The notes: generated from the sequence alone by a model not told the origin. A stretch of 64,000 nucleotides of DNA from Limisphaerales bacterium (GCA_044223735.1 JBGALR010000003.1:18128-82127); one strand, 5' to 3'; positions 1 to 64,000 are shown, counted from the stretch's first letter. A program made the numbers and translations.

Positions 1-317
1 TAGGTGTAATACAGTTGTGGCACCGGAGTGAAATCGGAACTGGGACTCGCGGTTGCGCCGGTGGGCGAGGTGTATTCGACGCCGGCGGAAACGAAGTAAA
101 CGCCCGCGCGAATTTGCTGTCCTTCCAGTTGCGTAATGCCCGCGGGGTTATAATAAACCGCCGACGGATTGTCCGCAGTCGCCGTAAAGGCGTTGCCGCG
201 GGAGATGGCTTGGGGGTCCTGATTCGGCAGCCGGAATCCCACGGCTCCCGCCACGGCAGGCCAAAGTGCGGCGGCGACCAACAGACGCACGGCATTACGG
301 ACGTTGTGCATTTTCAT
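1..317 (-). CDS. FadL/OmpP1/TodX-family outer-membrane long-chain fatty acid/hydrophobic compound channel (5' part only; runs off the window's left edge)
   Basis: Not in the ORF track. Manual minus-strand translation from the ATG at 317 gives MKMHNVRNAVRLLVAAALWPAVAGA|VGFRLPNQDPQAISRGNAFTATADNPSAVYYNPAGITQLEGQ. This is a signal peptide plus the FadL hatch signature (GF..., G.A..A.AD..S..YYNPAG), open to position 1. Confidence 0.9.
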   Translation of the reverse strand, partial: MKMHNVRNAVRLLVAAALWPAVAGAVGFRLPNQDPQAISRGNAFTATADNPSAVYYNPAGITQLEGQQIRAGVYFVSAGVEYTSPTGATASPSSDFTPVPQLYYT

Positions 318-479
318 ATGTTTGTTCTAGTTGAGTTTGAACATGTCCGGGGGTTGTGACCGGAATGTCCAGTGCTGACCCAAACCGGGACAACCTTAGT
401 GGGAACTCACGAAACCGAACCGTGCGCCACCCGCTAAAATGCCGTCTCGAAGTGCTTCCTGGGACAACGGGCGCATTTC

Positions 480-495
480 AGCAGAACTAATGCCA
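480..495 (-). promoter_or_regulatory. Candidate sigma-54 (-24/-12) promoter facing the FadL-like gene
   Basis: The minus strand reads TGGCATTAGTTCTGCT, with exact GG-N10-GC spacing and close to the TGGCAC-N5-TTGCW consensus. It lies about 165 bp upstream of the ATG at 317. Confidence 0.45.
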
Positions 496-704
496 ATGGC
501 GGCCGATGTCGCTGGGCATCCTATTTCCAATCATCGCGCTGACAACCCTATAAATGGGGGCTTTCGCCCAATTTGCTTTCCGGTTGGCGCGAAAAATGGT
601 AACGCTAGCGTATGCGCGAATCTCGGTTGGTCGATTCCGCATGAGGCCTGGCTTCGCCCGGGCATGCACAAAAACCGTGAGTCAGTGTTGGTACGCTGGA
701 TTAA

Positions 705-2123
705 ATGACCTCAACAAGCACAGCTGTGAAGGACAGTCTCGCCACGTTCGAGACGAGCCAGGGAACGCCGATGCGCGCGAACCTGCTGCGTTTTTCCCGA
801 CACCTCGCTGTCCTGGAACTTTACAATCCCGCCAGTGTGCTCCAGACGTCGGAGGTCCTAAGCGAATTTAAACTCATCCTCAACGACCGTCCCCTGTACG
901 CCGGTCGCGCGGTGGTGCGCAACATCATGAGCACCGGTTTGGTGATCGTTTGCGAAGTGACCCTGGATGACGCGTGGCTCGACGTGGATTTTTCTGCGGG
1001 CGTTCAGATGACAGAGAATCTCAACGAGCAATTCCAGGGATTCATCGCCGAGTGGCAAAAATTATATCGCGTCGCCCCGGAGTACAAGGTGGTGGTGGCG
1101 GACTTGCAGACTTTTCTCACGGACATCCGTCTCTGGCTGGAGCAAGTGGAGCTGGGCATTCGCGCCACGCCCACGGGCGATCGTAAGAAGCTGGAAGAAG
1201 ACTCGCTGCGCGGCCTGGAGAAATCCGTGGTGCCGTCCATACACAGTCTGTTCGAAAGATTTGAAGTCGTCTCGCAGGGTATAGCACCGGAACTGCGCCC
1301 CGCGCATGACGCGTTCGGCAAACGGCAGATTCATCCGTTGCTGCTGTGCTCGCCGTTTGTCTATCGCACATTCCAGAAGCCGCTCGGCTATGCCGGCGAT
1401 TATGAAATGGTGAACATGATGTTCCGCGAACCCTACGAAGGCGGCTCGTTGTTCGCGAAGATGATCAATACGTATGCGTTGCAACTGCCGCCGATTATCG
1501 CGCACCGCAACCGCATCGCCTTTTTGGAAGATCAACTGGTGAGGGAAACGGTGCGCATCGCGCCGCGCCAGCGGCTGGCGAGGGTTTTCACGCTCGGCTG
1601 CGGCCCCGCCCAGGAAGTACAGCGTTTTCTCGCGCGGGACGGCGTGGCGGAACGCGCGAGTTTTACGCTCGTGGATTTCAACGAGGAAACGCTGGCGCAT
1701 ACCAACAGCGTATTGACGGAATTGAAAAGCCGGCATCGGCGCGGCACGCCGATCAAATTGCTGAAGCAGTCGGTGCAGCAGATTTTGAAACAGGCGGACC
1801 GGGTGGTGCATCAACCGGCCGATCAATACGATTTCATTTATTGCGCCGGGCTGTTTGATTATCTTTCGGACAAGGTCTGTCGCAAGTTGATGGATATCTT
1901 TTACGACATGCTCGCGCCGGGCGGTCTGCTGCTGGCCACCAACGTGGACGTGCATCCGGCGGTGGGCGAGATGGAATGCTTTTTGGAATGGCACCTGATT
2001 CATCGCAATACCGAACAGATGGCCAAAGTCGCCCCGAGCCGGTCCGATCCGGACGAGGTGAAGTTGATTCGTGACCCAACCGGGGTGAACATATTCATGA
2101 CCGTTCGAAAACCCGAAGCGTGA
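705..2123 (+). CDS. phcB: PhcB-like class I SAM-dependent methyltransferase (3-hydroxy fatty acid methyl ester signal synthase family), with N-terminal beta-rich (PilZ-like) region
   Basis: 472 aa. Motifs KPLGYAGDYEMVN, AHRNR, SAM motif I LGCGPAQE, FIYCAGLFDYLSD and LEWHLIHR match my recollection of the Ralstonia PhcB family. The GTGA stop/start overlap with a membrane sensor kinase matches the phcB-phcS gene order. Confidence 0.75.
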   Translation: MTSTSTAVKDSLATFETSQGTPMRANLLRFSRHLAVLELYNPASVLQTSEVLSEFKLILNDRPLYAGRAVVRNIMSTGLVIVCEVTLDDAWLDVDFSAGVQMTENLNEQFQGFIAEWQKLYRVAPEYKVVVADLQTFLTDIRLWLEQVELGIRATPTGDRKKLEEDSLRGLEKSVVPSIHSLFERFEVVSQGIAPELRPAHDAFGKRQIHPLLLCSPFVYRTFQKPLGYAGDYEMVNMMFREPYEGGSLFAKMINTYALQLPPIIAHRNRIAFLEDQLVRETVRIAPRQRLARVFTLGCGPAQEVQRFLARDGVAERASFTLVDFNEETLAHTNSVLTELKSRHRRGTPIKLLKQSVQQILKQADRVVHQPADQYDFIYCAGLFDYLSDKVCRKLMDIFYDMLAPGGLLLATNVDVHPAVGEMECFLEWHLIHRNTEQMAKVAPSRSDPDEVKLIRDPTGVNIFMTVRKPEA

Positions 2124-4786
2124 GCACCTCCGTCCAATCCAAGACCGAAGCGCTGCGTAATTACGCCGATTACGAGAGCAAGATCACGGTAAAACACCTG
2201 GAGATCGGGTGCTTCCTCGTGATGGCGCTCATGCCCGTGGGGGTGGTGCTCGACTATTTCGTATATCCCGAGATGGTCGGCTACTTTTTCAAGCTGCGCC
2301 TGGCTTGCGTGGCGATGGAAGCATTCGTCTTGCTCCTGCTGCGCTCTTCCTCCAATCCGCGAACCCACCGGCTGCTCGGACTGCCCGTCGCGCTGCTGCC
2401 GGTATTTTTCATTTGCTGGATGATCGCCGTCACCAACGGCGCCGCCTCGCCTTATTACGCGGGGTTGAATCTGATTCTGCTCGCCATCGCCTTCGTGTTG
2501 CGCTGGGACGTTGGCTTGAGCCTGCTCGCTTTGTTTTTGATTTGCACGATGTACCTCGGGGCGTGCGGCCTGCATTATTTTGCGAACGGCCATCTCGGTG
2601 ACGGTGGTCGGGGCGTGTTCATCAACAATGTCTATTTCCTCTGCCTCACCGGCATCATCGTGGTGACGGGCAGCCGCATACATCGCGTGTTGCGCGAGCG
2701 GGAATTTGAGTTGCGTTATGAATTGGATAAAAACCGCGAGGCGCTTGAGGAGAGCAATCGCAAGCTGACTGAAAAGGACGAGTTCAAGAGCCGTTTCTTC
2801 GCCAACATCAGCCACGAACTGCGCACGCCGCTGACGTTGCTGATCGCGCCGATCGAGAACATGCTCCAACGCTTCCGCCTGGACCCGGAAACGAAGGAGT
2901 TGCTCGGCACCATGCATGCGAACGGCATGCGGTTGCTGAAGCTAATCAACGATTTGCTCGACCTCGTCCGTCTCGAATCCGGCCGCATGGAATTAAAGCA
3001 TGAGCCTCTGGAAGTGGGTGAATTCTTGAAGGGGCTGGCCAGCGCGGCACGACAGGTCGCGGACGACAAGCGCCTGCGCCTGGAGACTTTTGTGGATCCC
3101 GAGATTGGCACGGTGCAGGGCGACAAGGACAAGCTGGAAAAGGTTGTATTGAACCTCGTGTTCAATGCGCTGAAGTTTACCCCGGCGGGTGGCCGCGTCG
3201 AAATGCGCGCGGAAAAGAAGGGCGACCGTTGGGTGTTAACCGTGGCGGACACGGGCATGGGCATCTCGGCGAAAAATTTGCCGCACGTTTTCGACCGTTT
3301 CTGGCAGGCGGACGGTTCCTCGAAACGCAAGTACCAGGGGGTCGGCATCGGTCTGGCCCTCGTTAAGGAATTGGTGGAAGTGCAGGGCGGCCAGGTGACC
3401 GTGCAAAGCGAGGAAGGCAAAGGCACCACCTTTACCGTCAATCTTCCCTATGAGGAGGCGATCCCGCTGGAAAAATCAACTGCGGTGGCGCCCGAGGGTG
3501 TTCCGGCGGCCGCCAATGGTTTGGGTTCGGTAAGCTCCGAGGAATGGCTGGCCAATCTTTATCGCCGCGCGGAATTGTTCCCCGCGCTCACCCCGGTGCA
3601 GGAATCGATGCGGCCGGTGGAGACGATGCGCAACGGCAGTCTCCCCACCCTGCTCGTGGCTGACGACGAGCCGGACATGCTGCGCTTCCTGAAATCACAA
3701 TTGAGCCAGCATTACAACGTGCTCGAAGCCGTGGACGGCCAGCAAGCCGTTGAAAAGGCCAGCCAGTTTCTGCCCGACGTAATCCTGCTGGATATGATGA
3801 TGCCGGAGAAGGACGGCCTGCAGGCGTGCCGCGAAATTCGCGCGCACACGCCGACGCAGAGCATTCCGATCGTTTTGCTCACCGCCCGGGCGGACGAAGA
3901 AACCAAACTGAAGGCGTTGGAAGTGGGCGCGAGCGATTTCCTTTCGAAGCCGTTTTCGACCACCGAACTGCACGTCCGCATTCGCAATCTCGTGGAGTCG
4001 CACCAGTATCAGCGCAAGGTATCGAAGCAGAACCAGATTCTCGAATCGACGATCGATCAACTGAAGGACACCGAAACACAACTCGTACAGACCGAAAAGC
4101 TGGCCTCGCTGGGACGCATGAGCGCGGGCATCATTCACGAAATCAACAACCCCCTCAACTTTGCCACCACCGGCATTTTCACGCTCAAGAACAAGGGCAA
4201 ATACGTCGCTCCAGAACAGCAGGAGGAATACATGGATATCCTCAAGGACGTGGAAGAGGGAATCACGCGAGTGAAAAATATCGTGTCGGATTTGCGGATG
4301 TTCACGCATCCGGAAACCGAAAGCCGCGACCAGGTGGAAATCGCCGATGTCGTGTCCGCCGCCTTGCGGTTCCTCAGCAGTGAATGGAAGGACAAGGTTC
4401 GCATCGAACGAAACATGGTTGAGCATCAGACCATTTGGGCCAACAAAAACAAGCTCATTCATGTGCTCGTCAATCTGCTGCAAAACTCGCTCGACGCGAT
4501 GAAGTCGAAGACCTATGTGGACGAACAGCCGGCCATCTGGATCGAGGGTCGGGTGGAAAAAGAGCGAAGCATCCTGGTCGTTCGCGACAACGGCTCCGGC
4601 ATCGGCAAGGAGCATCTCGACAAGGTGTTTGATCCGTTCTTCACAACGAAGGACGTCGGCGAGGGTATGGGCCTGGGCCTGGCCATTTGTTACCGGATCG
4701 TGCAGGATTGCGAGGGGCGCATCACCGTGCGGACGGAGCAGGGTAAATTCTGTGAATTTACGCTGGAATTCCCTCGGAAAGGATGA
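2120..4786 (+). CDS. Membrane hybrid sensor histidine kinase, ~6TM-HisKA/HATPase-REC-HisKA/HATPase (PhcS-like sensor domain)
   Basis: 888 aa. Hydrophobic N-terminus containing SPYYAGLNLIL. First H-box ISHELRTPL with NALKFT, DTGMGI and GVGIGL. REC domain (VADDE, LLDMMMP, KPF). Second H-box IIHEINNPL with DNGSGI, FFTTK and GMGLGL. Confidence 0.9.
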   Translation: MSTSVQSKTEALRNYADYESKITVKHLEIGCFLVMALMPVGVVLDYFVYPEMVGYFFKLRLACVAMEAFVLLLLRSSSNPRTHRLLGLPVALLPVFFICWMIAVTNGAASPYYAGLNLILLAIAFVLRWDVGLSLLALFLICTMYLGACGLHYFANGHLGDGGRGVFINNVYFLCLTGIIVVTGSRIHRVLREREFELRYELDKNREALEESNRKLTEKDEFKSRFFANISHELRTPLTLLIAPIENMLQRFRLDPETKELLGTMHANGMRLLKLINDLLDLVRLESGRMELKHEPLEVGEFLKGLASAARQVADDKRLRLETFVDPEIGTVQGDKDKLEKVVLNLVFNALKFTPAGGRVEMRAEKKGDRWVLTVADTGMGISAKNLPHVFDRFWQADGSSKRKYQGVGIGLALVKELVEVQGGQVTVQSEEGKGTTFTVNLPYEEAIPLEKSTAVAPEGVPAAANGLGSVSSEEWLANLYRRAELFPALTPVQESMRPVETMRNGSLPTLLVADDEPDMLRFLKSQLSQHYNVLEAVDGQQAVEKASQFLPDVILLDMMMPEKDGLQACREIRAHTPTQSIPIVLLTARADEETKLKALEVGASDFLSKPFSTTELHVRIRNLVESHQYQRKVSKQNQILESTIDQLKDTETQLVQTEKLASLGRMSAGIIHEINNPLNFATTGIFTLKNKGKYVAPEQQEEYMDILKDVEEGITRVKNIVSDLRMFTHPETESRDQVEIADVVSAALRFLSSEWKDKVRIERNMVEHQTIWANKNKLIHVLVNLLQNSLDAMKSKTYVDEQPAIWIEGRVEKERSILVVRDNGSGIGKEHLDKVFDPFFTTKDVGEGMGLGLAICYRIVQDCEGRITVRTEQGKFCEFTLEFPRKG

Positions 4787-4938
4787 GATTACCTATGACC
4801 GGGAAACAAATGACTAATCGAATCAGGACAGCGCCGGGAGCGTTGTTGGCCGCCGCCGTTGGGGTGGCATTTCCGACGGTCTTCGCGTGCCGGGAAGACA
4901 GCGCCAATTTTTGAAACCTTTGATTTGAGCAGCGCCTT

Positions 4939-6204
4939 ATGCAAAACCTTTACGACTACAAGCGGTACGCGATTCTTTACGTTGACGACGAGGAGAAGTC
5001 GCTGAAGCAGTTCGCGCGTGCGTTTCAGGATCAATTTAAAATCTACACGGCTGCCAATGCGCAGGACGGGTTGAAACTGCTCGAACAGCACAAGGACGAA
5101 ATCGGCCTGTTGATGACGGACCAGCGGATGCCCGGCGAAAAAGGCGTCTGGCTGCTCGAGCGCGCCCGCCAGTTGCGTCCGCGCATTATTCGAATTCTCG
5201 CCACCGCTTACGCGGACATGGAGGCTGCCATTGCCGCCGTCAATACCGGGGCCATTTACAAATACGTCACCAAGCCGTGGGACCCGCCCCAGCTCGAAAA
5301 CACCCTGAAGCGCGGCCTCGAATTTTTCATGGTGCAGCATGAGCGCGACCAGTTGTTGAAGGAGAAGATGTCCGTCCTCCACAACATGATGATCGCCGAC
5401 CGGATCGTGAGCCTTGGTTTGCTCGCCGCCGGCCTGAGCCATCACATCCGCAACGCGCTGGTCGCGGTGAAAACCTTCCTGGATCTCGCCCCGTCCAAGA
5501 TGGAGGAGGAAAAGATTGACCTCGAAGGCCTTCGCAATCCGGATTTTTGGAAGGAATATTATACGAACGTCCAGGGGCAGATCGACAAGATCAACAACAT
5601 GTTGAAAGACCTGTGGACAGCGTCGGAAAAACCCGCGTTTGAGTTTTCCGACCAGGTACGTTTGCGCGAGGTGGTGGGAGAGACGATCGGACGGCTCAAG
5701 GACGGCTTCGCCGCGAAGAAAATTGAGGTGGTAAACGAGATTCCCGATTCACTGCCGGTGATGAACGTGGACAAGCACAAGTTTTACCGGCTTTTTGAAC
5801 TGTTGTTAAAGGACGAACTGGCCAGCCTGCCCGAAGGCAGCCGCGTCACCTTTGGCGCGAATGTTCACAACGGCGCGCCCTCGTCCAAACAGGAAATTGA
5901 GATCCGGATGAGCGACAACGGCCCTGGCCTGCCCAAAGAGGCCTTGCGGCTGGTGTTTGATCCGTTCGTGGTCCGCAGCGACAGCCCGATGGAGTACGGC
6001 ATCCATCTGATGGCGTGCTATTTCATCGTTCACCATCACAGTGGCAAGATCGATGCGAAAAGCGAGGAAGGGCAGGGCACGACCTTCACCTTGCGGCTGC
6101 CCGTAAATCCCGCCCACGTAGCCCCGGTCCAGAACGAGCATGAGTTTCTCCAGAAGGTGTTGCTTAGCGACAACCTCTGGGAAAAGCTTATCACTGCGGA
6201 TTAA
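4939..6204 (+). CDS. REC-histidine kinase hybrid response regulator (PhcR/PhcQ-like), with atypical ATP-binding domain
   Basis: 421 aa. REC domain (ILYVDDEEKSL, MTDQRMPG, TKPW). H-box LSHHIRNAL and DNGPG present. The N-box (LLLKDEL) and G2 box (EYGIHL) are degenerate. Confidence 0.85.
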   Translation: MQNLYDYKRYAILYVDDEEKSLKQFARAFQDQFKIYTAANAQDGLKLLEQHKDEIGLLMTDQRMPGEKGVWLLERARQLRPRIIRILATAYADMEAAIAAVNTGAIYKYVTKPWDPPQLENTLKRGLEFFMVQHERDQLLKEKMSVLHNMMIADRIVSLGLLAAGLSHHIRNALVAVKTFLDLAPSKMEEEKIDLEGLRNPDFWKEYYTNVQGQIDKINNMLKDLWTASEKPAFEFSDQVRLREVVGETIGRLKDGFAAKKIEVVNEIPDSLPVMNVDKHKFYRLFELLLKDELASLPEGSRVTFGANVHNGAPSSKQEIEIRMSDNGPGLPKEALRLVFDPFVVRSDSPMEYGIHLMACYFIVHHHSGKIDAKSEEGQGTTFTLRLPVNPAHVAPVQNEHEFLQKVLLSDNLWEKLITAD

Positions 6205-6554
6205 ATCGCCTGGAATGGGCGGGGTGGCGGAGGGGGGGACGCTTTCAGATCTCCTTCCGGTCGGGGAATAATCCCGGTGCGGCTTGCGTACTCACGCGGT
6301 CCAAAAATCCGTACTCCCCGTAATTGTTCCCCAAGTGCAATGCTGCTAATACTTTACGCCAACAAATGATTAATCAGTTGCCGGGCTAATAAGGAACTAG
6401 GGATGTTGGCTGCATACTTTGACAACTTTTCAGGGGCGCAACGCAATCTTGGGATTGCCACCGAAGGAAAAATGCTGCCTTATATCGACGGGGCGTTGTT
6501 ACGCTGCCGGGCGCAAGTGAGTTGTTTTTCGCGCCGGGCTGGGGGACGTGCATT

Positions 6555-8606
6555 ATGAAGACTTTATTAGTGCTGGCCGAACACCCCGATTTCGCCGAAG
6601 CCGTTCGGGTCGGGCTTAACCCCGATCAGTACCGGGTACTAAACCGTACCAGTATTGACGAGGCGGAGCCTTTGCTCGCGCACGGACTCGTGGACGCATG
6701 CATTGTGGACGTCGAAGTCGCAAGTGTTCAAGGTATCTGGTTCCTCGAAAAGCTGCGTCGCAAGAGCACCAAAATTCCCATCGTCATCTATACAGGCGCC
6801 AAGCAATGGGAGTGGGAGGAGGAGGCGTATCTGCAGGGTGTCGCTCATGTTCTCGGCAAGCCGGTGCGCCCGCGTCTGTTGTCGGCAGTACTCGAAAAAA
6901 TTCTCCCGACGGCTCCGCTCATGGCTCCGAGCCGTACCGCCCCACCCGTTGCGCCGTCGCTTTTTCCCGAGACGATCCGGCCCGCCGAGGGTGCCATGGC
7001 GGCGACCACCGCCCAGACGCTCAGCGTGCTCCGCGATTTTTCCGGCATCCTGACCCATTCGTTAAATGCGGAAGCGATGCTCCGGCAGTTCTTGCTGCTG
7101 CTCCGCGAAATTCTCAGCGTCAATCGCGCGGCCGTTTTTTTGCGGCAGCCGTTCGCCTCTTTTGGCGATTCCCCCGCGCTGGCGGAAAGCCGTCGTTTGC
7201 GTTCCGTGTCCGCGATTGGTATCTCACCGGGACTACTGCAGAATTTCGGTTTGTCCTTTGAAGGCGGCATCGGCGGCCATTTGTTCCGCCACGGCCGCAT
7301 CCTGCGTCGCTTCAGCGACGAGGCCCGGAACGACCTGGAGGCGCAAAAGGAATTTGAATTGCTCGGCTGCGAAGTGGCCGTGCCGATTCTGGATCGTGAA
7401 ACGGTTTTGGGGGTCGCTGTTTTTGATGGGCGCATCACCGGCGACCCGCTGGTGAACTCCGAACTGCAGTTGATTTTCCATTTGCTGGAACAGCTTGGTC
7501 TCGCGATCAAAAACATCTGGTTGCATGATCAGCTCGCCGGCAATCACCAGCTCATGGCCGACATCCTGCGGGAACTCAGCAGCGCTTGTGTCGTCGTGGG
7601 TCGTGACCTCACGATCCTGCACGCCAACAAGACCGCGCGTAAATATTTCTTCCGCAATGAGCGCCGGGGCGGTGATATGGAGTTTAGCGATCTGCCGCAG
7701 GCGCTCGGCGCCAAAACCTACCAGGTGCTCAAGACCGGCGCCGCCGTCTCAAGTTTTCGCTATGAACCCGAGGAGTCTCCCGGGACGATTTACAGCATTA
7801 CCATCGTGCCCTTCCAGCGGCAGCAGGCTGGTTTGCCCGCCTCGGCCCTCTTGATGGCGGAAGACCTCACGCAGAGCGAGAATTTGCAACGCCTGGAAAT
7901 CGAAGCCGCCAACCTGCGGCTCGTCAAAACCATGGCCGACCGGATGACGCACGAAATCGGCAATGCCATGGTGCCGCTCTCCACGCACCAGCAATTGCTG
8001 GCCGACAAGTGGAAGGACCCCGAATTTCGCGCGTCGCTCAACGTCGCGCTCGCCGACGGCGTCAAGCGCGTCACGCGCCTCATCAATCAGATGCGCTTCC
8101 TGGCCCGGGACGCCCTGGCGTCGGCGGAGGCATTCCCGCTGGAACCGCTCATTGAGGAGGCCTACCAGGAAGCGTGCAAGCATCAACCCGCCAAAGCCGC
8201 CCAGCTTAAGTACGATACCGGCAGCAAGCCGATTTTTGTGACCGGCGACCGCGCCGCTTTGAAACACGCGCTGGCTGAAGTGATGTTGAATGCGCTTCAG
8301 GCCAACCCGGCCGATCCGAAGATCGGGATTCATCTTCAAGCCGAGGCCACCGGTGGCAACGGTTTGCGCGGCTTGCAAATTGAAGTCCAGGACAACGGCG
8401 GCGGATTTTCCGCCGAAGCGGTCAAGAAAGCGTTCGTGCCATTTTTCACCACGCGCAACGTTGGGTTGGGACTGGGCTTGACCGTCAGCCACAAGATCAT
8501 CGAAACCCACCACGGCAAGGTGGAAATTCTTCCCTCTAAAGCGGGTCAAGCGGGTCTGGTGCGCATCTCGCTTCCTCTGGATTCGTCACTCAGCCTGCCT
8601 GCTTGA
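6555..8606 (+). CDS. Cytoplasmic hybrid kinase, REC-GAF-PAS-HisKA/HATPase
   Basis: ATG at 6555 (MKTLLVLAEH) preferred to the TTG at 6522. REC-like N-terminus, Pro-rich linker, GAF (VAVPILDRETVLGV), PAS (ILHANKTA), H-box THEIGNAM, NALQA, DNGGG, FFTTR and GLGLGL. Confidence 0.88.
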   Translation: MKTLLVLAEHPDFAEAVRVGLNPDQYRVLNRTSIDEAEPLLAHGLVDACIVDVEVASVQGIWFLEKLRRKSTKIPIVIYTGAKQWEWEEEAYLQGVAHVLGKPVRPRLLSAVLEKILPTAPLMAPSRTAPPVAPSLFPETIRPAEGAMAATTAQTLSVLRDFSGILTHSLNAEAMLRQFLLLLREILSVNRAAVFLRQPFASFGDSPALAESRRLRSVSAIGISPGLLQNFGLSFEGGIGGHLFRHGRILRRFSDEARNDLEAQKEFELLGCEVAVPILDRETVLGVAVFDGRITGDPLVNSELQLIFHLLEQLGLAIKNIWLHDQLAGNHQLMADILRELSSACVVVGRDLTILHANKTARKYFFRNERRGGDMEFSDLPQALGAKTYQVLKTGAAVSSFRYEPEESPGTIYSITIVPFQRQQAGLPASALLMAEDLTQSENLQRLEIEAANLRLVKTMADRMTHEIGNAMVPLSTHQQLLADKWKDPEFRASLNVALADGVKRVTRLINQMRFLARDALASAEAFPLEPLIEEAYQEACKHQPAKAAQLKYDTGSKPIFVTGDRAALKHALAEVMLNALQANPADPKIGIHLQAEATGGNGLRGLQIEVQDNGGGFSAEAVKKAFVPFFTTRNVGLGLGLTVSHKIIETHHGKVEILPSKAGQAGLVRISLPLDSSLSLPA

Positions 8607-8865
8607 TCGGGCAGGTTGCCCCATGCGGAGATCAGCTGCCTAAAGAAAGGGAAGGCGGGGGGCTGGTTATTTCCTGAATCTCCCATTTCATCAGCGGGAA
8701 TTTTCCCCCTCGGCGCGTCTCGCGCGTCGAAACGCCAGGTCTTCGTCAGGACACAACCCCATCTTTCCGCTTGTCGCCCGTTGTGGGCGTCTGGTAGAGT
8801 CGCTTCCTGCCGGACCAATCGGTGATGGTGTTGGTTCTGTTCTCAGACGAATTGAACATTTTACG

Positions 8866-10149
8866 ATGGCCGCCTCGTTGACATTAGACGCGATTCCGCC
8901 GCTTGCGCCTGCGGCTTCCTACCCAAAAAGCAAAGGCGTCTTGATGATCGTGGATGATGAGGACGGCGCAAGGCAGTCCCTCCGGGTCATTTTCAAGGAC
9001 GAATACGAAATTCTTATGGCGGGCGACGGAGCCAGTGCCATCAAGCTCGCCCAGGAAAACAAGATCGACGTCGTCGTGTGCGACGTCCGCATGGCCGGCA
9101 TGTCGGGTATCGAGGTGTTGGAACGGTTGAAATTCGTCAACCCCGACATTGAAGTCGTGATGATGACCGCTTTCGAGACGACCGACACCATGCGGCAGGC
9201 ATTGCGACTGCGCGCCTGCGATTACATCAACAAACCGTTCGATGTTTCCACGATGCGTGCCGCGGTGGCCAACGCGATGCAGCGTCACACGCTCGAAAGC
9301 GAAATCCACACGAATGCCGAAAAGCTTCAACAGTTGCTCGGCGAATTACAAAACCAGAAAATCGAGGAAAAGATGGCGCACACGCGCGGCGAAATTTACG
9401 CCAGCATCATCCACGACATCAACGGCCCGCTCACGGTCATCTCCGGCTTCATCCAGTTGATGAACCAGCGCATCGGCGATGCCACCGTACTGGAGGAAAA
9501 CGACCTGACTTTCGTCAAGGATCGCTTGCGCACTATCACGCGGCAGGTCACGAATTGCATCGAGATTTCGCGCCGTTACCTTGGCTTCCTGCGGCGTCAG
9601 TCGGATGACGTGCCCCGGGTTGGCGTGAATCAATTGCTCGCGGACCTCAGTCATCTCGTCCAGGTCCATCCGAGCCTGCACACCAACCAATTCCACGTTC
9701 GTCCGCTGCCCGAGGATATCGCCGTCCGCATGAACGGCACCGATGTCATTCAGATTCTGTTGAACCTGGCCGTGAATGGTTTTCAGTGCTCGCCTCACTC
9801 CCATTCCGTGCAAATCGAAGCCCGCGTGTTGCGGGAACCGGTGGATTTGGCGCAGATCAAGGACGGCCCGGAGGAACGCCTGCTCAATGTGGAAAATTTT
9901 GAAAATGCCACGCCGTTGTTGATGGTGGCCGTGCGCGACACGGGGCCGGGAATCCCGCCCGAGATTTTGCCGAAGATTTTTCAGCTCTACTTCACCACGA
10001 AAGGCGCTCGCCACGGCACCGGACTGGGCTTGAATATCGTTCAGCGTCTGGTGAAGGAAGCCAAGGGAGCGCTGCACATTCACACACGGCAGGGCGAAGG
10101 CACGACATTTACCATTTATCTTCCCGCCGTGAATTTGCCTCAGGCCTAA
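8866..10149 (+). CDS. REC-histidine kinase hybrid
   Basis: 427 aa. REC domain (IVDDE, VCDVRM, NKPF), H-box IIHDINGPL, NLAVNG, DTGPGI, YFTTK and GTGLGL. Confidence 0.9.
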   Translation: MAASLTLDAIPPLAPAASYPKSKGVLMIVDDEDGARQSLRVIFKDEYEILMAGDGASAIKLAQENKIDVVVCDVRMAGMSGIEVLERLKFVNPDIEVVMMTAFETTDTMRQALRLRACDYINKPFDVSTMRAAVANAMQRHTLESEIHTNAEKLQQLLGELQNQKIEEKMAHTRGEIYASIIHDINGPLTVISGFIQLMNQRIGDATVLEENDLTFVKDRLRTITRQVTNCIEISRRYLGFLRRQSDDVPRVGVNQLLADLSHLVQVHPSLHTNQFHVRPLPEDIAVRMNGTDVIQILLNLAVNGFQCSPHSHSVQIEARVLREPVDLAQIKDGPEERLLNVENFENATPLLMVAVRDTGPGIPPEILPKIFQLYFTTKGARHGTGLGLNIVQRLVKEAKGALHIHTRQGEGTTFTIYLPAVNLPQA

Positions 10150-10162
10150 ACGCTCGAAAAGG

Positions 10163-10567
10163 TCAGGACGCGGGAACCGCGCGGCTCCGGCAGTCGTTGC
10201 AAAAAAACTCCCGGCCGGTAAAAAAAGCCTCCACAGACGACATTCGCCCCCCGCAACGGTCGCAAAATTCGAACGTTTCGCTGGGATCCAGGCGAATGGC
10301 GACCCAGACCGTCCCATACACTCGCCGCACGAGCCGAATCTGCTCCACGACATGGTCCTTCGCGTAATCGAACACCTTGGCCAGGCTCCGGTCTTCCGTG
10401 AAGTTCCAGTGCGCCGCCGTGCCCGCGAGATATTGTCCATCTTCGTTTACGATCAGAACCTTGATCGTTTCCGATTCATTCATCCGCGCGGAAGATAGCT
10501 CCGCCTTGGCCGCTGGGCAAACGACCTGTTCGACTGGCTCGAAACTTGAGTCAGCGTTAACCGCCAT
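10163..10567 (-). CDS. Small hypothetical protein with C-terminal CxxC...CxxC zinc ribbon
   Basis: Contains FCDRCG...FCNDC. It follows the REC-Hpt-REC gene closely on the same strand. The start is uncertain (ATG 10567 or ATG 10483). Confidence 0.6.
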   Translation of the reverse strand: MAVNADSSFEPVEQVVCPAAKAELSSARMNESETIKVLIVNEDGQYLAGTAAHWNFTEDRSLAKVFDYAKDHVVEQIRLVRRVYGTVWVAIRLDPSETFEFCDRCGGRMSSVEAFFTGREFFCNDCRSRAVPAS

Positions 10568-10588
10568 GAATATGTAACCCAATGCCGC

Positions 10589-11821
10589 TTATCGTGCGGC
10601 GCCGAGTGGTTCGGGTATCTGGCTTTTTAAAAGATGGGTGACGGCTTTTACCGCCAGTTCCATCGGGAAAACAGGTTTTGAGATAAGGTCGCCGCCGCCG
10701 CTCAGGATGCTCTTGGCGCGATTTTCAAAATCGGCATGGGCGCTCACGTAGATGACGGGTGTCCGCTGGTAACCGGGTAACAGGCGCAAGCGGCGGCAGA
10801 CTTCAAAGCCGTCCATGCTCGGCATTTCGATATCAAGCAGCACGAGGTCGTACGGCGTTTCTTCCATCATGTGGAGGGCCAGCAACGGATCCTGCGTGCA
10901 TCGCGCCTCGATTTGCGCGCGTTGCAGCCCGGCGGCCACCAGGCGATTGGAGAGGGGATCATCGTCCACCACGAGGGCCTTGGCCATAACGCCGTCGTTG
11001 GTCTCGCTTTCCACCACCCGATCAAACAGTTTCCCGATAAAGTCCACGGCCGAGGCGATGGTTCGCGATACGGAAGGACTCATGTACTGCTGTTTGTTGG
11101 TCAGTTCGAAGAGCAGGGCTTCAAAGGCGCTGGCCATTTGTGCGAGTTGATGACAACCCGCCAGACCGGCGGCGCCGGCGATGAAATGGAGTTTCCGGCT
11201 GAAGTTCTGAATCTGGATACCGCGTTCGGCTTCGCTGGAAGCACTGGTCACCGCCTGACAAAGACTGCGCAATGAGGCATACGTCGCCGGCGCATTTTCG
11301 AGCAGGCTCCGACGCGCTTTCGCTTGAAATTTGATGGCGGAGGAGTCGCTTTCCATCTCCGCTTCCACGGCCTTCAGGGCGCTCATTGACCTGAGGGCTT
11401 CCGGTGATTCCTTTGGCACCGCGAGTTGGAAACTCGAATCCACGATTGACGACTTGCCGGAAAGAATGTCATTGATGACTTCGATTAGCGACGAGGGAGT
11501 ACAACGGACTTTGAGCAGCGCCTTTTGCACGCCCAACGCCACTGCCTGTCGCGCCACGTCGTTTGCGTACGAATTGGAAAGGACCACCACGGGCAAATCA
11601 CCCAGGGTGCCGGGTCCGCGGATAAACTTCAGCACGTCCACACCGGTGAACCGCGGCATCATCAGGTCCAGCACCACGAGGTCCGGGCGCGTCTTGCGCA
11701 ATGCCTGGATTGCGGCTACGCCGTCCGAGGCCGCTTCGACCCGCACGCCCTGATTCGTCAGGCCCTCCTGGTAAAGGCGCAGTACCAACGGATCATCATC
11801 CACCAATAAAATTGTCTTCAT
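10589..11821 (-). CDS. REC-Hpt-REC phosphorelay protein
   Basis: 410 aa. First REC (LLVDDD, LDLMMP), a helical middle with Hpt-type motif KLHFIAGAAGLAG, and a second REC (LVVDDD, LDIEMP, SKP). No DNA-binding domain. Confidence 0.85.
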   Translation of the reverse strand: MKTILLVDDDPLVLRLYQEGLTNQGVRVEAASDGVAAIQALRKTRPDLVVLDLMMPRFTGVDVLKFIRGPGTLGDLPVVVLSNSYANDVARQAVALGVQKALLKVRCTPSSLIEVINDILSGKSSIVDSSFQLAVPKESPEALRSMSALKAVEAEMESDSSAIKFQAKARRSLLENAPATYASLRSLCQAVTSASSEAERGIQIQNFSRKLHFIAGAAGLAGCHQLAQMASAFEALLFELTNKQQYMSPSVSRTIASAVDFIGKLFDRVVESETNDGVMAKALVVDDDPLSNRLVAAGLQRAQIEARCTQDPLLALHMMEETPYDLVLLDIEMPSMDGFEVCRRLRLLPGYQRTPVIYVSAHADFENRAKSILSGGGDLISKPVFPMELAVKAVTHLLKSQIPEPLGAAR

Positions 11822-12009
11822 TTGCAGTCTTCGAACATCACGGTTGCTTCGTCAGAAGCAGCTTTCATCCCAAGGTAACTTTTTCTGGAAAACTAAAGCG
11901 GCGAACGTGGGGAGACCGTCAGCGAACGACGATTTCGGAGGCAAAACGCCCACGACCAGACCGGTCAGTGTCCTGTTTTGTGACGCCGCCGGCGCAAGGT
12001 GTTGTGTAG

Positions 12010-12981
12010 TTAGTCGGAATACCCGGTGGGATTCGCCTGATGCCATTGCCAGGCGGTGGTGACGATGTCTTCGAGCTTGGCAAATTTTGGACGCCAGCCC
12101 AATTCCTTAATGGCCTTGGACGCATCGGCGACGAGTTTCGGCGGGTCACCGGGGCGGCGCGGCTTTTCCACCACTGGAATTTTTTTGTCGGTGACTTTTT
12201 CGCAGGTCTGGATCACTTGCCGGACGGAATAACCATCACCGTTGCCGAGGTTGTAAAAGCCATGCTTGCCCGGGGCGAGACCCAGCATATGCGCCTGCGC
12301 GAGATCGAGGATGTGAATGTAATCGCGAATGCACGTGCCGTCCGGGGTCGGATAATCCGTGCCGAAAATCTCGCAGTGCGTCTTCTGCCCGAGCGCGACT
12401 TGGAGCACGTTGGGAATCAAATGCGTTTCGATGCGATGATGCTCGCCGAAACGCTTGCTCGCGCCCGCGGCGTTGAAATAGCGGAACCCGACAAACTCCA
12501 AATTGTAAATCTCGCCGTACCAGCGCAGGATTTTTTCAAAAATGAGCTTCGATTCACCGTAGGGATTGATCGGACGTTGCGGCAAATCCTCGGTCATCGG
12601 CACCTTGTCCGGCGGTCCAAACGTGGCGCAGGTCGAGCTGAAAACGAATTTTTTCACGCCGCACTCGACCGCGGCGTCGAGCAGCTTCAAGCCATTGACG
12701 ACGTTGTTGTGAAAATATTTCTTGGGATTCGTCATCGACTCGCCGACGAGCGCGTTGGCCGCAAAGTGCAGGATTGCCTCCGGTTGGGCAGCTTTGACGG
12801 CCTGAAGAACGTTGCCCTCCTCGTTGGGCCGCGCGGCGACCAGTTGCGCGCGCGAATCCACCGCGGAACGGTGCCCTTCCGAGAGATCGTCGTAAACCGT
12901 GACCTGATGCCCGGCGTTCAGCAATTCCTCGGTGCAAACCGACCCGATGTAACCCGCGCCGCCGGTGACAAAAACTTTCAT
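12010..12981 (-). CDS. galE: UDP-glucose 4-epimerase
   Basis: Start at ATG 12981: MKVFVTGGAGYIGS. Also HFAA, FSSTCA, YGESK, RYFNAAGA, DGTCIRDYIH and RRPGDP. Confidence 0.95.
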   Translation of the reverse strand: MKVFVTGGAGYIGSVCTEELLNAGHQVTVYDDLSEGHRSAVDSRAQLVAARPNEEGNVLQAVKAAQPEAILHFAANALVGESMTNPKKYFHNNVVNGLKLLDAAVECGVKKFVFSSTCATFGPPDKVPMTEDLPQRPINPYGESKLIFEKILRWYGEIYNLEFVGFRYFNAAGASKRFGEHHRIETHLIPNVLQVALGQKTHCEIFGTDYPTPDGTCIRDYIHILDLAQAHMLGLAPGKHGFYNLGNGDGYSVRQVIQTCEKVTDKKIPVVEKPRRPGDPPKLVADASKAIKELGWRPKFAKLEDIVTTAWQWHQANPTGYSD

Positions 12982-13156
12982 TGAGGCCACACTAAAGACG
13001 TGCTGGGAGAGACTCAACGGGAAAACACGATGGTGTCCGCCCACGCATCCCGTCAGTTTATTCCTTTGGGAACTTGGGGTTTTCAACGCATTTTTCTTGC
13101 GCTCCGGCGCGTTGTTCCATCTTCTCTGGGGATGCCCGCCACTCGCCAGCACCGCC

Positions 13157-14692
13157 ATGCTTCCGAAGCAGCTCTTTCGTAGAAAAACCCTCGACCCGGC
13201 CGTTGGCGATGCCGTCGACCCGCATCATTCACTCAAGCGTGTGCTCGGGCCGGTGCAACTGACCCTGCTCGGCGTCGGCGCGATTATCGGTGCGGGTATT
13301 TTCTCCATGGTGGGCACTGCGGCAGCCGGCGGTGGCGATCACATCGGCGCCGGACCCGCGATTACCCTTTCCTTCATCTTCGTCGCGGTGGCGTGCGGCT
13401 TTGCCGCACTGTGCTATTGCGAGTTTGCCTCCATGGTGCCGACGGCTGGTTCCGCTTACACGTACGCCTACGCGACACTCGGTGAACTGCTCGCCTGGAT
13501 CATCGGTTGGGATCTGATTCTGGAATACGCGGTCGGAAACGTGGCCGTGGCGATTTCGTGGTCCAGTTATTTCCAGGGTCTGCTTGCGACGCTGCACATA
13601 CCCATGCCCGGTTGGCTCGGACTGGATTATCGCACCGCGTTGCAGGCCGTGCACAAAGTGGCCGAAGCCAAGGCGCAGGGGATCGACGTCAGCACGCTCG
13701 GCGACGCTCTGGTCCGCAGCCAGGCGTGGGAGCAGGCGCCGCGCATTCTGGGTATTCCCATCATCTTTAATTTGCCGGCCGTGCTGATTGTCGCGCTCAT
13801 CACCTGGATTCTCGTCCGCGGCATTCGTGAAAGCGCGGGGTTCAATTCCGCCATGGTGGTTTTGAAACTCTTAATTATCGCGGTGTTTGTTGGAGTCGGT
13901 GCATTTTACATCAAGCCGGGAAATTGGGTGCCATTTTCGCCCCATGGTTTCGCGGGCATTTCCGCCGCCGGCGCGACCATCTTTTTTGCCTACATCGGTT
14001 TCGACGCCGTCTCGACGGCGGCGGAGGAAACGCATAATCCGCAGCGAAACATTCCCATCGGCATCATCGCGAGCCTCGTCGTTTGCACCCTCATATATGT
14101 TGCGGTCGCGCTCGTGCTTACGGGCATGGATAAATACGATCGCTTCGCGGGCGTGGCTGACCCTCTGGCGCGGGCCTTTTCGGCTCGGGGCATGAATTGG
14201 ACCGCTGGCGTGATTTCATTGGGCGCAGTGTTTGCCACGACCTCGGTTCTCGTGGTTTTTCAAATCGGCCAGCCGCGCATCTTCCTGGCGATGGCGCGCG
14301 ATGGCTTGTTGCCCTCCTGGGCCGCGCGCGTGCATCCGCGATTTCGCACGCCGCACGTCACCACCATAATCACCGGTGTATTCGTCGCCGGTTTCGCCGG
14401 CGTAACGAACATCGATGAGGTGGCCGACTTGTGTAACATCGGGACCTTGTTTGCCTTTGTGCTCGTCGCTGCGGGGATTCTGGTATTGCGCCGCACCGAC
14501 CCCAATCGGCCACGGCCGTTTCGCACGCCGTTTGTTCCGTTGGTGCCGTGGCTCGCCATCATTTCTTGCGGCTATCTTATGGTGGTGCAACCGACGATCA
14601 CCTGGTGGCGGTTTATCATCTGGCTGGGGATCGGCCTTGTCATCTACTGCCTTTACGGCTACCGCCGCAGCCGGTTGCGGCAAATTCGCTGA
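13157..14692 (+). CDS. APC-family amino acid permease (cationic amino acid transporter/YfnA-like)
   Basis: True start ATG 13157 (MLPKQLFRRK). Motifs GVGAIIGAGIF, GSAYTYAY, WIIGWDLILEY, FFAYIGFDAVST and RPFRTP. Confidence 0.92.
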   Translation: MLPKQLFRRKTLDPAVGDAVDPHHSLKRVLGPVQLTLLGVGAIIGAGIFSMVGTAAAGGGDHIGAGPAITLSFIFVAVACGFAALCYCEFASMVPTAGSAYTYAYATLGELLAWIIGWDLILEYAVGNVAVAISWSSYFQGLLATLHIPMPGWLGLDYRTALQAVHKVAEAKAQGIDVSTLGDALVRSQAWEQAPRILGIPIIFNLPAVLIVALITWILVRGIRESAGFNSAMVVLKLLIIAVFVGVGAFYIKPGNWVPFSPHGFAGISAAGATIFFAYIGFDAVSTAAEETHNPQRNIPIGIIASLVVCTLIYVAVALVLTGMDKYDRFAGVADPLARAFSARGMNWTAGVISLGAVFATTSVLVVFQIGQPRIFLAMARDGLLPSWAARVHPRFRTPHVTTIITGVFVAGFAGVTNIDEVADLCNIGTLFAFVLVAAGILVLRRTDPNRPRPFRTPFVPLVPWLAIISCGYLMVVQPTITWWRFIIWLGIGLVIYCLYGYRRSRLRQIR

Positions 14693-14695
14693 CCG

Positions 14696-16234
14696 ATGGC
14701 CGGCGAAAATATCCAGCGTTCCGAGGTTCCGCATGAGTTCGTGCGCGGCCTGGGCTTGCTCGACTCGACGATGATTGTCGCCGGGTCGATGATCGGTTCG
14801 GGCATCTTTATCGTCTCGGCCGATATCGCGCGGCAGGTCGGCTCGCCGGGATGGTTGCTCGTTGCCTGGCTTGTGACGGGTGTGCTCACGGTGATTGCGG
14901 CGCTCAGTTATGGCGAACTGGCCGCCATGATGCCGCACGCGGGCGGACAATACGTTTACCTGCGACAGGCCTACAATCCGCTCTGTGGATTTCTCTATGG
15001 CTGGACATTGTTCCTCGTGATCCAGACGGGGACAATCGCCGCGGTGGGTGTGGCCTTCGCGCGATTTCTGGGAGTGCTCGCTCCGAAAATCTCGCCGACG
15101 TCGTGGATTATTGAACCGATAAACATTTCCGCGAAGTACGCCCTCAGCCTCTCGACGCAGCAGGCGGTCGCCATCCTGATAATCGTGTTGCTGACCTTCA
15201 TCAACACGCGCGGTCTGCACATCGGCAAATGGATTCAAAATGTTTTCACCTCCACCAAAACCATCGCGCTCGTCGGGTTGATTTTGATCGGACTTTTTGT
15301 GCATCACAACGCCGATGCGGTGCGCGAGAATTTCGGCCATTTCTGGACGCAGCGCGGTGTCTCGCCCATTAAGCCGGATTGGTCCTTCGTGCCTGCGATA
15401 TCGGCGGCGGGGGGCGCGTTCGGCCTGTTGATTGCATTGTGCGTCGCGCAGGTCGGTTCGCTCTTTTCCTCGGATGCGTGGAACAATATCACGTTTACCG
15501 CCGGCGAAGTGAAGGATCCGCGCCGCAACATCCCGCTCTCGCTCGCGCTGGGCACGGGATTGGTCATCACGCTCTATCTCCTGGCAAATGTGGCGTATCT
15601 CTTTCTGCTGCCGCTCGACAAAATCCAGAGCGCACCCGACGACCGCGTGGCCACGGCGGCGATCGAGACCGTTTTCAGCGGTCACGGCGCCGCCATCATG
15701 GCGGTCGCGATTATGATTTCGACGTTTGGTTGCAACAACGGTCTTATCCTCGCGGGCGCGCGGGTCTATTACGCGATGGCGCGCGACGGTTTGTTTTTCA
15801 AAGCGACGGGAAAACTCAATGCGCAACGCGTTCCGGCCGTCGGCCTAATCTGGCAATGCGTCTGGACCTGTTTGCTGGTGCTGCCGCGCACGCGTCTGGG
15901 CAATACCGCGACCGGTGTCGAAACGTACGGGAATCTCTACAGCGACCTGCTCGACTACGTCGTTTTCGCCGTGTTGATTTTTTACGTGCTCACCATCGGT
16001 GGTTTGTTCCGGCTGCGCCGCACGCAGCCGGACGCCGACCGACCCTATCGCGCGTTGGGTTATCCCCTCGTGCCCGCGCTCTACATGGTGCTGGCCACCG
16101 TGATCATGGTGGTGCTGCTCTTTTATAAAACTGAGACGACGTGGCCCGGCCTCGTGATCGTGCTCGCCGGCGTGCCTGTCTATTTTTTCTGGAAGCGGCG
16201 CTATTCGGGCAGCGTTTCGGCTCCTTTTCCTTGA
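14696..16234 (+). CDS. APC-family amino acid permease (LAT/SteT-like subfamily)
   Basis: 512 aa. Motifs GSMIGSGIF, YGELAAMMPHAGGQYVYL, GEVKDPRRNIP, ARVYYAMARDGLFF and RPYRALGYP. Confidence 0.92.
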   Translation: MAGENIQRSEVPHEFVRGLGLLDSTMIVAGSMIGSGIFIVSADIARQVGSPGWLLVAWLVTGVLTVIAALSYGELAAMMPHAGGQYVYLRQAYNPLCGFLYGWTLFLVIQTGTIAAVGVAFARFLGVLAPKISPTSWIIEPINISAKYALSLSTQQAVAILIIVLLTFINTRGLHIGKWIQNVFTSTKTIALVGLILIGLFVHHNADAVRENFGHFWTQRGVSPIKPDWSFVPAISAAGGAFGLLIALCVAQVGSLFSSDAWNNITFTAGEVKDPRRNIPLSLALGTGLVITLYLLANVAYLFLLPLDKIQSAPDDRVATAAIETVFSGHGAAIMAVAIMISTFGCNNGLILAGARVYYAMARDGLFFKATGKLNAQRVPAVGLIWQCVWTCLLVLPRTRLGNTATGVETYGNLYSDLLDYVVFAVLIFYVLTIGGLFRLRRTQPDADRPYRALGYPLVPALYMVLATVIMVVLLFYKTETTWPGLVIVLAGVPVYFFWKRRYSGSVSAPFP

Positions 16235-16297
16235 CACTGAGCGACTTGTGCTCCATTAAGCCCGTCCAAGAATCACTATGTCCACCTCTGACCGACT

Positions 16298-17839
16298 ATG
16301 AATTTATTCCGCCGTAAAACCGTCACGGATTTGCAAGCCGAGGCGGTGTCTGACCAAAGTCTGCATCGGGTGTTGGGACCGATAAACCTGACCGCACTGG
16401 GAGTCGGCGCCATCATTGGAACGGGCATCTTTGTGCTCACCGGCACGGTCGCCGCCCAAAACGCCGGGCCGGCGGTCGTCATCTCGTTCATTCTCGCGGG
16501 CTTGGCTTCAATTTTCGCGGCGCTCTGCTACAGCGAATTTGCCTCTTTGGTTCCCATGGCGGGCAGCGCCTACACCTACGGTTATGCCACGCTGGGAGAA
16601 TTGATCGCCTGGATTATTGGCTGGGATTTGATCCTGGAATACGCAGTCGGCGCCATCACGGTGGCAATCGGCTGGTCGGGCTACGTCGTGTCGTTTCTGC
16701 GGGACTTGGGCATCGTGGTGCCCCCACAACTTTCCGCGGCTCGTGGAACAGAATTGATCGATATTCCGACGAGCCTCGCTGCGGTGTTGAAGATGAAGGC
16801 GGGCTGGACGACCTTGAGCGCCGGCGTGGCCGATCATATTCAAGCTGCGGGGGTTGACCCGGCCACGCTCATGCACGCCACGGCAATTTTTAATCTGCCT
16901 GCGGTGCTGATTACCTTTGTTGTGACTGTGTTGTTGATCGTCGGCATCAAGGAGTCCGCGAACTTCAACAATGTAATCGTTTGTGTGAAAGTGGCGGTGG
17001 TCTTGTTGTTCATCGCCGCAGCCGTGCATGCGATCAATCCGGACAACTGGCATCCGTTCATTCCCGCAAACACCGGAAAGGATGGGCAGTTCGGCTGGTC
17101 GGGAATAACAGCGGGAGCGGGAGTGGTGTTTTTCGCCTACATCGGTTTTGACGCAGTGAGCACTGCCGCGCAGGAAGCAAAGAACCCGCAACGGGATATG
17201 CCTATCGGCATTATCGGCTCGCTGCTATTGTGCACGATTCTTTATATCATCGTATCTGCAATCGCGACCGGCGTTGTTCCGTACGCGCAGCTTGACGTTC
17301 CGGATCCGATCGCCGTGGCGGCGGATCGCGCGGGCTTGAACTGGATGGGCAAGCTCATCAAGCTGGGAGCCATCGCTGGCCTTTCCTCTGTCATTCTCGT
17401 GCTGCTCCTTGGTCAATCGCGTGTTTTTTACAGCATGGCGCGCGATGGACTGCTGCCCCCATTTGTCAGCAAGGTGCATCCCCGTTTCCGCACGCCTTGG
17501 ATTACTTCCATCGCCACGGGACTTGGTGTGGCGATTTTTTCGGCCGTGTTCACGGTGCGTGAAGCGGGCAATCTCTGCTCTATCGGCACGCTGCTGGCGT
17601 TTGTCATCGTGTCCATCGGCGTGCTGGTCTTGCGAGTCCGCGAGCCGAATTTGCCCCGTCGTTTCAAGACGCCCTGGATCTGGTTTGTCGCGCCGATGGG
17701 CGCGCTTTCCGCCGCCTTTCTAATGGCGCGCCTGCCGTGGGCTACTTGGGAACGGTTATTGATCTGGTTCGCCATCGGCATGGTGATTTATTTCGCCTAC
17801 GGCGTCCGGCGCAGCCGCCTGGCCCAGCCCAAAAGCTAG
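16298..17839 (+). CDS. APC-family amino acid permease (YfnA-like; paralog of 13157..14692)
   Basis: 513 aa. Motifs GVGAIIGTGIF, AGSAYTYGY, WIIGWDLILEY and FFAYIGFDAVST. Confidence 0.92.
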   Translation: MNLFRRKTVTDLQAEAVSDQSLHRVLGPINLTALGVGAIIGTGIFVLTGTVAAQNAGPAVVISFILAGLASIFAALCYSEFASLVPMAGSAYTYGYATLGELIAWIIGWDLILEYAVGAITVAIGWSGYVVSFLRDLGIVVPPQLSAARGTELIDIPTSLAAVLKMKAGWTTLSAGVADHIQAAGVDPATLMHATAIFNLPAVLITFVVTVLLIVGIKESANFNNVIVCVKVAVVLLFIAAAVHAINPDNWHPFIPANTGKDGQFGWSGITAGAGVVFFAYIGFDAVSTAAQEAKNPQRDMPIGIIGSLLLCTILYIIVSAIATGVVPYAQLDVPDPIAVAADRAGLNWMGKLIKLGAIAGLSSVILVLLLGQSRVFYSMARDGLLPPFVSKVHPRFRTPWITSIATGLGVAIFSAVFTVREAGNLCSIGTLLAFVIVSIGVLVLRVREPNLPRRFKTPWIWFVAPMGALSAAFLMARLPWATWERLLIWFAIGMVIYFAYGVRRSRLAQPKS

Positions 17840-18031
17840 CAATAATTTTCCCCGCACTGCTTGCGAATCCCCGTCGGCACTGAGCCCGGGGGGCTCCTGG
17901 TCGCTGTATCTTGATCGCGTCCGGCTGTTGATTTTCCGCCTTGGTGGAGGCTTAACCCTTCCGCGATTTCCGGTCCTTCCGGGATTGCCGAAAAATCTTG
18001 CGAAATCTGCGAATTTTCGTCGTTTGACCCC

Positions 18032-18142
18032 TTGCAATGTTTTGCGTCGAAGGTAAGGTCGAGGTGTTGGTCCCGTGTGCGGGACCAAGGGGGAGCCTGA
18101 GTGCATTACCTTCCTAACTGCGCGGGACGATGATCTTTGACA
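18032..18142 (+). promoter_or_regulatory. Candidate sigma-70 promoter followed by a boxA-like antitermination motif
   Basis: TTGCAA (18032)-16 bp-TAAGGT (18054), then TGATCTTTGACA at 18131..18142, which differs from E. coli boxA TGCTCTTTAACA at 2 positions. No credible CDS follows for about 800 bp. Confidence 0.3.
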
Positions 18143-18678
18143 TATGAATTTTTGGGCGGAATCAAACCGCGCAGAGTGGGACGCAAGGCGGGAGATATTT
18201 ACTGAAGGTAAACAAGGGAATGAAGCAGGATTGGAGTTTTGAAAGCGGGGACGGGGCTTCGTTGGCTCTGCGATCTCCTGTTAAATTTTTCGTCGGAATT
18301 CAGCCTTGGGAGCATTGGACAGCATTTGTCCGACCCTCTGGTTTAGGATCGCGGGACGGTTGAAATGCAGATTGAAAAAATGAAAATTGCAAAATTGACA
18401 GATTTGGTCGGTCGCCGAGAACGCCGAGGGATCACTTTTTTCTCGCGGCACTCATCGGATCGCCCTGCCTGGGAAGGATGGCCTGGTCTAGCCACTTGTA
18501 CGGGGTGGCGGCCCACTTTGGTCGGGTGGGGAACGGGTTGGAAATGGTCTGGGAACGCGATGGAGAAGGCTTGGTTCGGCCGAGTCATGGAGTGTTACGG
18601 CATGTTGCGCTGTGTTGCGCGCGGTTGCGCATCGGTTTTTGGAGCGAGCGGGAAACGGACGCAAATGTAAATTTTACC

Positions 18679-18771
18679 AAACGAACCCAACTTTGAAAAT
18701 TCACAAAGGCATTACTGATAGTGGTTTATGACTGATTTTAAGTTTTTCGATTTGGAAAACGAACCCAACTT
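18679..18771 (+). repeat. Pair of exact 15 bp direct repeats AAACGAACCCAACTT
   Basis: Copies at 18679..18693 and 18757..18771 (78 bp period), separated by AT-rich sequence. Confidence 0.8.
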
Positions 18772-18934
18772 GGGAATGGCGAATGCAGATTTTCGAATTT
18801 CAAGTTTCGAATGCAAATGAGGCGTGATGAATATGATTGTTTTAAAGGCAATTCGCGGTAATTCGCACCTTATAGCACCTCAAATTGCGGTGGCTTGTTG
18901 GGCCGAAAGTTCCATCCGCTTTTCCATTCCGGAA

Positions 18935-18969
18935 TTGACGGTTCGGACGGCCTAACCTACCGTTCGGTA
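18935..18969 (+). promoter_or_regulatory. Sigma-70 promoter with overlapping palindromic operator (probable TetR autorepression site)
   Basis: TTGACG (18935)-17 bp-TACCGT (18958). The palindrome TACCG-TT-CGGTA (18958..18969) covers the -10 box, 5 bp before the tetR ATG, implying a near-leaderless mRNA. Confidence 0.65.
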
Positions 18970-18974
18970 AGTTT

Positions 18975-19610
18975 ATGTCGAAGCCCGGAGCCATTTCCGC
19001 CACGCGCGATCATATCCTGCAGGCGGCGCTTGAGAGCTTCGCGGATTGCGGGTATGCCGCGACGTCTGTCCAGCATATCGTGGACGCGGCGGAGGTTTCC
19101 AAGCCGGCCTTGTATTATTATTTCAAGGACAAGGCGGAGTTGTTCCAGGCCCTGGTGGACCAGGCGCACGACGAACGATATCGGACGATGCAGGAGGCGG
19201 CGTCGCGCGGCCGGACCATCGCGCAAAAACTCGAGGAGATTGTGGCGGCGACCTTTGAGTTTTCGTTGCGCAACCGGGAGTTGATGCGGCTGGCGTACGC
19301 GACAGCATTTGGCGCTTCAGGCGAGGCGCCGGGCCAGGTGAAATGTCGGGAAAAGGGCCGGCGCAATTTTGAATTTGTGCGGTCGCTCATCGCGGCCGGC
19401 CAGGAATCGGGTGAACTCACGCCTCGCTTCACGGCGGATGAGCTGGCCATGGGAATTTACGGGCAGTTGAACAATTCCATCATGTTGCGTCTGCTCGTGC
19501 CGGATTGTCCGCTGAACCGTGAGACAGCAACACAGATGGTTCGTTTATTTCTGGAGGGCGCGGCGCCGAAAAAAACGGCGACTTCGCGCCCGCAAATGGC
19601 GTCAGTTTAA
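18975..19610 (+). CDS. TetR/AcrR-family transcriptional regulator
   Basis: N-terminal HTH: ILQAALESFADCGYAATSVQHIVDAAEVSKPALYYYFKDKAELF. First gene of the efflux operon. Confidence 0.93.
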   Translation: MSKPGAISATRDHILQAALESFADCGYAATSVQHIVDAAEVSKPALYYYFKDKAELFQALVDQAHDERYRTMQEAASRGRTIAQKLEEIVAATFEFSLRNRELMRLAYATAFGASGEAPGQVKCREKGRRNFEFVRSLIAAGQESGELTPRFTADELAMGIYGQLNNSIMLRLLVPDCPLNRETATQMVRLFLEGAAPKKTATSRPQMASV

Positions 19611-19625
19611 ATTTGGAAGGATTTC

Positions 19626-20756
19626 ATGAAAGTTAAGATTTTAATCGCAATATTGCTCGTGGCCGCCGTGATTGGTGGTTTGGCAGGCATCAAGGTTCTC
19701 CAAATCAAGACGCTAATCAGCGCGGGCAAACACTATGCTCCACCGCCGGAATCCGTTTCCTCGGCGGTCGCGCGCGAGGAAAAATGGCAGGGAACACTTA
19801 CCGCCATCGGTTCCGTGATGACGGCGCAAGGCGTGACGGTTACTCCCGAAATCGCCGGCATCGTGAGCGAAATCAAATTCGAGGCCGGCGCGAACGTCGC
19901 GAAGGGGGATTTGTTGGTCAAGCTCGACGCCTCCTCCGAGGAAGCGCAGCTCCGCGCGCTCGAAGCGCAGGAGGAACTCGCGAAATTGAACGTCGCCCGT
20001 GAGCGCACGCTGTTTGGCCAGAAATTAATTCCGCAATCCGAGCTGGATGGCGCCGAGGCCACGTTGAAACAAAATCAGGCCAATGCGGACAACCTCCGCA
20101 CCATCATCGAAAAGAAAACCATTCGCGCGCCGTTCGGCGGCCGCCTGGGTATTCGTCAGGTGAACCTGGGACAATATCTCGAAGCCGGCAAACCGATTGT
20201 GTCCTTGCAATCGCTGTCGCCGATCTATGTGGATTTTTCGCTGCCGCAACAGGAACTCGCCCGGCTCAAAACCGGCATGGACGTGCGCGTGACGACCGAC
20301 GCTTATCCCGGACGGAAGTTCAACGGCACGCTGACTGTCATCAATCCGGACCTGGATTCCATCACGCGCAGCATCGGCTTGCAGGCCACGATTACGAATG
20401 AGGACCAGGCGTTGCGCCCCGGCATGTTTGCCCGTGCCGAGGTGATTTTGCCGGAAGAACAAAACGTGCTCGTGATTCCCGCGACGTCGATTCTGAGCGC
20501 GCCGTACGGCGACTCGGTGTATGTGATCGAATCGAACGCCGGCACCAATGGCGCACAGGCTCATCTCACCGTGCGACCGCAATTTGTGCGCGTCGGCCGG
20601 GCACGCGGCGATTTTATCAGCATTGAGACCGGACTGAAGCCCGGCGAGCGCGTGGTGCGCTCGGGCCTGTTCAAATTGCGCGGCGGCATGACCGTGATCG
20701 AAAATAACGAGGTCGTGCCCAAGAGCGACATGAAGCCCAACCCGGCGGATAGCTGA
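19626..20756 (+). CDS. RND efflux periplasmic adaptor (membrane fusion protein)
   Basis: 376 aa. N-terminal membrane anchor, lipoyl/hairpin motifs (VAKGDLLVKLD, IRAPFGGRLG), LRPGMFA and GLKPGERVV. Confidence 0.93.
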   Translation: MKVKILIAILLVAAVIGGLAGIKVLQIKTLISAGKHYAPPPESVSSAVAREEKWQGTLTAIGSVMTAQGVTVTPEIAGIVSEIKFEAGANVAKGDLLVKLDASSEEAQLRALEAQEELAKLNVARERTLFGQKLIPQSELDGAEATLKQNQANADNLRTIIEKKTIRAPFGGRLGIRQVNLGQYLEAGKPIVSLQSLSPIYVDFSLPQQELARLKTGMDVRVTTDAYPGRKFNGTLTVINPDLDSITRSIGLQATITNEDQALRPGMFARAEVILPEEQNVLVIPATSILSAPYGDSVYVIESNAGTNGAQAHLTVRPQFVRVGRARGDFISIETGLKPGERVVRSGLFKLRGGMTVIENNEVVPKSDMKPNPADS

Positions 20757-20785
20757 CGTTCATCGGGTGAACCCTATTTCCTTTC

Positions 20786-23700
20786 GTGAAATCATTTACT
20801 GACATATTCATTCGCCGCCCGGTGCTCGCCGTGGTGGTGAATCTCGTGATCCTCATCACGGGCATCCAGGCGATCCGCTCGCTGACCGTGCGGCAATATC
20901 CGCGCAGCGACAATGCCACCGTCACCGTCACCACCGCCTACGTCGGCGCCAGCGCCGATCTCGTGCGCGGATTCATCACGACGCCGTTGGAGCGTTCCAT
21001 CGCGGCGGCGGACGGCATTGATTACCTGGAATCGAACAGCAAGCTCGGCGTTTCCACCATCACCGCGCGCCTGAAGCTCAATTACGATCCCACCAAGGCA
21101 CTCGCGGAAATCAGTTCCAAGGTGGATCAAGTGCGCAACGATCTTCCGCCCGAGGCGGAGGTGCCGATCATCAATATCGTGTCGGCGGATTCACAGTACG
21201 CCGCTGCGTATTTGAGCTTCACCTCCGACATCCTGGAGGCGAATCAAATCACCGATTATCTCGTGCGGGTCGTCCAGCCGCGCCTGACTGCGCTCGAAGG
21301 TGTCCAGCGCGCGGATTTGTTGGGGGGACGCACATTTGCGATGCGCATCTGGCTCAAACCGGACCGGATGGCGGCCCTGAATATCAATCCCTCCGCTGTG
21401 CGCGACGCGCTTGCGGCGAACAACTTTCTCTCCGCCGTCGGCCATACCAAGGGTTCACTGGTGCAGGTAAATCTCAGTGCGAACACGGACCTGCGCAGCA
21501 TCGAGGAATTTCGCAACCTCGTCGTGCGTCAGACTGGTGACAACCTCGTGCGTTTGCGCGATGTCGCAGACGTCGTGCTCGGCGCCGAAGACTATGATTC
21601 GGAAGTGCGCTTCAGCGGCGAGCGCGCGGTGTTCATGGGCATCTGGCCGCTGCCTAACGCCAATTCGCTCGACGTGATGAAACGCGTCCGCGCGGAAATG
21701 GATTTGATCCAAAAAGAATTGCCCTCCGGCCTCACGGGTAAAATTGCCTACGACGCCACCAAGTATATTCAGGACGCGGTTCACGAAGTGCTGAAGACGC
21801 TTACGGAAACGCTGGTAATCGTCGCCGTCGTGATTTTTCTTTTCCTGGGTTCCTTGAGGTCGGTGATCATTCCGCTGGTGGCGATTCCCATTTCGTTGAT
21901 TGGCGCCGTCTTCCTGATGCAGATGTTCGGCTTCACGCTCAACCTGCTCACGCTGCTGGCCATCGTGTTGTCCGTCGGTCTGGTCGTGGACGACGCGATC
22001 GTCATTGTGGAAAACGTGGAGCGTCACGTGCGCGAAGGCCGCACGCCGATGCAGGCGGCGCTCATGGGCGCGCGCGAACTCGTGAGCCCGGTCATCGCGA
22101 TGACCATCACGCTCGCGGCGGTGTACGCTCCAATTGGTTTGCAAGGCGGCCTGACCGGCTCGCTGTTCCGCGAGTTCGCATTTACGCTCGCCGGAGCAGT
22201 CTTCATTTCCGGCGTCGTGGCGCTGACGCTGTCGCCGGTGATGTCCGCCTATCTGCTGCGCGTGGACCACGAAGAGCGCGGGTTGACCGGCCTGATTAAT
22301 CGAACCTTTGACCGGATTAGAAAAGTTTACAGTCACATTCTGGATATGACACTGTCGGCGCGTCCGGCGGTTTACATCATCTGGATTGTGCTGAGCCTGC
22401 TCGTGCCGCTCATGTACAAGATGTCGCCCAATGAACTGGCGCCGTCCGAGGATCAGGGTTTTGTGTTTGGCATCGTGGACGCGGCCGCGGATGCGACGAT
22501 TGATCAGACTTCGTTTTACACCGACGCCGCGAACAAGCAATTGATGAGCATTCCGGAGGCGGAACAAACGTTCCAAATCACTTTTCCCGACAACGGCATC
22601 GGCGGTCTGGTGCTGAAGCCGTGGGGAGAACGCAAGCGGACGGCCGCCCAGGTCACCATGGAAGTGTCCGGCAAAGTCGGCACGATACCGGGCATTCGCA
22701 CATTGATGGTCACACCGCCTGCGCTGCCCGGCGGCGGAAATTTTCCCGTGGAAGTGGTCATCTGCTCGACGGCGGACCAGGAAACCATCCTGCGCTTTGC
22801 CCAGGAGCTGCAGCAAAAGGCGGCGACCAACGGCATGTTCGCCTTTCCCCCAATCATCGATACCAAGATGGATCAGCCGGAAGTTGAATTGGTGATGGAC
22901 CGCGACAAGGTGGCGAATCTCGGCTTAAGCATGGCCGCGGTCGGTTCCGATCTCGCGACGCTCGTCGGCGGAAATTTCGTGAATCGCTTCAATCTGGACG
23001 GTCGCAGCTACAAGGTCATTCCGCAGATCAAGCGCATTGATCGCTTGAATGCCAACCAGCTCGAAAGCACCTACGTCAAGGGACCGACGAATCAAGTTGT
23101 GCCGCTGAGCACCTTCGCCGAATTTAAGAAGAAGACCGGGCCGCGTTCGCTCAATCGCTTCCAGCAATTCAATTCTGTGAAGATCAGCGGCGTCGCCATC
23201 CGTCCCCTCGACGACGCGTTGAAGTTTTTCGAGACGGAAGCGGCGCAAAGTTTGCCCAAGGGCTACAAGCTGGATTACACCGGGGAATCACGGCAGTTGC
23301 GGGTGGAAGGCAGCAAATTTTTGCCGACCATCATGCTCGCGTTGGTGTTAATCTTCCTCGTGCTTGCGGCGCAATTCAACAGCTTCCGCGACCCGTTCAT
23401 CATCATCCTGGGTTCCGTGCCGCTCGCGATGTTCGGCGCATTGATCTTCAGCTTTTTAAAAATGCCGGGACAGGGGATGCCGTTCTGGACCAACGGCTGG
23501 ACCACGACGATGAATATCTACTCGCAGATTGGTCTTGTGACGCTGATTGGGCTTGTTTCGAAAAACGGCATCTTGATCGTCGAATTTGCGAACGTTCTGC
23601 AACGGCAAGGCCTGACCAAGGTCCAGGCCGCGCGTGAAGCCGCTCTGACCCGACTGCGCCCCGTATTAATGACCAGCGCCGCCACCATCTGCGGTCACTT

Positions 23701-23929
23701 TCCTCTAACGCTGGTATCTGGCGCCGGTGCGGCGGCGCGAAACTCCATCGGCCTGATCGTCGTCGCCGGCATGGCGCTGGGCACGATCTTCACGCTACTG
23801 GTTATTCCTGCGATTTACGTCCTGATCGCGAAGCAACATGCGAAGGGCGAAACCGCCGTCGAGGAAATCGACGTGGACGAAGCGGCTTCGACGCCCCTGC
23901 CGCATGGCAAGGAAGCGGTGGCGCACTAA
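20786..23929 (+). CDS. RND efflux permease (AcrB/MexW/MexI-like, HAE1)
   Basis: 1047 aa. Motifs FIRRPVLA, VGLVVDDAIVIVENV, SKNGILIVEFAN and RLRPVLMTS. No outer-membrane factor gene is adjacent. Confidence 0.95.
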   Translation: MKSFTDIFIRRPVLAVVVNLVILITGIQAIRSLTVRQYPRSDNATVTVTTAYVGASADLVRGFITTPLERSIAAADGIDYLESNSKLGVSTITARLKLNYDPTKALAEISSKVDQVRNDLPPEAEVPIINIVSADSQYAAAYLSFTSDILEANQITDYLVRVVQPRLTALEGVQRADLLGGRTFAMRIWLKPDRMAALNINPSAVRDALAANNFLSAVGHTKGSLVQVNLSANTDLRSIEEFRNLVVRQTGDNLVRLRDVADVVLGAEDYDSEVRFSGERAVFMGIWPLPNANSLDVMKRVRAEMDLIQKELPSGLTGKIAYDATKYIQDAVHEVLKTLTETLVIVAVVIFLFLGSLRSVIIPLVAIPISLIGAVFLMQMFGFTLNLLTLLAIVLSVGLVVDDAIVIVENVERHVREGRTPMQAALMGARELVSPVIAMTITLAAVYAPIGLQGGLTGSLFREFAFTLAGAVFISGVVALTLSPVMSAYLLRVDHEERGLTGLINRTFDRIRKVYSHILDMTLSARPAVYIIWIVLSLLVPLMYKMSPNELAPSEDQGFVFGIVDAAADATIDQTSFYTDAANKQLMSIPEAEQTFQITFPDNGIGGLVLKPWGERKRTAAQVTMEVSGKVGTIPGIRTLMVTPPALPGGGNFPVEVVICSTADQETILRFAQELQQKAATNGMFAFPPIIDTKMDQPEVELVMDRDKVANLGLSMAAVGSDLATLVGGNFVNRFNLDGRSYKVIPQIKRIDRLNANQLESTYVKGPTNQVVPLSTFAEFKKKTGPRSLNRFQQFNSVKISGVAIRPLDDALKFFETEAAQSLPKGYKLDYTGESRQLRVEGSKFLPTIMLALVLIFLVLAAQFNSFRDPFIIILGSVPLAMFGALIFSFLKMPGQGMPFWTNGWTTTMNIYSQIGLVTLIGLVSKNGILIVEFANVLQRQGLTKVQAAREAALTRLRPVLMTSAATICGHFPLTLVSGAGAAARNSIGLIVVAGMALGTIFTLLVIPAIYVLIAKQHAKGETAVEEIDVDEAASTPLPHGKEAVAH

Positions 23930-23959
23930 AATTGGCGGGATTTAAGAAAATATTAGCAC

Positions 23960-23987
23960 TTGCATTCCCCGGAAAATTCCGTAGTTT
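23960..23987 (+). promoter_or_regulatory. Sigma-70 promoter of the tRNA gene
   Basis: TTGCAT-16 bp-TAGTTT, ending 18 bp before the tRNA 5' end. Confidence 0.55.
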
Positions 23988-24005
23988 GAGCGAGTCTAAA
24001 CGGAA

Positions 24006-24082
24006 GCGAGCGTAGCTCAGCCTGGTAGAGCATCACGTTGCCAACGTGAGTGTCGAGGGTTCGAATCCCTTCGCTCGCTCCA
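24006..24082 (+). tRNA. tRNA-Gly(GCC)
   Basis: Acceptor stem GCGAGCG/CGCTCGC, D arm (AGCTCAGCCTGGTAGAGC), anticodon arm TCACG-TTGCCAA-CGTGA, T loop GGTTCGAATCC, discriminator T and encoded CCA. Confidence 0.97.
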
Positions 24083-24252
24083 TTTCTCATCAGCCGGTTT
24101 TTCCAGCCTCAACACGCGTGCGGGTAACATTTTGCCCTTAACGCGGCCGATACCCCTCTGTACCCTCGTCATTATCAAAAAGGGGCGCTGTATTATGATT
24201 GCATGACAAATTTGGCCTTCACGGCCGAAAAACTCTGTTCTGGGAGACTACA

Positions 24253-24890
24253 ATGAAACAGAATTGTACCTTTCCGGAAACGGTGGAATACAAGTCGTGC
24301 ACCGCCACGATTTATCAGCAACTGCACCGCGCTCGCGAAGGCTTCGAGGTGCGCTATTGCGACGTTGACCGCTCCATGCAGCGGCTCACCTTTCCCACGT
24401 ATTCGTCGGCGAAAAAATTCGCAGAAATGGTGGTGAAAAAAACGCCACAGACCGTGAACATTTCGTCACCCTCCGCGGCCGCGACCCCTCCGGTTATCAG
24501 ACCGCCATCGAGACGCATTCGCCCTTGAGTCTGTCGATCGCCAGGCTTCGACACTAATCGCGTAGCATCATCGCCAGCTGGGTGGCCGGAAAATCCTCCC
24601 GGAGGCGGTGAAATATTACCCGGAAAATCGCCCCCAACAATCGTACGGGATCACGGTCCGCCAGGTCGTCGACCAACTTTTGGCGCTTGCGGCGAAGGAG
24701 GGAGAGGTCGGACAGATACACCTTCGCGACCTGCGGGTGCGGTTGCATAAATTCGCGGAGTCCTTCCAGTGCCCGATCAGTCGGGTCATCCAGGTGGAGA
24801 TTTGCGATTACCTGCTCGACCGAGACGTAAGCAATTGCACCCGCCACAACCTGTGACAACACGTACGACTCTATTGTTACGTTTTTCGGT
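24253..24890 (+). pseudogene. Decayed tyrosine recombinase/phage integrase (N-terminal and core-binding regions only)
   Basis: Three pieces joined across frameshifts and stops: MKQNCTFPETVEYKSCTATIYQQ..FEVRYCDVDRSMQRLTF, then ..REHFVTLRGRD..YQTAIE.., then EAVKYYPENRPQQSYGITVRQVVDQLL..HLRDLRVRLHKFAESF..RHNL. These resemble arm-binding and SAM-like domains of tRNA-targeting integrases. The catalytic domain is absent. It starts 170 bp after tRNA-Gly. Confidence 0.65.
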
Positions 24891-25304
24891 TTTAATGCGA
24901 TGGATTCTAATCTTTCGGTCGGCCGTCGTGTCGATCTACCTATCGTAACTTGCTTTTTCAACCTGCTGTTTGGTAGGAAAAGCCCCTATATTATCGGCGT
25001 GAGAATCCTTACACATAAATGCGCAATATTTCTTATAGATATTTATGCTGGTCGCCTGATACTTAGGTGAGAGCAGGTTGTAATATCTTTGCAGTTTTAC
25101 GTAATGGTGTTTGCTGAATGGTTCGGATTTAGCGGGCTCGAATAAGAAATCTTTGTCGCGCGTGAAAAAGTGTGCTGCAAGCTTTTGAACTTTATTTTAA
25201 TGGGCTCAGCAACGGAGGGGTGGAAATAAACTGATTGGGGTTATGGGCGGAAAATCAAACTCTGGGCGGCTCTCTTCAAATAAGGCGATGGAGGATTTGC
25301 GTCT

Positions 25305-26879
25305 GTGCCTGGCAACTGCGGGCAGAAAGAAAGCGATATGAGAGGCGAAAAGCGTGAGCAAAGAATAATTACAGATGTGTCTCTTGAATCTTTGCTACCC
25401 ATGAAAATTGGCCTCCTGCGCGCCAAGGATGGCGGCCAGGACGATTTGACCACCCAATGGGAGGCTGCCTGGCGAATTGCTCCAGCCCTTCCCAGGCGAG
25501 CGGACGATGGGACGATTTCAACGGAGCCGCACCTGCGCCTCATGGTGGAGAGCTCCACGGACGCCATATTCGCTTTCTCTATGGCCCGCAAGCCGGTTTA
25601 CCTCAATTCTGCCGTTGAGAAACTTACCGGCTATACCGTAGCGGAAATCGCGACTCAGAAATTCGTGAATTGGATCCATCCGGCCGATCAGGAGAACATG
25701 CTCAATCGTTGGGAGGATCTCTATGCCGGAAAAGGCTATGAAAATGTCGAGTTTCGGTTGATTACCAAGTCAGGCGAGATCAAATGGTGTTTGAGTTCCT
25801 GGGGACCGATGCTGGATGGGCGCGGGCAGCAAGTTGGAGTGCAAGGACGCGAAAGAGATATCACCGCCTTGAAGCGCGCCGAGCGAGCGCGGAATGAACT
25901 CTCGGCGATTGTGGAGAGTTCCGAAGACGCCATTTTCAGCATGACTCTGGACGGAGCCATTGTCAGCTGGAATCGGTCGGCTGCGCGGATTTACGGCTAC
26001 AGTGCGGACGAAATGATCGGCCAATCGGTGGCGGTGTTGCTCATGCCGACGTGCGCGACGAAATTGGAGGGTATCTTGGCCGATGTCGCCGGAGGCCGCT
26101 CTTTGGTGGCGAGAGAAGTGGTGCATCATCGAAAGGATGGCGTTCCGGTTTCGGTTTCGCTTACGGTTTCGCCGGTGAAAAATGACGGGGAAAGTGTCAC
26201 CGGCGTTTCCGTGATCGCGCGGGATGTTACCGAACGCAATCGGCTGGAAAAGCATGTCGTCGAAGCCTGCATGGCGGAGCGACGTAGAATTGGACACGAA
26301 TTGCACGACGGGCTGGCCGCGTATTTAACCGGGCTGACGTTGCGCGGCAAAGTGCTGCAACATTCCCTGGAGAAGGCCGGTGTACCGGCCGCTCTCGAGG
26401 CGAAGGAGCTGGTGGGATTGATGAGTGGGGCAGTTCATCGCGCACGCCGTCTGGCGCGTGGCGAGGATCCTGCGGAGATCGAACGGATGGGGCTGGACCA
26501 GGCAATGACCCAGCTCGCAAGTGAAACGGAGGCGCTGTTTGGGGTGCGCTGCTCATTTCAAAGCGCCGGATCATTTCGAGGGCTCGCTTCGTCGATCCTG
26601 CTGTGTTTCTATCGCATCCTGCAGGAATCGATTCACAACGCCATTCGGCATGGTAATGCGCGATTAATCCAGGCGGAATTGGTGATGGCCGAGGACCTCC
26701 TTCGACTGAGCGTGAGGGATGACGGTGTGGGGTTCGACGTCGAAGACCAAACGCTTGAGGGAATGGGGCTGAGAATCATGGGTTATCGCGCGAGGTCCGT
26801 AGGCGCGGATTTGTCCATTCGTGCCGCGCCGGGGAAAGGCACGCGCATCGAGTGTTGCCTGCGAATTAGCGGGGCATGA
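25305..26879 (+). CDS. Cytoplasmic PAS-PAS sensor histidine kinase, HisKA_3 (NarX/UhpB type)
   Basis: Two PAS/PAC domains (MVESSTDAIF..IHPADQ; IVESSEDAIF..WNRSAARIYGY), ERRRIGHELHDGL, QESIHNAIRHG, DDGVGF and GMGLRIM. No TM segment. The start is uncertain (25305, 25338 or 25401). Confidence 0.9.
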   Translation: MPGNCGQKESDMRGEKREQRIITDVSLESLLPMKIGLLRAKDGGQDDLTTQWEAAWRIAPALPRRADDGTISTEPHLRLMVESSTDAIFAFSMARKPVYLNSAVEKLTGYTVAEIATQKFVNWIHPADQENMLNRWEDLYAGKGYENVEFRLITKSGEIKWCLSSWGPMLDGRGQQVGVQGRERDITALKRAERARNELSAIVESSEDAIFSMTLDGAIVSWNRSAARIYGYSADEMIGQSVAVLLMPTCATKLEGILADVAGGRSLVAREVVHHRKDGVPVSVSLTVSPVKNDGESVTGVSVIARDVTERNRLEKHVVEACMAERRRIGHELHDGLAAYLTGLTLRGKVLQHSLEKAGVPAALEAKELVGLMSGAVHRARRLARGEDPAEIERMGLDQAMTQLASETEALFGVRCSFQSAGSFRGLASSILLCFYRILQESIHNAIRHGNARLIQAELVMAEDLLRLSVRDDGVGFDVEDQTLEGMGLRIMGYRARSVGADLSIRAAPGKGTRIECCLRISGA

Positions 26880-26913
26880 ACAACCGGTGAAAGGGAGCGG
26901 ATTAGAAGGAAAA

Positions 26914-27624
26914 ATGGCGAAGCCAGCCACAACCATTCCCGGAAAAACCAGGGTCCTGGTCGCGGACGATCATCCGATGATGCGCGACAGCCTGGTCCGC
27001 TTGCTGGAGCAACAGCCAGACATGTGTTGTTGCGCGGAAGCCGGGACGGTCGGGGAAACCCAGGAGAAAATCGGGCAGTGCAGGCCGGACATGGTAATCA
27101 TGGATTTGCGCCTGCGAAATGGTGATGGCATTGAGTTGATTAAGTCGTTGAAGGCACAACAGCCTGCTTTGCCAATCCTCGTTTTTTCACAGCACGACAG
27201 TTCGGTGTATGCCGAGAGATCCCTCCGTGCCGGCGCGATGGGTTATGTCACCAAAGATCATGCGGCGGAGGATTTGTTGGAGGCGATTCGAACCGTCGCG
27301 TCGGGCCGAATTTATCTGACGCGCGGCCTGGCTGCACTGTTGTTGCATCGTTTTGTCGGTACTCCGGCCAAAAAGGGTGGCGACGCTCAGATTCTTACGG
27401 ATCGGGAGTTGCACGTGTTGGAACTGCTGGGCACCGGACTGAGTACTCGTGAAGCCGCTACTGCGCTCAACATAAGCTTCAAGACCGTTGAGACTCATCG
27501 CGAGAACATCAAGCGCAAACTCGGTCTGCACACTGCGACGGCGCTGACTCATTACGCGGTCGAATGGGCCACGAAACAATTTGTCCTGCCCGCCGATCGG
27601 TCAAATGAATCTCCGCCGAATTAG
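26914..27624 (+). CDS. NarL/FixJ-family response regulator (REC + LuxR HTH)
   Basis: ATG 26914 preceded by AGAAGGA. Motifs VLVADDHPMMR, IMDLRL and LTDRELHVL..ISFKTVETHRENIKRKL. Confidence 0.92.
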   Translation: MAKPATTIPGKTRVLVADDHPMMRDSLVRLLEQQPDMCCCAEAGTVGETQEKIGQCRPDMVIMDLRLRNGDGIELIKSLKAQQPALPILVFSQHDSSVYAERSLRAGAMGYVTKDHAAEDLLEAIRTVASGRIYLTRGLAALLLHRFVGTPAKKGGDAQILTDRELHVLELLGTGLSTREAATALNISFKTVETHRENIKRKLGLHTATALTHYAVEWATKQFVLPADRSNESPPN

Positions 27625-28047
27625 CCGGCAAAACGGGATTCGGCGCGACCCTCCTGACTCATTTGCATCAGCTCTCTGATCTGAGCTTGTGCTGGTGCAG
27701 TTTTACCGAAAGGCTTCCGTCAATCTTTGATTTATTGGTAAACGCCTTGCCGATCCCGTATGAAGTTGCGAGATGGTGGTAGGAAGTATTCCTAGTGAAT
27801 AGTCTGTCTCGTCCCCCGATTCTCACCGATATCAGACTTTGGTATTCGTCTTTGTAATTCCAGTGGTGTGGTGTCAGAAGCGCGCGAAGGGATTCAAGAG
27901 TGTTTATACTTAGACCGGTTCTGTCTCGGATAGTGGAGGCGATGGCTCTCATTTCCGGACTGTGTTTTCGTTCAGTAATTCCTTTGAAAGACGACCGGTG
28001 GCCTGCCTTTTTCGCCTCTACCATTCTGGGATTCATTTAGTGGGTAT

Positions 28048-31000
28048 ATGAAAAATCAACTTATTCGTGGTAAACTAATTGCTGGTGAAACGGGCTGTGT
28101 GGATTCCCGCCCCCAGGGTCTCTCGGTTTCGCCGTTCGCTCTCAGCCTGCTGGTTTTGATGGGCGTGGGCGTTTTTGCCGAGACGCCATCCCTCTTTGCC
28201 CAAAGTCTCTATTGGGATGCCAACAATTCCACTGGTGGCGCCGGATCCACCCCCACCGGAATTTGGGGCACGGATCTTTACTGGAACGCGGCGTCTGACG
28301 GCACAAGCTCCCCTGGCGCTTGGGTCTCAGGAAATATTGCGATATTTTCCGCCGGAAGCGATGCCACCAACGCGTTCACCGTCACCTTGAATGGCTCACA
28401 GACGGCGAGTGGGGTTACGTTTGAGGAAGGCTCCGTTACGCTGTCAGCCGGGACGTTATTGCTGACAGCGCCGGCATCCATTGCGGTGAACTCCTCCCCG
28501 ACGCTTGGAATTATTGCTTCAAAAATATCTGGTTCCGCCGGTCTTACGAAAGCGAATGCCGGCCAGTTGAATCTGCAGGGCGCGAACGACTTCACCGGCG
28601 ATTTGATTGTCAAGGCAGGCAGTGTCGCATTCGATAACGATCAGTCTGCGGGAACTGGCAGTATAGTGCTTACGAATACCGCGACCGTTAACGTGACGTT
28701 CCTTACCACCCAGCCTTCCGTGACGCTCACGAACAACATCATTTTGCAGAATAATTCGCATCTGATGGAATTCGCGCCGGATACGGGCAAAGCCATGACC
28801 CTGTCGGGTGTCATTAGTGGCAGCAAATCCTGGAGCATGGATGGCCTGGGCACGGTGACTGTTGGGGGCACGGCTTCAAACAACTTCAGCGCCAATGTCT
28901 CGGTCCTGCAAGGCACACTCGTGGTTGCCAAGGATGCGGCCCTGGGCACGGCCGGAGCGGGCACGACGGTGACCAACAGCGCCACGCTGGCGTTTGATAC
29001 GGGCTTTTCCTATACGGCTGCGGAGCCGCTAACGATCAGCGGCATTGGAGTGGGAGGCGCGGGTGCCTTGAAAAATATCTCGGGCGCCAATTCCTTCGCC
29101 GGCGCCATCACCCTGGCAAACGACGCCTCCATTGGAGCGGATGCGGGGACCCTGACGTTATCCGGCGCAATCTCCGGCTCGGGCAAGACGATTTCCAAAA
29201 CCGGCGCCGGCACCGTGCGCTTGAGCGGTTCGAACAGCTACGGTTCCACCATCGTGAGTAACGGCGTGCTTCAGATCAACGGCGCGACGACGAGCAGTTC
29301 GGTTACGGTGAACTCCGGCGGAACACTGGGTGGCAGCGGCAGCATTTCCGGAACGGTGGCGTTGTTTGGCACGCTCTCGCCGGGCGCCAGCATTGCCGCC
29401 CTGGCGACGGGCGCCGAGGAATGGAAGAACGGTTCCGTGGTAAAATTTGAAGTGAGCGACGCCGACGGGGCTGCTGGCACCGGTTACGACACCGTCAATA
29501 TCACCGGCGCGTTGACCCTTAATTCCGGTGTCACGCTTTCCATCGTCGAACTGGGATCGATTGCAAACTTCAATGGTCTTGTCCAAAAAGATTGGACGGT
29601 CGCCACCACCACCATGGGAATCGTCGGCAGCCTGGCGGGCATCACGCTGGATGGCTCCCAATTCACCGCGAACTTGCATGGTGGAAAATTTGTCCTGTTG
29701 ACCTCGGGCAATAATCTCGTGTTGCGCTTTGATCCCGCGCCCGTGATCACGTCCTGTACCCCGATAAACCAACCCAATGATCCCGGACAGTGCGCTGCGT
29801 CGGTGTCGTTCGCCGCCAGTGCGACCGATAATCAGCCGGGCACCACATTTACTTATCAGACCAACACCGTCACCATCTCTTCCCCGGCTTTGTTTCCGAA
29901 AGGGACGACCACCGTTGATGTCACGGCCACGGACAGCGTCGGCAATACCGCCGTTTGCAGTTTTGTGGTGACGGTGACCGATGCGGAAGCGCCCGCCATA
30001 TCATTCGTGCCGGCGGCGGGCAGTTCCTCGGCGGATGGCTCGTGTCAGGCGGCCGTGCCGGACGTCACATCGGGAACATTGGCCTCTGATAATTGCACGC
30101 CATCTGGTTTGCTTCTCAAAGTGCAAAACCCTCTGGCGGGAACCATGGTGGGATTGGGGCCGCATACGATTACGGTAACGGTCACCGATGCGTCGGGTAA
30201 TTTTAGCACGCAGCCTTCCACATTTACCGTCAACGACACCACCTCGCCGGTAATTGCCACCTGCCCGCCGGATCGCACGCTTGCCGTGTCGGGATCCTGC
30301 CAGGTTGCTTTGCCCGATCTCACTCCGGAAGTCGTCGCGCACGACAATTGCACCGCCGATAACACCCTCGTCATCACCCAGATTCCCACTGCCGGAACAC
30401 TTCTCACTCTGGGAACCAACCTGGTGACAATCACCGTAAAGGATTCGGCAAATAACCCGGCAACCTGCGTTGTCGCGGTGAATGTCGTGGACACGACGGC
30501 TCCGGTGGTGGTTGCGAACCCGATTACGATCCAGCTTGATGGTACCGGCCATTACACTCTTTCGCCCTCGGATGTCACCGCCATGGCGGCTGGATCATCG
30601 GATAATTGTTCGATCACCAATCGGACGGTTAGTCCGAGTTCGTTCACCTGTTTGGAAGTGGGGACGAATACCGTGTTGCTCGTCGTAACGGACGGCAGCG
30701 GCAACTCCGCGTCCAACACGACAACGGTCGCCGTGCGTGATGTGACCGCTCCGGTGGCGGTGTTCAATACGATTTCAATCCAGTTGGATGCGAGCGGGAA
30801 TTACGCCCTGACGCCCGCCGACATCTCGGCCATCTCGGCCGGTTCCACGGACGGATGCTCGATAACTAATATCTCAGTAAGCCCCGGCGCATTTACGTTT
30901 TGCGATGTGGGACCGAAGTCCGTGACGCTGACCGTGACTGATGCCTCAGGCAACGCGAACGCGGCGGTCGGTTCGCTCACGGTTCTCGCGCCGACGGGTC

Positions 31001-34000
31001 AGCCGGCCACGGTTTATGTGGATGCGTCCTACGGCAACACCTGCAGCGGGCCGGTGACATTTCCCAATTCCGGAAGTCCAGGCGTTTACTTTCTCGGTTA
31101 CAACGCGTTTAAGACGGTGCAAAGCGCGATTAATGCCGTCACTAACGGTGGCACGGTGCAAGCAGCGGCCGGGGTTTACGCGGAAGTTGTATCGGTGGGC
31201 AAGTCCGTAACTCTTCTGGGCGCCAACCAAGGTGTGGCTGGCTGCGGCGTGCGTGGGGCGGAATCCGTAATCAATTCGTTGATGGTTCCTTCCGCGAGCC
31301 CGGCTCTCACCATTGCCGCCGATGACGTCAGTGTGGATGGTTTTCAAATCGTTGGCGCTGTCGGCGTGCAATCAATCGGTGGCAACGTGGGTGTGTTGCT
31401 TCAAAACAATTTGGTGCAGGCCGCGGGAGTGGGTGTCAATTTGCAAAACTTTGCCACCACGATCTCGAAAAATGTCGTCGCCCGCGATAATTGCATTTCA
31501 CTTTCGAGCCAGGTGGCAGGCGGTTTGCCGACCGTCGGCTTCGTACTCGCCGGAGTGACCGGGCCACAGGCGCCGGTGATTTTCAGTAATTCCGTAAGTG
31601 GAGCGTTTTCAGCCTACACGTTATATGCGGTCAACGCGGATGTGCCGACCGTGGTGCGGGGCGGGGCAATCAGCGGGGCGGAGCAGGGCGTGACGGTCGC
31701 CAATGCCAACGCATTTCTCAGCCCCGGTAATTCCAGCCCCACGAAGTTCGGCGTGGATGGAGTCGCCATGTCAGGTTTCACTGGCAGCGTCGGTGGGCCT
31801 CTGGCGCCGTTGAACGTTCACGCGGGCGTTTGGGTGGTCACGACCGGGACGAATTCCGCGGATATCGTCAGTGGCATCATCACGAACGTTACCGTGACCG
31901 GTACTGGCAAAGTGAGTTCGGATAGCGGCGGTTTGGTGTTGGAAGATTTCTCGGTGGCGGGGGGTGGCACGCGTTTGCAGATCGCAGTCAACAATTCGAC
32001 CATTTCAGGGAATCTTAATCGCGGAATCATGGCTCGCGGTTCGAACGCGGTGGTTACGATTACCGGCTGCACACTTGCCTCCAACGGTTCCGATCCCTTC
32101 GGTGCAGGCGGCAACGATGGCTATGGCATCATCGCGCGTCGGAATTCGCAAGTCACTGTCACGGAGTGCTTCATCACCAACCCGTCAACGGTGGTTGCGC
32201 CGTATGCCGTCTACGCCGTTTCCGCGGGTGACGATACCAATCCGCTGGGTCCCGTTATGGTGGTGAATAATTGCTCCCTGGACAACAACGGCAACGTCAG
32301 CGGCAAACTTGCGCAGCAAAGCGCCGGGGTGCTGAATGCCTCGGGCAACTGGTGGGGTGCGAACGCTCCCGCGACGGTCGCCGGGGCAATCGTTGGCGAC
32401 GTGGACTTCACGCCCTGGCTGGATGTCGCGACCGATATCGCGCCAGCCACCAGCGGCTTTCAGGGAGATTTCAGTGTTCTATGGGTTTCGACGGCGGGCG
32501 TGCAAACGGGAAGCGCCGGCCGGGTTCAGGAAGGTCATGATCTGGCTACAGGCGCAACCGCCAAGGTGGTTGTCTCCGCCGGCACTTACACTGAGTTCCT
32601 CAGCATCAGCAAGGATGGCTTCCAATTGGCCGGCCAGCTAAACGCCGGGGTTGACGCTCGCAATTCGCGGAATGCGGAATCGGTCATTAACTCCTCTGAC
32701 CCGGGTGGCGTCATTCAAATCAACGCAAACAACGTCACGGTCGATGGCATGCGGGTCGGTTCAAGCGTGAACGGAATTGTTGTCGGTGCGAGCGCCGGAA
32801 GCGCCAGCCTTCTCAACGACAGTCTTAATGGAGGAGCAGTCGGCGTCCTGGTAAATGGCACGGCCGCCATCAAACGCTGCGTGGCCTCTTCGCCTGCGAA
32901 TGTGGTCGGGATCCTCGTGAGCGGTTCGGGTGCGAAAGCCTTGATCGAAAATAACGACCTGAATGGCGACACGGAAGCGGGGATTAAGGTGGCCGGCGGC
33001 GCAGTCGTGGATGCCGGCGATTGCTCCAGTGGAAATATCACCGGTCTCGGGTCCAGCGTCGGGGGCAACGATCTTTCCGGGTACGGCTTCGACGGCTCTG
33101 CACCATGGGCCATTGAAAATATTTCCAGCACCGGCCCGGTGCTCGCGGATGAAAACGCTTTCGGCGCTTCCTTGGGCCAGAATATTGGGCAGCTGCTGCT
33201 GGAAACTTCCCCGGTCCGGTTTACTCAATCCGGCGGCCTCCTCGCGGTCGCTCCTGGCGGTGTTACCGTGGAATGCCCCGGTGACGTCCCCGCGGGCGTC
33301 ACGAGTTATGCCGGCTTCATTGGTCTGGGCGGCGTGGTTTCGGCAAGCGATGCGACGGTTAGTTACGTGGATTCGCCGCTGCCCGTGGCGAATGGTAGTG
33401 TGACGCGAACCTACACACTGACCGACAATTGTGGTCAATCGACCACCGCCAACCAGATCATTACGGTGCAGGATACCATTGTGCCGCTCATCACCGGCAC
33501 GGTGTCGGCGCAGTCGGCGAATGCCGACGCGACTTGCAACGCCGTTGTTCCTGATGTGCGCGCCTTGGTGCGGGCATTGTCCTCGGACAATTGCACGGCG
33601 CAAGGCGCCCTGACAGTGACGCAATCTCCGCTTGAGGGTAGCACAGTGAGCGGCAAGGGTTCACATCCGATTTTGGTGACGGTGACGGATGCGTCTGGAT
33701 TATTTTCGCAAACCACGGTGGCTTTCACGGTCAATGATGTCACGGCGCCCGTGTTCGCGGGATGCCCGGCCAACATCATCGTCGCCGCCAGCGGGCCGAC
33801 GAATGTTCCTTATGTCCCGCCCACGGCGACGGATGCCTGTGATGGCAGCATGGTAGTGACGTGTGTGCCTCCCTCGAACAGTGTGTTTGCGGTCGGCGCC
33901 ACTCTGGTCACCTGCACGGCCACCGACGTCACGGGCAACAGCGCAACCTGCACTTTCTATGTAACTGTTTGCGTACCCAACGCGTTGGTTACGTACGTCG

Positions 34001-37000
34001 ATGATGATTACACCGGCCTGGCCAACGGAACTCCGGTGGCGTGGCCGCACGGTAGCGGAACAACCAACCATGTCATCGGTTGCGACGCGTGGGCGACGAT
34101 TCAAGGTGGTGCCGACGGCGTGGCGATTTCTGGAACGGTACAGGTGGCGGCGGGTACCTACAACGAGGATGTGACGATCGGCAAAGTGATCACCCTTCAA
34201 GGTGCGGGTGCGGCCACGACCGTGCTGAGCGGACCGATTGGCGGATCGACATCAACTCTGGCCCTGGCTGCAAACGGGGTCGCGGTGGACGGGTTTACCA
34301 TCACGCGCGCGGGCAATAACGTGACCGATTGGAATAATCCGGGCCTTAACCTTGCAGGCATCTCCGTGCAGGGCCCGTCGCAAAGCGGGATTGTTCGCCA
34401 TTGTGTGCTGACCGGAAATCGCACCGGCATTGATATAAACAATGCCGATGGCAGCATCCTCCAGGACAATGTTATCACGAACAATCGGACTGGCCTGATT
34501 TTCCGGAATAAGACCGACAACCTCACCGTAACGGAAAATCAGATCGCCGACAATTGGACCGTGGGCATCGTGTTTCTGGACGGCAGCGGCCTGACCGGAT
34601 CCCCGGTGCAATCGGCTGCCAATTGCATGTTCACCAGCAACAATATCAGCGGTAATTGGTATGGGCAGATTGTGGATCGCCAAACGGGAGGGGCCTTGCC
34701 AGCACCGGGAGCAAACTTGAAGAATTTCAGCGGTAACTGGTTTGGCACTACTACACTGGTAATCACGACAAACAACAGCACGGAGCCGGGTTACGCGGTG
34801 CAAATTCCGGTGGTCTTTGGCGGCAGCGCGGTCGCGCCGGGAGGACAACCCGATCTCGCCGGACCTGCCTCGGCCAACATCGATTACACTCCTTATCTGG
34901 ACGCAGGCACGGATACGTCGCCGGCGATCGGTTTCCAGGGGGACTTCAGCGCGTTGCACGTTACCGCCGCGAGTCCGCAGACCGGCGTGGCCGGCCGGGT
35001 TCAGGAAGGCATCAATTTGGTTTCGGGCAGTACGGTTTTGGTCAGTCCGGGAACTTATGTTGAAAACGATGTCATAAACAAGAAGGTGGCGCTGATCGGT
35101 TCCGGCAGCGGAGCGAATCCGGCAGTGGACTCCATCATTACCTCGGCGGCGCCCGCCACACCGACGATCCGTCTGGCGGTCGGCGGCCTTAGCGCAAGCG
35201 ACCGTATGATTTTGCAGAACTTGCGCGTCACCGGCGCCACTACCACTGGCAATCCCGGTTCTGGCATTCAATTCTCCGCGCCGGGTTCCTATTACACCTT
35301 CGATAATGTTTCCTCGGTGGGCAACGGCGGGAACGGCCTCGCTCAAAATAATACCGGCGCTAACAACGATATCATCGTAACCGGCTGCTCGTTTTCAAAC
35401 AATGGCGAGGCCGGCTTCCGTGTGCCGACCGCTGGCAGCATGGATGGCGTGGTGATCAGCGGAAGTCATATGGACGGGAATGTATATGGTTTGGAAACGT
35501 TCATGGGAAATGGTTCCGGCTCAGTCTTCCAGAACGTCACCATCTCCGGCTCGACCTTCAACAACAACTCATCAAAAGGCATTTACGCCGAAAAGATTCA
35601 CAATGCGAGTTTGTCTTGCGTCACGATCACAAACAGCGGTGGGGGAGGCAGCTTCGGCGCTGGCATCAACATCAATGAGAAATACGGTTCTTATGCCAGT
35701 ATCCAGATCATTGATTCCGACATCAGGAATTGCGGAACGGGTGATGCGATCAACGGTGGCGGCATTGTAATCGAGGCCCGCGGCACCGGCACGGACACCA
35801 ACTACTTGGTAAATCCTGCTACGTTGGTTGGCGTGACTTTATCCAACCTCAATGTTACGGGCTGTCCGGACGGCATTCGATTTGGCGAACCAGGCAAGAG
35901 CAATGCCGGCCCCACGGGAGTGCTGGTTCGCGATTGTAATCTGGCGGGAAATACCGTTAACGGCCTTCGCAATGAATCAGTCGCACTAACACCGGCTACA
36001 AACAACTGGTGGGGCAGCATCACCGGTCCTGGCAGTCCGGCAAATGCAGGCGGTACCGGTGCGGCCGTCAGCAGCGGCGTGACTTTCAGTCCCTGGCTGG
36101 GTGACAGCACGGACACGGTCGCAAGTTGCGGGTTCCAGCCGAATGGCGTGCCGCAATACTACGCGGCGGATCACCTTGAGTTCTTCGTTCAACCCGGAGG
36201 CAGTTCGCTCGGCGGGCTGCTGTCTCCGCAACCGGTCGTGCGCGTTATTGATGGAAATGGCGGAGTGGCGGCCCAGTTCAGCAGTTCTATCAGCATTGCG
36301 TTAGGCAACAATCCAGGTGGCGGCACCCTGTTTGGGACTCTCACCCTGCCGGCGACAGGTGGTGTTGCCAGCTTTTCGGATCTCGGCATCAGCACCGGCG
36401 GCGGCAATGGCTACACCCTCGTGGCCTCTTCGGTTTCGCCGATTCCCTCAGTCACTAGTGGTGGATTCAATGTTATCAATCCGCCACCGGTCATCAGTTC
36501 GTTGAGTCCGTTCTGGACCCGCGCGGGCGGAAGCGCATTCTCGCTCACCGTCAATGGCAGCGATTTCGTCGCGCATTCTGTGGTGAATTGGAACGGCACA
36601 CCTCGTGTGACTCACTATGTCTCTTCATCAGTGGTGACGGCTGATATTTCCACTGGCGACATAGCCAGTGTGGGAACGGCCCAGGTCAAAGTCGTCAATC
36701 CCGGCCCGGGCGGTGGTGAAACCGCGGAACTGACATTCCGCATCGAAGCCGCCGCTCCGACGGTCGTGTATGTCGACGATGGATATGTCGGAAAGGCTGT
36801 TGATTCATTGGTGGATTGGCCGTGTCCGAGTGGAGTCTGTGCCGGCACTCACATCATCGGCTACGATGCATTTGCAACGGTTCAAGGCGGCGTGGATGCG
36901 GTTGCCGCGAGCGGGACCGTCCAGGTGGCGGCTGGCAATTATGCGGAAGACGTGGTGATCGGACAACCGTTGTCATTGCTTGGACCGAACGCCGGGATCA

Positions 37001-40000
37001 ATCCAAACACGGGCGCGCGCGGGCCGGAGGCGGTCATCAATCCTGCGACTTCACAGCCCAATGTATTCGCCGCGAATGCGACCGTCGTTCTTTACGTGGA
37101 CGCCAATAACGTGACCGTAAAGGGCTTTACCGTTGATGGTGACAATTCAGCCCTCACCAGCACCTACACGGTGGGGTCGGCGAATGTTGACGCCGCGTGG
37201 GGTATTGCATCGGATGCCGCCGGGTCCCTGAACATCGCGGACAATATCGTGAAGAACATCGCCTATGCGGGCATGGATTTGGAGAATGACCAGTCCGATC
37301 CGACATCCGGGAATTTTGTTCAGTACAACAAGTTCGATAACATCGGCTACATCCCCGACGGTTTCGGCATCGGCCTGGTATTGCAGTACAATTTCTATGC
37401 AGTCATCTCCAGCAACGTGATGACCAACGTCCGCATCGGCCTGCAAACGGGCAACTACTACCTCGCCAATCCGGGTGCGGACGCGGCGATCGGCGACAAC
37501 GCATTTTCAGCCACGCAAATTGGCATTTTTCACAATCTGCATTACGGCAGCGCGAGTCCGTTCACGATCAGCAACAACGCAATCTCGTTTGCCTACGAAT
37601 CCGGGTCGGTGGAATGGGATGGCATGCTCATCACGTCCATTCAAGGCAACGTGGGTGCGAACGTGGTGAATAATATCATTTCCGGCACCACCACCAACGA
37701 GATGACGCTCGGCTATGTGACCGCCGGCTATAATTTATGGAATGATCCGACCACCCAAACGGTGACAATCAATGGCGGCTCCGTCAGCAACGCCAATTAC
37801 GGTGTCTGGGTGAATAATTGGGACGGTTACTTCTCGCCCGGCGACTCCATGAAAGCAGCGATCTCCGGCGTTACCATTGCGGGTGCCGCCCGCGCGGGCG
37901 TATATGTTCAGGACGACCCGCTCGCGGCCAACGGTTCAACGAACACGGCGACAATTCATGGCAATACCGTCATTACCGGTTCCGCAATCGGTGTGCTCGT
38001 GCAGGGTGCGCATGCGTCCGCAACGGTGATCAACAATGGCGCTTCCATCGTGGCCAACGCGGTTGGCGTCGACGTGGATGGCGGTGCGGCTTTGATTGAA
38101 AATAATAATCTCACCGGCAACACGGAAGCTGCCATTCGGATTGAGAACGACGGCATCGTGGATGCCGGTGATTGCAACGGCGGAAATGTGACCGGCCTCG
38201 GGACCGGCACGGGACTGAATGGTTCCAGTGCCGGCTTGAATAATCTTTCCGGGTATGGCTTTGACGACGCTGCTCCATGGGCGGTGGAGAACCTCAACGG
38301 CAGCACGCAACATGACGTGCTGGCTTACAAAAACAGCTTCGGCGCCGGCGGTCCGGGCAGCGACATACGGCGGGTGCTTTACGATTCCAAGGACAATGTC
38401 GCGAAATCCGCGGTGCATGCCGCTGACAGCGTCATCGCCCTGACTTGTCCGCCGACGCCAGCTTCCGTGCAGTGCCTGGCGGACATTCAAGTCGCGGTAA
38501 CCACTATTGATGATCTTTACACCGTGTTGGGTGGCGCCTCCTCCACCACGGACGGTCTCCTCGGTCACAATGATTCCGCGCCGAGCCCCGGTCCTAACAA
38601 TGGCACCGTAAGTCGCACGTACTCCCTGACGGACGCGTGCGGTCAGAATGTCACCTGCATTCAATCCTTGCCGGTGCTGGACACGATCCTGCCAACGGTG
38701 GTTTGCAAACCGTACACCAATTCGCTGAGCGGCGTGCAAACCACGGTGGTCGTCTCGCCCGTGGATGTTTTCAATGCGAGTGCCAGTTCAGACAATTGCA
38801 GTGGCGTGGTCACTCCGATTTCTGTCACGCCGGATACGTTTTGTTTCGCCGGGACTTATCCAGTGTTGCTCACCGCGACCGATGGCAATGGAAATAATAA
38901 CACCTGCGGCACGACCGTCACCATCATCGACAACCGTCCGACGCCCACGGTGGTCTATGTGGATGATGGCTATACTAATCTCACGACCTGCACCGCCGTT
39001 GCCTTCCCGTACCCAGGTTCGCCTGGCGGACCGTACATTATTGGCTACAACGCGTTTCCGACAATCCAGGCAGCGGTGAATCAAGTTGCCATCGGTGGCA
39101 CCGTGCACGTGGCCTCCGGTCTTTATCGGGAAGATGTCAGCCTCGGCAAGGCAGTGTCGGTCGTCGGCGCCGGAGCCGGTTCGACTGTTGTTGAGGGGCC
39201 CGCCGGGGGACCAGGTTCGACTTTCTTCTTCACAGCCAGCGGCATCGTTCTGGATGGCTTCACGATCACGCGCGCGGGTAATAACGTGACCGATTGGAAC
39301 GATCCAAACCTGAATACGGGCGGCGTTTCAATCTTTGGTTCCGGTCAGGGTACTGTCCGTAATTGCGTGCTGACGGGCAATCGAACCGGCATCGACATCA
39401 ATAATGTCAGCGGAAGTGTGGTGCAAAACAATGTCATCACCAACAACCGCACCGGCCTAATCTTCAGAAATAAGACGGATAACGTGACGATGACTGAAAA
39501 TCTCATCTCCGACAATTGGACGGTCGGCATTGTATTTCTGGATGGTAGCGGTGTTGGCACCCCGGTGCAAAGCGCGACCAACTGCACCTTTAGCGGCAAC
39601 AATATCAGTGGCAACTGGTATGGTCAGGTGGTGGACCGTCAGAGCGGTGGTTCCTTGCCTGCGCCGGGAGCGAATCTGAAAAACTTTAGCGGCAACTGGT
39701 TTGGCACAACCACACCCGTGGTAACAACAGCCAACAGCGCGGAGCCCGGTTACGCGGCTCAGATCCCCGTCGTATTTGGCGGCAGCGCAACGGCGCCGGG
39801 CGGACAACCGGATCTGGCGGGAGCTGCTTCCGCCAATATCGACTACACGCCCTATCTGGCTGCGGGAACCGACACGTCGGCTACGATGGGATTCCAGGGT
39901 GATTTCAGCACGCTGCATGTTACCGCCGCCAGTCCGCAAACCGGCGCCACCGGACGAATCCAGGAAGGTATCAATCTGGTTGCCGACGGAGGACTAACGG

Positions 40001-43000
40001 GTGGAGCCCGGAAGTTGTTGGTGCATCCGGGAAGCTATGGCGAGGTGCTCGATTATCGGGGCATTTGGATCAATAAGCCGCTGTCTCTTGTTGGCACCGC
40101 TGGCGCCGCCACCACCATCATCAACGGCACCGCACAATATATGCTCATGATCGGCGCGAGCGATGTCACGCTGGATGGCGTGACTGTCACCGACCCGACC
40201 TACAGCACGGGCGGATTCGGTGGCGACGGTTCCGGCATCTATGTCGATTGGCAAACACCGCTTTCGAATGTGCATGTAAAAAACTGCGTCGTCCGCGACC
40301 TGGGCGACCGCATCGCGGGCTTCAATTGCGGGTCCGGTCCCAATCTCGAAATCGACCATTGCGCGATCTATAACGTGAATGGCTATCCCACCCAGCTCCA
40401 CGTTAACGACTACAATGACTTCGTTGCGGGAATCTGGGTGTGGGACAATGGTTTGAGCGGCGGCAATCTCCACGACAACATCGTTTCAAACATCTTCCCG
40501 CGGGCTCTCTCCACGGCCATCAACGTTAGCTATAACGTGGCCGGTTTGACCGTGCAGAACAATCAACTCACGCTTGGCGCTGGCTGCACGAGCGGCGTCC
40601 GATTGAGCAGTTCACTCGATGGCGGTCCGATTGCCGTCACCGGCAACACGGTGAGCGGTTCACAAAACGGCCTGCTGATACTGAGCACCGGCACAAACAC
40701 CGTGACCGGAAATTCCATCAGCGGAGCCGCCACGAGCATTTACGTCCAGGACGGTGCCGCGACGCTCAAAGGCAATACAGCCTCCGTCGGCAGCGGCGTT
40801 GGAATTTGGGTAAGCGGCGCGACCGCCAGGGCGTTGATCGAAAACAATTCCATCACGGGGGATTCTGTCGCCGGCATCAAAGTGGACGGCGGCGCGACTG
40901 TGGACGCGGGCGACTGTCATGATCGGGACGTCACCGGCCTCGCGACCGGTGGGAAGCCGAATGGTTCGAGCCTCGGAAATAATGATCTCACTGGATACCT
41001 CTCGGGCAGCGCCAAAGCGATTGTCGACCTTAACACCGGCGGCCAGCCGGATGTGTTGGCTCATAACAATAATTTTGGCCAGGCCCCGGGTGATCTCGTA
41101 ACGACCGCATTGTCGGATTTGGGGGCGGGCAATTCGCGTGCTCTCGCCACCCAGACGGGTGGCCTCGATATCACCTGCGTCGCGCCTATCAGCATTCAAT
41201 GTCCGGGCGGTGCTCCCCTCGGCGTGATAGGAACCAACGTTAACGCCTTTGACGCCTTTTTCGCGCTCGGCGGCAAATCATGGGCCAACGACGGCACGAT
41301 CTCCTATGTTGACGCCCCGGTATCGCCGGGACCGTATGAAGGAGCCATCGCGAGAACGTACACGATTGTGGATGCGTGCGGTAACTCGAGCACGTGCGTG
41401 CAGACCATCACGGTGGACGACACCATCCCGCCGGTCGTGACCGTCTGGCCGACGAACCGGACGCTGAGTGTGAATGGTCAGTGTACCGCGGCCGTCCCCG
41501 ACATGACGGGAGAAGTTGTGGCGACCGACAATTGCAGTCTGGGCTTGATTAGTCAGGTTCCGCCGGCAGGCACACTGGTGAATTTGGGCACCACCAATAT
41601 TCTGATCGTGGTGGCGGATAATGGGGGCAATAACGTTTCTTCGAACGTAACGTTGACGATCATCGACACCAGTCCATCGCCTGCAATCACGTATGTTGAC
41701 CCGGCTTATGCCAGCGTGCCGTCCGGCACAGTGGTCACCTTCCCGTATTCAGGCGGCACGGGGACGCACCATGTCGGTTGCGACGCCTTCCCGTCCATTC
41801 AAGCCGGTTACAATCGGGTGGCGGCTGCCGGAACAGTGTACGTGCATAGCGGGACTTATGCGGAGCAACTCTCGCTTGGCAAGTCCGCCCTGCTGATTGG
41901 TCCGAATGTCGGCAAGTCCGGCACGGATATCACGCGCGTGACGGAGGCGTTGATTATCCCGCCGTCGATCTTGAACCTTGGCGGGGAAGAGGATGAAACT
42001 CCGTTGATCACCATCACGGCGGACGGGGTCAGCCTGGATGGCTTCGCGGTGAGTGGTGACAATCCGTCCATTGACGGGCTCCACTATGCGGGAATGAATG
42101 TGGAAGCAGCCGTGGGTGTCGCGTCCAAGGGCAACAACGTTGTCTTCCAAAACAATGTGATGGAAAAATTGACGCACACGGGATTCTGGTCCCAGGGCGA
42201 TGTGATGGCGCCGCATTTCACCGGCATGCAGGTGCGGAACAATCTGTTCCGGGATATCCATGACTTGAATCAATTGGGCTACGGTTACGCGCTGGACTTG
42301 CAGGGAACCGCCGCCACGGTAAGCGGCAACACCATCACGAATGTGCGCACCGCCATGGAGATTCAGCCTTATCGAGTGGTGGGCTCACCGACGGTGGTCA
42401 GCAACAACAACGTATCTGTGTGGCGCCTGGGCATTTATTACAACTACGCGGAAGCGGGAGCCAGTGCGTGGACGATCATCAGCAATCAAGTCGTGTCTGT
42501 GTTGCCTCCCGCACCGCCGACGGGCCCCGTGGTCTGGGAAGGCATTCGCGCGGAAACGATGGCGGCCAGCGGCAACGGCGGCACGATCTCCAGCAACCTG
42601 GTGGACGGCACGGTGGCCTTGACGGATCCAAACCATGTCTGGGGCGGCTTTTCGCACGCGGTGTGGGGACTCCACTATAAGGGCGGGAGTTCTGATTCGA
42701 CGCAGGTGTATTTCACGGGCAACACGGTTCAGAACGTGCAGTTCGGATTTGTGCATGATGCTCCCGCAAACATCGTGCTGACGGGCAACAGCTTCTCGGT
42801 CACCGAATCCGCCATTCAACTGCAGCAGGAATATAGTTCGGCCGGCAATCCATTGGGCTCGGGCGGTACTGGCAATATCGATGCAACCGGCGGCAACATC
42901 TATAATAGCGTCGATTCGACCACGGCAACGCTGGCGCAATTATTCGCCATCGAAGATTTGGTCAAACATAAGGTGGACAATTCCGCGCTGGGCCTCGTGC

Positions 43001-46000
43001 GGGTCAAGGCACTGAACATCTACGTCACCCAAAACAGCGGCAGCATTCAGCGCGGCATCAACGCCGCCAGCGCGGGTGATACCGTTCATGTGGCGGCGGG
43101 AACGTTCGTGGAAAATCTCGCGTTAAACAAGTCGTTGAGCTTGATCGGCCCGAATGCCGGCATCGATCCCAACACCGGCGTTCGTGTGGGTGAAGCGACC
43201 ATTTTGCCGGCGACTGCGGAAACTTCTCTCCAGTCTTCGACCTCCGGCATGCTAATCCGCGTCGGCACCGGGAGCGGTCACGTTGACGCTCTGATCCAGG
43301 GCTTCACTCTCGACGGCCATAATCCGGCACTCACTGGTGGCAGAATATTGAATGGCGTGGAAGTTCACACCGGCGCGGGTATCGCTAACAGCGCGGCGTC
43401 ATTCGACACGAATCCAGGCGCGTTCAATACGACGATGACGGTGCAGGACAACATCATTCGCAACCTCGAACGCTACGGCGTGCTGGTGGATAATATTCCT
43501 TCACGCCCGGCAAGCGCGGGTAACGAAGTCAGTCATAACCAGATCGACAATCTTCCGTCGGGAAATAATTTTGGCGGAGACCGCGGCCGCGGCGTCGCTT
43601 TCGAGGAGAACGCATACGGTATCTGTTTCTCGAACGTCATCACGCGTGTCAACGTGGGCTGGCAGGATGACAATTACAACGAGGCATCCCCGGGCTCGGG
43701 AACCGTTGTCTCGCATAACTTCATTTCGACCTATCACCGCGGTATTTTCCATAACCTGCAATATCAGGACGCCACGGCGGCGTTGATCAGCGACAATACG
43801 GTGACCGTGGCGGCAGGCGATTCCGCAGCCACCGCGAGTAACTTCGGCGTGGAACTGGCTTCCATCGCGAGCGCCGTCGGCGCCACGGCAAGCAACAACA
43901 CCGTCAGCAACAACGTCTACGGCATACTCATTTGGAATGTCACGTCGACCGGCTCCGTGCTGGTATCGGGCGGCACGTTGACGAGCAACCAGATTGGTAT
44001 CTACGCGACGAGCCAAGATCCCCAGTTCGGCGCCGCGAATGCCGGACCCGGCCAGCCGGTCGTGACAGGTGTCACCGTTCAAAATGCGACCATTGCGGGC
44101 ATTCAGGTGGATGCCTCCGTGGTAAGCGTGAACACCCGCGTGGTGATCAATGGCAACACGGCGGTGAGCGGTTCGCCGCTGGGAATTTCCGTGAAAGGTT
44201 CGCTGGCGGCGGCGACGGTCATCAACAACAGTGCTTCCATTACCGGCAACGGCGTGGCTGTGGACGTTGACGCCGGCAAGGCGCTTGTCGAAAACAACAA
44301 CCTGATTAATAACTCCGAAGCGGGCATCCGGGTCGAAAACGACGGCGTGGTGGACGCAGGCGATTGCTCCGGTGGCAATGTCACCGGTCTGGCGACAGGC
44401 ACCGGCGCTGGTGGTTCCAGTGCGGGACAAAACGTGCTGACGGGATACGGGTTCAACGACGCCGCGCCTTGGGCGATCAGAAATCTCAATGGCAGCGCGC
44501 AGCATGCTGTGCTCGCCCAGAACAACAGCTTCGGCGCCGGCGGCGCGGGGAATGACATTCGATTGGTTTTGTTCGATGCGAAGGACGATGGATCAAAATC
44601 GCTGGTGCATGCTTCGCAGCCCGCGCTGACGATCGCTTGCCCGCCGACACCTCCGCCGGCCCAATGCGTCTCGAGCGTCCAGGCGGCCGCGACGGATCTC
44701 GATCTCTTTTTCTCGCTCGGCGGCGCTTCCTCCACCACGGACGGAACGGTCGGTCACAATGACAGCGCCTCGGTGCCTGGTCCCAATAACGGAACCATCA
44801 CGAGAACCTATCTGGTGTCTGACGCCTGCGGCCACAGCACAAGCTGTCCGCAGTCGCTCCCGGTGCTGGACGACACCGCGCCGACGGTCGTTTGCAAACC
44901 GGCCACTGTGAATCTTGATGGGACCGGTCACGGCAGCATTGTGCCGTCCGATGTTTATAACGCCGGCAGCAGTTCCGATAACTGCGGGATTGTTCACCTC
45001 GTATCTGTTGTGCCCAATACATTCACATTCTGCGATGTGGGCGCGAACTCCGTCACGTTGATGGCTGACGATGGCAACGGAAATACCAACACCTGTGTCG
45101 CCACTGTCACGGTCAATCCTCCGCCAACTCCGACCGTGGTTTATGTGGACGACAATTATGTGGGCAAACCGAACTGCGCCTTGGTGAATTTCCCGGATGA
45201 TGGCAACGCCGGCGCGCTCTTCATCGGTTATAATGCCTTCGGAACACTCAATGACGGTATTGCGGCGGTCGCCGTGGCCGGAACGGTGAATATCGCACCG
45301 GGAACGTATACGAATACGGTCAATGTCGCGAAGACAGTGGTCGTCGCCGGTGTGACCGCGCAGCCGACCGACATCATCTCGTTGACTGGAAAAATCAGCG
45401 GTGCTTCCGCCTGGACGCTCGGCAAGACCGGTGCCGGCAAACTGCTGGTCGGCGGCGTGAACGATTTCACTGGGGTTCTTACCATCAATCCGGGAACGGT
45501 GACCATCATTTCCGATTTTGCCTTGGGTGATGACAGCCCGGCCTCGGGTACCATCGTCAGCAACGGAGCAACCGTGGCGATCGATGGCGACTTTGATTAC
45601 ACCGCCCTTGAAGCAATCACACTCAACGGCGCTGGAGACGCCGGCGGTGCTGCTTTTGACAGCGTGAGCGGCGACAACACTTTCGCCGGCACCGTCTTGC
45701 TGGCGACGAACAGCATCGTTGGCACCGAGTCGGGAAGCCTCACGTTGTTTGGGCCGGTAACTGGCCCGGAATTCTCGCTGACCAAAACCGGTGCGGGGGC
45801 GTTGAATCTGGTCTTCGCTCCGAATGTCTATGGCGCAACCCATGTTATTCAGGGAACCCTGGCGGCGGTGTTTCCGGCGGATGTCGGAACCGGATTGGTG
45901 ACGGTGGACAGTGGAGCCGTGCTGGCGGGCGATGGCTCGGCGGTGGGCGGAGTAAATCTCTCGGGTGAAATTTCACCCGGCGCGAGCCCGGGCAGTTTTG

Positions 46001-49000
46001 CGACCGGAGCGGAAACCTGGAACGGCGGCGCGAGTTACGACTGGCAGCTGAATGACACGCTTGGTTCCGCGGGCAATGATCCGGGCTGGGACCTGCTGAA
46101 CATCAGCGGCGGTCTCACGATCAATGCCAACGCGGGCAACAAGTTTACCGTCTTCATCAGTTCGCTGGATCCGAACGACGATCTGCCCGGCCCGGCGGGA
46201 CATTTCTCCAATACCTCGGAGTATGCCTTCCCGATCGCCATCACAACCGCGGGCATCACTGGATTTGACCCGGCGGCCTTCACGATTGACACGTCGGCTT
46301 TCGTGAATGGCCTTGGCGCGCATGGCGCATTCGTTCTCGAGCTGCGCAACAGCAACAAGGAACTATGGGTGCACTTCGTGCAGCGGCCACAAATCCTCGT
46401 TGGACCGATCAGCCAGACGGTCGATGAATGCAGCAACGTTACGTTCACGGTGTCGGCGACTGGCACTGCGACGCTTCACTATTACTGGACGCATGGCGCC
46501 AGCCCGGTCGGTGGCGATTCACCGTTGCTTTCAATTTCCGGACTCACAACCGGAGACGCCGGCATCTACACCGTGGTGGTTTCCAATTATTATCTCCTGA
46601 CCGATTCCGCGGTTGCGACGCTTGTGATCACGAATCCTCTGCCGGTCATCCAATGTCCGGCCGACATCTCGCAGAGCAGTGATGCGGGAGTCTGCACCGC
46701 CACCGTCACTCTGGGCACGCCCTTGGTCACCGACAATTGCCCGGGCACAACGTTCGCCGGCGTGCGCAGTGACAGCCAGCCGTTGAATGCTCCTTATCCC
46801 TCCGGTCTGACGGTGGTGACCTGGACGGCCACCGATCGCAGCAACCTCATGGCGGTCTGCCAGCAGAACGTGGTGATCCACGATACCGAACCTCCGGTGG
46901 TGCTGACCATGAACATCACCGTGTCGCTGAATGCGACCGGCAGCGTGGCGATCACTGCCGCCCAAGTGGACAACGGTTCGACCGATAATTGCCTGATCGC
47001 GACGCGGCAGGTATTTCCCAGCTCGTTCACCTGTGCGAGCGTGGGCAGCAACCTCGTTCACTTGGTGGTGACCGATAGCAGCGGGAACAGTGCGACGAAT
47101 ACGGCCGTGGTGACGGTGCAAGATGTCACACCGCCTGTGGTCGTCAGCAATCCGATCACCGTTGACCTCGATGCCGGCGGCAGCCATACGCTAAGTGCCG
47201 CGGAGATAGGTGCAATCGTCAATGGCTCCAGCGACAGTTGCGGCATCGCTTCGACCAATATCACTCCAAATATCTTTGCGTGCGCCAATGTGGGCAGCAA
47301 TCAGGTGACGGTGGTGCTGACCGATGTGAATGGCAACAGCGCCACGAATACGGCAGTGGTCACCGTGCATGATGTCACACCGCCCGTGGTGACGGCCAAC
47401 CCCATCACGGTGGATTTGAATGCGAGCGGCAATCACACGCTGAGCGCAGCCGACATCGCGGCCATTGTCAGTGGCTCAAGCGACGCCTGTGGAATTGCGG
47501 CGACCAATGTGACGCCGAACATATTCACGTGTGCCGAGGTCGGCAGCAATCTGGTGACCGTCGTGTTGACCGATGTAAACGGCAACAGTGCGACCAATAC
47601 GACCGTCGTAACCGTGCAGGACGTGACGCCGCCGGTGGTGGTGGCCAACCCGATCACAGTGAATCTAAACGCCGGCGGCAGCTACGCGTTGAGCGGTGGA
47701 GATATCGCAGCGATTGTCAGCGGTTCTAGCGATGCCTGTGGCGTCGCAAGCACTAGTGTCGTCCCGAACAGCTTCACTTGCGCCAATGTGGGAGGCAATC
47801 CCGTTACGGTGATCCTCACCGACGTTAACGGCAACAGCACCACGAATTCGACCATCGTGACGGTCCATGACGTGACGCCGCCGGTCGTGGTGGCCAGCCC
47901 GATCACAGTGGATTTGAGCGCGGGCGGCAGTTACGTGCTAAGCGGCGCGGATATAGCAACCATCGTAAGCGGCTCGAGCGACGCGTGTGGCATTGCGGCG
48001 ACCAACGTGACGCCCGCCAGTTTTGCGTGCGGCCAGGTGGGCAGCAATCTGGTGACCGTCGTGTTGACCGATGTGAACGGCAACAGCGCGACGAATACGA
48101 CCGTAGTCACCGTGCATGACGTGACCGCACCGGTATTGGTGAGCAATCCCATCACCGTGGATTTGAATGCCGGCGGCAGTTACACACTCGGCGCAGCCGA
48201 TATCGCGGCGATCATCAATGGCTCCAGCGACACGTGCGGCACCGCCACCACCAACGTAACTCCCAACGCGTTCTCCTGCGCCAATGTGGGCAGCAATCAG
48301 GTGACGGTGGTGCTGGTCGATGTGAACGGCAACAGTTCCACCAACACGACCGTGGTAACCGTCCACGACGTGACCGCGCCGGTATTGGTGAGCAATCCGA
48401 TCACGGTGAATCTGAATAGCGGTGGCGGTTACACCCTCAATGCCTCCGATATCGCAGCCATTGTAAATGGCTCAAGTGACGTTTGCGGCATCGCCACCAC
48501 GAATGTGAATCCCGGCGCGTTTTCCTGCGCCACCGTGGGCAGCAATTTGGTGACTGTGGTGCTGACCGATGTGAACGGCAACAGCGCGACCAACACAACA
48601 GTGGTAACGGTGCACGATGTGACGCCACCGGTGGTGGCGGTCAATCCCATTACGGTGAATCTGGACGCGACGGGTAACTACGCGTTGAGCGGCGTCGATA
48701 TCGCAACCATCGCGGGAGGATCAAGTGATGCTTGTGGCATCGCGACCACAAACGTCTCACCCAATACCTTTACCTGCGTAAACGTGGGAAATAATCCGGT
48801 ATCGGTGGTGTTGACCGATGTGAACGGCAACAGCGCGACCAACACCGTGATCGTGACCGTTCAGGATTTGACGCCGCCGGCGTTGGTGGTCAATCCGATC
48901 ACCGTGAACTTGGACGGCTCGGGTGGTTACGTTTTAAGCGCTGCGGATATCGCTGCGATCGTGAATGGCTCCAGCGATGCCTGCGGTATCGCAACGACCA

Positions 49001-50388
49001 ATGTCACCCCGGCCAGTTTCGCGTGTGCCAACGTTGGGGGTAACCCGGTGACGGTGGTGTTGACCGATAGTCATGGTAACAGCGCGACGAACACCACGGT
49101 GGTAACGGTGCACGATGTGACGCCGCCGGTGATCACAATTCTCGGAGCGAATCCGCTGACCAATGAATGCCACGCGGTCTTTATCGATCCGGGCGCCAAT
49201 GCCACTGACAACTGTTCCGTGGCGTTCTCCACCAACAGCATGGTCAATCCGAATTCGCCGGGAAGTTATGTGATCGCCTACATCGCGATCGATCCGAGCG
49301 GGAACTCGGTTACGAACACGCGAGCGGTTGTGATTCGGGATACCACGCCGCCTGATCTCACGGCTGGCAGCATCTCGGCATGCTATACCACGACGAACGA
49401 CGCCCAAGTGGCGGCGATCGCGGCAACCACGATTGTGGAGGCGTGCGATCCTAATCCGACAATCGTCGCCGTTACCGTGGGAACGTGCAGTGCGGTCGTC
49501 ACCGTTACAGTGACGGACGCCGCCGGCAATTCCGCCAGTGTCAATTATTCCACGCGCATCGACGATCAAGCGCCGGTGCTCGGCCTGATCACGGCCACGC
49601 AACTCTCTCTGGACGTCAAGAATTGCGTGCGGACCAACGGGCAAGGTGTGGTGAATATTTCCGTGCAGGCCAGCGATAATTGCAGCCTGGTCAACGGTCA
49701 TCCTGACATATCGCTGGTGAACGGAACGAACACGGATGTCGTCGTATTCGTCAGCGAGAGCCCGTCCAATACCTTCAATTATGTGTGGGTGGTCGCGGCT
49801 GGCACTGCGAATGGCACCTGGACAGCGACGGTGCTCGCCGCGGATCTGTGCAACACCGCGACGGCCAACTTCAGCCTGTGCGTCAACAAATCCACAGTGT
49901 CCGGCGCGGTGCAGTTGGAAAACTTCAAGGGCACCGGCACCACGCCGTTAAACAGCCGGGTCGTGACCTTTGTCGCCACGGCAGGAACCAATGTGTTGCA
50001 AACGTGGACGCTGCTGCTGACCAACGTAGCTGGCGACACCTTCAATTACTCGCTCACCGGCGTGCCGGCGGCGACCACGGGATTGAGCGCGAAGACCGCG
50101 TGGAACCTCCGCTCCAAAGTGGCGGTGGCGTTTGATATCAACAACCAGGCCACGGGGGTTAACTTTACCGGCGGGAAATTGCTGCACGGCGGCGATATCG
50201 ATTCCACGGGTCTGAGTGATAATGTCGTGAACCTGAGCGACTACCTGGTCCTCGGTAATAACTTCTTCGGCATCGTCAGCGTCACCCCGGCCGCGGCCGT
50301 GGCTGACATCGATGGAAACGGCGAGGTGGATCTGGATGATTACCTCTACATATTCGACAACTTCTTCACGTCGGGTGATCCGCAATGA
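28048..50388 (+). CDS. Giant (7446 aa) secreted multidomain protein: two autotransporter-associated beta-strand (PATR) blocks, many HYR/Ig-like repeats, about eight right-handed beta-helix regions, IPT/TIG, Ig and DUF5011-like domains, C-terminal Ig + dockerin-like module
   Basis: Uninterrupted 22.3 kb ORF with a hydrophobic N-terminal segment. PATR motifs (LTKANAGQLNLQGANDFTG, SKTGAGTVRLSGSNSYG, TKTGAGALNL). HYR motifs (FPKGTTTV..CSFVVTVTD). Beta-helix caps (VYVDD.Y..TIQ.GV.AV..GTV.VA.G.Y.E; NWWG). Paired EF-hand-like loops GDIDSTGLSDNVVNLSDY and ADIDGNGEVDLDDY at the C-terminus. No C-terminal beta-barrel. Confidence 0.9.
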   Translation: MKNQLIRGKLIAGETGCVDSRPQGLSVSPFALSLLVLMGVGVFAETPSLFAQSLYWDANNSTGGAGSTPTGIWGTDLYWNAASDGTSSPGAWVSGNIAIFSAGSDATNAFTVTLNGSQTASGVTFEEGSVTLSAGTLLLTAPASIAVNSSPTLGIIASKISGSAGLTKANAGQLNLQGANDFTGDLIVKAGSVAFDNDQSAGTGSIVLTNTATVNVTFLTTQPSVTLTNNIILQNNSHLMEFAPDTGKAMTLSGVISGSKSWSMDGLGTVTVGGTASNNFSANVSVLQGTLVVAKDAALGTAGAGTTVTNSATLAFDTGFSYTAAEPLTISGIGVGGAGALKNISGANSFAGAITLANDASIGADAGTLTLSGAISGSGKTISKTGAGTVRLSGSNSYGSTIVSNGVLQINGATTSSSVTVNSGGTLGGSGSISGTVALFGTLSPGASIAALATGAEEWKNGSVVKFEVSDADGAAGTGYDTVNITGALTLNSGVTLSIVELGSIANFNGLVQKDWTVATTTMGIVGSLAGITLDGSQFTANLHGGKFVLLTSGNNLVLRFDPAPVITSCTPINQPNDPGQCAASVSFAASATDNQPGTTFTYQTNTVTISSPALFPKGTTTVDVTATDSVGNTAVCSFVVTVTDAEAPAISFVPAAGSSSADGSCQAAVPDVTSGTLASDNCTPSGLLLKVQNPLAGTMVGLGPHTITVTVTDASGNFSTQPSTFTVNDTTSPVIATCPPDRTLAVSGSCQVALPDLTPEVVAHDNCTADNTLVITQIPTAGTLLTLGTNLVTITVKDSANNPATCVVAVNVVDTTAPVVVANPITIQLDGTGHYTLSPSDVTAMAAGSSDNCSITNRTVSPSSFTCLEVGTNTVLLVVTDGSGNSASNTTTVAVRDVTAPVAVFNTISIQLDASGNYALTPADISAISAGSTDGCSITNISVSPGAFTFCDVGPKSVTLTVTDASGNANAAVGSLTVLAPTGQPATVYVDASYGNTCSGPVTFPNSGSPGVYFLGYNAFKTVQSAINAVTNGGTVQAAAGVYAEVVSVGKSVTLLGANQGVAGCGVRGAESVINSLMVPSASPALTIAADDVSVDGFQIVGAVGVQSIGGNVGVLLQNNLVQAAGVGVNLQNFATTISKNVVARDNCISLSSQVAGGLPTVGFVLAGVTGPQAPVIFSNSVSGAFSAYTLYAVNADVPTVVRGGAISGAEQGVTVANANAFLSPGNSSPTKFGVDGVAMSGFTGSVGGPLAPLNVHAGVWVVTTGTNSADIVSGIITNVTVTGTGKVSSDSGGLVLEDFSVAGGGTRLQIAVNNSTISGNLNRGIMARGSNAVVTITGCTLASNGSDPFGAGGNDGYGIIARRNSQVTVTECFITNPSTVVAPYAVYAVSAGDDTNPLGPVMVVNNCSLDNNGNVSGKLAQQSAGVLNASGNWWGANAPATVAGAIVGDVDFTPWLDVATDIAPATSGFQGDFSVLWVSTAGVQTGSAGRVQEGHDLATGATAKVVVSAGTYTEFLSISKDGFQLAGQLNAGVDARNSRNAESVINSSDPGGVIQINANNVTVDGMRVGSSVNGIVVGASAGSASLLNDSLNGGAVGVLVNGTAAIKRCVASSPANVVGILVSGSGAKALIENNDLNGDTEAGIKVAGGAVVDAGDCSSGNITGLGSSVGGNDLSGYGFDGSAPWAIENISSTGPVLADENAFGASLGQNIGQLLLETSPVRFTQSGGLLAVAPGGVTVECPGDVPAGVTSYAGFIGLGGVVSASDATVSYVDSPLPVANGSVTRTYTLTDNCGQSTTANQIITVQDTIVPLITGTVSAQSANADATCNAVVPDVRALVRALSSDNCTAQGALTVTQSPLEGSTVSGKGSHPILVTVTDASGLFSQTTVAFTVNDVTAPVFAGCPANIIVAASGPTNVPYVPPTATDACDGSMVVTCVPPSNSVFAVGATLVTCTATDVTGNSATCTFYVTVCVPNALVTYVDDDYTGLANGTPVAWPHGSGTTNHVIGCDAWATIQGGADGVAISGTVQVAAGTYNEDVTIGKVITLQGAGAATTVLSGPIGGSTSTLALAANGVAVDGFTITRAGNNVTDWNNPGLNLAGISVQGPSQSGIVRHCVLTGNRTGIDINNADGSILQDNVITNNRTGLIFRNKTDNLTVTENQIADNWTVGIVFLDGSGLTGSPVQSAANCMFTSNNISGNWYGQIVDRQTGGALPAPGANLKNFSGNWFGTTTLVITTNNSTEPGYAVQIPVVFGGSAVAPGGQPDLAGPASANIDYTPYLDAGTDTSPAIGFQGDFSALHVTAASPQTGVAGRVQEGINLVSGSTVLVSPGTYVENDVINKKVALIGSGSGANPAVDSIITSAAPATPTIRLAVGGLSASDRMILQNLRVTGATTTGNPGSGIQFSAPGSYYTFDNVSSVGNGGNGLAQNNTGANNDIIVTGCSFSNNGEAGFRVPTAGSMDGVVISGSHMDGNVYGLETFMGNGSGSVFQNVTISGSTFNNNSSKGIYAEKIHNASLSCVTITNSGGGGSFGAGININEKYGSYASIQIIDSDIRNCGTGDAINGGGIVIEARGTGTDTNYLVNPATLVGVTLSNLNVTGCPDGIRFGEPGKSNAGPTGVLVRDCNLAGNTVNGLRNESVALTPATNNWWGSITGPGSPANAGGTGAAVSSGVTFSPWLGDSTDTVASCGFQPNGVPQYYAADHLEFFVQPGGSSLGGLLSPQPVVRVIDGNGGVAAQFSSSISIALGNNPGGGTLFGTLTLPATGGVASFSDLGISTGGGNGYTLVASSVSPIPSVTSGGFNVINPPPVISSLSPFWTRAGGSAFSLTVNGSDFVAHSVVNWNGTPRVTHYVSSSVVTADISTGDIASVGTAQVKVVNPGPGGGETAELTFRIEAAAPTVVYVDDGYVGKAVDSLVDWPCPSGVCAGTHIIGYDAFATVQGGVDAVAASGTVQVAAGNYAEDVVIGQPLSLLGPNAGINPNTGARGPEAVINPATSQPNVFAANATVVLYVDANNVTVKGFTVDGDNSALTSTYTVGSANVDAAWGIASDAAGSLNIADNIVKNIAYAGMDLENDQSDPTSGNFVQYNKFDNIGYIPDGFGIGLVLQYNFYAVISSNVMTNVRIGLQTGNYYLANPGADAAIGDNAFSATQIGIFHNLHYGSASPFTISNNAISFAYESGSVEWDGMLITSIQGNVGANVVNNIISGTTTNEMTLGYVTAGYNLWNDPTTQTVTINGGSVSNANYGVWVNNWDGYFSPGDSMKAAISGVTIAGAARAGVYVQDDPLAANGSTNTATIHGNTVITGSAIGVLVQGAHASATVINNGASIVANAVGVDVDGGAALIENNNLTGNTEAAIRIENDGIVDAGDCNGGNVTGLGTGTGLNGSSAGLNNLSGYGFDDAAPWAVENLNGSTQHDVLAYKNSFGAGGPGSDIRRVLYDSKDNVAKSAVHAADSVIALTCPPTPASVQCLADIQVAVTTIDDLYTVLGGASSTTDGLLGHNDSAPSPGPNNGTVSRTYSLTDACGQNVTCIQSLPVLDTILPTVVCKPYTNSLSGVQTTVVVSPVDVFNASASSDNCSGVVTPISVTPDTFCFAGTYPVLLTATDGNGNNNTCGTTVTIIDNRPTPTVVYVDDGYTNLTTCTAVAFPYPGSPGGPYIIGYNAFPTIQAAVNQVAIGGTVHVASGLYREDVSLGKAVSVVGAGAGSTVVEGPAGGPGSTFFFTASGIVLDGFTITRAGNNVTDWNDPNLNTGGVSIFGSGQGTVRNCVLTGNRTGIDINNVSGSVVQNNVITNNRTGLIFRNKTDNVTMTENLISDNWTVGIVFLDGSGVGTPVQSATNCTFSGNNISGNWYGQVVDRQSGGSLPAPGANLKNFSGNWFGTTTPVVTTANSAEPGYAAQIPVVFGGSATAPGGQPDLAGAASANIDYTPYLAAGTDTSATMGFQGDFSTLHVTAASPQTGATGRIQEGINLVADGGLTGGARKLLVHPGSYGEVLDYRGIWINKPLSLVGTAGAATTIINGTAQYMLMIGASDVTLDGVTVTDPTYSTGGFGGDGSGIYVDWQTPLSNVHVKNCVVRDLGDRIAGFNCGSGPNLEIDHCAIYNVNGYPTQLHVNDYNDFVAGIWVWDNGLSGGNLHDNIVSNIFPRALSTAINVSYNVAGLTVQNNQLTLGAGCTSGVRLSSSLDGGPIAVTGNTVSGSQNGLLILSTGTNTVTGNSISGAATSIYVQDGAATLKGNTASVGSGVGIWVSGATARALIENNSITGDSVAGIKVDGGATVDAGDCHDRDVTGLATGGKPNGSSLGNNDLTGYLSGSAKAIVDLNTGGQPDVLAHNNNFGQAPGDLVTTALSDLGAGNSRALATQTGGLDITCVAPISIQCPGGAPLGVIGTNVNAFDAFFALGGKSWANDGTISYVDAPVSPGPYEGAIARTYTIVDACGNSSTCVQTITVDDTIPPVVTVWPTNRTLSVNGQCTAAVPDMTGEVVATDNCSLGLISQVPPAGTLVNLGTTNILIVVADNGGNNVSSNVTLTIIDTSPSPAITYVDPAYASVPSGTVVTFPYSGGTGTHHVGCDAFPSIQAGYNRVAAAGTVYVHSGTYAEQLSLGKSALLIGPNVGKSGTDITRVTEALIIPPSILNLGGEEDETPLITITADGVSLDGFAVSGDNPSIDGLHYAGMNVEAAVGVASKGNNVVFQNNVMEKLTHTGFWSQGDVMAPHFTGMQVRNNLFRDIHDLNQLGYGYALDLQGTAATVSGNTITNVRTAMEIQPYRVVGSPTVVSNNNVSVWRLGIYYNYAEAGASAWTIISNQVVSVLPPAPPTGPVVWEGIRAETMAASGNGGTISSNLVDGTVALTDPNHVWGGFSHAVWGLHYKGGSSDSTQVYFTGNTVQNVQFGFVHDAPANIVLTGNSFSVTESAIQLQQEYSSAGNPLGSGGTGNIDATGGNIYNSVDSTTATLAQLFAIEDLVKHKVDNSALGLVRVKALNIYVTQNSGSIQRGINAASAGDTVHVAAGTFVENLALNKSLSLIGPNAGIDPNTGVRVGEATILPATAETSLQSSTSGMLIRVGTGSGHVDALIQGFTLDGHNPALTGGRILNGVEVHTGAGIANSAASFDTNPGAFNTTMTVQDNIIRNLERYGVLVDNIPSRPASAGNEVSHNQIDNLPSGNNFGGDRGRGVAFEENAYGICFSNVITRVNVGWQDDNYNEASPGSGTVVSHNFISTYHRGIFHNLQYQDATAALISDNTVTVAAGDSAATASNFGVELASIASAVGATASNNTVSNNVYGILIWNVTSTGSVLVSGGTLTSNQIGIYATSQDPQFGAANAGPGQPVVTGVTVQNATIAGIQVDASVVSVNTRVVINGNTAVSGSPLGISVKGSLAAATVINNSASITGNGVAVDVDAGKALVENNNLINNSEAGIRVENDGVVDAGDCSGGNVTGLATGTGAGGSSAGQNVLTGYGFNDAAPWAIRNLNGSAQHAVLAQNNSFGAGGAGNDIRLVLFDAKDDGSKSLVHASQPALTIACPPTPPPAQCVSSVQAAATDLDLFFSLGGASSTTDGTVGHNDSASVPGPNNGTITRTYLVSDACGHSTSCPQSLPVLDDTAPTVVCKPATVNLDGTGHGSIVPSDVYNAGSSSDNCGIVHLVSVVPNTFTFCDVGANSVTLMADDGNGNTNTCVATVTVNPPPTPTVVYVDDNYVGKPNCALVNFPDDGNAGALFIGYNAFGTLNDGIAAVAVAGTVNIAPGTYTNTVNVAKTVVVAGVTAQPTDIISLTGKISGASAWTLGKTGAGKLLVGGVNDFTGVLTINPGTVTIISDFALGDDSPASGTIVSNGATVAIDGDFDYTALEAITLNGAGDAGGAAFDSVSGDNTFAGTVLLATNSIVGTESGSLTLFGPVTGPEFSLTKTGAGALNLVFAPNVYGATHVIQGTLAAVFPADVGTGLVTVDSGAVLAGDGSAVGGVNLSGEISPGASPGSFATGAETWNGGASYDWQLNDTLGSAGNDPGWDLLNISGGLTINANAGNKFTVFISSLDPNDDLPGPAGHFSNTSEYAFPIAITTAGITGFDPAAFTIDTSAFVNGLGAHGAFVLELRNSNKELWVHFVQRPQILVGPISQTVDECSNVTFTVSATGTATLHYYWTHGASPVGGDSPLLSISGLTTGDAGIYTVVVSNYYLLTDSAVATLVITNPLPVIQCPADISQSSDAGVCTATVTLGTPLVTDNCPGTTFAGVRSDSQPLNAPYPSGLTVVTWTATDRSNLMAVCQQNVVIHDTEPPVVLTMNITVSLNATGSVAITAAQVDNGSTDNCLIATRQVFPSSFTCASVGSNLVHLVVTDSSGNSATNTAVVTVQDVTPPVVVSNPITVDLDAGGSHTLSAAEIGAIVNGSSDSCGIASTNITPNIFACANVGSNQVTVVLTDVNGNSATNTAVVTVHDVTPPVVTANPITVDLNASGNHTLSAADIAAIVSGSSDACGIAATNVTPNIFTCAEVGSNLVTVVLTDVNGNSATNTTVVTVQDVTPPVVVANPITVNLNAGGSYALSGGDIAAIVSGSSDACGVASTSVVPNSFTCANVGGNPVTVILTDVNGNSTTNSTIVTVHDVTPPVVVASPITVDLSAGGSYVLSGADIATIVSGSSDACGIAATNVTPASFACGQVGSNLVTVVLTDVNGNSATNTTVVTVHDVTAPVLVSNPITVDLNAGGSYTLGAADIAAIINGSSDTCGTATTNVTPNAFSCANVGSNQVTVVLVDVNGNSSTNTTVVTVHDVTAPVLVSNPITVNLNSGGGYTLNASDIAAIVNGSSDVCGIATTNVNPGAFSCATVGSNLVTVVLTDVNGNSATNTTVVTVHDVTPPVVAVNPITVNLDATGNYALSGVDIATIAGGSSDACGIATTNVSPNTFTCVNVGNNPVSVVLTDVNGNSATNTVIVTVQDLTPPALVVNPITVNLDGSGGYVLSAADIAAIVNGSSDACGIATTNVTPASFACANVGGNPVTVVLTDSHGNSATNTTVVTVHDVTPPVITILGANPLTNECHAVFIDPGANATDNCSVAFSTNSMVNPNSPGSYVIAYIAIDPSGNSVTNTRAVVIRDTTPPDLTAGSISACYTTTNDAQVAAIAATTIVEACDPNPTIVAVTVGTCSAVVTVTVTDAAGNSASVNYSTRIDDQAPVLGLITATQLSLDVKNCVRTNGQGVVNISVQASDNCSLVNGHPDISLVNGTNTDVVVFVSESPSNTFNYVWVVAAGTANGTWTATVLAADLCNTATANFSLCVNKSTVSGAVQLENFKGTGTTPLNSRVVTFVATAGTNVLQTWTLLLTNVAGDTFNYSLTGVPAATTGLSAKTAWNLRSKVAVAFDINNQATGVNFTGGKLLHGGDIDSTGLSDNVVNLSDYLVLGNNFFGIVSVTPAAAVADIDGNGEVDLDDYLYIFDNFFTSGDPQ
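47122..49113 (+). repeat. Eight tandem 249 bp (83 aa) HYR-like coding repeats
   Basis: Unit DVTPPVVV.NPITV.L.A.G.Y.LS..DIA.IV.GSSD.CG.A.TNVTP..F.CA.VG.N.VTVVLTDVNGNS.TNT.VVTV, with starts at 47122+249n (checked at 47122, 47371 and 49114). Confidence 0.92.
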
Positions 50389-51272
50389 AGCAGCACCAAG
50401 CGAAGAGCGCCCAAAAAAAAGCCATGAAGACCATTATGAAAAACTTGCTGAATCGAAAGACGTTCGCCGGTATCGCGGTCGCGATCCTGGTGGCGGTTCA
50501 AGTGTCGGGAGGAGCGTCGCATGCCCTGGCGTCTCAACCCGCTGGTGAGCAGGATTACACCTGGAGTTTCGGAACGGGAGCCAATCCGGCCGCGGCCGGT
50601 ATCTCCGGGGGCGGGGATCCCTCCGCCACCGCCGTGGTGACGACGGGGTTCGGCTCCATCGGCTGGCTGGCGGGCAATCCCGCCTTCGGCAGCGCGAGCG
50701 GCGTGTGGGATTTGGGGCAGAACGGCAGGATCGCCTGCACTGGCACGGCTGGTTTCACGGGAGAAACCCATCCGGCCGCCCAGTTGATCGTTCGCGTTGT
50801 GCAGTGGATTGACGGTGGCATCTACGGCGCTTTCGCCCATGTGTCCGTTTCCAACGCGACCATTGCCAGTACTAATGTCTCGGTGGTCACAGATATCAGT
50901 CCCGTCAACGGGCTGGGCTACTGGCAGATGGAGGAAACACACTGGACGGTCGGTGCCGGAGCGGCGATCAACAGCGTGATTGTCTCCAGCGCGATCCCCA
51001 GTTCGGTGATCGATTCGATCAGCGTCGTCTCCATTCCGGGCAGCCCGCTATTGCCACCCTCGCTGACGATTTCCGCCGTGGACTCGGGCAATCAGGTCAA
51101 AATCTCCTGGCCTCCCGGCTACGAATCGATGGTGCTGCAATCGAGCGGAGATCTGGGAACCTCGCAAAATTGGGAAACGGTCGTGATCCCGCCCCAGGCC
51201 GAACCGATGGGCAATTACGTAATCCTCGATGCGACCAATTCGGTGCAGTTCTTTCGCCTGAAACAACCGTGA
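50385..51272 (+). CDS. Secreted protein with one divergent copy of the unnamed 'GxWDLG' domain and a Verrucomicrobia-type C-terminal domain ending FFRL
   Basis: ATGA overlap with the giant gene. Signal peptide FAGIAVAILVAVQV..HALA. Domain YTWSFGTGANP..GVWDLGQNG..VIDSISV. C-terminus PSLTIS..VKISWP..LQSSGDL..NWETV..QFFRLKQP. Confidence 0.85.
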   Translation: MKQHQAKSAQKKAMKTIMKNLLNRKTFAGIAVAILVAVQVSGGASHALASQPAGEQDYTWSFGTGANPAAAGISGGGDPSATAVVTTGFGSIGWLAGNPAFGSASGVWDLGQNGRIACTGTAGFTGETHPAAQLIVRVVQWIDGGIYGAFAHVSVSNATIASTNVSVVTDISPVNGLGYWQMEETHWTVGAGAAINSVIVSSAIPSSVIDSISVVSIPGSPLLPPSLTISAVDSGNQVKISWPPGYESMVLQSSGDLGTSQNWETVVIPPQAEPMGNYVILDATNSVQFFRLKQP

Positions 51273-51320
51273 TTTAATGGAACACCAGACTGTGAGATCA
51301 GCACAGAAGCAGTCGTTTTT

Positions 51321-51360
51321 ACGGGGCCATTTTCCCGGGAATGGCCCTGTGGGGTTTTTT
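51321..51360 (+). terminator. GC-rich hairpin with downstream T-run inside the cluster (terminator, attenuator or mRNA stabiliser)
   Basis: ACGGGGCCATT-TTCCCGGG-AATGGCCCTGT followed by GGGGTTTTTT, lying between the stop at 51272 and the ATG at 51379. Confidence 0.55.
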
Positions 51361-51378
51361 GCGTGGCGTCGCTTGATT

Positions 51379-54300
51379 ATGCGAAATGTTTTGAAGCGGT
51401 TTGCAGGGATTGCTTTCGCGGGCGTGATTTCGCTTTTGGGCGGGTCGTTGCGAGCGGACGATTCGTTCCCGCCGTGCTGGCGGGGCGCCAGTGGCACGAC
51501 GTTTGCCAATTGGAATTTTACCACGAGTAATAATCCCGCATTGCCGGAGCAATTCACCAATCCGAACGGAATGCCGCAGGCAACGCTGACGATTGGAACG
51601 GCGGGCACGGGCTGGCGTGCCTCGGTGCTAAGCCGCACGAACGTGTGGGATCTGGGTCGAGGCGGTTTCGCGAGCGTGCCGATTGCCAATTTCGGCGGTG
51701 CCACCAATTCCTGGAAGTATGTTCAGGTGCAGGTGACCTATTTCGAGGACGGCGGGATTTATGTTGCTCCGAGTGTGGCCATCGCCGGCGCCACCTTTAT
51801 CAGCTCCCAAGTGGTGAATAATCAAACTGCCTTTCCGGGCGCGTGGAAAACCATGCAAACCGTCTGGCGCATCCAGCCCGCGCCCGCGGCGGAAACCATA
51901 CAAATCACGGGAAATCCCGCAAAGGGGCTGTTGCTCGACCAGATCATCGTCGATACGCGTTGCTCATTTCCCGGCGGGGATGTGCCGGGTTTCCAACCGT
52001 GCTGGCGGGGACAGCCGGGTTCCACTTTCGAACAATGGACATTTGGCGTGTCGAACAATCCAGCCGCCATTCCGCCGGAATTTGTCACCAACTCATATGG
52101 TGCGCCGCTTGCCAGCATTGTGCTGGGACCTTTTAGCTCGGGCTATGTGCTGGAGAATTCATTTTTGGGCTGCGTTCAGGGTATCTGGGACTTGGGGCGG
52201 AGTGGAACTTTGTCGCTCAACGTTTCGAACAATCCATCCGCTTCAGCCGGTTCGTATAAATATCTTCAACTCCAGGTTACCCAGTATCGGGATTCGATTT
52301 ACAACACGAACGCCACGGTGGCGGTCACCGGTGGAACGTTGGTGGGACGCCAGCAGCAAACGGTGCTGGCGACGAGCAACGTGCTGAGCGGCATCTGGAT
52401 CACCGAACAAACCGTCTGGCGATTGGGGCCGCCGAGTCCGTCCGTGGAGACCGTGGTTATTACCGGCGGCACGAACGGCTCCTTGATCGATCAGGTGGTG
52501 GTGGACACCATCGTGCTGGATTTTCCCTGTCCGTCCGATCAATTGCTCAGCGCGAATTCGGGCCAATGCAGCCGGAGCAATGTGACGTGGAGCGTGCCGG
52601 TCGTGGACGGATGTCTGGTCACCAACGTCGTTTCCACGCCGGCCAATGGCTCAACCTTCCCGGTGGGCACCAACCCGGTCAGCGTGGTGATCAGCGATAT
52701 CGCGGGCGGCACCAAGACCTGCAATTTCAATATTGTGGTGACGGACAATGAGGCGCCCACGGTGGTTTGTCCGGCTGACATCACAGTGTCAAAAAGCCCG
52801 ACGAACTGTGGAGCTTTCGTGAATTTTACCCCGGGCGCTTTCGATAATTGTGGTGCGGTGACGGTTAGCGCAATTCCGCCGAGTGGTTCACTCTTTCCGC
52901 CGGGAGTGACGACCGTCACCTGTGTGGCGCATGATGCCGCCGGAAACGCTTCGGCGCCTTGCACCTTTCACGTGCGGGTGATTGATTTTGGAGGAGACGC
53001 GACGGCTTACCAACCCTGCTGGCGATACGTCTCCGGCAGCACCTTCCAGGAATGGGCGTTCAGCATTTCAAACAATCCCGCCGTCGTGCCCGCCGAACTG
53101 GTTTCAAACATTTATGGCGCTCCCCTCTGCAGCATCGTCACCGGACCGTTCACGTCGGGTTATACGGACCAGAATCCGTTTTTGGGCTGCGTGCAGGGCA
53201 TCTGGGATTTGGGGCGAAGCGGAACCATGACCCTGACGGTATCCAACAACCCCGCCGCTCCGGTGGGCTCCTACAAATATCTGCTCCTGCAAGTGACGCA
53301 ATATCGTGATTCGATTTATAACACCAACGCGACTGTGGCGGTGAGCGGCGGAACGTTGGTGGGCCAGCAACAGCAAACCGTTTTGGTGACGAGCAACGTG
53401 TTAAGCGGCATCTGGATTACCGAGCAAACCGTATGGCGACTGGGGCCACCCAGTCCGGGGGTTGAAACGGTGGCAATCACCGGCGGCACGAATGGATCTC
53501 TCATCGACCAGGTGGTGGTGGACACCATGGTGCTGAATTTTCCCTGTCCATCGGATCAATTGCTCACCGCGAATTCGGGCCAGTGCAGTCGCAGCAATGT
53601 GACTTGGAGCGTGCCCGTGGTGGACGGCTGTCTGGTCACCAATGTCGTTTCCACGCCGCCGAATGGCTCGACCTTTCCGGTGGGCACCAATCTGGTAAGC
53701 GTGGTGATCAGCGATTTCGAAGGTGGGGCCAAAACGTGTAATTTCAATGTAGTCGTCACGGACAATGAGCCGCCGGTGGCACGCTGCACGAACATCGTCG
53801 TCAATCTCGACACTTTGGGGAGCGCCACGATCACGGGAGCGGATGTCGATAACGGCAGCACAGACAATTGTGGCATCGCCAGCCGTACGGTAACGCCAAG
53901 CCTGTTTACCTGTGCCAATGCGGGGCCGAATCCGGTGCTGTTGACGGTCGTGGATATTCACGGAAATAGCAACTCGTGCGCGGCGACCGTCTTCGTCCAG
54001 GATGTTCTTCCGCCGATTATTGTTTGCCCGACGAATATCGTCGTCGCCGCCGCGCCGGGAGCATGTTTCAGCAATGTGACCTTCAGCGTGGGAGCGACGG
54101 ATAACTGCGGCGTGTCAAACGTGGTTAGCGTTCCGCCCAGTGGCGCGGCGTTTCCGGTGGGAGTGACGATGGTGACCAATACCGCGACGGATATCCACGG
54201 CAACACCAGCGTCTGCACTTTCACCATCAGGGTGGTTGACGATCAGCCTCCAGCCATAACCTGCCCAAGCAATATCGTTGTGACTGCGGCGACGGGACAA

Positions 54301-57300
54301 TGCTTCAGCAACGTGATCTTCAGTGTGGGCGCGGCGGATAATTGTGGCATCTCCAATGTGGTGAGCATTCCCGCGAGCGGGACGGCGTTCCTGGTGGGAG
54401 TGACGACTGTCACCAACAGCGCCACCGATATCCACGGCAACAGCAGCACCTGCGTGTTTACCGTTACGGTGATTGATGTAGAGCCGCCCGTAATTACGTG
54501 TCCGACCAATATCATCGTGAGCGCGTCTTCGGGCCAGTGCTCGAGCAACGTAATCTTCAGTGTCGGTGTGACCGACAATTGCGGTATCTCCAACCTCGTG
54601 AGTATGCCGGCGAGCGGAGCCGCGTTTCTCGTGGGGGTAACCAGTGTCACCAACACGGCAACCGACATCCACGGCAACACCAGCACTTGCACTTTCACGG
54701 TGACAGTGGTTGATGAGGAGCCGCCGGTGATTAGTTGTCCCGCAAACATCGTCGTTGCTGCGGCTCCGGGCCTGTGCATCAGCAACGTGAGCTTCAGCGT
54801 GGGCGCGACCGACAACTGTGGGATATCCAATTTGGTGAGTGTGCCGGCAGGCGGGTCGCCGTTCCCTGTCGGGGTAACGACCGTAACCAACACCACGATG
54901 GACATCCATGGCAACAGCAGCATCTGCACCTTCACCGTTACTGTGCTGGATGAAGAGCCGCCGGTGATTGACTGTCCGGCAAATATTGTCGTTTCAGCCG
55001 CGGCCGGGCAATGCGTCAGCAATGTTACGTTTAGCGTGGGCGCGACGGACAACTGCGGGATATCGAATATCGTGAGTGTGCCGGCTAGTGGAACCGCATT
55101 CCCGGTTGGGGTGACCACCGTTACGAATATCGCCACGGACGTTCATGGAAATAGCAGCCTCTGCGCCTTTACGGTAACCGTGATTGATGAAGAACCTCCG
55201 GCGATCACGTGCCCCACCAATATGGTCGTGAGTGCGGCACTCAGCCAATGCCTCAGCAACGTCACCTTCAGCGTCGGCGCGACCGATAATTGCGGCATCT
55301 CCAATCTGGTGAGTGTGCCCGCAAGCGGCACGCCCTTCCCGGTCGGCCTCACGACCGTCACCAACACGGCAACCGACATCCACGGCAACACAAGTACATG
55401 CACTTTCACCGTAACCGTGGTTGATGAAGAGGCACCGGTGATCACTTGTCCAACCAACATCATTGTCGCCGCTGCGCCCGGACAATGCCTGAGCAACGTG
55501 GTTTTCAGTGTGGGCGCGACGGATAACTGTGGGATATCAAATGTTGTAAGTGTCCCGGCGAGTGGTGCGGCGTTCCCAGTGGGCACCACGACAGTTACCA
55601 ATACGGCGACGGATATTCACGGGAACAGCAGCACTTGCACGTTCACGGTCACAGTCTTGGATGAAGAACCGCCCGCGATCATCTGCCCGTCAAATATTGT
55701 TGTCCTGGCTGCAAACGGTCAGTGTCTAAGCAACGTGGTTTTCAGCGTGGGAGCGACGGACAATTGCGGAATCTCCAATGTGGTAAGCGTCCCGGCCAGC
55801 GGCGCAGCCTTCCCTGTAGGTATATCCACCGTGACAAATGTCGCTACGGACGTCCACGGCAACAGCAGCACCTGCATGTTCACGGTGACTGTCGTGGACG
55901 AGGAAGCGCCTGTGATTACTTGCCCGACGAATATCGTCGTTACGACGGCCGGAGGCCTTTGTTTGAGCAATGTGACCTTCACTTTGGGTGCGACGGACAA
56001 TTGTGGGATTTCCAATGTAGTGAGCGTGCCCGCCAGTGGCACGGCGTTTCCGGTTGGCGTGACTACGGTCGCCAACACGGCGACAGACAAACACGGCAAC
56101 TCCAGCACCTGCGCGTTCACCGTGACGGTATTGGATCTGGAGCCGCCCGCGATGAGTTGCCCTGCGAATATTACCGTAAACGCGGCGCCCGGCCAATGCT
56201 TGAGCAACGTCGTATTCAGCATTGGCGCTACGGACAATTGCGGGATATCGAATGTGGTCAGCATCCCCGCAAGCGGCACGGCCTTCCCGGTGGGAGTGAC
56301 CACCGTGGCCAACACCGCGACTGACATCCACGGCAATGTATCGACCTGCACGTTTACCGTCACAGTTCTGGATGAAGAACTGCCGACGATTGTGTGTCCG
56401 GCGAATATCGTGGTTACCGCCGCGCCTGGTCAATGTGTGAGCAACGTAATCTTTACCGTGGGTGCAACGGATAACTGCGGAATATCCAACATCGTCAGTA
56501 TGCCAGCGAGCGGCGCGGCGTTCCCCGTCGGTGTGACCACCGTTTCGAACATCGTCACCGATATTCATGGCAACTCCGCCACGTGTGCTTTCACGGTAAC
56601 CGTGATGGACGAGGAGGCGCCAGTCATCGCTTGTCCGACGAATATTCTCGTTACGAGCGCCACCGGCCTTTGTCTGAGCAATGTGACCTTCACGGTGGGT
56701 GCGACGGATAATTGCGGAATCTCCAACATTGTCAGCGTGCCCGCGAGCGGAGCAGGTTTTCCGGTTGGTGTGACGACAGTTACCAACACTGCAACGGACA
56801 TTCATGGTAATGCGAGCACCTGCACATTCACAGTGACGGTCACCGATGCCGAAGCTCCGGTGATCACTTGTCCGGCGAACATTGTGGTGAACGCGGCGGC
56901 GGGTCGGTGCTTCAGCAACGTGGTGTTCAGCGTCGGTGCGACGGACAACTGTGGAGTGTCGAATGTGGTGAGTGCGCCGGCGAGCGGAGCTGCCTTCCCG
57001 GTTGGCGTGACCACCGTCACCAACACCGCGACCGATATCCACGGCAATATAAGCACCTGCACGTTCACCGTCACGGTTCTTGATGAAGAATTACCGGTGA
57101 TAGTGTGTCCGGCGAATATCGTGGTTGTCTCCGCTCCTGGACAATGCGTAAGTAACGTGACCTTCACCGTGGGTGCCACGGACAATTGCGGAATATCCAA
57201 CATCGTCAGCGTGCCGGCGAGCGGCGCGGCGTTCCCCGTTGGGATGACCACGGTCACGAACACAGCCACCGACATTCACGGTAACAGCAGCACTTGCATG

Positions 57301-58617
57301 TTTACGGTGACCGTGATGGACGAGGAAGCGCCAGTCATCAGTTGTCCGACAAACATTGTCGTCACGAGCGCCGCCGGTCTCTGTCTGAGCAATGTAACTT
57401 TCATGGTGGGCGCGACTGATAACTGCGGAATTTCCAATGTCGTGAGCATGCCTGCCAGCGGCACCGCGTTCGCGGTTGGGGTGACAACGGTTACCAATAC
57501 GGCCACGGACATACACGGCAACTCCAGCAGTTGTAATTTCACCGTCACCGTAGTCGATCTGGAGCCGCCCATGATCACTTGCCCGGCGAACGTGGTCGTA
57601 AGCACCGCGCCTGGCCAGTGTCAAAGCAACGTGGTGTTCAGCGTCGGAGCAACGGACAATTGCGGATTGTCGAATCTCGTGAGCGTGCCGGCCAGTGGTT
57701 CAGCCTTCCTGGCAGGAGTGACCACAGTTACCAATACCGCGACGGATATCCATGGCAATATTAGCACCTGCACTTTCACGGTCACGGTGATCGATGAAGA
57801 ACCCCCGTCAGTACTATCAGTGACCGCGAGCCAGGCGCAGGCCGACGTCGGAGTGGTGGACGTCAAGAATTGCGCCAATACCGTTTTGCAGGGGACCGTA
57901 AATATAACCGTGCAGGCCAGTGACTACTGTTCATTGATGACGCCACAAGTAAATCTCACCAATGGGCTCTTCTCCGCGACCGCTGTTTTTATTGGCGAAA
58001 GTCCCGCGGGCTATTTCAACTATGAGTGGAATGTGACTTCGAACACCGCCAACGGCACCTGGGTCGCAACCGCGGTGGCCACGGACGGAGCGAACGTCAC
58101 GACCTCGTCCTTAAACCTATGTCTCAATAAAGCCCAGGTAACGGGGAAGGTGGAAATGGATACGTTGAGATTTGGTGTTCCAGCCACTTATTCCTTCAAC
58201 CGCGTTGTCGTATTTACGGCAACTGATAACGGTGGTGTTCCGCTCAAGACCTGGAATACGACGGTGACGTTCACTAACCGTATCTTGACCGGCCTTGCCG
58301 ATGGCACCTATATACTGACCGATGTGCCGGTCAACGCCGCGAGATTGAGCGCGAAAACGAGCTGGTCGTTGCGCCGTCGCCAGACCCTTTCACTCGATAT
58401 CAATTATCAATCCGAATTGAACTTTGACGGCGCCAACAAGCTGCTGGGCGGCGATCTTACGGGAAATAACGTGGTCAATCTCGGTGATTACAATGTGTTA
58501 GCCACTAACTGGTTGGTCCCGGCGCCGGTGGCGGACATCAATGGCGACGGGATCGTGAATCTCGCCGACTACAATATCCTGGGCACCTATTGGTTTTTAG
58601 TGGGTGATCCGCCGTGA
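51379..58617 (+). CDS. Large secreted protein: 3 copies of the unnamed 'WRG/GxWDLG' domain, about 20 HYR-type repeats, C-terminal Ig + dockerin-like module
   Basis: Probable start ATG 51379 (MRNVLKRFAGIAFAGVISLLGGSLRA|DD, a signal peptide). Domain copies at about 51457, 51980 and 52995. HYR stalk. C-terminal GDLTGNNVVNLGDY and ADINGDGIVNLADY..GDPP. Confidence 0.9.
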   Translation: MRNVLKRFAGIAFAGVISLLGGSLRADDSFPPCWRGASGTTFANWNFTTSNNPALPEQFTNPNGMPQATLTIGTAGTGWRASVLSRTNVWDLGRGGFASVPIANFGGATNSWKYVQVQVTYFEDGGIYVAPSVAIAGATFISSQVVNNQTAFPGAWKTMQTVWRIQPAPAAETIQITGNPAKGLLLDQIIVDTRCSFPGGDVPGFQPCWRGQPGSTFEQWTFGVSNNPAAIPPEFVTNSYGAPLASIVLGPFSSGYVLENSFLGCVQGIWDLGRSGTLSLNVSNNPSASAGSYKYLQLQVTQYRDSIYNTNATVAVTGGTLVGRQQQTVLATSNVLSGIWITEQTVWRLGPPSPSVETVVITGGTNGSLIDQVVVDTIVLDFPCPSDQLLSANSGQCSRSNVTWSVPVVDGCLVTNVVSTPANGSTFPVGTNPVSVVISDIAGGTKTCNFNIVVTDNEAPTVVCPADITVSKSPTNCGAFVNFTPGAFDNCGAVTVSAIPPSGSLFPPGVTTVTCVAHDAAGNASAPCTFHVRVIDFGGDATAYQPCWRYVSGSTFQEWAFSISNNPAVVPAELVSNIYGAPLCSIVTGPFTSGYTDQNPFLGCVQGIWDLGRSGTMTLTVSNNPAAPVGSYKYLLLQVTQYRDSIYNTNATVAVSGGTLVGQQQQTVLVTSNVLSGIWITEQTVWRLGPPSPGVETVAITGGTNGSLIDQVVVDTMVLNFPCPSDQLLTANSGQCSRSNVTWSVPVVDGCLVTNVVSTPPNGSTFPVGTNLVSVVISDFEGGAKTCNFNVVVTDNEPPVARCTNIVVNLDTLGSATITGADVDNGSTDNCGIASRTVTPSLFTCANAGPNPVLLTVVDIHGNSNSCAATVFVQDVLPPIIVCPTNIVVAAAPGACFSNVTFSVGATDNCGVSNVVSVPPSGAAFPVGVTMVTNTATDIHGNTSVCTFTIRVVDDQPPAITCPSNIVVTAATGQCFSNVIFSVGAADNCGISNVVSIPASGTAFLVGVTTVTNSATDIHGNSSTCVFTVTVIDVEPPVITCPTNIIVSASSGQCSSNVIFSVGVTDNCGISNLVSMPASGAAFLVGVTSVTNTATDIHGNTSTCTFTVTVVDEEPPVISCPANIVVAAAPGLCISNVSFSVGATDNCGISNLVSVPAGGSPFPVGVTTVTNTTMDIHGNSSICTFTVTVLDEEPPVIDCPANIVVSAAAGQCVSNVTFSVGATDNCGISNIVSVPASGTAFPVGVTTVTNIATDVHGNSSLCAFTVTVIDEEPPAITCPTNMVVSAALSQCLSNVTFSVGATDNCGISNLVSVPASGTPFPVGLTTVTNTATDIHGNTSTCTFTVTVVDEEAPVITCPTNIIVAAAPGQCLSNVVFSVGATDNCGISNVVSVPASGAAFPVGTTTVTNTATDIHGNSSTCTFTVTVLDEEPPAIICPSNIVVLAANGQCLSNVVFSVGATDNCGISNVVSVPASGAAFPVGISTVTNVATDVHGNSSTCMFTVTVVDEEAPVITCPTNIVVTTAGGLCLSNVTFTLGATDNCGISNVVSVPASGTAFPVGVTTVANTATDKHGNSSTCAFTVTVLDLEPPAMSCPANITVNAAPGQCLSNVVFSIGATDNCGISNVVSIPASGTAFPVGVTTVANTATDIHGNVSTCTFTVTVLDEELPTIVCPANIVVTAAPGQCVSNVIFTVGATDNCGISNIVSMPASGAAFPVGVTTVSNIVTDIHGNSATCAFTVTVMDEEAPVIACPTNILVTSATGLCLSNVTFTVGATDNCGISNIVSVPASGAGFPVGVTTVTNTATDIHGNASTCTFTVTVTDAEAPVITCPANIVVNAAAGRCFSNVVFSVGATDNCGVSNVVSAPASGAAFPVGVTTVTNTATDIHGNISTCTFTVTVLDEELPVIVCPANIVVVSAPGQCVSNVTFTVGATDNCGISNIVSVPASGAAFPVGMTTVTNTATDIHGNSSTCMFTVTVMDEEAPVISCPTNIVVTSAAGLCLSNVTFMVGATDNCGISNVVSMPASGTAFAVGVTTVTNTATDIHGNSSSCNFTVTVVDLEPPMITCPANVVVSTAPGQCQSNVVFSVGATDNCGLSNLVSVPASGSAFLAGVTTVTNTATDIHGNISTCTFTVTVIDEEPPSVLSVTASQAQADVGVVDVKNCANTVLQGTVNITVQASDYCSLMTPQVNLTNGLFSATAVFIGESPAGYFNYEWNVTSNTANGTWVATAVATDGANVTTSSLNLCLNKAQVTGKVEMDTLRFGVPATYSFNRVVVFTATDNGGVPLKTWNTTVTFTNRILTGLADGTYILTDVPVNAARLSAKTSWSLRRRQTLSLDINYQSELNFDGANKLLGGDLTGNNVVNLGDYNVLATNWLVPAPVADINGDGIVNLADYNILGTYWFLVGDPP
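54001..57792 (+). repeat. Sixteen tandem 237 bp (79 aa) HYR repeats, each with 4 Cys
   Basis: Unit DEEPP.I.CP.NIVV.A..GQC.SNV.FSVGATDNCGISN.VS.PASG.AFPVGVTTVTNTATDIHGN.STC.FTVTV. 54001+16x237=57793, where the C-terminal module begins. Confidence 0.95.
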
Positions 58618-58678
58618 TCATTATTGTTAATGAATTACTTGTATCGTGACTTTAATTGTGAATAATCCATTCAAACCT

Positions 58679-59383
58679 ATGAAATGCTCATCCGTGACGA
58701 TGCTGGCGTTGCTGGTTTCCTCGATAATCGCCATCCCTTCCGCGCGCGCCGATGATTTGTTGCCGCCTTCCTATCGAGGGTTGCCGGGTTCGACGTATCA
58801 AGGCTGGTCGTTTGGCACGAGCGTGACGAATCCGCTTCCCGATAGCGTGAGCAACCCTTTTGGCATTCCGACACTGACCATTTTCGAGAGCGTCAATAAC
58901 ACCGGCATCGGCTGGCAAAATTCGCTTCCCGTTGTTTACGGCACCAAGCAAGGCTTCTGGGACCTCGGAAACGACGGTTACATGACGCTGTCGATTCCGA
59001 CCTCCGCCACCATCACGGCCAACGAGCAGGTGCGTTTGCAAGTGACCTACTGGCAGGCGATCGATGTGGCGCCGGGACTAAACATTGTGCCTTCGGGTGT
59101 GCAGACCGTGGTCACGAACATCCTGGTGGAGTCGCGCCCTCTCGGAAGCTGGTATGAAGAAGTGGTCGATTGGTCCATCACACCTGGCACGACTAACATC
59201 CTCCTGACCATATTCGGAAATCCCTCCAATGGATCGGTCATCGATCAGATCGTGCTCGACTCCGTGCCGGAGCCGTCGGTGATTGCCTTCGCCGGAATGG
59301 GCGTAGGCGTGTTGAGTGTCTTAGTGGCCCGGAAGTGCCGCAAGGGCGCAGCCGCCGAAGATTCAAAAACAGTGGATTCCTGA
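58679..59383 (+). CDS. PEP-CTERM (exosortase-targeted) surface protein with one copy of the unnamed 'WRG/GxWDLG' domain
   Basis: ATG 58679. Signal peptide ending ARA|DD. Domain DDLLPPSYRGLPGSTYQGWSF..GFWDLGNDG..QVTYW..GSVIDQIVLD, followed by VPEPS, a TM helix and the basic tail RKCRK. Confidence 0.9.
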   Translation: MKCSSVTMLALLVSSIIAIPSARADDLLPPSYRGLPGSTYQGWSFGTSVTNPLPDSVSNPFGIPTLTIFESVNNTGIGWQNSLPVVYGTKQGFWDLGNDGYMTLSIPTSATITANEQVRLQVTYWQAIDVAPGLNIVPSGVQTVVTNILVESRPLGSWYEEVVDWSITPGTTNILLTIFGNPSNGSVIDQIVLDSVPEPSVIAFAGMGVGVLSVLVARKCRKGAAAEDSKTVDS

Positions 59384-59506
59384 TGCACGCGACCGCCTTG
59401 ATGCCGGATAGCGGCGGGCGGGGCGGCGGAGGGTTCAAGCCTTGGCGTTCTTGCGTTCGGAAGTTATGGTGTTTCTCCGAAGTTCAGTGAACTACGCGGT
59501 GATTCG

Positions 59507-60817
59507 ATGAAGGCGCAGGAATCAAGAAAGGGAGTGCTGCTCGCGATCATTCTGCTTGCCGTGGGTGTTACCGCGCTCGCCTGGTATTTCCGCGCTCGCA
59601 ATTCAGCCGCCACGCCGGGCGACGCGCCTGCGGTCAATGTCGCCGAATCAGCCCCTGTGGAAGGCGACGCAGCGGCACATCCGTCTGCGGTCGAACCGGC
59701 ACCCGTTGTGAGCACGGTTCCTCCTCCCAACCCTGCCAAATCTTCCGTTGTCCCACCGGCATCGAATGAAGCGACACCCAGACCGGCGGCCGTGGCTCCC
59801 GCGCATACCGCCGCCTCGCCTTATGCCCGTTCACTCGTCAGGAATTTGAGCGAGATGAACTTCAGCAACGGCGCCGTGACTCCGGAACAGGCGGCAGCGT
59901 GGCAGCAGGAATACAAGAAACTCGTCGCGGGCGGCGCGGATTCGGTGCAGGCGATTCGGGAATTACTGGCGCAAAATATCAATATCGATTTCGCGGGTCT
60001 GGAAAACGGCTCACAACTGGGCGCGCATTCCCTGCGTGACGCGATGTTCGACGCCTTGCAGCAGATCGGCGGACAGGACGCCATCTCGCTTGCGGCTGAA
60101 GTGATGCAAACGACGGCGAACCCCGCTGAGATCGCCGCGCTGGCCGCCAGACTTCAGGCGATGGCGCCCGGCGAGTATTCGGAGGCATCGCTCGCGGCCG
60201 CGCGGAACGCACTCGCCCGGGCCGGTGCGCCGGGCGCTGCGACGGCCGCGGATATGAGCCCGGTATTTGAAATGTTGCAAAAGCTCGGCGGCGCCAATGC
60301 GCTCAGCGATCTGCAGCAGGCGGCGGCGAAATGGAATTACTACGCGCCCATCGCCATCGCGTCGCTGCCCGATGGTTCCGGAGTGCCGGCCCTGGCGCAA
60401 ATGGCGGCCAGCGGCGATGTCGCCGGCAGTGCCGGCAGCCGGCTCGCGTTGCGACTGCTCGCGCAAATGGCGGGTCAGTATCCCGACGCCGCCCAGGCCT
60501 TGCTAAACGAGATCGGCGGCAAAGGAGTGCCGGAGGCGGCGTGGCCCGGTATCGCCGCGGCGCTGGGCGGCGAGCAAACATTTTACGGGCAGGGGTTATT
60601 CGATACTCCGATTCCGACCAATGGGACCGATCCCAAAGGATACCACCTGGCAAACAACAATCAGAATTACCGCAGCCTCAACACTTCGGTGACGTGGACA
60701 CCCGCCCAGGTACAGCAGCACATCGCGGTCATCGATCAACTTGCGGCGGCGAATCCCATTGCCGGCCAAAAACTCGCGCCCGTGCGGGCGGTGCTGGTGA
60801 CGCGGCTGAATCAATAA
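59507..60817 (+). CDS. Membrane-anchored hypothetical protein: N-terminal TM, Pro/Ala linker, alpha-helical (HEAT-like) domain
   Basis: 436 aa. RKGVLLAIILLAVGVTALAWYFR anchor, about 80 aa P/A-rich linker, and amphipathic helical repeats (DALQQIGGQDAISL, EMLQKLGGANALSDL, IASLPDGSGVPALAQM). Confidence 0.75.
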   Translation: MKAQESRKGVLLAIILLAVGVTALAWYFRARNSAATPGDAPAVNVAESAPVEGDAAAHPSAVEPAPVVSTVPPPNPAKSSVVPPASNEATPRPAAVAPAHTAASPYARSLVRNLSEMNFSNGAVTPEQAAAWQQEYKKLVAGGADSVQAIRELLAQNINIDFAGLENGSQLGAHSLRDAMFDALQQIGGQDAISLAAEVMQTTANPAEIAALAARLQAMAPGEYSEASLAAARNALARAGAPGAATAADMSPVFEMLQKLGGANALSDLQQAAAKWNYYAPIAIASLPDGSGVPALAQMAASGDVAGSAGSRLALRLLAQMAGQYPDAAQALLNEIGGKGVPEAAWPGIAAALGGEQTFYGQGLFDTPIPTNGTDPKGYHLANNNQNYRSLNTSVTWTPAQVQQHIAVIDQLAAANPIAGQKLAPVRAVLVTRLNQ

Positions 60818-60905
60818 CGACGCGAAAGTAGCTGCTGGAGGACTGGCTTAACCCGAACTCCGAAATAGAGCGATGATTTTGGGAATCGCGGCCCGAAGTT
60901 TCAGT

Positions 60906-61449
60906 TCATAACGCCTCCGATGGCCAGCGGCTTGATATGAAAACGCAGACTGACGCGTTGGTTGATCGCTGCGTCCGAAACCACGAAGCGGCGCAACTCC
61001 GGCTGGCCGATGAGCACAAGCGTGAGGATCGATTGTCCTTCGCATCGTCGAGCGGCAGCACAAGGTGCCGGCCCTGACTAATGACCTTGCGCGCGGCGCT
61101 TTCTAAAATTTCGCATCGGGCCAGTTTGCCAACCCCGGTCAGATCGGTGCCGGGTTCCAGACGCCGCAAAATAGCGGCGAGCAGTTCCTCCAGCGGAAAC
61201 CCCTGGTTCTCGATGGTCACGACGAGGAAACGCGTGGGATCAATGCGCCCGGTGAATACCGCGCGCGTCAGCGCGTTTCCGCGGCCGATTTCGCCGCTCA
61301 AGAGACCGATGTTCATAATTGCTTCCCGGACAGGGTAAACCAGCCGGTTCAAGGCCTTGTCATGCGCCGGGCCGGCATAGATAAAAACGCGTGTCCCACG
61401 TCGCCTCGCAGGGAAGCTCGCGCAAATTCCAATGCGATAACAGATTCAT
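60906..61449 (-). pseudogene. ExeA/GspA-like AAA ATPase pseudogene
   Basis: Pieces in different frames: MNLLSHWNLRELPCEATWDTRF, HDKALNRLVY..IGLLSGEIGRGNALTR (broken Walker A, normally GxxGxGKT), LVLPLDDA (Walker B remnant) and LTLVLIGQPELRR..INQRVSLRFHIKPL. Confidence 0.75.
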
Positions 61450-61454
61450 GGCTT

Positions 61455-62626
61455 TCAGACTACTAGACTTGGGGTTGATGTTTTTCTTTTTATATTCCGG
61501 ACTACGCGCTCGTAAATTGCCAGCGTTTCGGATGCGTTCTTGTTCCAGTCGATCTGCCGGGCGTTTACAAACCCCTTGGCCCGCCAGGTCGCCCGCAGTT
61601 CCGAGTTGCGGGACATGGTCGTCAACGCGTTCGCGATGCCCCGATGTTTTCCAGATCGATCGTCAGCGCTGGATCCGCCGCGACTTCGCGCAACGATCCG
61701 CGGGGGGAACTGATGACCGGAACACCGCGGGCCATCGCCTCGTTGGGCGGAAAACCAAACCCCTCGAACAAGGACGGGTAGACAAACACATTTGTGGCGG
61801 GGTAAAACGCCGGCAGTGAGGCGTCATTACGAACCCAAGAAACCGAATGTCGTGGACAAAGTGGGATTGCTTCGCAGCGGCATAAATGGCCTCCGCGCCA
61901 TGCGAGTGGCTGCCCCCAAAGGCTTAGCAACCAATTGGATTTCGTTTCCGCCTTGAAACGATCAAACCGCGATGAGGCGGCTGTGGTTGTTGCCGGTATG
62001 TTCTAGTCGGGAAACGTAGAGAAAAAACGGCTGGATCAGTTGCCACCGATCGGCGGCGGATGTTTTAGCTGCGGCAACGTCGCTGGGCTGGAAGCGCTGA
62101 TGGTTAATGCCATTCCACACAACCGTGACGCGCTCGCGCCCGAGGCCGAAAAAATTCTCAAGGTCGCGTGCGGTATATTCACTGACGGCGATGACGGCAT
62201 CCTGCCGGCGGGCGAGTCGCTTGACAATGACGCGGCCGTAAATCATGAGCTTCCAGTCGTGTTTGCCCGTGACATGAAACGGTGCGAGATCGTGGATCGT
62301 GCCGACTATCGGGCACGGCTTGCGCCAGAGCAACCGGCGATAACTCGGCGCGTGCAGCAGGTCGAGCTTGAGCTGTCGCGCGAGGCCGGGTAGATGCGTG
62401 TGATGCCAGGCAACATTCTTCAAAGCAGACCGAAATTTTTCCGCGATGGAATGAAATTCATTTTGCCCTTTGCGAAGTCGAACAACGGCAAATCTTCCTC
62501 GGGAACGAACAGGTTGAACTTATGCCGGCACGCCTGCGGCAACATGGCACGCAGCAACACGAAGACGGACCGCGCGATGCCGGTCTTGCGCCGCTGGATC
62601 ACGGACGTGGTAAACCCGATTCTCAT
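61455..62626 (-). pseudogene. Glycosyltransferase family 4 (MtfB/WbnK-like) pseudogene
   Basis: Frameshifted pieces: MRIGFTTSVIQRRKTGIAR, LDLLHAP..GTIHDLAP..IAVSEYTARDL..FLYVSRLEH, and FVYPSLFEGFGFPPNEAMARGVPVISS..SLREV. Confidence 0.85.
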
Positions 62627-62895
62627 ACCGTCGCCTCGAGGAGATAGGATTCGAGTTTTGCCAGGCGCAGAACATTGCGCACGGCGTCGGTGGTCGCGCG
62701 ATAGACGAGGTTCACGTTGCGCTGCTAGAGTTCCTTCTTGAGCTTCAACATCATCCCGCTCCCGGTGCTGTCCACGAAGCGCATGTTTGCGAGCTTCACC
62801 ATTGTGCGGGCGCCCTCCGGCAGGGCGTCCAAGAGGAGAATCGTCATGAAGCGCACGTTTTGAGTGGTGGTGGCCGTCACCTCACCTTGCCAAGT
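62623..62895 (-). pseudogene. STAS (anti-sigma antagonist-like) domain remnant, probably the 3' end of a larger glycosyltransferase-STAS gene
   Basis: Manual translation WQGEVTATT..VKLANMRFVDSTGSGMMLKLKKEL*QRNVNLV..AVRNVLRLAKLESYLLEATV* contains the STAS motif F.DSTG and an in-frame TAG at 62725..62727. Its stop overlaps the GT4 start (ATGA). The 5' part is missing. Confidence 0.65.
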
Positions 62896-63235
62896 TATTA
62901 TACGATGACGGATTCTCCGTCGCCCTTGGCGTTAAGGTCGTCATCGGTTGGTGCGGCAGAATCCGTATTAGGGAAGAGGCTGCCAACGCTCAAACTCAGC
63001 GACCGGGGCTGACAATGCGACCCCACCTAAGTCGGGGACAATATGATGGTGTTGTCGCACAAACTAAAACGGACCAATTTTACTTGGTGTTCGTGGAAGG
63101 GCGGCAGCTCGTTCTGGCTCGTTGCCGTTTGATTTGCATGGCACGGTATGCCAAATCGGCTTCGCAAAAACATGATTTCGATCGCTCGGTAAATTAACGG
63201 CTTTCTGCAATTCAATCTGCTACGAGATCTCAGGA

Positions 63236-64000
63236 CTATAGGATTTCTATCACCAAGGCCGTTGTGTTGTCACGACCGCTCTTTTCCACCGCCTCTTTTA
63301 CCAGGCGCTGAGCTCGATTGGCGCGCGATTGCCGTGATTTTAATTCGTGGAGGATTTCTGCGAGATGGTGATCGTAAAGCCCCTCAACCAGGCCGTCCGT
63401 GCACAAAACAAAAATATCGCCGCTTTCGTAGCCAACGGCGCCGAGTTGCGGATCCACGAATTGATTGCCGCCGCCGAGCGCCTTCTGCAAGACGCTCCGT
63501 CGTGGATGTGTCCGGGCTTCTCTTTCGCTGATCTTGCCGTTGCGCAGCAACCAGGCTACGTGCGTATCGTCGTGACTGAGCTGGATCATCTTATCCTCTT
63601 TTGCGGGGAGGTAATAAAGGCGGCTGTCGCCGATATGCCCGAAATGCATCCAGCCGGGGGTAAACCAGCAAAGGGTGAGGGTGGCTTCCATTCCGGCACA
63701 CTCCTCGTAACTGCCGCCCAGGTAAACCAAAGCCTTGTGCACCTCACCGAACAGCTCGGTCACCACGTCATTGTAGTCCGTGACGAAGCCAGTCGCGGAT
63801 TGTTTGAAAGAGCGCGGGAGTAAAGTGGTGATCTTTTCTATGGCGATGCGGCTCGCGTATTCGCCGGCGAGCGCGCCACCCATACCGTCACTCACCGCGA
63901 AGGCAAAATCGATTTCCGCGGTCGAGGCCTCGCCAGTTTTGCCTAGTTGATGAACTTCTCTGGCATCGAATCGAAGCGCCAAAAAGGCGTCCTCATTGTT
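63236..64000 (-). CDS. PP2C/PrpC-type Ser/Thr protein phosphatase (5' end outside window)
   Basis: Open to the window edge (NNEDAFL). Motifs AVSDGMGG, HIGDSRLY, HDDTHV, LCTDGL and GRDNTTA. Confidence 0.92.
   Translation of the reverse strand, partial: NNEDAFLALRFDAREVHQLGKTGEASTAEIDFAFAVSDGMGGALAGEYASRIAIEKITTLLPRSFKQSATGFVTDYNDVVTELFGEVHKALVYLGGSYEECAGMEATLTLCWFTPGWMHFGHIGDSRLYYLPAKEDKMIQLSHDDTHVAWLLRNGKISEREARTHPRRSVLQKALGGGNQFVDPQLGAVGYESGDIFVLCTDGLVEGLYDHHLAEILHELKSRQSRANRAQRLVKEAVEKSGRDNTTALVIEIL

What the first reader, a model, noticed from the sequence alone, without database searches (positions are those of the whole stretch)
1..11821. Candidate phc-type (fatty acid methyl ester) quorum-sensing locus outside Ralstonia, with an adjacent FadL-like channel
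Seen: a methyltransferase overlapping (GTGA) a membrane sensor kinase, followed by a REC-HK protein, with a FadL/OmpP1 channel transcribed divergently from the same 390 bp spacer. Established: Ralstonia phcBSRQ makes and senses 3-OH PAME/3-OH MAME through the SAM methyltransferase PhcB, sensor PhcS and regulators PhcR/PhcQ; FadL channels move hydrophobic molecules across the outer membrane. Inference: this is a synthase-sensor-relay-channel module for a lipid signal in a probable verrucomicrobium, where I know of no characterised system of this kind. The phc assignment rests on recalled motifs and gene order, not on a search.
Basis: partly seen in the sequence, partly recalled or inferred. Interest (0 to 1): 0.8.

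Follow-up and report, generated by a model that had tools for sequence, protein, structure and literature searches.

The report
Phc-type lipid-signal cassette with FadL channel
A Verrucomicrobiota genome carries full-length relatives of the Ralstonia/Cupriavidus phcB-phcS-phcR quorum-sensing genes next to a FadL outer-membrane channel, so methyl-ester-type lipid signalling probably exists well outside the plant pathogens where it was found, although no signal molecule has been shown.

Summary
A FadL-family gene (401 aa, only its start lies in the window) is divergent across a 387-bp spacer from a 472-aa methyltransferase. The methyltransferase overlaps by GTGA an 888-aa membrane hybrid kinase, and a 421-aa REC-kinase follows.

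- **Methyltransferase:** full-length PhcB-family member, 37% identical to the Cupriavidus necator protein (E 9e-104).
- **Sensor:** its six-helix membrane domain matches PhcS-type (Pfam MASE8) sensors.
- **REC-kinase:** its receiver is the genome's best match to a Paraburkholderia PhcQ-like regulator (39%, E 3e-42).

Across 80 related loci, nearly all labelled Verrucomicrobiota:

- the methyltransferase-sensor pair is present in 80 of 80;
- the REC-kinase follows in 56 of 62 evaluable loci;
- a FadL gene lies within 1 kb upstream in 37 of 65 evaluable loci.

Differences from Ralstonia are a separate methyltransferase clade, a kinase-receiver module inserted into the sensor, extra relay kinases, and no PhcQ C-terminal region found. 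PhcA was not tested.

The methyltransferase N-terminus has a PilZ fold (Z 10.3). The product is untested. No R. solanacearum sequence was available, so proxies were used.

Annotation pipelines already name such proteins PhcB/PhcS, and this scan has reported the same cassette on other genomes. I rate it a new variant of a known kind.

The parts
1..317 (-). 5' part (first 105 codons) of a 401-aa FadL/OmpP1/TodX-family outer-membrane channel gene. The rest lies left of the window (G000:C17:17239-18444).
   Evidence: Pfam Toluene_X E 4.6e-46 for the whole gene and E 3.5e-8 for the fragment. One of only 2 FadL-like genes in the genome.
318..704 (.). 387-bp divergent spacer between the FadL gene and the methyltransferase gene. 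It holds a partly conserved block near 575-600.
   Evidence: Sequence read. Alignment with 5 relatives (mean column identity 43%, one conserved block). No Pfam hit for the small ORFs 439..708 and 3..359.
705..2123 (+). PhcB-family SAM-dependent methyltransferase, 472 aa. Domains: PilZ-fold beta-barrel (about 11-88), helical bundle (about 102-290), Rossmann methyltransferase domain (about 292-468). Proposed signal synthase.
   Evidence: 37% identity, E 9e-104 to the C. necator protein. (model pLDDT 85.8). (PilZ domains, Z 9.4-10.3). (tree).
2120..4786 (+). Hybrid sensor kinase, 888 aa. Domains: six-helix MASE8/PhcS-type membrane domain (about 27-185), HisKA-HATPase (H-box SHELRTP at 231), REC (about 512-621), and a second PhcS-like HisKA-HATPase (H-box IHEINNP at 672). 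The start overlaps the methyltransferase stop (GTGA).
   Evidence: (28% identity over residues 10-443 to the Paraburkholderia PhcS-like protein, E 2e-32; second kinase core 31%, E 8e-42). (short homologues carry PF20968 and the JGI name PhcS).
4939..6204 (+). REC-histidine-kinase hybrid, 421 aa, with PhcR-like architecture and a PhcR/PhcQ-type receiver.
   Evidence: Pfam. Genome-wide best hit of the Paraburkholderia PhcQ-like regulator; pairwise 39% over 203 aa, E 3e-42. Follows the sensor in 56 of 62 evaluable loci.
6522..8606 (+). REC-GAF-PAS-histidine kinase, 694 aa from the first TTG (true start not determined). Further relay or integration step.
   Evidence: Pfam. A roughly 680-aa counterpart lies at the same place in the nearest relatives, for example L002, L003, L005, L016, L018, L057, L058 and L059.
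8866..10149 (+). Second REC-histidine-kinase hybrid, 427 aa.
   Evidence: Pfam. Counterparts at 56-79% identity in L002, L018, L057 and L058.
10589..11821 (-). REC-Hpt-REC phosphotransfer protein, 410 aa, convergent with the operon. Whether it belongs to the cassette is not established.
   Evidence: Pfam Response_reg (two stretches) and Hpt (E 2.6e-5). Conservation could not be tested because the flanks of the related loci end before this position.

Best explanation
This is a phc-type signal cassette: a synthase, a membrane sensor, a phosphorelay and an outer-membrane channel.

Shown by homology and synteny: the 472-aa enzyme belongs to the PhcB family, the next gene encodes a PhcS-type membrane sensor, and the third gene encodes a PhcR-like REC-kinase.

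Inferred mechanism:
1. The methyltransferase uses SAM to methylate the carboxyl group of a fatty-acid-derived molecule, most likely a hydroxy fatty acid. This makes a hydrophobic, diffusible methyl ester.
2. The ester partitions into membranes and is sensed inside the bilayer by the six-helix MASE8 domain of the sensor.
3. The sensor autophosphorylates at its first kinase core and passes the phosphate to its own receiver. This gates its second, PhcS-like kinase core.
4. That core phosphorylates the receiver of the 421-aa REC-kinase, as LvrA does with LvrB. The signal then moves on through the further REC-kinases to an output that is not in this locus.
5. The FadL channel helps the hydrophobic signal cross the outer membrane, most likely inward for perception.

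The PilZ-fold N-terminal domain of the synthase is probably a regulatory or docking domain.
For: **Family membership**
- P0001 is 37% identical to the C. necator protein over 456 aa, E 9e-104.
- It is 36-39% identical to 14 Burkholderiales proteins, with invariant motifs along the whole length, including KPLGYAGDY, GCGPA, and D324/F325/E328/T329 (in P0001: DFNEET).
- About 55 of the 120 listed homologues carry JGI's KEGG PhcB name (my count).
- C. necator Phc products are 56-75% identical to those of R. solanacearum (PMC2842291, passages).

**Sensor**
- The full-length alignment with the Paraburkholderia PhcS-like protein includes the membrane domain.
- 23 of the 120 listed short homologues of the membrane domain are named PhcS by JGI, and nearly all carry MASE8.
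- Six hydrophobic segments are separated by short loops.

**Receiver**
- Genome-wide best hit to the PhcQ-like regulator at E 4.6e-37, against 4.6e-13 for the next receiver.

**Synteny**
- The sensor follows the methyltransferase in 80 of 80 loci, mostly with a 4- or 8-base overlap.
- The REC-kinase follows in 56 of 62 evaluable loci. In 5 of the other 6 its best match also adjoins or overlaps the sensor ORF, but as a fragment or an over-long ORF.
- A FadL gene lies within 1 kb upstream in 37 of 65 loci (13 divergent, 24 co-directional). Six more have one within the upstream flank. In four loci an OprB porin takes that place.

**Divergence pattern**
- The membrane domain is the least conserved part (median 38% identity) and the sensor's receiver the most conserved (73%) over 55 loci. 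This fits a ligand-specificity domain.

**Precedents**
- PhcB makes 3-OH MAME/PAME and PhcS senses it (PMC6989110 and PMC7694676, passages).
- FadL mediates uptake of long-chain AHL signals (PMC9938287, passages).
- LvrA phosphorylates LvrB (PMC5863495, passages).
Against: - No chemistry or expression data exist for this locus. No RNA run was listed.
- The methyltransferase lies outside the Burkholderiales clade that holds the studied enzymes (that clade has SH-aLRT 99 and a branch length of 2.11). At 37% identity the substrate may differ.
- No R. solanacearum sequence was available, so all comparisons go through Cupriavidus and Paraburkholderia proxies.
- No match to the C-terminal part of the PhcQ-like protein was found in the genome. 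PhcA was not tested. No DNA-binding output lies in the locus.
- FadL is missing from the upstream side in 28 of 65 loci and from the Paraburkholderia locus.
- Methyltransferase and membrane-domain divergence do not co-vary beyond shared descent (partial r 0.16, p 0.25).
- The family is patchy: 15 of 401 sampled genomes of the phylum have a match, and this count includes the window's own genome.
Confidence: 0.6

Rival explanations
1. The genes are homologous to phc, but the system is not cell-to-cell signalling. The sensor monitors an envelope or environmental lipid taken up through FadL. The methyltransferase modifies or detoxifies that lipid, for example by esterifying free fatty acids. The cassette would then be a lipid-stress or nutrient-sensing circuit.
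For: FadL channels are classically uptake channels for exogenous hydrophobic compounds (PMC7728783, search listing only). Some related loci carry lipid-metabolism genes instead of FadL: enoyl-ACP reductase in L041, and LPG_synthase_C-like genes in L063 and L078. No output regulator or PhcA-like gene is tied to the locus. No co-variation of methyltransferase and sensor was detected.
Against: The strict pairing and translational coupling of enzyme and sensor in 80 of 80 loci is the pattern of synthase-receptor pairs. The only studied members of both families are a signal synthase and its receptor (PMC7694676, passages). The genome has a single copy of each.
Confidence: 0.22
2. It is a true signal system, but the signal is chemically different from 3-hydroxy fatty acid methyl esters. 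It could have another chain type, or be another carboxylate or hydroxyl substrate.
For: The clade is separate from the Burkholderiales enzymes. The membrane domain diverges strongly, with a median identity of 38%. Some relatives have private acyl-building genes upstream, such as the ketoreductase and phosphopantetheinyl transferase genes in L066. The C-terminal 300 aa have a homologue at the end of a type I polyketide synthase.
Against: Conservation runs the full length, including the helical domain that would hold the substrate, with invariant residues shared with the Burkholderiales proteins. This is a sub-case of the best explanation, not a contradiction of it.
Confidence: 0.3
3. The methyltransferase is a protein methyltransferase of the CheR kind. 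It would adapt the kinase by methylating it and would make no small molecule.
For: There is a weak Pfam CheR hit (E 0.0061, 16.4 bits against a cutoff of 27). Many homologues carry a precomputed PF01739 hit. A Deinococcus homologue is annotated CheR.
Against: The CheR hit is below the cutoff and covers only the shared SAM-binding fold. The best structural matches are small-molecule methyltransferases such as SgvM, Rv2258c, NodS and DnrK. The studied family members make a small molecule (PMC6989110, passages).
Confidence: 0.04

Closest known systems
[quoted passage not shown]
   Same: The gene order is the same: methyltransferase, membrane sensor kinase, REC-kinase. The methyltransferase is homologous along its full length (37-39% identity). 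The sensor has a homologous MASE8-type membrane domain and kinase core. The receiver is homologous to the PhcQ/PhcR type. Short-form loci (L004, L006, L008, L014, L028, L052, L054, L063) have a roughly 455-535-aa sensor followed by a roughly 420-aa REC-kinase, as in PhcS-PhcR.
   Different: The methyltransferase clade is separate. The sensor carries an extra HisKA-HATPase-REC module between the membrane domain and the PhcS-like kinase core. Two further REC-kinases and a REC-Hpt-REC gene follow. No match to the PhcQ C-terminal region was found. A FadL or OprB channel gene is adjacent in most loci, but not in the Paraburkholderia locus. PhcA was not assessed and the product is unknown.
LvrA/LvrB of pathogenic Leptospira (kinase-REC-kinase hybrid plus REC-controlled kinase)
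   Same: The sensor's cytoplasmic part aligns with the NCBIfam LvrA model over residues 198-885 (E 7.7e-96). The REC-kinases hit the LvrB model. The architecture is the same: kinase-REC-kinase followed by REC-kinase. LvrA phosphorylates LvrB (PMC5863495, passages). LvrB is described as a prototype of REC-controlled kinases (PMC13269768, abstract start only).
   Different: Scores are far below the model cutoffs (321.9 bits against 1200). LvrA is cytoplasmic with a PAS sensor and no membrane region. That paper mentions no methyltransferase (0 occurrences).
[quoted passage not shown]
   Same: A FadL-family outer-membrane channel serves a hydrophobic quorum-sensing signal (PMC9938287, passages). 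That paper cites Krol and Becker 2014, which I saw only as a reference entry.
   Different: There the signal is an AHL, and, as far as I recall, the fadL gene is not part of the synthase-receptor locus. Here the channel gene is physically linked to the cassette, and its role is untested.
Membrane-embedded receptors of hydrophobic autoinducers (CqsS, LqsS, LuxN)
   Same: A polytopic membrane domain with short loops is joined to a kinase and encoded next to its synthase. This resemblance is recalled and was not tested here.
   Different: No sequence relationship was tested. Their synthases belong to other enzyme classes.

Membership tests
PhcB family (signal-synthase methyltransferase) | Full-length homology to accepted PhcB orthologues: N-terminal domain, helical domain and class I methyltransferase domain | tested here: met
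   37% identity over 456 of 472 aa to the C. necator protein, E 9e-104. 39% identity over 96% of the length to the Paraburkholderia graminis plasmid gene. 51 invariant columns across 32 sequences from both groups.
PhcB family (signal-synthase methyltransferase) | Placement inside the clade that holds the experimentally studied enzymes (Ralstonia, Cupriavidus) | tested here: not met
   In the quick IQ-TREE of 48 rows, the 12 Burkholderiales rows form their own clade (SH-aLRT 99, branch length 2.11). The window's protein sits in a verrucomicrobial clade. All full-length proteins are split from 4 shorter outgroups with support 81.
PhcB family (signal-synthase methyltransferase) | Direct reciprocal comparison with R. 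solanacearum PhcB itself | not tested
The link rests on Cupriavidus proteins, reported as 56-75% identical to those of R. solanacearum (PMC2842291, passages).
PhcB family (signal-synthase methyltransferase) | Product is methyl 3-hydroxymyristate or methyl 3-hydroxypalmitate | not testable with these tools
   This needs expression and GC-MS.
PhcS (signal sensor kinase) | Polytopic MASE8-type membrane domain joined to a histidine kinase, encoded directly after the methyltransferase | tested here: met
   Aligns with the Paraburkholderia PhcS-like protein over residues 10-443, E 2e-32. Short homologues carry PF20968, and 23 of the 120 listed are named PhcS by JGI. GTGA overlap with the methyltransferase gene. 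The window's own membrane region did not hit the local Pfam MASE8 model at E<=10.
PhcR (REC with C-terminal kinase) | Receiver domain followed by a histidine-kinase module instead of a DNA-binding domain, encoded after the sensor | tested here: met
   REC-HisKA-HATPase. The architecture is as described in PMC2842291 (passages). The receiver is 39% identical to the Paraburkholderia PhcQ-like regulator, E 3e-42. Orthology to PhcR itself was not tested because no PhcR sequence was in hand.
PhcQ and PhcA (remaining parts of the Phc system) | A PhcQ-type regulator (receiver plus non-kinase C-terminal region) and the LysR regulator PhcA | tested here: inconclusive
   tblastn of the Paraburkholderia PhcQ-like protein against the genome found no hit reaching beyond its residue 204. 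PhcA was not tested because no sequence was available.
FadL/OmpP1/TodX outer-membrane channels | Match to Pfam Toluene_X above the gathering score | tested here: met
   157.6 bits against a cutoff of 29.7, E 4.6e-46, over residues 22-365 of 401.
LvrA/LvrB | NCBIfam model scores above cutoff | tested here: not met
   LvrA model 321.9 bits against a cutoff of 1200. LvrB model 59.4 and 91.8 bits against 500. The architecture is similar, but these are not members.
PilZ domain (c-di-GMP receptor) | PilZ beta-barrel fold | tested here: met
   Model of residues 1-110, pLDDT 79.5. The six best of 48,161 chains are all PilZ domains (MrkH, YcgR twice, PP4397, Alg44, MotI): Z 9.4-10.3, rmsd 2.5-3.4, 88-100 residues aligned.
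PilZ domain (c-di-GMP receptor) | Sequence membership and the c-di-GMP-binding motifs (RxxxR and D/NxSxxG; motifs recalled) | tested here: not met
   No Pfam PilZ hit at E<=10 for residues 1-281. Reading the sequence, I found neither motif in register. c-di-GMP binding is therefore doubtful.

The most novel reading that the evidence does not exclude
Verrucomicrobiota and other environmental phyla use a family of phc-type lipid-ester signals as cell-to-cell 'dialects'. Perception would depend on a dedicated outer-membrane channel (FadL or OprB) encoded with the synthase and receptor. The synthase would be controlled through a PilZ-fold domain. The fast-diverging membrane domain, channel and synthase would set the dialect, while the relay stays constant. 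On this reading the compact Burkholderiales phcBSRQ operon is a streamlined offshoot of this larger, older family.
Probability: 0.3. Interest if true: 0.75.

Novelty: new variant of a known kind. Interest (0 to 1): 0.55.

Why it matters
In the papers I saw, Phc signalling is treated as a speciality of Ralstonia and its close relatives. Here the same three core genes form a conserved cassette in a phylum for which my searches found no described quorum-sensing system of this type. Near-identical DNA occurs in one independent activated-sludge run (X2).

If the enzyme makes a diffusible methyl ester, this would open a testable signalling chemistry for Verrucomicrobiota. The linked FadL gene would give a genetic handle on how a hydrophobic signal crosses the outer membrane. 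Cultured carriers such as Pelagicoccus, strain DG1235 and Prosthecobacter would allow experiments.

The PilZ-fold domain also suggests how PhcB-type synthases, including the Ralstonia one, might be regulated.

Tried and rejected
- **R. solanacearum sequences.** I could not obtain them. The plasmid collection held only a Paraburkholderia copy. The top 120 homologues of that copy were Paraburkholderia, Cupriavidus, Massilia and others, but not Ralstonia. The genome-contig scan kept only the 80 best loci, none from Burkholderiales.
- **Pfam and NCBIfam.** They gave no family for the methyltransferase N-terminal 270 aa or for the window's membrane domain.
- **Foldseek on the whole model.** It gave only generic methyltransferase matches.
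- **Co-variation of methyltransferase and sensor membrane domain.** No signal once relay divergence is controlled (partial r 0.16, p 0.25, 55 loci, kin not independent).
- **FadL profile.** A profile built from 44 FadL hits found no further adjacent FadL genes in the 28 loci that lacked one.
- **Promoter and terminator scan.** It found no more sites than shuffled sequence: 3 against 4.4 expected, and 13 against 17.1 expected.
- **Expression.** No RNA holder was listed for the locus.
- **Literature.** Searches for phc together with Verrucomicrobia, K19620, metagenomes or FadL found no paper on such systems outside Burkholderiales. A 'phcB' hit in a cyanobacterial preprint was the name of an incubator maker.
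- **Not run.** No complex prediction, because no binding claim is made. No search of protein representatives.

Full report
**What is there**

The left 12 kb of the window holds, in order:
- the first 105 codons of a minus-strand gene that runs off the window (3..317);
- a 387-bp spacer;
- a 472-aa gene (705..2123);
- an 888-aa gene whose GTG start overlaps the previous TGA stop as GTGA (2120..4786);
- a 421-aa gene (4939..6204), a 694-aa gene (6522..8606) and a 427-aa gene (8866..10149), all on the plus strand;
- a convergent 410-aa gene (10589..11821).

The window is G000:C17:18128-82127. In the genome the truncated gene is a 401-aa FadL/OmpP1/TodX channel (Pfam Toluene_X, E 4.6e-46).

Pfam assigns the rest as follows:
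- the 472-aa protein has a class I methyltransferase domain at residues 274-434 and nothing in its first 270 residues;
- the 888-aa protein is HisKA-HATPase, REC, HisKA-HATPase behind an unassigned N-terminus;
- the next three proteins are REC-kinase, REC-GAF-PAS-kinase and REC-kinase;
- the last is REC-Hpt-REC.

**Is the methyltransferase a PhcB?**

- A search of 5.8 billion proteins gave 5,579 hits at E<=0.001 among the 8,000 candidates scored. The closest is 73% identical. About 55 of the 120 listed rows (my count) carry JGI's name 'extracellular factor 3-hydroxypalmitic acid methyl ester biosynthesis protein', which is the KEGG PhcB name. NCBI-named rows are from Pedosphaera, Verrucomicrobiota and the like.
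- In the plasmid collection, 1 of 143 matching records covers most of the protein. It is a Paraburkholderia graminis plasmid gene (39% identity, 96% coverage) followed by a 445-aa kinase, a 134-aa receiver and a 344-aa receiver protein, which is a phcBSRQ-like operon.
- That Paraburkholderia protein is about 68% identical to Cupriavidus proteins, including one from C. necator. The window's protein is 37% identical to the C. necator protein over 456 residues (E 9e-104).
- A genome paper states that C. necator JMP134 has a complete Phc system whose products are 56-75% identical to those of R. solanacearum. [quoted passage not shown]
- In a 32-sequence alignment of verrucomicrobial and Burkholderiales proteins, 51 columns are invariant, spread over all three domains.
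- In a tree of 48 rows, the Burkholderiales proteins form one well-supported clade on a long branch. The window's protein sits in a verrucomicrobial clade with Limisphaerales-labelled relatives. All full-length proteins are separated from four shorter homologues used as outgroup (support 81). Monophyly of the verrucomicrobial rows is unresolved.

So it is a member of the PhcB family, but not of the clade that holds the studied enzymes. I never had an R. solanacearum sequence, so this step rests on proxies.

**Sensor and relay**

The 888-aa protein aligns with the Paraburkholderia PhcS-like kinase from residue 10 to 443, including the membrane region (28% identity, E 2e-32). Its second kinase core (633-886) is the closer match to the PhcS-like core (31%, E 8e-42). 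Hydropathy shows about six membrane segments between residues 27 and 185, with short loops.

Shorter proteins that share this membrane region number 233 at E<=0.001. Nearly all of the 120 listed carry Pfam MASE8 (PF20968). JGI names 23 of them PhcS and one a C4-dicarboxylate kinase.

The long sensor therefore reads as a PhcS-type membrane domain plus a PhcS-type kinase core, with a classical HisKA-HATPase-REC module in between. Eight related loci have the short form (about 455-535 aa, membrane domain plus the PhcS-like core) followed by a roughly 420-aa REC-kinase. That is the PhcS-PhcR layout.

The 421-aa REC-kinase is the genome-wide best match of the Paraburkholderia PhcQ-like regulator (E 4.6e-37, against 4.6e-13 for the next receiver). 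Pairwise it is 39% identical over 203 residues, E 3e-42. No hit reaches the C-terminal part of the PhcQ-like protein.

The cytoplasmic part of the sensor and the REC-kinases resemble Leptospira LvrA and LvrB in architecture, but score far below the model cutoffs. LvrA is cytoplasmic and phosphorylates LvrB (PMC5863495, passages).

**Conservation of the neighbourhood**

Of these, 577 encode a relative, and the best 80 loci were kept. Nearly all are labelled Verrucomicrobiota, including cultured strain DG1235 and a Pelagicoccus isolate, plus Prosthecobacter-labelled MAGs.

- **Sensor.** An ORF homologous to the sensor's first 200 residues follows the methyltransferase in all 80 loci. Overlaps of 4 or 8 bases are the commonest arrangement. 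L066 is the exception, with a 1.4-kb gap.
- **REC-kinase.** Its orthologue follows directly in 56 of 62 loci with enough downstream sequence. In 5 of the other 6 its best match also adjoins or overlaps the sensor ORF, but as a fragment or an over-long ORF.
- **FadL.** Among 65 loci with at least 1.5 kb upstream, a FadL-like ORF ends within 1 kb of the methyltransferase start in 37 (13 divergent, 24 co-directional). Six more have one elsewhere in the upstream flank.
- **The other 28 loci.** The adjacent gene is an OprB porin in 4 and a REC-kinase in 6. Lipid-related genes occur in a few: enoyl-ACP reductase in L041, ketoreductase plus phosphopantetheinyl transferase in L066, and LPG_synthase_C-like genes in L063 and L078, which have FadL just beyond.

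The adjacent FadL proteins range from 24% to 62% identity to the window's, so different FadL subtypes occupy the same place. The Paraburkholderia locus has no FadL gene within 8 kb upstream.

The family is patchy. Fifteen of 401 sampled genomes of the window's phylum, the window's own genome included, have a match at E<=1e-40, in 9 of 185 genera.

**Structure**

The AlphaFold model (pLDDT 85.8, pTM 0.72) shows a beta-barrel (11-88), a helical bundle (102-290) and a Rossmann domain (292-468). Foldseek finds a Bordetella structural-genomics protein (3ocj) first, then small-molecule methyltransferases.

Folded alone, residues 1-110 (pLDDT 79.5) match PilZ domains as the six best of 48,161 chains (Z 9.4-10.3). 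No Pfam PilZ hit appears, and the c-di-GMP motifs (recalled from memory) are not evident. I read it as a PilZ-fold regulatory or docking domain.

A published R22C change in the N-terminal part of Ralstonia PhcB, outside the methyltransferase domain, alters quorum-sensing dynamics. Signal synthesis is also affected in a phcQ mutant (PMC6989110, passages). Both fit a regulatory role for this domain.

**Divergence pattern**

Against the nearest relative (L002), identity by part is as follows:

| Part | Identity to L002 |
|---|---|
| FadL | 62% |
| Methyltransferase domains | 66-77% |
| Sensor membrane domain | 59% |
| Sensor kinase cores | 80-81% |
| Two receivers | 90% |

Over 55 loci the membrane domain is the least conserved part (median 38%) and the sensor's receiver the most conserved (73%). 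This fits a specificity-determining membrane domain. However, a test for methyltransferase-sensor co-variation beyond shared descent was negative.

**Mechanism and status**

Shown:
- homology of the three core genes to the phc genes;
- their strict linkage;
- frequent linkage to an outer-membrane channel gene.

Inferred:
- the enzyme makes a hydrophobic methyl ester;
- the MASE8 domain senses it in the membrane;
- the phosphate passes through the kinase-REC-kinase sensor to the REC-kinase and beyond;
- FadL eases passage of the signal across the outer membrane, as FadL does for long-chain AHLs (PMC9938287, passages).

The output is unknown. No RNA evidence was available.

**Novelty**

I found no paper on phc-type systems outside Burkholderiales. 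Annotation pipelines already attach the PhcB and PhcS names to such proteins. This scan has reported the same cassette, with and without FadL, on at least ten other genomes.

I rate it a new variant of a known kind. The variant features are the inserted kinase-receiver module, the longer relay, the linked channel and the separate enzyme clade. The PilZ-fold assignment of the N-terminal domain is an addition that I did not see in the papers I read.

Noticed in passing
window 575-600 (in the 318..704 spacer): A block reading roughly TTGGCG(Y)G(R)AAAATGGT, about 105-130 bases upstream of the methyltransferase start, is the only well-conserved stretch when the spacer is aligned with those of five relatives. 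It could be a promoter or regulator site. It does not fit the sigma-70 scan.
   Followed up: partly
L003:6358-7812, L016:6423-7841, L045:2432-3814, L054:6419-7843: In four related loci an OprB-family porin gene (Pfam E 1e-52 to 3e-71) sits directly upstream of the methyltransferase gene, where FadL sits elsewhere.
   Followed up: partly
L063:6320-7744, L078:6393-7985: A gene with the C-terminal domain of phosphatidylglycerol lysyltransferase (LPG_synthase_C, E 7e-32 and 1e-33) lies between the FadL gene and the methyltransferase gene.
   Followed up: no
L066:6013-7910 and 9422-10854: In a locus labelled candidate division FCPU426, a ketoreductase and a phosphopantetheinyl transferase gene precede the methyltransferase gene. 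A 1.4-kb gap separates the methyltransferase from the sensor, the only such gap among 80 loci.
   Followed up: no
L081:4213-9922: This looks like a decayed copy. An IS110-family transposase gene lies between FadL and the methyltransferase gene, the methyltransferase ORF is shortened (389 aa), and the sensor is split into many short ORFs.
   Followed up: no
L086:3001-3888; L085:398-3756: The C-terminal roughly 300 residues of the methyltransferase have a homologue (27% identity) at the very end of a type I polyketide synthase on an Enterobacter ludwigii plasmid. A stand-alone homologue on a Deinococcus plasmid is annotated CheR and lies three genes after a fatty-acid desaturase gene.
   Followed up: no
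L003, L014, L015, L031, L055, L077 (record titles): Several loci titled Limnocylindrales, Bifidobacteriaceae or Akkermansia muciniphila group tightly with verrucomicrobial environmental loci in the tree and in synteny. The labels are probably binning or naming errors.
   Followed up: no
G033:C13:6811-8184 and G249:C35:9908-11281: Two matches of the methyltransferase in genomes of one genus each contain a single in-frame stop, one TGA and one TAG. The genes may be broken or there may be sequencing errors.
   Followed up: no
window 300-6300: Apart from the possible source sample, one independent run labelled activated sludge holds about half of the sampled words of this stretch (X2, share 0.52). 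Ten further runs, of which one is from the possible source sample, hold 0.23-0.41 of the words and are labelled bioreactor, wastewater, activated sludge or aquaculture. None was laid.
   Followed up: no
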